Shown: one piece after another, positions 1 to 64,000 of the stretch
How positions within the stretch are numbered: the stretch's first letter is position 1
Layout of the letters: every line of letters starts with the position of its first letter
Assembly: GCF_947568905.1 (NCBI RefSeq)
Contig: NC_079170.1
Span: 49,166,001-49,230,000, forward strand
From: Ostrea edulis
Taxonomy: Eukaryota
DNA length: 64,000 nt
Reading direction: 5' to 3'
Made by a program: the position numbers and the translations under genes
Notes under the pieces: generated by a model
Databases searched by the model: none
What the model was told of the DNA's origin: nothing
What the model saw: only the letters and a program-made list of their open reading frames with translations

Positions 1-1173
1 ACAGAATCAGATGTTTGAGCATATGGGGTTGACTGTAAAGCCAAACATAGTTATGTTTTGAATTTTAGACTGACTAGGGTCAGAAGCTACAAGTTTAGTG
101 TCAAAATAGAATGGGGTGCATAGTCTTATGAGATTAGCATTTTTATACTGTTGCGCACCGAACTTCAAAGAAAATTATTTATTAAAATTGCTATGTCCAT
201 ATCAATGGTGACCGACCGCATCGTTTATGAAATATTCGAACTAAAATCAAACACATCAAAATCAAAATCTTGTAATCAACGAGTTTGGCCGCAAAAACAA
301 ACAATTGATGTATTCATATATACATTATACACAATAATACGACCAATTTAATTACCGGTCGGTTCTCTGGTTAAGAATTGACATTAATGTGGAGATGATA
401 ACACGAAAATGAATACGACTTTAAATGTTAAACAATTGACCACAGCAGGGTAAACAGCTGTCCGATGTACTTTATTACATAATCACCGACTTTCCTGTGT
501 GCACTGGAGTGACGCGAGATTTCCGGTCGCACGCGTTGACTGAATAAACAGATTTTGACTGCATAAACAAACAGGCTATAATGCGTCACTGACAAAGGAT
601 TTAAAATACAATTTATTGCAAAAAGGGATTTTCGCCACTTTCAATTTTTTTTCGCCATTTTTGAAAAAAATTCGCCATTGGCAAAAATGGCGAAGCCCAG
701 CTCGAGCACTGGAGGTATATGGCGGTCAGTCAGGGTTATATAGCCAGTGGTCAAATAGCTCAGTTGGTAGAGCACCTGACTAGTGATTCAGGTTCAAATC
801 AAGGTCACTTCCATTACATATTCTCCCTTCCTGTTACATTGGTGCCATTACTGCCCATCAGAGACATATCTAAAGGTCTTTGGTGCCATAGATATATACA
901 TGTCTAGATGTCAAATAGCTCCTTAAACCCTGATTGTCAAATGGGTTCCATCGCCAGTCCCGGATCAGACTGGCCTGGCCAGGTCATGATTCGTAGTCTA
1001 TCGTAGAGCACCTGATTAAAGTCAAGAGATCCATGGGACCCGGGTTCGAGTCCTGCTTTGGTCCATTACAATGACAATTGTCTCCCTTAAATGCTTGTTA
1101 CAGAGGCATTAATCAAGGGCTAGTACGATGTAGGCATAGGCTTAGAAAAGTTTTAACTTAAAAGACTACTTAC

Positions 1174-1247
1174 CTGCAAGAAACGCTGATTTCAACTTGA
1201 GTTGATGGGTTTACGGCTCCACCAGGAACAAACCCCTGATTCGCCAT
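1174..1247 (-). CDS. Copine (C2-domain Ca2+/phospholipid-binding protein, CPNE5/8/9-like), first coding exon only; gene continues off the left edge
   Basis: ATG at 1247 gives MANQGFVPGGAVNPSTQVEISVSC-R, followed by a strong donor CAG|GTAAGT (GT at 1173-1172). It resembles the copine N-terminus (P.T.VEI.VSCR) just before the first C2 domain. An upstream acceptor (ttgtgtag) lies at about 1271-1272. Not in the ORF track because it is too short. Confidence 0.75.
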
Positions 1248-1629
1248 TTTCGTCCTTTTTGTTAACTTTTCTACACAATGTAAAGGAGTATCATCGCATA
1301 TTCTTTAGTTTTAGTTTATCTGATCTCGACTTAAGAATATACAGGCGAAATATCAAAATAAACACTACAACAGGTCTTGGTTAAATCAGTTTTATAAACA
1401 CCCCTCCCTTTTCTGTTAACTTCCGGTTAAGAAAAACACAAACTCATACTGTAGAATTCCGGATAAAGGAATTGATAATAAGAAACAAGGAAGACAAACA
1501 TATCTTGCATTAGGCGATCACGACAGATGTTGTTTGTTCAAAATGATATCCTAATATACGGGGGAAAATATTTATAATCATGATATAATAATATTTGTTC
1601 TTGAAATTGTTCAACCCCTTAAAGTAAAC

Positions 1630-1721
1630 AGTGGCGGATCAAGGTAAGTACATGCATTTTGTGACAGTCTGGGGGGTTCCAATCCCCCCTTAAATTTTTT
1701 TTATATCTGCATCTCATTTGC

Positions 1722-1780
<59 letters not shown>

Positions 1781-2114
1781 TCCAGTGGCAGATCTAGACC
1801 TTACTGTGGGGGGTTGAGGGCTGAAGTCCGGGGGGGGGGGGGCTTTCCCGGGGAAATTTTTTAAAAAGATTGATTTAAAATGATGCATTTTAATGCATTT
1901 TCAACTGAAATTCTTGTTCCTCCCCTGTGAAAATTTTAAAAAGATTGCTTTAAAATGGTGCATTTTAATGCATTTTCGTCTAAAATTCTTGTTCCTTCTT
2001 ACTTTCATTAGTTACCACATCCTTTATAGGTTCGGGTGCGGTTAAAAAAAAGGAGAAGAGCCGGGAAGGGGGTGGTCGTACCCCCCTACCCACCCACCCC
2101 GTTAATCCGCCACT

Positions 2115-2116
<2 letters not shown>
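1630..2116. mobile_element. MITE with CAGTGGCGGAT / ATCCGCCACTG terminal inverted repeats (hAT-like ends)
   Basis: 11-bp TIRs at 1630 and about 2106-2116, with internal (CT)n and poly-G tracts. No clear target-site duplication (TSD). Confidence 0.5.
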
Positions 2117-2164
<48 letters not shown>

Positions 2165-2880
2165 CATGCATATCCCTCTCATATGTGAATCTATGATTAG
2201 TCTAAAAATATTTACTCTATAGGTCATTAATGTTTTTCAAATGTGTTGTCATCTTGATTTATCAACGATAATGATTCAAATGACTCCATTTTCTTTTTTC
2301 TTCAGAATATCGAAGCATACACGTATATTCATACGCCGGTATATAAGCTGAAAAACAGAAAACTGCATCAATTGTTGTGCATTAATTATACACTGTAAGT
2401 GATGCAAATAATTATACACTGTAGGTGAGGCAAATACGTTTTCCGTTTATTATTTTTATCGGTTGTATATTTCACAATGCATAACAAAAATGAAAAAAAA
2501 AATCTAACGCTATACAGTATACGATTAGGTATATTGATTTGATATGTTAACTTTATAATCTTGTATAATGGTGTGAAAATTTCGTAATTACGAGATCTTC
2601 TCAAGGTCCATCTGGCCATACTGGATTGATTAATTCGCAGGAAAAAAATATCACATCGAAACTTTATAGAGATCAGATTACTATGTGATGGTATCATGCA
2701 GTGTATATAACGAGATCGTGTCCCGTTAATGTTAATTAATCTCAGTGAAATTTGAAAACTACAATTAATTAATTATGATTTTTCTCCTTCTTAATGTCCG
2801 ATAATACATGTATTTATGATTATAGGAATGTCCAATGCTAAATAAAGGAAAATGGTGTGTGAAGACGTGAACTTGATAAA

Positions 2881-2937
<57 letters not shown>

Positions 2938-2940
<3 letters not shown>

Positions 2941-3071
2941 GCACTCGACGTTTTAAATATCTATAATTTTAAAAAAAAAATTGTCTTCCTGTTAACATAA
3001 TATTCACATGAATATTATGTTTACAAGAAGACTTTTTTTTTATTATAGATATTTAAAACGTCGAGTGCCTG
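2938..3071. mobile_element. 134-bp foldback (palindromic) MITE inside a (CT)n tract
   Basis: Perfect 30-bp inverted termini CAGGCACTCGACGTTTTAAATATCTATAAT, with near-perfect pairing to the centre. A half copy occurs at about 25514-25545. Confidence 0.75.
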
Positions 3072-3114
3072 TGCTCTCGAGCTCTCTCCTCTCTCTCATT
3101 CATATGGGTCTGAT

Positions 3115-3173
<59 letters not shown>

Positions 3174-3877
3174 ATATACATGTATGAATAAACATATTAT
3201 ACCAATACCATTTTCGGGCCGGTGGTTCAGCGGTTAAAATCGAATTTGCTTCGTGACCGGTAGGATACCCTACCTGTACCTTGACCGCGTTGACTCAACC
3301 TTGGACGTACATGTAAATATAGATAGTGTTTGCTCTTCGCCGAACACTTAGAAGCTTTCGGAGGAGACCATAAAAACCACTGTCCCGTGCCTCAAAATAG
3401 AGCACCGTTTCCATGGTTTCCAACCCGGACAGTGGTTTATCAATCGCGTATATGTACATTGTTACTAGTCGGTTATTTTTTAATTCTATTTTTGGTTACG
3501 GAAAGGGACGAACGTGATCCAATATTGAGGTTTATATTTCAGTCGTAGAAGATACAGAAAAATGCCGTATTTAGCAACCCTATATTTCATTTTTTTAAAA
3601 ATCTTATATATACTAATTGGCAATACCTTTTCATTTCTATCTGGAAATAGATTTTTTTAAATTATATTTTTTTTTTTACAACAGGCATATACAGATCTAG
3701 ACAGACGGACGAGCGAAGATGACAAATAAACAGACAGAAAGACGGACGAATGAAAACTATATACATGCACCCGAGTCCTGCATTCCGAGCAAAAACAAAT
3801 ACAGTTCTATAGCTAAATTTCTGAACATATTCCAAAAAATAGATAGATAAATAGTTTCATTTTAGGTAACGTGTACT

Positions 3878-4161
3878 CAGGGCCGTATATTAACCTTCAA
3901 TTTGGAGGAGGCAGGAAATTAGGCACATTTTGTGCACACTGAACACGTTTCGTGCAAAATCCTTGATTCTAGGGCCTTCTAAGATGTTACTTGACTAACT
4001 CATTCTAAAAAAAGATTTGGAATGCTTTTTAAGGGAGGTATCATGTTCTTAGTTATTGGAAACAACATAAATTCTAATGAACTTTAAATTTTAATTTTTT
4101 TTTGGCTCAAAAGTTGGAGGAGGCAGCTGCCTCCTCCGCCTCCATGTAATTTACGGCCCTG
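3878..4161. mobile_element. hAT-type MITE, 284 bp
   Basis: TIR CAGGGCCGTA / TACGGCCCTG and an exact 8-bp TSD CGTGTACT at 3870-3877 and 4162-4169. Confidence 0.8.
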
Positions 4162-4383
4162 CGTGTACTTAAAGCATGCTCAGACTTTGCTTAGGGCAGG
4201 CAACGCGGTCAAAGTCTAGAGGACTAAGTCACTTCACTGTGGCGCGTCCACGGCCACCATTGTATCATCATGTATACGTACACAGCTAAAGGATATCTAA
4301 ACTTTGTTACTAACAGTGAAAAAAAAGCAAAATCTCGATAACTCAAAACTGGGTTGAAAGGGGGGGAAGGAATGAGTGGGTCT

Positions 4384-4427
<44 letters not shown>

Positions 4428-5402
4428 CTACACTACTAACCCAACCTAACAACCCCACCATGCCTCCAGTAAAACGACGATGAGTTTATGTCGTCAAATC
4501 TATAAAAATTATGCATTATGGGATATATAAAAAATGGAAGCAAGTGCCCCCCCCCCCCATAATACAGACAAAAATTACAAATATCCTTTACATTTCGTAA
4601 TTTGACCTTTTACAACTATGTACATGTAGGTTTTTATGCCAAGTACTCTTATCGAGAAATGAAATTGCAATAGTACGTAGATAACAAAGATTTATCACTA
4701 ACAAAACAATTTATGTAAATAAATTGATTATTAAACCGCACGATTACGACATTAATACATGTATCTCATAGCATTTGGCATGATAGTGAGCAGCGGGGAC
4801 CGATCCAGCCTGTATATCATTTAGTTGTAATGTAACGAGGCCGAGGGTTGGGTCATCGCCAGCTAGGGTCAATGTTTTTAAACTAACAGAAAATGCTGAA
4901 TGTATTATTAGATAATCATAAAGGAGACTTCAACGAAGAAGAAAGAATGTTAATCCATGCAGCTAAAATGAAAAAGTGTAAGAACACAAGTTCTTTAAAA
5001 TCAAATTGGCGTTAGCCCGTCTCCTAAAACAACGATTTTATGAAGTGTAAAGGCGAAGTCATAGTATTACTTTTTTCTTCAAAATGATTTTATAAAGAAA
5101 GTCTCCCGGCTTTTATTCTTTCCATTTAATGCATATGCACGCGGTTTCACCTTAAAACTTTCCGCACCGTATTCACAGCAATTGCATACATAGTATTTAA
5201 GCGTTAGTGAATCTAATTGCATAAAGAAGATATATTGTTTAAAGAAAGGGGCTTTTCATACAGGGTTACCAACCGTTACAAACGGTTCAAAATACGAAAA
5301 CAACTGTTCGAAACTTGATACATTTAAAATGAAAACCATTCTAACGAAAAGTCTTCCCATGGCAATACACATTCGCAACGTCTAATGTGAAAGCCCACGT
5401 TC

Positions 5403-6730
5403 ATGGCGGACAGTGTTAAGCGAGCGGTTGGTGCACAACCTTCCTCCCAGAAAGACAATGAACAAGTCGCCAAACCTCCCAAAAAGGACGGTGTTGTGGT
5501 AGGGGTGAAAGAAACGGTTCTGCCTGAAAAAAATAACAGCAGTGGATCTATAAGAAAAACCACACACGAACCCAAGGACAAGAATGGATATGTCAATTTA
5601 GGCTACACCCCAGGGAACTCTCCCCGAGGCAAGGCCGCGGTCCAGCATAACGGGTATGCTTTTGGTAGTAAAAGTGGACCTGCATCCTCAGAAAGCACAA
5701 TACTTCCCTTTCTTAAGGAGAGCATGTACACAGATACGATTCTAGTGGTGGAGGGCAAAAAGTTTTATATACATCGATCGCTGCTTGGATATGCATCAGA
5801 ACATTTTCAGAAGCTTTTTACGGTTGCACATGCAGTCAATGCAGTGGGTGAGAAGAAGACAAAACCGGAAGTGGTCATCAAGGACAAGACATATAATGAC
5901 TTCTTGGAACTTCTCGCATTTTTTCATCCCGGTGTCGCTCGGGACTTGACAGGTATCAGTTATATGAATCGTGCTGAAATTAACGAAGACTATCGCCATA
6001 CACACTTCAAATTTTTCAAAAGTTAAAAGTATGTGAAATTTTATTTCATTTATCTTAAATTCCATATCATATACCCATTTAACCTTCCATGACTATTCAT
6101 TTTCTTTTCTTTTTTCTAGAGAAAACAGCGATTCGATTACTACCAATCGCAGACGAATATGATATGCAACCTCTGAAAAAAAGATGTGAAATTGTGCTAG
6201 TAAACCATCTGAAGAAAAATTCTTCACTCTTTAGTTCTAATACAAAGGGCCCCCCAACACAACGATTTAGACGCGATAATGCACCGGAAATATTATTAAA
6301 ATGTACAAGAGCAGCCGATAAAGGAAACTCTAAGGCAGTTTTGGATCAGTGTCTGAAAGTTTTTGCGAACCCGGACATCCCTTTGAAAGACCTCAAGTCT
6401 AGCACCGACATATCCGATCAAATCAAGGCCAAGGTCTTCGAAAGCCGTGTAGATACCACATCTAATAAATTAACCAGAGTGTTTGGAGAACTAGAGAAAG
6501 AAAAACACGAGAACACTCTTCTGAAAAAGCAGCTGAACGATCGATTCAATGTTCAGAAACCTGGACTACGCATGTCCATCGCAAGTTCTAATGACGTACA
6601 TCCCATTCCTTCGTCAGTCCCGGTGCTGCATGCGCACCATTATCACACTCATCACCGACAAAATATAGCAAACGGAAAGGACCAGCATAAATCACCACCC
6701 TCAACCAAACGAAACAGCTTCAAACACTGA
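5403..6730 (+). CDS. BTB/POZ domain protein (invertebrate BTB/MATH-like class), about 386 aa, 2 exons
   Basis: join(5403..5952,6120..6730), with a phase-1 GT-AG intron at 5953-6119 (ACA G|gtatca ... ttctag|AG AAA) that joins ORFs 5403 and 6089 in frame. BTB signature YTDTILVVEGKKFYIHRSLLGYASEHFQKLF...FLELLAFFHP...AIRLLPIADEYDMQPLKKRCE. Confidence 0.88.
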
Positions 6731-6928
6731 CACAGTTGTACAGAACTTAGTTGTATTTTTTTCCATACATGTGTTTGTGATGTTGTAGTATAATACAGTT
6801 TGTAACAACATTGTCTGTTCGTGTTTGTAAGGCTCATTATTACAACTGCATTTTAAACAAACTTGGCATTAATTCTACATTTGGTAATCCTACTTATACT
6901 TCAACTTCCCCATTAAAAAAAATGAAAT

Positions 6929-7192
6929 GGGTCAAATGCCGTCTGACGTGTTTCATATCAATTGTTAGGCCGTTCTTTACACACTGATTTTGACTACGGA
7001 TTACATGTACTTCGTTTACCTGAACAAGATATAGAGCCCACGGCGGGTGTGACCGGTCGACAGAGGATGTTTACTTCGAGGCACCTGGTCCCACAACTGG
7101 TATATCCGGGGATATCCGTGTTTGCCCAACTCTTAATTTTGCATTCTTTGTAGAAGTTATGAGATTGACCACTGTTATCTTCATCTTTTCAT
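6929..7192 (+). mobile_element. Penelope-like element 3' end fragment
   Basis: Matches the 3' terminus of the RT-bearing copy at 49309-50126 (GGGTCAAATG.GTCTGACGTGTTTCAT...CACGGCGGGTGTGACCGGTC...GAGATTGA..ACTGTT). Confidence 0.75.
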
Positions 7193-9435
7193 GATTTGCA
7201 CATGCAGTAAAAATTGTCTCGCATTAGACTCCGAAATTAGATAAGAGAGAGAGATTCGCTGAAAAGAAATACACAATGATTGCTTCATGAATTTATCGCC
7301 CAGTTACAAAATTGAAAATAACGGAGGGGTATCGAAGAAGCAAATCCCAATTAAAGTACAATGTATAAAAAACCCTCCTGAAATAAAGAGCAATTAAGCG
7401 TTTCTCTGCTTCGTATATACCAACTTTCCGACTTATTTTTTCTTTCGATATCAAATATACTTTTATAAGTTACTGATTATCAAATTTTTAATAATGTATT
7501 AGTTGAGAAGTGCTAGATGAAAATTTTATTATATTTTATCATTCGGATGTTTTCCCTTTGGTTGTTCTGTTTTCATAATCAGGTAAGAAAAAGATATCTA
7601 CATTTAATCAATGGATGAATAATAAAATATACCAGAATCGAAAAACTGCAGTTCTACAGTTCTGAGTATATTCAGTCTAAACAAAGTATAGTGCATTTTT
7701 GTAAAAGTACTGAATGTATATTTCTCATGAAATTATCGCAAATTTCACATCAATTCACGCAGCAATCATTCACAAACAAATAGCAAATTTCATGTGTACA
7801 GTACTAGTATGTACAGTATTACATGTATAGATCTATACATGTACTTGTATACATATGGAAAAGCAGGGGGAAATGCATGCATGTTTCGTATCATATTCTA
7901 TAATATATGTTTGACCTTTCCATGATAAATCATGAATATTGATGCGTCATCTCGAGATATTATTTTGGAGTTTTCTTTGAATTTTCACAGTTGATAATCC
8001 AGACATTTTGTACTTCACTATCAAATTTCTGATTAAATAAGAAAGTTTCGTTCCACTCTTGTAAACGCACGTTTTCTTTATTCATGTTTGCCTCTCTATC
8101 AAAATCGATCCTTTAACTTTGGTGTTCCGAATGACAATATACCAAGACAAAAGACTGGACGCACGGTGAGCGCACGGTAAACGCTTTGTGAACGGTGAAT
8201 GAGTGGTGAACGGTGAACGCAAAACTGTGAAGAGTGAGCGCACGGAAAAACGGTAAAGTAGAACGTTTCAGGGACTGTATATACATATGGGCATTACTAA
8301 GTTATTGCAGCAATTAAAGAAGGGGGGGGGGTGTAAATCTTTGAACGAATCGGAAATCGAACCCGGGACCCTAGCTTACATTACTATTTAAGTTATCTAA
8401 CCACCGACCAAACCTGGCCGATATACATGTTCGAAGTATTTAGTAATACATGTATTACTGCGATATGAAATTTAAGGAGATATACTACATCATCATAACG
8501 GCCGACTGAATGAAAATATAACTATATTTATATATAGCAATATTTGTCATGTACAATTACTGTAGCAACCACCACCCATTTTTTAAAAATTAATTAGCGT
8601 GTTGACAGCTGATCTGTAGATCGCGGATTCAGGTCCAGCAATTGCTTTATTTTTTTTCCCGATCACTTTCATCTAAAAGAACATTTTTGACCATATAAAG
8701 TAAATTTGAAATAATTCAAAATATTAATTATTGTACGATCATGTAATGTATATCACTTTTCTCGTTGTGTTGTGTTATATTCCTCCTTGACCCGAAACTT
8801 TAACAAAATCTCATCGAGGAGATTAGAAAAAATGACAGAAACGTCGCATATGACCTTAGATATTATGTGAAAATATAAATTAACAGCAAAATGCCTGCAT
8901 ATCATGACATGTCAATTTCTACCCAGAGTTGTAGTTATTAAACGACTAGTTTACGTACGATTTACTTACTAAAAATAAAAAAGCAAAACCAAACTCGTTC
9001 ACTTTCCGATCTGTTTTCAGAATTTTTGAGACCCGACGGCACGGTGTGTAAGAATCGATTATGTGTATCGAAAGATGACACTTGGATATATATTCTATAA
9101 GTGTTGGCAACAGTGGAAAGTACAAAGGTAAAATATTTACGGTTCTATTTCTGAAATCATTGAATAACAAATTTATCAATATTTCGAATTTCCTCATATC
9201 ACATCCCCACGGCTTACACATTATATATGTATGACAATAAATCAGAACAGTTTCCCCGAGTGGCAATTTTGTAACCCGGTTACAATATTGAATTTCTGTA
9301 GAATAAATGGCATGGTTTATTTTTATGACCATGTACATGCATGCTAAATTCACTTTTCCAACTCCTAATCATATAGATCCGCCACTACTTCAGTTGTGTT
9401 ATGAGTAAAGCAGGTTGCATTTTGACCAGTTAATC

Positions 9436-10035
9436 ATGTTAATAGTAATTGACTTTACTCACAAGTAACTTATGTACAGGGAATATGTTTGTAAAATCCT
9501 TTTTATTAGACTGAAAAGGATGGTTATTCAGAGTTAATCATTATATCTCACAGGTCCCTGGGTCATAATACATGCATGAATACACAAATGTATAAGGTTA
9601 GATGTGTATTCATATATTGTGACCCAAGCACCTGTGTTATATCTTACAATTTTCTAATCTCGGCGAGATTCGTCGAGGTTGGATATTTGGACCGACACCT
9701 CTTCGGAAGAGGCGCAGCATCAGTCCAAATATCCAGCCTCGACGAATCTCGCTGAGATTAACTGTTTTTCTATTAATAAATGTTGCATGGATTCATGAAT
9801 ATTATTGGTCACCATTAAGAATATTAAACATACCATTTTCCTTTATTTTAGAGTAACTCGAAATGTGGATGCATATTGCTATCAGTGTAAAACATTGGTC
9901 CATTTGGTGCTAGACACTGAGGATTTTGAAATCTTGCCAGGAAAAATCATCCGACTTACAGGAACTTGTGTTCAGTGTAACGCTCTAATAATAAAAAATC
10001 ATATTCTTAAGGGATGGCACAGAGCTCTCTTTTGA
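9436..10035 (+). CDS. Putative 70-aa zinc-ribbon micro-protein (CxxC-x26-CxxC), copy A
   Basis: Proposed join(9436..9464,9852..10035): acceptor ttttgaccag|ttaatcATG, donor CAC AA|gtaact (phase 2), acceptor ttattttag|A GTA. Product MLIVIDFTHKVTRNVDAYCYQCKTLVHLVLDTEDFEILPGKIIRLTGTCVQCNALIIKNHILKGWHRALF. The same structure is intact in copy B. AATAAA at about 10274. The exon-1 assignment is inference. Confidence 0.5.
9549..9636. mobile_element. 88-bp hAT-type MITE
   Basis: TIR CACAGGT(C/G)C(C/T)TGGGTCA and 8-bp TSD TTATATCT (9541-9548, 9637-9644). Absent from the paralogous site near 45740-45755. The same TIR appears as a fragment at about 50200-50216. Confidence 0.8.
9655..9760. mobile_element. 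106-bp self-complementary element (TAATCTCG...CTGAGATTA), Crypton-like or foldback MITE
   Basis: About 38-bp near-perfect inverted arms and an inner hairpin CCTCTTCGGAAGAGG. Absent from the paralogous site in copy B. Confidence 0.6.
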
Positions 10036-11752
10036 CAAGAAGGGTTGTTGTCACTTGTGTGTATAGATGAATACGTCCAAAAGACTTGCAGAATGTGCAG
10101 AGAAGCTTAGTACATCGGTTTTTACCCTAGACACATTCAAGTCAAGACAATGTGATGCTTTGTAACTCCAGGAGGTCGTGCCAAAATAATGTTTTTAATT
10201 TATTTGTTGTATATTAATCAAATTTTACTTCAATGATGAGAACATTGTGCATGTTATGATTATTGATCAGGTAATAAACAATTTTTAAAATGTATTATAT
10301 GTCTCTTTTCTTTCTTAGTTTATGGAGACATTGATAGGTACCTGTCATTTACCAGAGAAAGATTGGATATCACAGGATTGTATGTACATGTACATAAGTA
10401 TATTGTTTTACGTCCCATTTGAGAATTGTCAACTCATATTGAGATTTGAGACCTCAGGCTCACCATCACTAGATAAATCCTGCAAATTTGACCTATAGTT
10501 GGTGATTATGTCCGCAGAAGTAAGACTTCTTTATCATGCCAATTGCATATCATGACACAGGACCTCCATTTTTGAAAGACATGTAACTCGCTCCTGGTGA
10601 AGGAAGAACCTATGTTAAATGTCTTATGTTAAATATAGTGTCAGGAATCAAGAAGCAATCCTGGGTCTCCAGCAAAGGGGTGCTGGAGTCCTGAAATTTA
10701 CAATTTATGTCTCCGTTGTCCCAATGATGCTTCAAACCAACTTTGAAAAGAATTGGACTGGTAGTTATTAAGAAGCTAAAAATGTTCAATTGTTAATGTA
10801 CGACGGATGACAACCAATTGCAATAGGTCACCTGAGTAAACTTAAAAAACAAAAACTTGTAATGAACCTTCCAATGGAAGCAGCTTTTATTGGAAACAAA
10901 TCAATAAACAAAAGCAATCAAAATTGCATAACAACTGGTACAATATTTTTAATACATGTATGTAACACCTGAACATATTGTACATTTTGCCTGTTAATAT
11001 ATTATCTTGCATGACTATTGTAATATTTTAGAAGAGGGACTTGTAAGTTGTCAGAATGTTCCCAATCCTTTTAAAATATGTTCAAAGCAAAACCTGAACA
11101 TACACTGTACTCCTAATTTCAAAGATTTATGGACCCTGTACACATTTGAAGGTGGTCATATGGATGAACTCTAGGCTGATCTAATACGCTTTCTTGGGAA
11201 TCGCATCTGAACATTTAAATTAGTGAGGCCTATATGCATGTACATTCTGATCCACATTTACATGTTGATTTTATGCAATGATGTACATCAACACACATTT
11301 CATTCTGTAACAAAGGTTTTCTTACATTTAAAACATTTGTAGTTTATAGGCCATAATTATAAAATTCTCTCTCAATTTACTGTGCATCAGTTGTCCATGA
11401 AACAAAGTGTAGCTATCAAGTAAATCTTGTCTTCACGATGAAGAGTTTGATGAACCCATTTTTTTAAGCACAGCACAACTCAACAATGCAGCAATTTGGT
11501 AAGGAAATATATGTTTACGCAACTGAAAATACATAACATATTGTAAAATCACCCAGGTATCACATTTTCCTGGTTACTATTAATAAATTGAATTCTGTTT
11601 CAAATCATATATGGTATCTGTAACATTGATGTTTTAAAACTAGTAGATACACTGTATATTATTTCTTGAAAATTCCACTCTGTCCTGTCCTTGATATTTT
11701 TTTCTTTCGTAAATCACAAGTGAAGTCATTTGTTCTGCTGTCTTCCGAGTTT

Positions 11753-38502: not shown

Positions 38503-41329
38503 TGTGTGTGTGTGTGTGTGTGTGGATCTAACTAGATTGAAACAATATATACACACTACGATAATTATATACATATATATATGCTATCATCAAAGGCGAT
38601 AAACTGACTGATTATAATGCCCTGTCAGAAAATGGGATACCCGCGTATAGTTAAACTGCTCAGAAACAAAAGTGAATAAAATTACTCCGCGTATACCTAC
38701 AAGCACGGGACCTCGACTTAGTGTAGTGTTTTGTCAGGGGTCACATCGCTCACCTAAGTCACCATGGCACTGCTGTTGAGATTTTAAAAAAATTAAATCT
38801 TTATTCCCATGAACATTTTGACCCCATATTGTGGTTATAACCTAGTACCGAATGGTCACGATATAAGCGAACTTGAATCACATGTACATAGCATGAGGAT
38901 TCCTCAATACCAAATGAATAACATACCTTGCAGTTCTAGAGATGTTCAAGGCCACCAGGTCAAAGATCATATAGTATGGATGAAAGGTCTTGCCATAAGA
39001 AATATATATACAAATCAAATACATATATATAAGCTCCACCTTAAATAGTTTAACCCTTTAACTACCAGAAGTTTTCGAGTTTTCCTTCAAAGCAGATACA
39101 AATATTTCAAATTGAAATTAAAGCATTTTCTAGTCACATTTTCGTAATATAACCTATGCATATTCTGAAAGGAAAAATCTTGAAGATTTTAATTATGCAC
39201 TAAAATGTGGTGTAACGGTTGCCATGACAACAAAAACACCCCACAAATCCCCAAAAATGTGGGTTTTTTTCCACCAGTTTCGTCACCTAAAACACACAAA
39301 TTGAATGTTTATCAGCCATCATTTAAATAAATTTTAGGAATAGTTGTATTCATATACATGTATTACATGCATTCATGAAATTAAGTGTCATTTATTGTAA
39401 ATATAAGTATACATGTACATAAACATTGAAGTACAAGATGCGCATAAGTTATAGTAGACTACCTGTAATTATTGTAAAATGTTCCTTAAAACTTGAAGAA
39501 ATTTTTTAATGAAAATTAAAACTTTCTCTACGCATATTTTTGGAATATAACTCATAAAAATTTCAAAATGAAAAAATAAGTTTCTAATTATGCAGTGTAA
39601 CGAATTTTTACAGTTACCATGGCAACTAAATGAGTCCATGAATGACAAAAATATGGTGTTGGTTTTTTTCCGGTACATTTTTGTTGTTGATTTTTCATTC
39701 CTTCCTTCACATGAAAATACAAATTGACCAGTAAACTGCTACACTAAGTTTTGAATTATGTAGTATGATCTGATGTTATGGTTGCCATGGCAACACAATA
39801 ACTCATAAATCGCTGAAATGAGTTTTTCATCCTTTTCTTCCCTTGAAATAGAAAAATTGTTCAATAAACTATCACAATATTTACGTCATGTACGTAATGA
39901 TATCATGAAAACTAGCAGTACAAGTTCAAATATACATGCAATATTTATAAACCTACAATACATACAACCATATGCCTATAGAAATTAAATACCTTTACTC
40001 TCCAAATTCTAATATAATATTGTTCAGTATATCATAAATGCGTCAATAGCTTAGTTCGTTTATAATACAATAAGCCAAATACATGTACATTGCATCCGCG
40101 CTAGTCATGCTTACTAAGTCCGGGAGTACCGTACGTATGTACATTAGGCGTGGTTTGCGACGGTGAATATATTGGTAAAACAGTGTACCATATATTTACA
40201 GCGTTATATGATCTAAATTAATTGTTACTGAATTTTTTCTATTTATATTATAAAAATAATGCGTACACTGTCTCGCCTCGATCACGCATAGAAAACTACA
40301 CCACCGGCACCGACGCTTTTTTCGCTGATGTGTCTCACATTCAAGCCGTTTTCTCATCGGACTGAAGAAGTTTCCGATCAGACACTGGGCAACGTCTAGT
40401 GAGAAATCACATTAGAGAGTAATGCCTGTGAGGTTTCACGGTACCTGGGGTGTTCAACCATAGAACATAAAACGTGTTTCCTGCAGGCACGTAGAATAGG
40501 GGGAGGGGGTGTTGCCATCCCCCAATTTTTCTCAACACCTTTTAATGTTAAAAGATATATTTGGTGACCCCTCCCATATTTTATAATAGTATTGAAATAC
40601 AAAAATGTAAAGTCGAAGTTATGAATTGAACTTGTGTACATGTATTGAAAGGTGCGCAACCCCCTCCCCCTTTTTAAGAAGTCGAAGTTTGGGATTATTT
40701 ATGAGTCGGCGCTAATACATGTCACATCCCTGAATTTAAAATTTATTTTCGGAATTTTTTAAAGGTTGCACGTTACTCCCGCATCCCCACCCCGAGTTTG
40801 GAGAATTTAAGTGCTGGTTGTCCTAAAGAAGTTTTTTATGTTTTTGGTTTATCTATTCATTTATCCATTTATTTATTTTTATTTGCTCGCCAAGAAATTT
40901 AGACAATGGTGTAGGGATTTTTTCCGGTTTCCCCTCCCCCTGTTGAAAAATTATGCTACATACATGTACGTGCCTGTCCTGTATAAAATACCTGCATGTC
41001 GTAATGCGGTTATCCTGCAGGTCTTTGTGTACTGAGTATGTACCGTACATAATAGAATCCCTTTTTACAAAGTAGTTTCCATATGAGTGAAAAATTCTCG
41101 AGAGGGACATTAAACAATATTCAATCAATAGAGTACATTTTCTTGCATGATTTTACATGTAGTGATAATTGATTACTAATATTTTAAGCGTACTTTTAAA
41201 AGCATCACTATTTAGTACTATATGTAGATCTTCGTCGGCACCGTACACAATCGTACTTTTCCTCTGACATAATTCAAAATGTTTGCAATATTTTGTATTT
41301 ACATATATGCATATTTTATGCTGTAGAAT

Positions 41330-41365
<36 letters not shown>

Positions 41366-42801
41366 GTGGTGTTTTTTCAAATAACGGAAATTTTATCAAA
41401 ATTGTTGCCATTGTCATCAAATATTTAAAAAAAATTACCGATGCATTGTCATCTGACCAGTACATATCATAGACATGATTATATGTCTCTGTATATTTGG
41501 ATATCGGGTAATTGGTTAATTCCCATCAAAGATACGCATGTCGTTTGTCGGGGTCCAGTTGGGGTCAGGCTGTCCTGTACTCGATCTGCTTTCTGTTCCA
41601 TACATATCTATAACTTTTGCTATTTCCCCAAAACTGATAAGAGGTAATATCAGCAGAAAGTAACAGTATACATGATATAAGAGGGGGCGGACAGGATGAG
41701 AGGATGGGGGATTTAGTGGGGAGGTTCTTATACTTCCTTTCTTATAACTCCTTCGTGTTTCCTTTTTCACATCTAATCTGCATCAACGGCTATACGTATT
41801 CGATGCCGTACCCATTGTGTTTTAACAGATAAAGGAAACAATTAACAAATACAGAATATGAAGAATACATTTGCAATATCGCGTTAGCCTGTTATATCTA
41901 TATGTATCATAAACTGGCATGCAATACGCTTTAGTACCCAAATGAAATATGCAATTCATCACTATTCAGGGGAAGAGAGGGGGAGAGGGCCACCCCCTCA
42001 TGTAAGGAGTCAAGTTCATGAGAAGGACCAACATCTTCAAGGAACTTTACATTTACGCTATGGAGTTGATGCGACTAGAAGTAGAAATCCTCGTCCGTAA
42101 TGTCACTCAAATGACTGTCCAGTGTACACTGGCGACCGTGTTTCTATATATTCTGATTTATTGTCCTTATTATAGAAACTTCTTCATAACTGGAGTCATC
42201 TACACTAATGTCTGACGTGACCCAACGGACAACAAAACTGAGCCTGTATCGCTTTCAGCGCTATACTCCATGATTAATTATACGTTGTTTATGTTACAGT
42301 CATGACAACGTAACAAGAAATGGAAATATTTAGTCAAAACAACTCATCTGACTTACTTGTACTGAAGTTATTTTTCTTTAAATTCTAACAGATTATTATT
42401 GCAAATAAACGGAAAAATCATAATCTAAACGCCAACACTTTTAAATGAGTATACATGCTTACGCCTAACACACACTGACAACTTGCTCGTAATGATTAAC
42501 TTATAAAATGTACATTTTAGTCCTTTCCATAGCCTACATCATATTTATTGGCTATTCATATAATGGAAATATACATATATACCTTTTTTTTAAATGCATG
42601 CATGCGAGACACTCAAATGTAAACAAAACTTTATTCTTCTAGATTATATAATGCATGTACGTGAAAAAGATAGAGAGAAAAAACCCCACAAATCCCATGC
42701 ACTTTCGCCATTTTTCACACACATATACTTAGGCTGAATGCGGACATGTATGTGAGAAAGATAGAGAGAAAAAAACCACAAATCCCGTGCGCATTATACC
42801 A

Positions 42802-42985
42802 CCTTCACACTCACGGATTTTTCTTACGAGTCCTTACGGATCTCCGACTCGTAGTCAATCACAAGCATTCGTAAATCACTCGTCGGTATCCATGTCTAAA
42901 TCGTAACATTCCGTGTACCTTTATGGATTTGTGGAATACGTAAGAATCCGTAAGAAAAATCCGTGAATGTTAAGGTACTATTAAC
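42802..42985. mobile_element. MITE with 27-bp TIRs
   Basis: CCTTCACACTCACGGATTTTTCTTACG / CGTAAGAAAAATCCGTGAATGTTAAGG. Confidence 0.65.
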
Positions 42986-44862
42986 CATTGTTCACACACG
43001 TATACCTAGGCTGAAGGCGGACACGCTTACATAGGGAAATAAATGTACATTGTATTTAGGTTGTAAAACTAGTTCTAATTCATAAAACAAAAACAAAAAC
43101 CCAATCACAGATTTACCGTTATAAATTTATTTAGTTTTTCCACGTAAATATAGTTATGCCTCAAATCCAAATCCGTTCATATTGACCATGAACAGCTCAA
43201 AAGTGATGTTCATTTCTATATTTATATTCATTTAATAAAACACCATTTGTTTACATTGCTTCTATTTTGTTGCATAAAAGGAACTCCTAGCCTCTGTCAC
43301 AGTTGTTATTGTGGCGTATGTCAAGACATAGATATGGCGTCACATTTCGTCTCACCCTGCCTTTTATCAACATTGCAAGGTGCACTGTATTTTGGAGGTA
43401 GGAGACTGCAAGATTAGGATGATAATCCACGTAAGTTTACAATCTTGCGAGATCTTTGTAATAGTTGTTCTATTCCCCTCCCCCCCCCCCCCCCCCCCAA
43501 TCATTACGCTCTCTCAATCGCGTGCTTTAAGCTAGTTCATAATCCATTCATAGTCAATGTGAACAGATTGTGTCGCTCAATCCAACGAATTGAACTGGTA
43601 TATCTATTCGTGAGGCTTGTCGAGCGAATAAATCACCATTTCAACGACTTGGATAGAGCAAATATTGAATTGCTCAACCATAGATGTTCTGTTTATCTCA
43701 TTCGCTCTTTCTATCACTTTGGTTTTGAGACGATTCTAATACAACAAAACAGCTGATTCTAATTCCAGAAGCGTCATTACCGATAGCCGTGCTTGTCTGT
43801 GTTCTTACGTGAAATAAAAAATACGATAAATATTATATCGGTATTAATATTGGTCTGTGACCAGTTGACAAGGGATGCTTACTCCTCTTGGGAACCTTAT
43901 CCCATGCCAACTCTGATATATCCAGGGGTGCGTGTTTGCCCAACTTTCTATTTTGTATTCCTTATAGGAGTTGTGAGGTTGATCAGGCTTCAGAAGATGA
44001 TGATCTGCCCCTTGGTAGAATTCTCAATAGAATCGTATCTACATGTAGGCGTTATAGATGAAATAACAACATAGTTTATAATTAAAGATCACTTCTCATT
44101 GACAACTGTTGTCAGGGAGGAGATTTCCTCAACACAATGCTGTGGGGTGTGATGCTTTAAGTAATTTGTCAGAACATGAAGATCCGTCACATTGGAAGAA
44201 CTGTTAAGGTTTGAAGCTAAGTATTTTGCATCTTTGAGGTGTATTTCAATACGCAAGTTCCGAGTTACCCAAAAGTTATTTCCCTTTGCTGAACTCTTTC
44301 ACATTTTATGACGTATGGTGGGTACACAATGTATACATTATATCGTAGACTGGCATTGTACACAACGATTACGTACGATTGATGTAATAAAAGCGTAACT
44401 TTTGTTTATATCAATCACTGGTATGCATATTCTGGCCATATCAAGCATAATTTGTTTGAATAAGATCATCAAATTGGCTATTGAATTATTATTCGTTTCC
44501 ACTTCTACATGAGTGACGCTTTTATCAAAGAAAGATGGCAATTAACAATATTTGTTTGATGCAAATGGAACATATAGAATACAAATGGAAAATTATACAA
44601 TACAAATGGAAAAGATCAAATATTGCAACGTTTGACATGCCATACTCTTAAATGAACATAACTGTCCTAAGCGAAGAAATATTTAATATAAAACACAGAT
44701 AATTTCACTTTATTTGGATACCCACTTCCGCCCCTACCCGGGGTTGAACTCACGACTTGCGGAACCAAATCTCGTAGCACCATGTAACCAGCGCGCTAGA
44801 TCGCTCGACCATCTAGACAAGTCATTAAACTTGCTTTCGATGACGATGGAATTATCGCCACG

Positions 44863-44914
<52 letters not shown>

Positions 44915-45626
44915 ATATATATATATATATGAGCCGTCCCATGCAAAAAGGGCCCTTATGTATTTTGACGTCATAATGAGAAAAACGCTGGTAAAGATAA
45001 CGTCATTATTTGCAAGCTGCGTCTGTTACTTATGTTTACAATGCTGTCAATATATTTACGTGATTGTGTTTATATATCATCTGGAACGATGTCAACATGT
45101 ATCTGGATTTAACAAGAGGAACATGGACTTTTTAGAGGTGAGTTTTATATAAACAGACATAACAAATATTGTCTTGGTGACAATTAGGTCTTTAAGATAT
45201 TTCGATGCACAGGGTTTGGGATCTGCGCAGGTTGACGGGTACCGCAGGTGTACTTCAATCTCCTAGCACCATGTAACCAGCGCACTAGATCGCTCGACCA
45301 TCTAGGCAAGTCATTAAACTTGCTTTCGATGACGATGGAATTCTCGCCACGCTGTACATGTATATATATATGATAACCTAAGATAAGAGTGTCGCCTCTG
45401 AACCTTTGACTGGCAAATTTCAATCACTTGATGTCAAATGTATTGATAGGCATATATGTACCTGCACAGTAATGAATTTCTTTGTCAAAGAATAAGTGGC
45501 ATGGTTGATTTTTATGACCATGTACATGTACATGCTTGCTAAATTCACTCTTCCACTCCTAATATAGATCCGCCACTACTTCAGTTGTGTTATGAGTAAA
45601 GCAGATTGCATTTTGACCAGTTAATC

Positions 45627-46013
45627 ATGTTAATAGTAATTGACTTTACTCACAAGTAACTTATGTACAGGGAATATGTTTGTAAAATCCTTTTTATTAG
45701 ACTGAAAAGTTGCTAACTGGTGGTTATTCAGATTTAATCATTATTTCATATCTGACAATTTTCCTATTAAATGTTGCATGGGATCATGGATATTATAGGC
45801 CACCACTAACAATATACCATTTATTTTAGAGTAACTCGAAACGTGGATGCATATTGCTATCAGTGTAAAACATTGGTCCATTTGGTGCTAGACACTGAGG
45901 ATTTTGAAATCTTGCCAGGAAAAATCATCCGACTTACAGGAACTTGTGTTCAGTGTAACGCCCTATTAATTAAAAATCATGTTCTTAAGGAGTGGCACAG
46001 AGGTCTCTTTTGA
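45627..46013 (+). CDS. Putative 70-aa zinc-ribbon micro-protein, copy B
   Basis: Proposed join(45627..45655,45830..46013), with the same splice signals as copy A. Exon 2 has 8 substitutions in 184 nt, no indel or stop, and all four Cys kept (...CVQCNALLIKNHVLKEWHRGLF*). AATAAA at about 46316. Confidence 0.5.
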
Positions 46014-46347
46014 CAAGATTTTCTATTGGATCACGAAAATACAAGGGATGCTGTGTGTATAGATGAATGCATTCAGAACTCGACAGAAGACTTGCAGAAT
46101 GTGTAGAGAAGCTTACATCGGTTTTTACCCTAGAAACATTCAAGTCAAGACAATGTGATACTTTGTAACTTCAGGTGATCATGTCAAGATTATGCTTTTA
46201 ATTGAATAATTTATTTTCTGTATAATACCTGTACATAACATTAACCATATTTTACCTCAGTATTGAAAACAATTTGAATATTATAATGATGTGAGATTAC
46301 AATAATTCATGACCTAATAAACATGTTTTGAAAATGTACTATAAGAC

Positions 46348-46466
46348 TCTTTTTACGCCCCCCGAGATTGAAGATAGGGAGGGGGGTTGGGGGTGGGGGT
46401 GCATATTGTTTTTGTCCTGTAATTCTGTCATACTATGATACACTTTAATAACTTTTGAACAGTAAG

Positions 46467-46498
<32 letters not shown>

Positions 46499-46539
46499 TT
46501 TGTGACAAGACATTTCCGTGGGTACCAATATTTTTGAAA

Positions 46540-46572
<33 letters not shown>

Positions 46573-46760
46573 AAAAAAAATTGACATTGGTTATAACTTC
46601 TAAATTGTAAATATTAGAGCTTTGATATTTCACATGAGTGAAATACTGTGTGTTGTGACTAGATCTTTCTATTGGTACCAAAATATTTGTCCTTGTGACA
46701 TTGGCCATCTTTGGAATTGGCATCGGGGGCATTTGCTTTACAAACTGAAACACATCTTGT
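46348..46760 (-). mobile_element. HINE/pearl-like element
   Basis: Same family as 14310-14815 and 26689-27330. Confidence 0.6.
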
Positions 46761-46949
46761 TTTTTTTGTTCTGTACAGAAGAAAGATTAAATATCACTTA
46801 CTTGTTTTTTACTCATGTAGAGATGTCACCAGCTGTCGGTGAAATTTTGACTCATGATCGGCCCTACTAAACAAAAATTACTTCAGAATATGCTGGTAAA
46901 ATGTCTTTAACCGCTGTCCGTAGATGTGCTTACTTTACTTTAACCTTAT

Positions 46950-47130
46950 GGAAGGTGAAGATAACAAACAGTGATCAATCTCGTAACTCCTATAACCAAT
47001 ACAAAATAAACAGTTTGGCAAACACGGACCCCTGGACACACCAGTAGGATCAGGTGCCTAGAAGAAGTAAGCATCCCCTGTCGACCGGTCACACCCGCCG
47101 TGAGCCCTATGTCCTGATCAGGTAAACGGA
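46950..47130 (-). mobile_element. Penelope-like 3' end fragment
   Basis: Highly similar to 49315-49500. A + strand fragment of the same end lies at about 43870-43990. Confidence 0.7.
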
Positions 47131-48559
47131 GTTATTTCTGGAATATATTGTGTTTATTTTCCTTATTTTAGGAATTATTTTTGAATTACAGTTTACCGTT
47201 TTATTCCGATCCCCATGATTGGTGCTTTCGGTTGTATCATACCAACGATAGCCATAGTGCGGGTCCTTCGCTGCAAATATATTATCAGATAGCCCCATGA
47301 CTATCACATTTAATCCCAGGCGCTTGGTGAAGGAACAGTCACAACCAATAGTTTAATGTGTCGCCGGGGACTAAGAATCGAACTCGGGCCTCTCTGTTGC
47401 AAAGCGAGCACCGTAACCACCAGACTCTATGTATAAGGTTATGGAACATGACAGGCTCTTTAAACCACCGCGATTTATGAATGATAATAATTTCGAATCG
47501 TGCCGTCAGTTTCGTAAAATTACTAAAAAGGTAATAAATGTCGTCAACAGTTCAGTCTTGTATCCCTGGCAGCATACAACATATTTCTAGTTCAAGTATA
47601 CTCCCAGTATTTCCTACAAATATACTTCTACTATATTGCATCCAAACTTTTTGATTACTCACTTATAGACCATCTGATACATAATCCACCTACGTGTTCT
47701 TGTTCTTCGTATTCTTTCAACGAAGTTGGACGTGTCATTACTGGTGATGTTGATATACATGTAGTCGAAAATGAGTACCTGAAATCACTTATTTTGAAAG
47801 GTCTTAAATTCAGAAAGCGCCTGGTTTTTCAATTTGCGACATAATTTTTATCCCTATTATGAGTTATGTGGAAGATTATGCCAGACGATGGGCTAAGTAT
47901 GAAAAAGAAGAATTAACTTGATACCTTGTCAGAATGGATAAAAAGTATAAGAGGAGTATTAAAATCATGTATTGGACAATTAAAACAAAAGAGCGTACCA
48001 TCTATCATTCTGTGTTTAGTAAAAGAAGTGATAAATGAGGAATATATTTTCGTTCCAGCTGACAAAGCTTGTAACAACATTGTCTTTGGTCATTATAACG
48101 ACTGTATTTTAAACGAACTTGGCATTAATTTCACCTTTGGTATTGATAATTGTACTTATACTCCAACAGCCTTTTCAAAAATGAAAATTGGACGAATGAA
48201 TATGCATGTGAGTTCCCGTACCTATACTGGATCCTGAAACTTAAAAAAAAACCCCTTATAAACAAGGATACATTGCTGAATCCAGTAAATGGTCTACTAA
48301 GCCCATATCTTCGCCCCTCACTTTGTGAAGAATTGTGCCACAACATGTGCCAGAAGTGGTGTAAATCAAATGTGTATACTAAAAGATCCTTAAGACTTTT
48401 TAGTCAACATCAAAACGTATTACTTTGCAACACTTTACACGACCATTTCTCGTGATAAATACTAGATTTTTTGACACCAGAGACAGTTGCTTCTTCAACA
48501 AAAATTGAAAAAGGAAATATTAGTATCTAGTGATCAGCATTCAAGAAATACGTTGTTAA

Positions 48560-50468
48560 AGGGAAAGGCAACACTAACCACATAGTTTCTTTTATGAATA
48601 AAGTATCACTTACTGATATCGTAACTGACAGTCTTTAACTATAAAAATTCTAGCTTAACAATTAAATCAATATTAATCTATCATGTATTTTAAATTACCC
48701 GCCGCTAAGAGAGTGGCTATTGGAGTTTAATTTATGACGTCACACTGTCTATTCCGGTTTATTTCAACAGCAGCAATGTAAACATGACAAGTCACGAACA
48801 GTTAAGTTTCGAGCCGTATAGATTTGAGCCCATTCTTTCGCATGAAGAAATTGAGAAAAGACGCTTAGTCGAGTCGCAGATCAGGCAGACGGTACACGTT
48901 CTTCATACAAATGTCTCGAACCTCAACTTGTCATTACGCAAATGGTGGATCCACAGTTTACGTAGTCTTTTCCTTTCAAATGACTTGGTTGAGTCGGGAA
49001 TTTCGAAAAATCACCTTTTTTCACATTTCCCCTTCTCATTAGTGTAATTAACTGCTTGCCAGGAAGGCCTCAACCTATTTATTCGTTAAGATTTACAACA
49101 TGCACATCTTCGATGATCTCGCAGGTGTTTGGGTTCAACACCCCACCCCCGAATAAGCTACAATGTACATGAGTTGATAAGTTGATTTAATTAATTTTTT
49201 GTTGAAAATATTTCTAATGCATGTCAACAACGTCTTGCATACCCATAAAGTCCAAAATAATTCAAAATAAGCCCTTTTAAAAAAAATACCCTAGGCCACT
49301 GGTTATTATGCAAGGTGAAGATAACGAACAGTGATCAATCTCATAACTCCTACAAGCAATACAAAATAGATAGTTGGGCAAACACGGACCCCTGGACACA
49401 CCAGAGGTGAGATCAGGTGTCTAGGAGGAGTAAGTATCCCCTGTTGACCGGTCACACCCGCCGTGAGCCCCATATCCTGATCAGGTAAACGGAGTTATCC
49501 GCAGTCAAATCAGTGTGACAAGAACGGCTTAATAATCGGTATGAAACACGTCAGACAGCATTTGACCCAATGCGAGGTTGTATTGACAAACTAGATCGTT
49601 ATAACGACCATAGAATTTGCGAAATGCTGACTTCAATCGAGACTGTTGAAATCCCTGTACCATCAACTTGTTTGTCAGTAGCTTACCTCGATTTAAAAAA
49701 CTGACTATACCCAGAACAAGCATATCGAATCAGTTGAGATATATAAACACCATATGCAGGTGATAATGGAATATTGCTACATAAATGTGGGAAGTTGACG
49801 ATGGAGAAGCTGAAATCATCCCGTTTGTCATACAGTTGATTTGTCAGTTTGCCGTTAATGTCTACTTTCAATAAAATATCTAAGTATGAAGCAGAAGTGG
49901 ACGACTCTGTGGTGTCCTTTATTTCGAGCTCACAGGGATATATCAAATCGACATATGAATGAAAGCTATCATTCTTAATAGACAAAACGTCATCGATATA
50001 TCTAAAAGTCGAATTGAAGGTCACAGCGAGAGATTTTTTCTTCTCACGTAGTAGTTTTTGAATAAATTCTGCTTCATATGAATATAAAAACAGGTCAGCT
50101 AACAAAGGAGCACAATTCGTGCCCATAAGTTTAATATACATGTAATAACCAGTAAGGGTATTTTAAAGGACTTATTTTCGACTTTATGGAAGGGGGCTGA
50201 ACCCAAGCACCTGTGGGTGATCTTAGAATCTCATCAAAACCGGAACAGACGGTGTGACGTCAAAATTATTGATTTTTATGGTCTTGAATACAAAAGAGTT
50301 ACACATCATGGCAGCCTCTACATATCGTGGGAATTTCAATTTTTGACGTTTTCAAATTAGTACTGAAGCATATCTAGGCCATATATCAACAGAATTGTAT
50401 GACAAATCTTTATCATGTGATTAATCCTATCATATATCATGTAAAAATCTTTTGGATTGCCTTTCCCT
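48560..50468. mobile_element. Kolobok-like non-autonomous DNA transposon
   Basis: TTAA TSD (48556-48559, 50469-50472); TIR AGGGAAAGGCAA / TTGCCTTTCCCT; subterminal inverted repeat TGACGTCACAC.GTCT.TTCCGGTTTT (about 48735, about 50245). Removing it restores GTT GTT AAA CAC CAC in the host. Confidence 0.8.
49309..50126 (-). mobile_element. 5'-truncated Penelope-like element (RT C-terminal half plus 3' end)
   Basis: MGTNCAPLLADLFLYSYE...FRYIDDVLSI...SASYLDILL...LYDKRDDFSF; one frameshift near 49700; stop after DVFHTDY with no C-terminal GIY-YIG, which would fit a Naiad-type architecture (inference). Confidence 0.9.
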
Positions 50469-50689
50469 TTAAACACCACTCTGATTCTATCCATAAGTAC
50501 TCTGAAGTTGATATTAAAAAGATGCTGGAGTTTCTCATTGACAGTATGTTCGTAGTTTTTGGTGCTGAGTTCTTCCGACAGTCTGTTGTAATTCCCATGG
50601 GCACGAGTTGTGCCCCCTTAATTCAGTGCAGTTAAATATATGAATATGTAATTATTGATATGCAATGAATTTAGATCTATCTTCTAGAT

Positions 50690-51100
50690 TTAGCTTCGCG
50701 TATCAGAGATTACCAGATCCCGAACTTTCTTACACATTTCTTCGTCGGTGGCATCCAGTGAGCGTCCAGACCTGGCCTCATCTTCTAAAGACGTTCTACC
50801 GCGTTTCAATTTCCCTACCCAGAATTCAACCTGAGCATAAGATGGTGCATATGACCCATATACATCGGCTAAATCGTTGTGTATTTCCCTGCCTGTTTTA
50901 CTTTTTAAATACAAGTACCGAATTATAGCAAGGTACTCAACTTTAGATGAAAAGCATGCCATTGCACCACTAGCCATGTTTGACATTCAATATATTATTA
51001 AAGAATGACTCGATACGCGTGCAATTTTGTATCCAGGTATAAACCATGTATTGAAACAATCGGAAATGGGATAAAATGGTTACTTATTGACTCACCCTCG
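50690..51100 (-). mobile_element. mariner transposon 5' fragment (HTH region)
   Basis: TIR (TA)CGAGGGTGAGTCAATAAGT ending at 51100; ORF ...EYLAIIRYLYLK..GREIHNDLADVYGSYAPSYAQVEFWVGKLKRGRTSLEDEARSGR is a mariner N-terminus; the catalytic domain is missing. Confidence 0.85.
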
Positions 51101-51460
51101 TATCAATATCTGTTAATTTAAGGTTGCCTTTGATATTAAAATCTATTTCACCATCAAATAAAACACTAGTTACATATGTAATTCATGATTATAACATATA
51201 GTGAATTAGATCCGATTGGGCCAAATTTTGAATTATGTGAAATGCATGCAATTCCATAGACTTTTTCGTATGAGTTCTTACGAATAAAAATGTGTATTCT
51301 TGTGATAGATTAAGATAGAACAAGTGCAGGCTGCAACAGTTTTGATAAGAGAAGATAAGGAATGTTGACAATACTGCAATGGTCCACATTTAAGGTACGG
51401 AATATATAAGATAAGAACATTCTTAAAAGCTTAAGAATTCCACTGGCAGGTAGTGCAGAC

Positions 51461-63041: not shown

Positions 63042-64000
63042 ATGTCCGTTGCAAAATTAGTCTTTTTTATTTCATTGACCGTTTGTCATGGTAAAAGATT
63101 CGAACGTCTTATTGCCGGAAGTCCCGAGTTTTCAAGTGAAAGAGTTTCACATTTAGAATCCGTTGTTCAAAATTTGACTGCAACTGTTCAACAACTCACA
63201 CAGAGATTGACAACAGTTGAAAAATTCAGTAAGTGTGTATTCCGCTAGCTATATTAAGTTATTATATTCATGTACATATAAATATGATTATCTATGTACT
63301 GTGAAAGTGGATATGTATGCTGGGGGTTCCACGTCCAACATGACAAGTGGTAACTAAAAATAATATTTATTATATCAAATATTTATAACTATGGTATGGG
63401 CAAAATTTACAAGCTTTTTACGTGATCGCGTAATTAGTGTAAATTTTCCCCACGCGTGAATAACAACTTTTACAGTCTATATATTTTGTAACTTATCTGT
63501 TAAATGACACGCATGCAAACTTAGAATTGACAGATACTGGGAAATCTTGTATTATACAATCTATTAATGCTTCATGGTGTGTAAAAATAAATTTTGATAT
63601 GAATCGAGATCTATCGAATTCAAATGTTAGTTTAAATTTTCTATACATTACAGATTCGAATCCAGTCTATTTCTCCGCATATTTAACCGCCACTTTCACA
63701 CCTCCTCGTGACCAACACACTAATGTTCTATATAATGGACTTCATTTCGATAGTCACAAGGCATATAATCCCTCAACTGGATATTTTACGGCACCCGTTT
63801 CTGGACTATACGTCTTCAGTTGGGAGAATTTGACCGCACCAGGGAAAGTGTTTGATACTGAATTGCTAGTAAATGGTATTCGCCATGAGCTGGATAACTG
63901 CAACAACGAAGGCTCAACAGCTGGTTACCTCAGTTGTACTCAGGTGGTGCCTGTGAAACTAAATGCTGGGGACCTTGTCAATATCAGAACTACGTATGGA
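63042..64000 (+). CDS. C1q domain-containing protein (signal peptide, coiled coil, globular C1q), truncated by the window end
   Basis: join(63042..63228,63654..>64000), with a phase-1 intron TTC A|gtaagt ... ttacag|AT TCG. Exon 2 reads PVYFSAYL...VLYNGLHFDSHKAYNPSTGYFTAPVSGLYVFSW...LLVNG...QVVPVKLNAGDLVNIR, the C1q signature. Exon 2 is absent from the ORF track. Confidence 0.9.

Follow-up and report, generated by a model that had tools for sequence, protein, structure and literature searches.

A spliced two-exon gene for a predicted zinc-ribbon microprotein, likely a remote DUF5679 relative, and its partial duplicate in an oyster genome

The window analysed here, the whole stretch of 64,000 nucleotides, carries a segment of about 1 kb in two direct copies 36 kb apart, copy A at 9282-10309 and copy B at 45466-46353, a duplication that an earlier sequence-only reading had already recognized. 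We found that copy A is a real, spliced gene of two exons with a 78-codon frame, its junction 9127^9852 being present in contigs from two of seven RNA-type runs. The reading that we favor, and regard as reasonably probable, is that this transcribed gene encodes a predicted one-zinc C4 beta-ribbon protein, likely a remote relative of DUF5679 (PF18930), and that copy B, a partial duplicate without exon 1, is likely silent. The features of copy A are as follows:

8970..9127 (5' end approximate), + strand: exon 1, made up of the 5' UTR, codons 1-17 and 2 nt of codon 18; GT donor at 9128
9061..9078, + strand: upstream ORF (uORF) of 5 codons whose TGA stop overlaps the main ATG (ATGA), a possible translational brake
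9075..9077, + strand: start codon of the 78-codon ORF, with A at -3
9128..9851, + strand: phase-2 intron of 724 nt, GT..AG, placed by the junction in RNA-type contigs
9852..10295 (3' end approximate), + strand: exon 2, 60 codons to the stop at 10033-10035, then the 3' UTR
9877..9978, + strand: C4 zinc-ribbon core CxxC-x26-CxxC, five beta-strands predicted
10273..10278, + strand: polyadenylation signal AATAAA, read from the sequence

Contigs from X1 and X4 align over 9003/9030-9125 and then join to 9850; moving the cut by +2 gives 9127^9852 with GT..AG borders. This was the sole junction in the RNA-type contigs, and both contigs that carry it come from a single study of a related organism, in runs whose RNA status is presumed. 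The spliced contigs had depths of 162 (X1) and 168 (X4), and unique intronic or intergenic pieces in X1 had depths of 2-4. The five other runs (X2, X3, X5, X6, X7) contained copy-A-type contigs directly 5' of the AATAAA (10049-10251), with 0-3 changes. By eye, 38 unaligned contig letters 5' of position 9003 look like 8985-9002. In the proposed course of expression, transcription would begin near 8970, the 724-nt intron would be removed (the splice and the 3' cover were seen), the poly(A) site after the AATAAA at 10273 is likely used, and ribosomes would pass the short overlapping uORF to reach ATG 9075.

The frame from ATG 9075 is kept across the junction into the cysteine exon, giving a product of 78 codons where 70 residues had been proposed; the broader proposal of a micro-gene that has an intron and encodes a C4 zinc ribbon was borne out by the spliced contigs (X1, X4) and the predicted fold. 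Exon 1 is single-copy in the genome, with no second copy in the window or in 40 kb of flank, and the locus is flanked by a BTB gene on one side and a PHYH gene on the other. We set aside antisense frames of 62-71 codons, since the splice signals and the AATAAA indicate the + strand.

The protein had been expected to start instead in a micro-exon inside what is now intron 1, within a block that the two copies share:

9372..9518, + strand: intronic block near-identical between copies A and B (1 difference over 147 nt), holding the micro-exon sequence 9430-9464, ATG 9436 and a non-consensus donor at 9465

The AG-ATG-GT sequence does exist and is identical between copies A (9430-9464) and B (45621-45655), but its use as the first coding exon was not confirmed: in the seven RNA-type runs no contig joined at 9464 and bins 9341-9536 were uncovered, and the suggested junction 9464^9852 appeared in none of them. 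These runs were picked by copy-A words and contigs lose rare forms, so absence is unprovable from contigs. Placed between exons 1 and 2, the micro-exon would end the main frame after 18 codons, and its donor has neither the G at -1 nor the G at +5; donors of this kind are weak. Copy A's intron further contains dispersed-repeat pieces at about 9217-9280 and 9303-9404, as well as two hairpin inserts (9549-9636, 9654-9761) that are missing from copy B and whose Rfam matches all fell far under the gathering score. A snoRNA or miRNA in the 9372-9518 block was considered and rejected, with no Rfam match and no stable fold (z -0.9).

The coding status of copy A was assessed against a related organism, organism A. 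Over the 237 coding nt, two changes were listed (I/V and L/V, both conservative), at most five, with no indel; three indel events fell in the gene's own UTRs, and a neighboring non-coding transcript of the same organism had 39 changes in 739 nt, a contrast with the coding frame at p 0.001-0.047. The contrast with the gene's own UTRs is gone if all three unlisted changes are coding (p 0.40). The frame may be constrained; the two listed changes are non-synonymous and no synonymous change is listed, so dN/dS is not estimable.

We think it improbable that the transcript is instead non-coding, either a long spliced RNA or the tail-to-tail partner of the neighboring PHYH gene, and that its ORF is a decaying relic or arose by chance. 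Such an RNA would accommodate listed changes that are solely non-synonymous, a uORF that overlaps the main ATG, the absence of the product from both large protein collections (see below) and the finding that 78 codons, the longest sense ORF, were matched in 135 of 5000 Markov simulations (2.7%). It sits poorly with a reading frame that continues through the junction, with zero coding indels in both comparisons (copy A with copy B, and with organism A), with a frame more conserved than the adjacent non-coding transcript, and with a ribbon fold predicted for the peptide without an alignment.

Copy B retains the 3' part of this gene:

45466..46353, + strand: copy B, a 5'-truncated duplicate beginning within intron 1, with no exon 1; AATAAA at 46316
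45621-45655, + strand: homologue of the micro-exon sequence
45830-46013, + strand: homologue of exon 2 with an open frame; 4 amino-acid changes, all past the last cysteine

Several elements of the original description hold for both copies: the stop-free 60-codon exon behind a phase-matched acceptor (AG at 9850-51 in A, 45828-29 in B), the AYCxxCK...GTCxxC pattern with 26 residues between the cysteine pairs, and the downstream AATAAA (10273 and 46316). They are not two equivalent genes, however, as copy B has no exon 1 and no B-type RNA contig was found in the seven runs picked by copy-A words. On its 3' side copy B meets a dispersed repeat, and weak homology returns near 46767-46826. A retrocopy origin was rejected because intron sequence is kept, a poly(A) tail is absent and weak homology resumes past the signal. 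The suggested count of copies genome-wide gave these two as the sole matches, by DNA and by protein, and in six frames they are the only CxxC-x(8-35)-CxxC stretches in the window. The remark that no transposase or polymerase lies nearby is true for copy A and fails for copy B, which has a DDE_3 transposase (52979-53716) and a reverse transcriptase (60387-61082) at 7-14 kb. Both are unrelated to copy B.

Comparison of the copies confirmed that the coding exon has been spared the indels collected by the intron and 3' region, with none in 184 coding nt versus 19 gap events among the 576 non-coding nt that align (Fisher p 0.006). Substitutions are also unevenly distributed: 1 change in 130 nt of ribbon codons (none at the roughly 100 non-synonymous sites) and 0 in the 89 nt of micro-exon and following intron, versus 7/54 nt in the tail and 31/232 nt in the 3' UTR. 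Likeness between the copies is far greater over the ribbon codons and the micro-exon block than elsewhere (0/5000 permutations), and conservation stops just past the last cysteine. A dead copy would leave this likeness unexplained unless gene conversion had acted.

Such a pattern bears on a different account, to which we give a minor share of our confidence, in which both copies are functional: copy B, and maybe a minor isoform of copy A, would start in or near the 9372-9518-type block through the micro-exon ATG and make a 70-residue protein, with selection keeping the micro-exon block and ribbon codons alike. Besides the distribution of changes and the point at which conservation ends, this account draws on the acceptor, open frame and AATAAA that copy B retains. 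It also draws on organism A, which sides with copy A in the tail and 3' UTR, so copy B has been diverging for some time. Against it, the junction, cover of the block and a B-type contig were found in none of the seven runs (subject to the selection and loss of rare forms described above), part of the block is the end of a dispersed repeat and another 54 nt of it are intron, the micro-exon donor departs from consensus at -1 and +5, and two tracts of about 145 nt fit gene conversion as well, in copies 36 kb apart. We retain the reading of copy B as a likely silent partial duplicate.

In the predicted protein of copy A, exon 1 contributes 17 aromatic/basic residues and exon 2 encodes the entire ribbon, whose core has a net charge of -1. 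AlphaFold modeling returned a single-sequence ribbon with the cysteines in two hairpin turns, confident in one of five runs (pLDDT 68; others 36-44). The top PDB structure match to this model was Cren7 (4r55_A; Z 5.1, rmsd 2.3, 49 aligned), where a Z of about 5 may reflect a common arrangement, followed by NrdR 9fzf and then NrdR 7p37, and the ribbons of Tim15, ZPR1, Rpp21 and PNGase were also among the matches. Foldseek against PDB and BFVD gave nothing at E 0.001 or better. If the model is right, a single Zn2+ would be gripped between the two CxxC knuckles, which would keep in place a three-stranded, Cren7/NrdR-type sheet. The peptide has no catalytic motif, and type-2 zinc ribbons usually contact nucleic acid or nucleoprotein complexes. 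The role that we favor is that of a binding module: by analogy, the sheet and basic ends would most likely make such contacts, to which we give a little less than an even chance. A plain protein-protein adaptor comes close behind, because the core is without the positive charge of DUF5679.

Searches for homologues of the peptide returned none among collection proteins of 33-105 aa, two candidates among those of 106-2000 aa, neither of them a match; of 1.84 billion representatives three matched, each of them repetitive or unrelated. Absence from these collections does not demonstrate lineage restriction, since the gene's own product is absent there too. Viral contigs gave one locus, a chance match of 22 residues without cysteines; none of 160 metagenome-contig candidates held; phage records gave five matches (best E 4) and PDB sequences one (E 0.1). 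A stored DUF5679 member in the ESM Atlas yielded three leads at 0.77-0.80, under the useful level. Pfam, NCBIfam and PHROGs had no significant match for the peptide.

DUF5679, the resemblance first suggested for this peptide, proved the closest named family, with a plausible but borderline link: the sequence match is under the Pfam cut-off, and the family was unlisted in a Pfam search at E up to 10 (curated cut-off 27 bits). On home-made DUF5679 profiles the peptide scored 9-23 bits. Two profiles gave 22.9 and 21.8 bits, scores that anchor-fixed shuffles reached 18 and 6 times in 2000 (p 0.003-0.009), and a Pfam-like model of 40 columns only 9; single-knuckle junk reaches 19.5 bits on a profile seeded by the peptide's own motif. 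AYC or GYC occurs in 120 and GTC in 114 of the 120 top members, and the peptide matches both triplets. When 65 motif-bearing stretches were ranked by phmmer with the peptide as query, the 12 Pfam-verified viral members all fell in the top 16, and hhalign against DUF5679 gave 83.7% over 41 columns, with an agreeing hairpin-turn position. The spacer between cysteine pairs is 26 in the peptide and 24 in 120/120 top members, with 26 and 27 in the Pfam-verified members L176 and L057. The core charge of -1 departs from the Lys/Arg-rich core of the family (mean +6, minimum 0 in 120 members). In structure, the leading three PDB matches to a model of a true DUF5679 repeat those of the peptide, rank for rank (Cren7 4r55_A at Z 4.5, rmsd 2.2, 46 aligned), and the predicted strand order is shared, consistent with a five-stranded Cren7-like fold in both. 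Five of the six viral models that best match DUF5679 also figure in the 50 rows listed for the peptide, among them the peptide's rank 1 and its two highest identities (28%).

These data leave some room, which we judge well below an even chance, for a real zinc-ribbon microgene of old eukaryotic or de novo lineage-specific origin that converged on the common C4 ribbon with no virus involved. The absent Pfam match, the dependence of the score on the profile, the non-basic core, the failure to find a donor in the genome, the 15 bits that the peptide reaches on other ribbons (DZR, DUF7837) and the cellular ribbons among the structure matches all suit convergence; the shuffle tests, the fit of both flanking triplets and the hairpin-turn position, and the ranked structure matches common to the peptide and true DUF5679 argue the other way. 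We continue to regard the peptide as likely a remote DUF5679 relative.

As to how such a gene arose, the likeliest course, at somewhat less than even confidence, would be that a DUF5679-type ORF was captured long ago from a Polinton/Maverick or large DNA virus and later acquired an upstream exon and intron. More tentatively, the captured accessory gene would have entered a mollusc ancestor, gained its exon, intron and uORF, and founded an overlooked host micro-protein family in which copy B is recruiting a new start exon from the old intron. Published reports place DUF5679 in more than 40% of the polintovirus regions of corals and in more than a third of elements related to mavirus. In this genome, six Mavericks from a single family had no DUF5679 gene, a PF18930 profile search found none above cut-off (best E 1.1) and did not recover copy A or B either, and a single viral member gave a best E of 2.2; PF08398 had no match, and its control likewise gave no signal. 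None of 82 other genomic AYCxxCK sites examined (of 188) had a second knuckle. Polinton/Maverick genes (pPolB, integrase, capsid, ATPase) were absent by inspection from the 54 frames of at least 90 aa in the window and from seven scanned, and none of the pPolB places listed for this genome, 150 of 209, lay at this locus. Any tree signal would come from only 45 residues.

DUF5679 is widespread in prokaryotes and animal Polinton-type elements, and its function is not established. If the capture is true, a spliced, expressed and apparently constrained mollusc host version would be a tractable handle on the domain's function and one of few candidate cases in which an accessory gene, not a transposase or envelope, was taken from such elements. 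If the link is convergence, the locus holds no more than an orphan micro-gene of the ordinary kind and its partial duplicate. The finding also shows a gene of under 100 codons that is missing from two very large protein collections. In mostly open-access literature, the passages on DUF5679 described no host gene, and a separate search gave nothing on oyster microproteins.

Three known systems bear comparison with copy A. Cren7, a crenarchaeal chromatin protein (PDB 4r55), and the N-terminal zinc ribbon of NrdR (9fzf, 7p37) have the same predicted fold shape; identity is 8-16%, a likeness of shape only, the PDB sequence search matched neither, and a basic DNA-binding face is not evident from the charge. 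Type-2 zinc ribbons are treated by Kaur et al. 2018 (PMC5906684). DUF5679 proteins of bacteria, archaea, phages, large DNA viruses and Polinton-type elements have the AYCxxCK and GTCxxC knuckles with a beta-hairpin between them, as in the peptide; unlike them, copy A has a 17-residue extension on its own exon, a spliceosomal intron, an AATAAA and a cellular locus without Polinton genes. Domesticated transposon- or virus-derived host genes with gained introns, reviewed for mammals in PMC3369469, resemble copy A, which has the whole domain on one exon, an intron near the 5' end, a single locus and a host-type poly(A) signal. Copy A differs in that no donor or flanking element remains were found, and in that its captured portion would come from an accessory micro-gene and not from a transposase, gag or env.

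Copy A, the zinc-ribbon micro-gene at about 8970-10295 on the forward strand, is real and spliced, and its structure was corrected from the contigs of 7 RNA or guessed-RNA runs (X1-X7) out of 12 runs containing the stretch. In X1 and X4, two of the seven, which come from one study and bear the label of a related organism (organism A), a single contig joined 9125 to 9850. We read the joint as 9127^9852, with GT..AG ends and 724 nt skipped. The spliced contigs had depths of 162 and 168; within X1, unique pieces from the intron or from intergenic DNA reached only 2-4. The 3' end was seen in the remaining five runs, four of them labelled RNA-Seq of a mollusc sample: each gave one short contig within 10049-10251, just 5' of the AATAAA at 10273, with 0-3 changes relative to copy A. 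The sequence-only reading had proposed a micro-exon at 9430-9464 as first exon, but its junction, 9464^9852, was looked for and was absent from the contigs of all seven RNA-type runs, which held neither any joint at 9464 nor any cover of 9341-9536; the micro-exon is therefore intronic in the transcript form seen. The proposal of an intron-containing micro-gene thus stood, but not its 70-aa product: in the spliced form, ATG 9075 is in frame with the cysteine exon and opens 78 codons up to a stop at 10033. With the micro-exon placed between both exons, the main frame stops after 18 codons. The intron of copy A also carries two hairpin-forming inserts missing from copy B (9549-9636 and 9654-9761), the second an almost perfect inverted repeat for which the RNA-type runs contain many partial matches; both are likely small mobile elements.

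The locus of copy A has a BTB gene on one side and a tail-to-tail PHYH gene on the other, and no element genes were found at it. The other features of the window were as follows.

Other features of the window
5391-6730, + strand: BTB-domain gene (PF00651), two exons, His-rich C-terminal end; X1 pieces at depth 2-4 only
12724-21805 and 29761-35341, - strand: tandem pair of PHYH (phytanoyl-CoA dioxygenase) paralogues in which six exon pairs match; the first lies tail-to-tail with gene A
15383-16861 and 17409-18314: tandem arrays, 27-nt and 19-nt units, within a PHYH intron
51976-56376, + strand: CBM_14 (chitin-binding) multi-exon gene
52979-54086, - strand: Tc1-like DDE_3 transposase element inside the CBM_14 gene, on the opposite strand
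59830-61471 (+) and 49683-50162 (-): broken retroelement pieces, reverse-transcriptase-type

Copy A is probably protein-coding. When the 612-nt model was simulated 5000 times (first-order), an ATG frame of at least the observed length arose 135 times. A five-codon uORF runs from 9061 to 9078 and terminates on ATG 9075 (ATGA), with no change listed within it in organism A. Relative to copy A, the organism-A contig had two listed coding changes (9090, I to V; 9985, L to V) and no indels in 237 nt; three more differences in the 9850-10174 piece, counted without positions, may be coding. Over 211 nt of its UTRs there were 8 listed changes plus 3 indel events, and a neighbouring non-coding transcript at 10899-11697, likely the PHYH 3' UTR, differed from organism A at 39 of 739 positions. 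Fisher p for coding sequence versus this transcript was 0.001, 0.005 or 0.047 (2, 3 or 5 coding changes), and versus the gene's own UTRs 0.009 to 0.40. No synonymous change was among those listed, so no dN/dS estimate is given.

Self-comparison of the window bore out the claimed duplicated segment as two direct copies (9282-9547 / 45466-45747 and 9765-10309 / 45759-46353). DNA and protein searches of the genome (895 Mb, 52 contigs; a mollusc host per run labels) found two copies only, which are also the only CxxC-x(8-35)-CxxC stretches when the window is read in all six frames. Each has an AG, then 60 codons without a stop in which AYCxxCK is followed after 24 residues by GTCxxC, and an AATAAA ~240-300 nt past the stop codon. 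That both copies keep the gene's parts was true of the acceptor, open cysteine exon and AATAAA of copy B, but the observed exon 1 and start are missing from it. Exon 1 plus the first 90 nt of intron matched the genome solely at its own place (best 40 of 63 candidates scored), the other matches stemming from a repeat in which the query ends, and no second exon 1 was found elsewhere in the window or in 20 kb either side. Because exon 1 and the intron start are single-copy, copy B begins within the intron, without the observed start codon; judged by its sequence, it is a 5'-truncated duplicate. We speculate that it is possibly a leftover of the same tandem events as the PHYH paralogues.

Divergence between the copies was uneven: 0/89 nt differed in the micro-exon and following intron and 1/130 in the ribbon codons, against 7/54 in the tail, 31/232 in the 3' UTR, and 8/144 and 11/111 in other intron parts. 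None of 5000 permutations equalled the two near-identical tracts (9372-9518 and 9843-9983); the former takes in the end of a repeat that matches the genome at 13 other places, and gave no notable fold and no Rfam match. A dead copy B, with gene conversion accounting for these tracts, is somewhat ahead. Copy B may instead be expressed via the micro-exon, with selection accounting for the tracts as well. No B-type RNA was seen in the RNA-type runs, which were chosen with copy-A words.

Viral capture is a plausible origin. More than 40% of coral polintovirus regions are reported to encode a DUF5679 (PF18930) protein that is a homologue of poxvirus AMEV120 (10.1101/2023.10.06.561300). Of mavirus-related elements, over a third are listed with DUF5679 (PMC13215967), and intron gain is documented in domesticated genes (PMC3369469); passages of PMC8502044 and 10.1101/2025.04.19.649669 gave nothing further on DUF5679. 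The best 77 of 259 candidates gave at least 209 matches to pPolB loci with long open frames, so Polinton-class donors exist in the genome. The proposed domestication would fit the occurrence of DUF5679 in Polinton-type elements, but no donor of the ribbon was found in the genome searched: a PF18930 profile search gave nothing above cut-off, and six Maverick elements examined, apparently one family, lacked a DUF5679-like frame. A high-copy Maverick/Polinton-type family (genome G000, e.g. loci L272-L273, L275-L276, L281-L282, L284-L285 and L287-L288) has pPolB frames of ~1330-1344 codons, a RING-type cysteine ORF directly behind the polymerase and more small cysteine-rich ORFs, and no DUF5679-like gene.

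The product of copy A is probably a remote DUF5679 relative, on the basis of its modelled fold and a borderline sequence match. Pfam listed only weak ribbon matches to the peptide (DZR, 15.4 bits; DUF7837, 15.1 bits), DUF5679 not among them; NCBIfam gave 0 matches, PHROGs one family at E 0.06, and searches of 5.8 billion and of 1.84 billion proteins found no homologue. Scanning viral contigs for YCxxC..GTCxxC yielded at least 240 loci and 68 in-frame rows (65 distinct). When phmmer ranked these stretches with the peptide, the top 16 contained all 12 that Pfam (15 scanned) verified as DUF5679 above cut-off, and hhalign to DUF5679 gave 83.7% over 41 columns. The peptide scored 22.9 bits on a profile of the 12 viral members (18/2000 anchor-fixed shuffles as high; 2/52 other motif-bearing stretches higher) and 21.8 bits after enlargement by 120 members (6/2000). 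Weighing against the match, an ungapped model of 40 columns gave 9 bits and a 43-column one 16, the seeds had been selected by the peptide's own motif, and genomic single-knuckle junk scored up to 19.5 bits. A second knuckle was present at none of 82 other AYCxxCK sites read (100 of 188 in the genome taken, 18 of them excluded as duplicated or interrupted by an in-frame stop).

One model of the exon-2 peptide alone, with five predicted strands and the cysteines in two turns, reached pLDDT 68, and four others 36-44; the DUF5679 alignment model (pLDDT 86) had the same strand order. Among 48,161 PDB chains the best match of both models was Cren7, followed by two NrdR ribbons, with Cren7 at Z = 5.1 (peptide) and 4.5 (DUF5679), a level that may reflect a common arrangement. 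Cren7 is described as derived from zinc ribbons, and type-2 ribbons as occurring in nucleic-acid-binding proteins (PMC5906684). Among the 50 matches listed from BFVD, a set of predicted viral protein structures, 14 were common to both models, including five of the DUF5679 model's best six; no row for the peptide model was at E 0.001 or better.

We consider true homology to DUF5679 fairly likely. Fold likeness, hhalign and the phmmer ranking favour the ribbon type first proposed, but the peptide falls below the Pfam cut-off and lacks the basic core, and we therefore file it as DUF5679-like rather than as a member. The pI for the whole 78-codon frame is 9.1. The spacer between cysteine pairs is 24 residues in 120/120 DUF5679 members versus 26 in the peptide, and the members' core is basic (mean charge +6), whereas that of the peptide carries -1.
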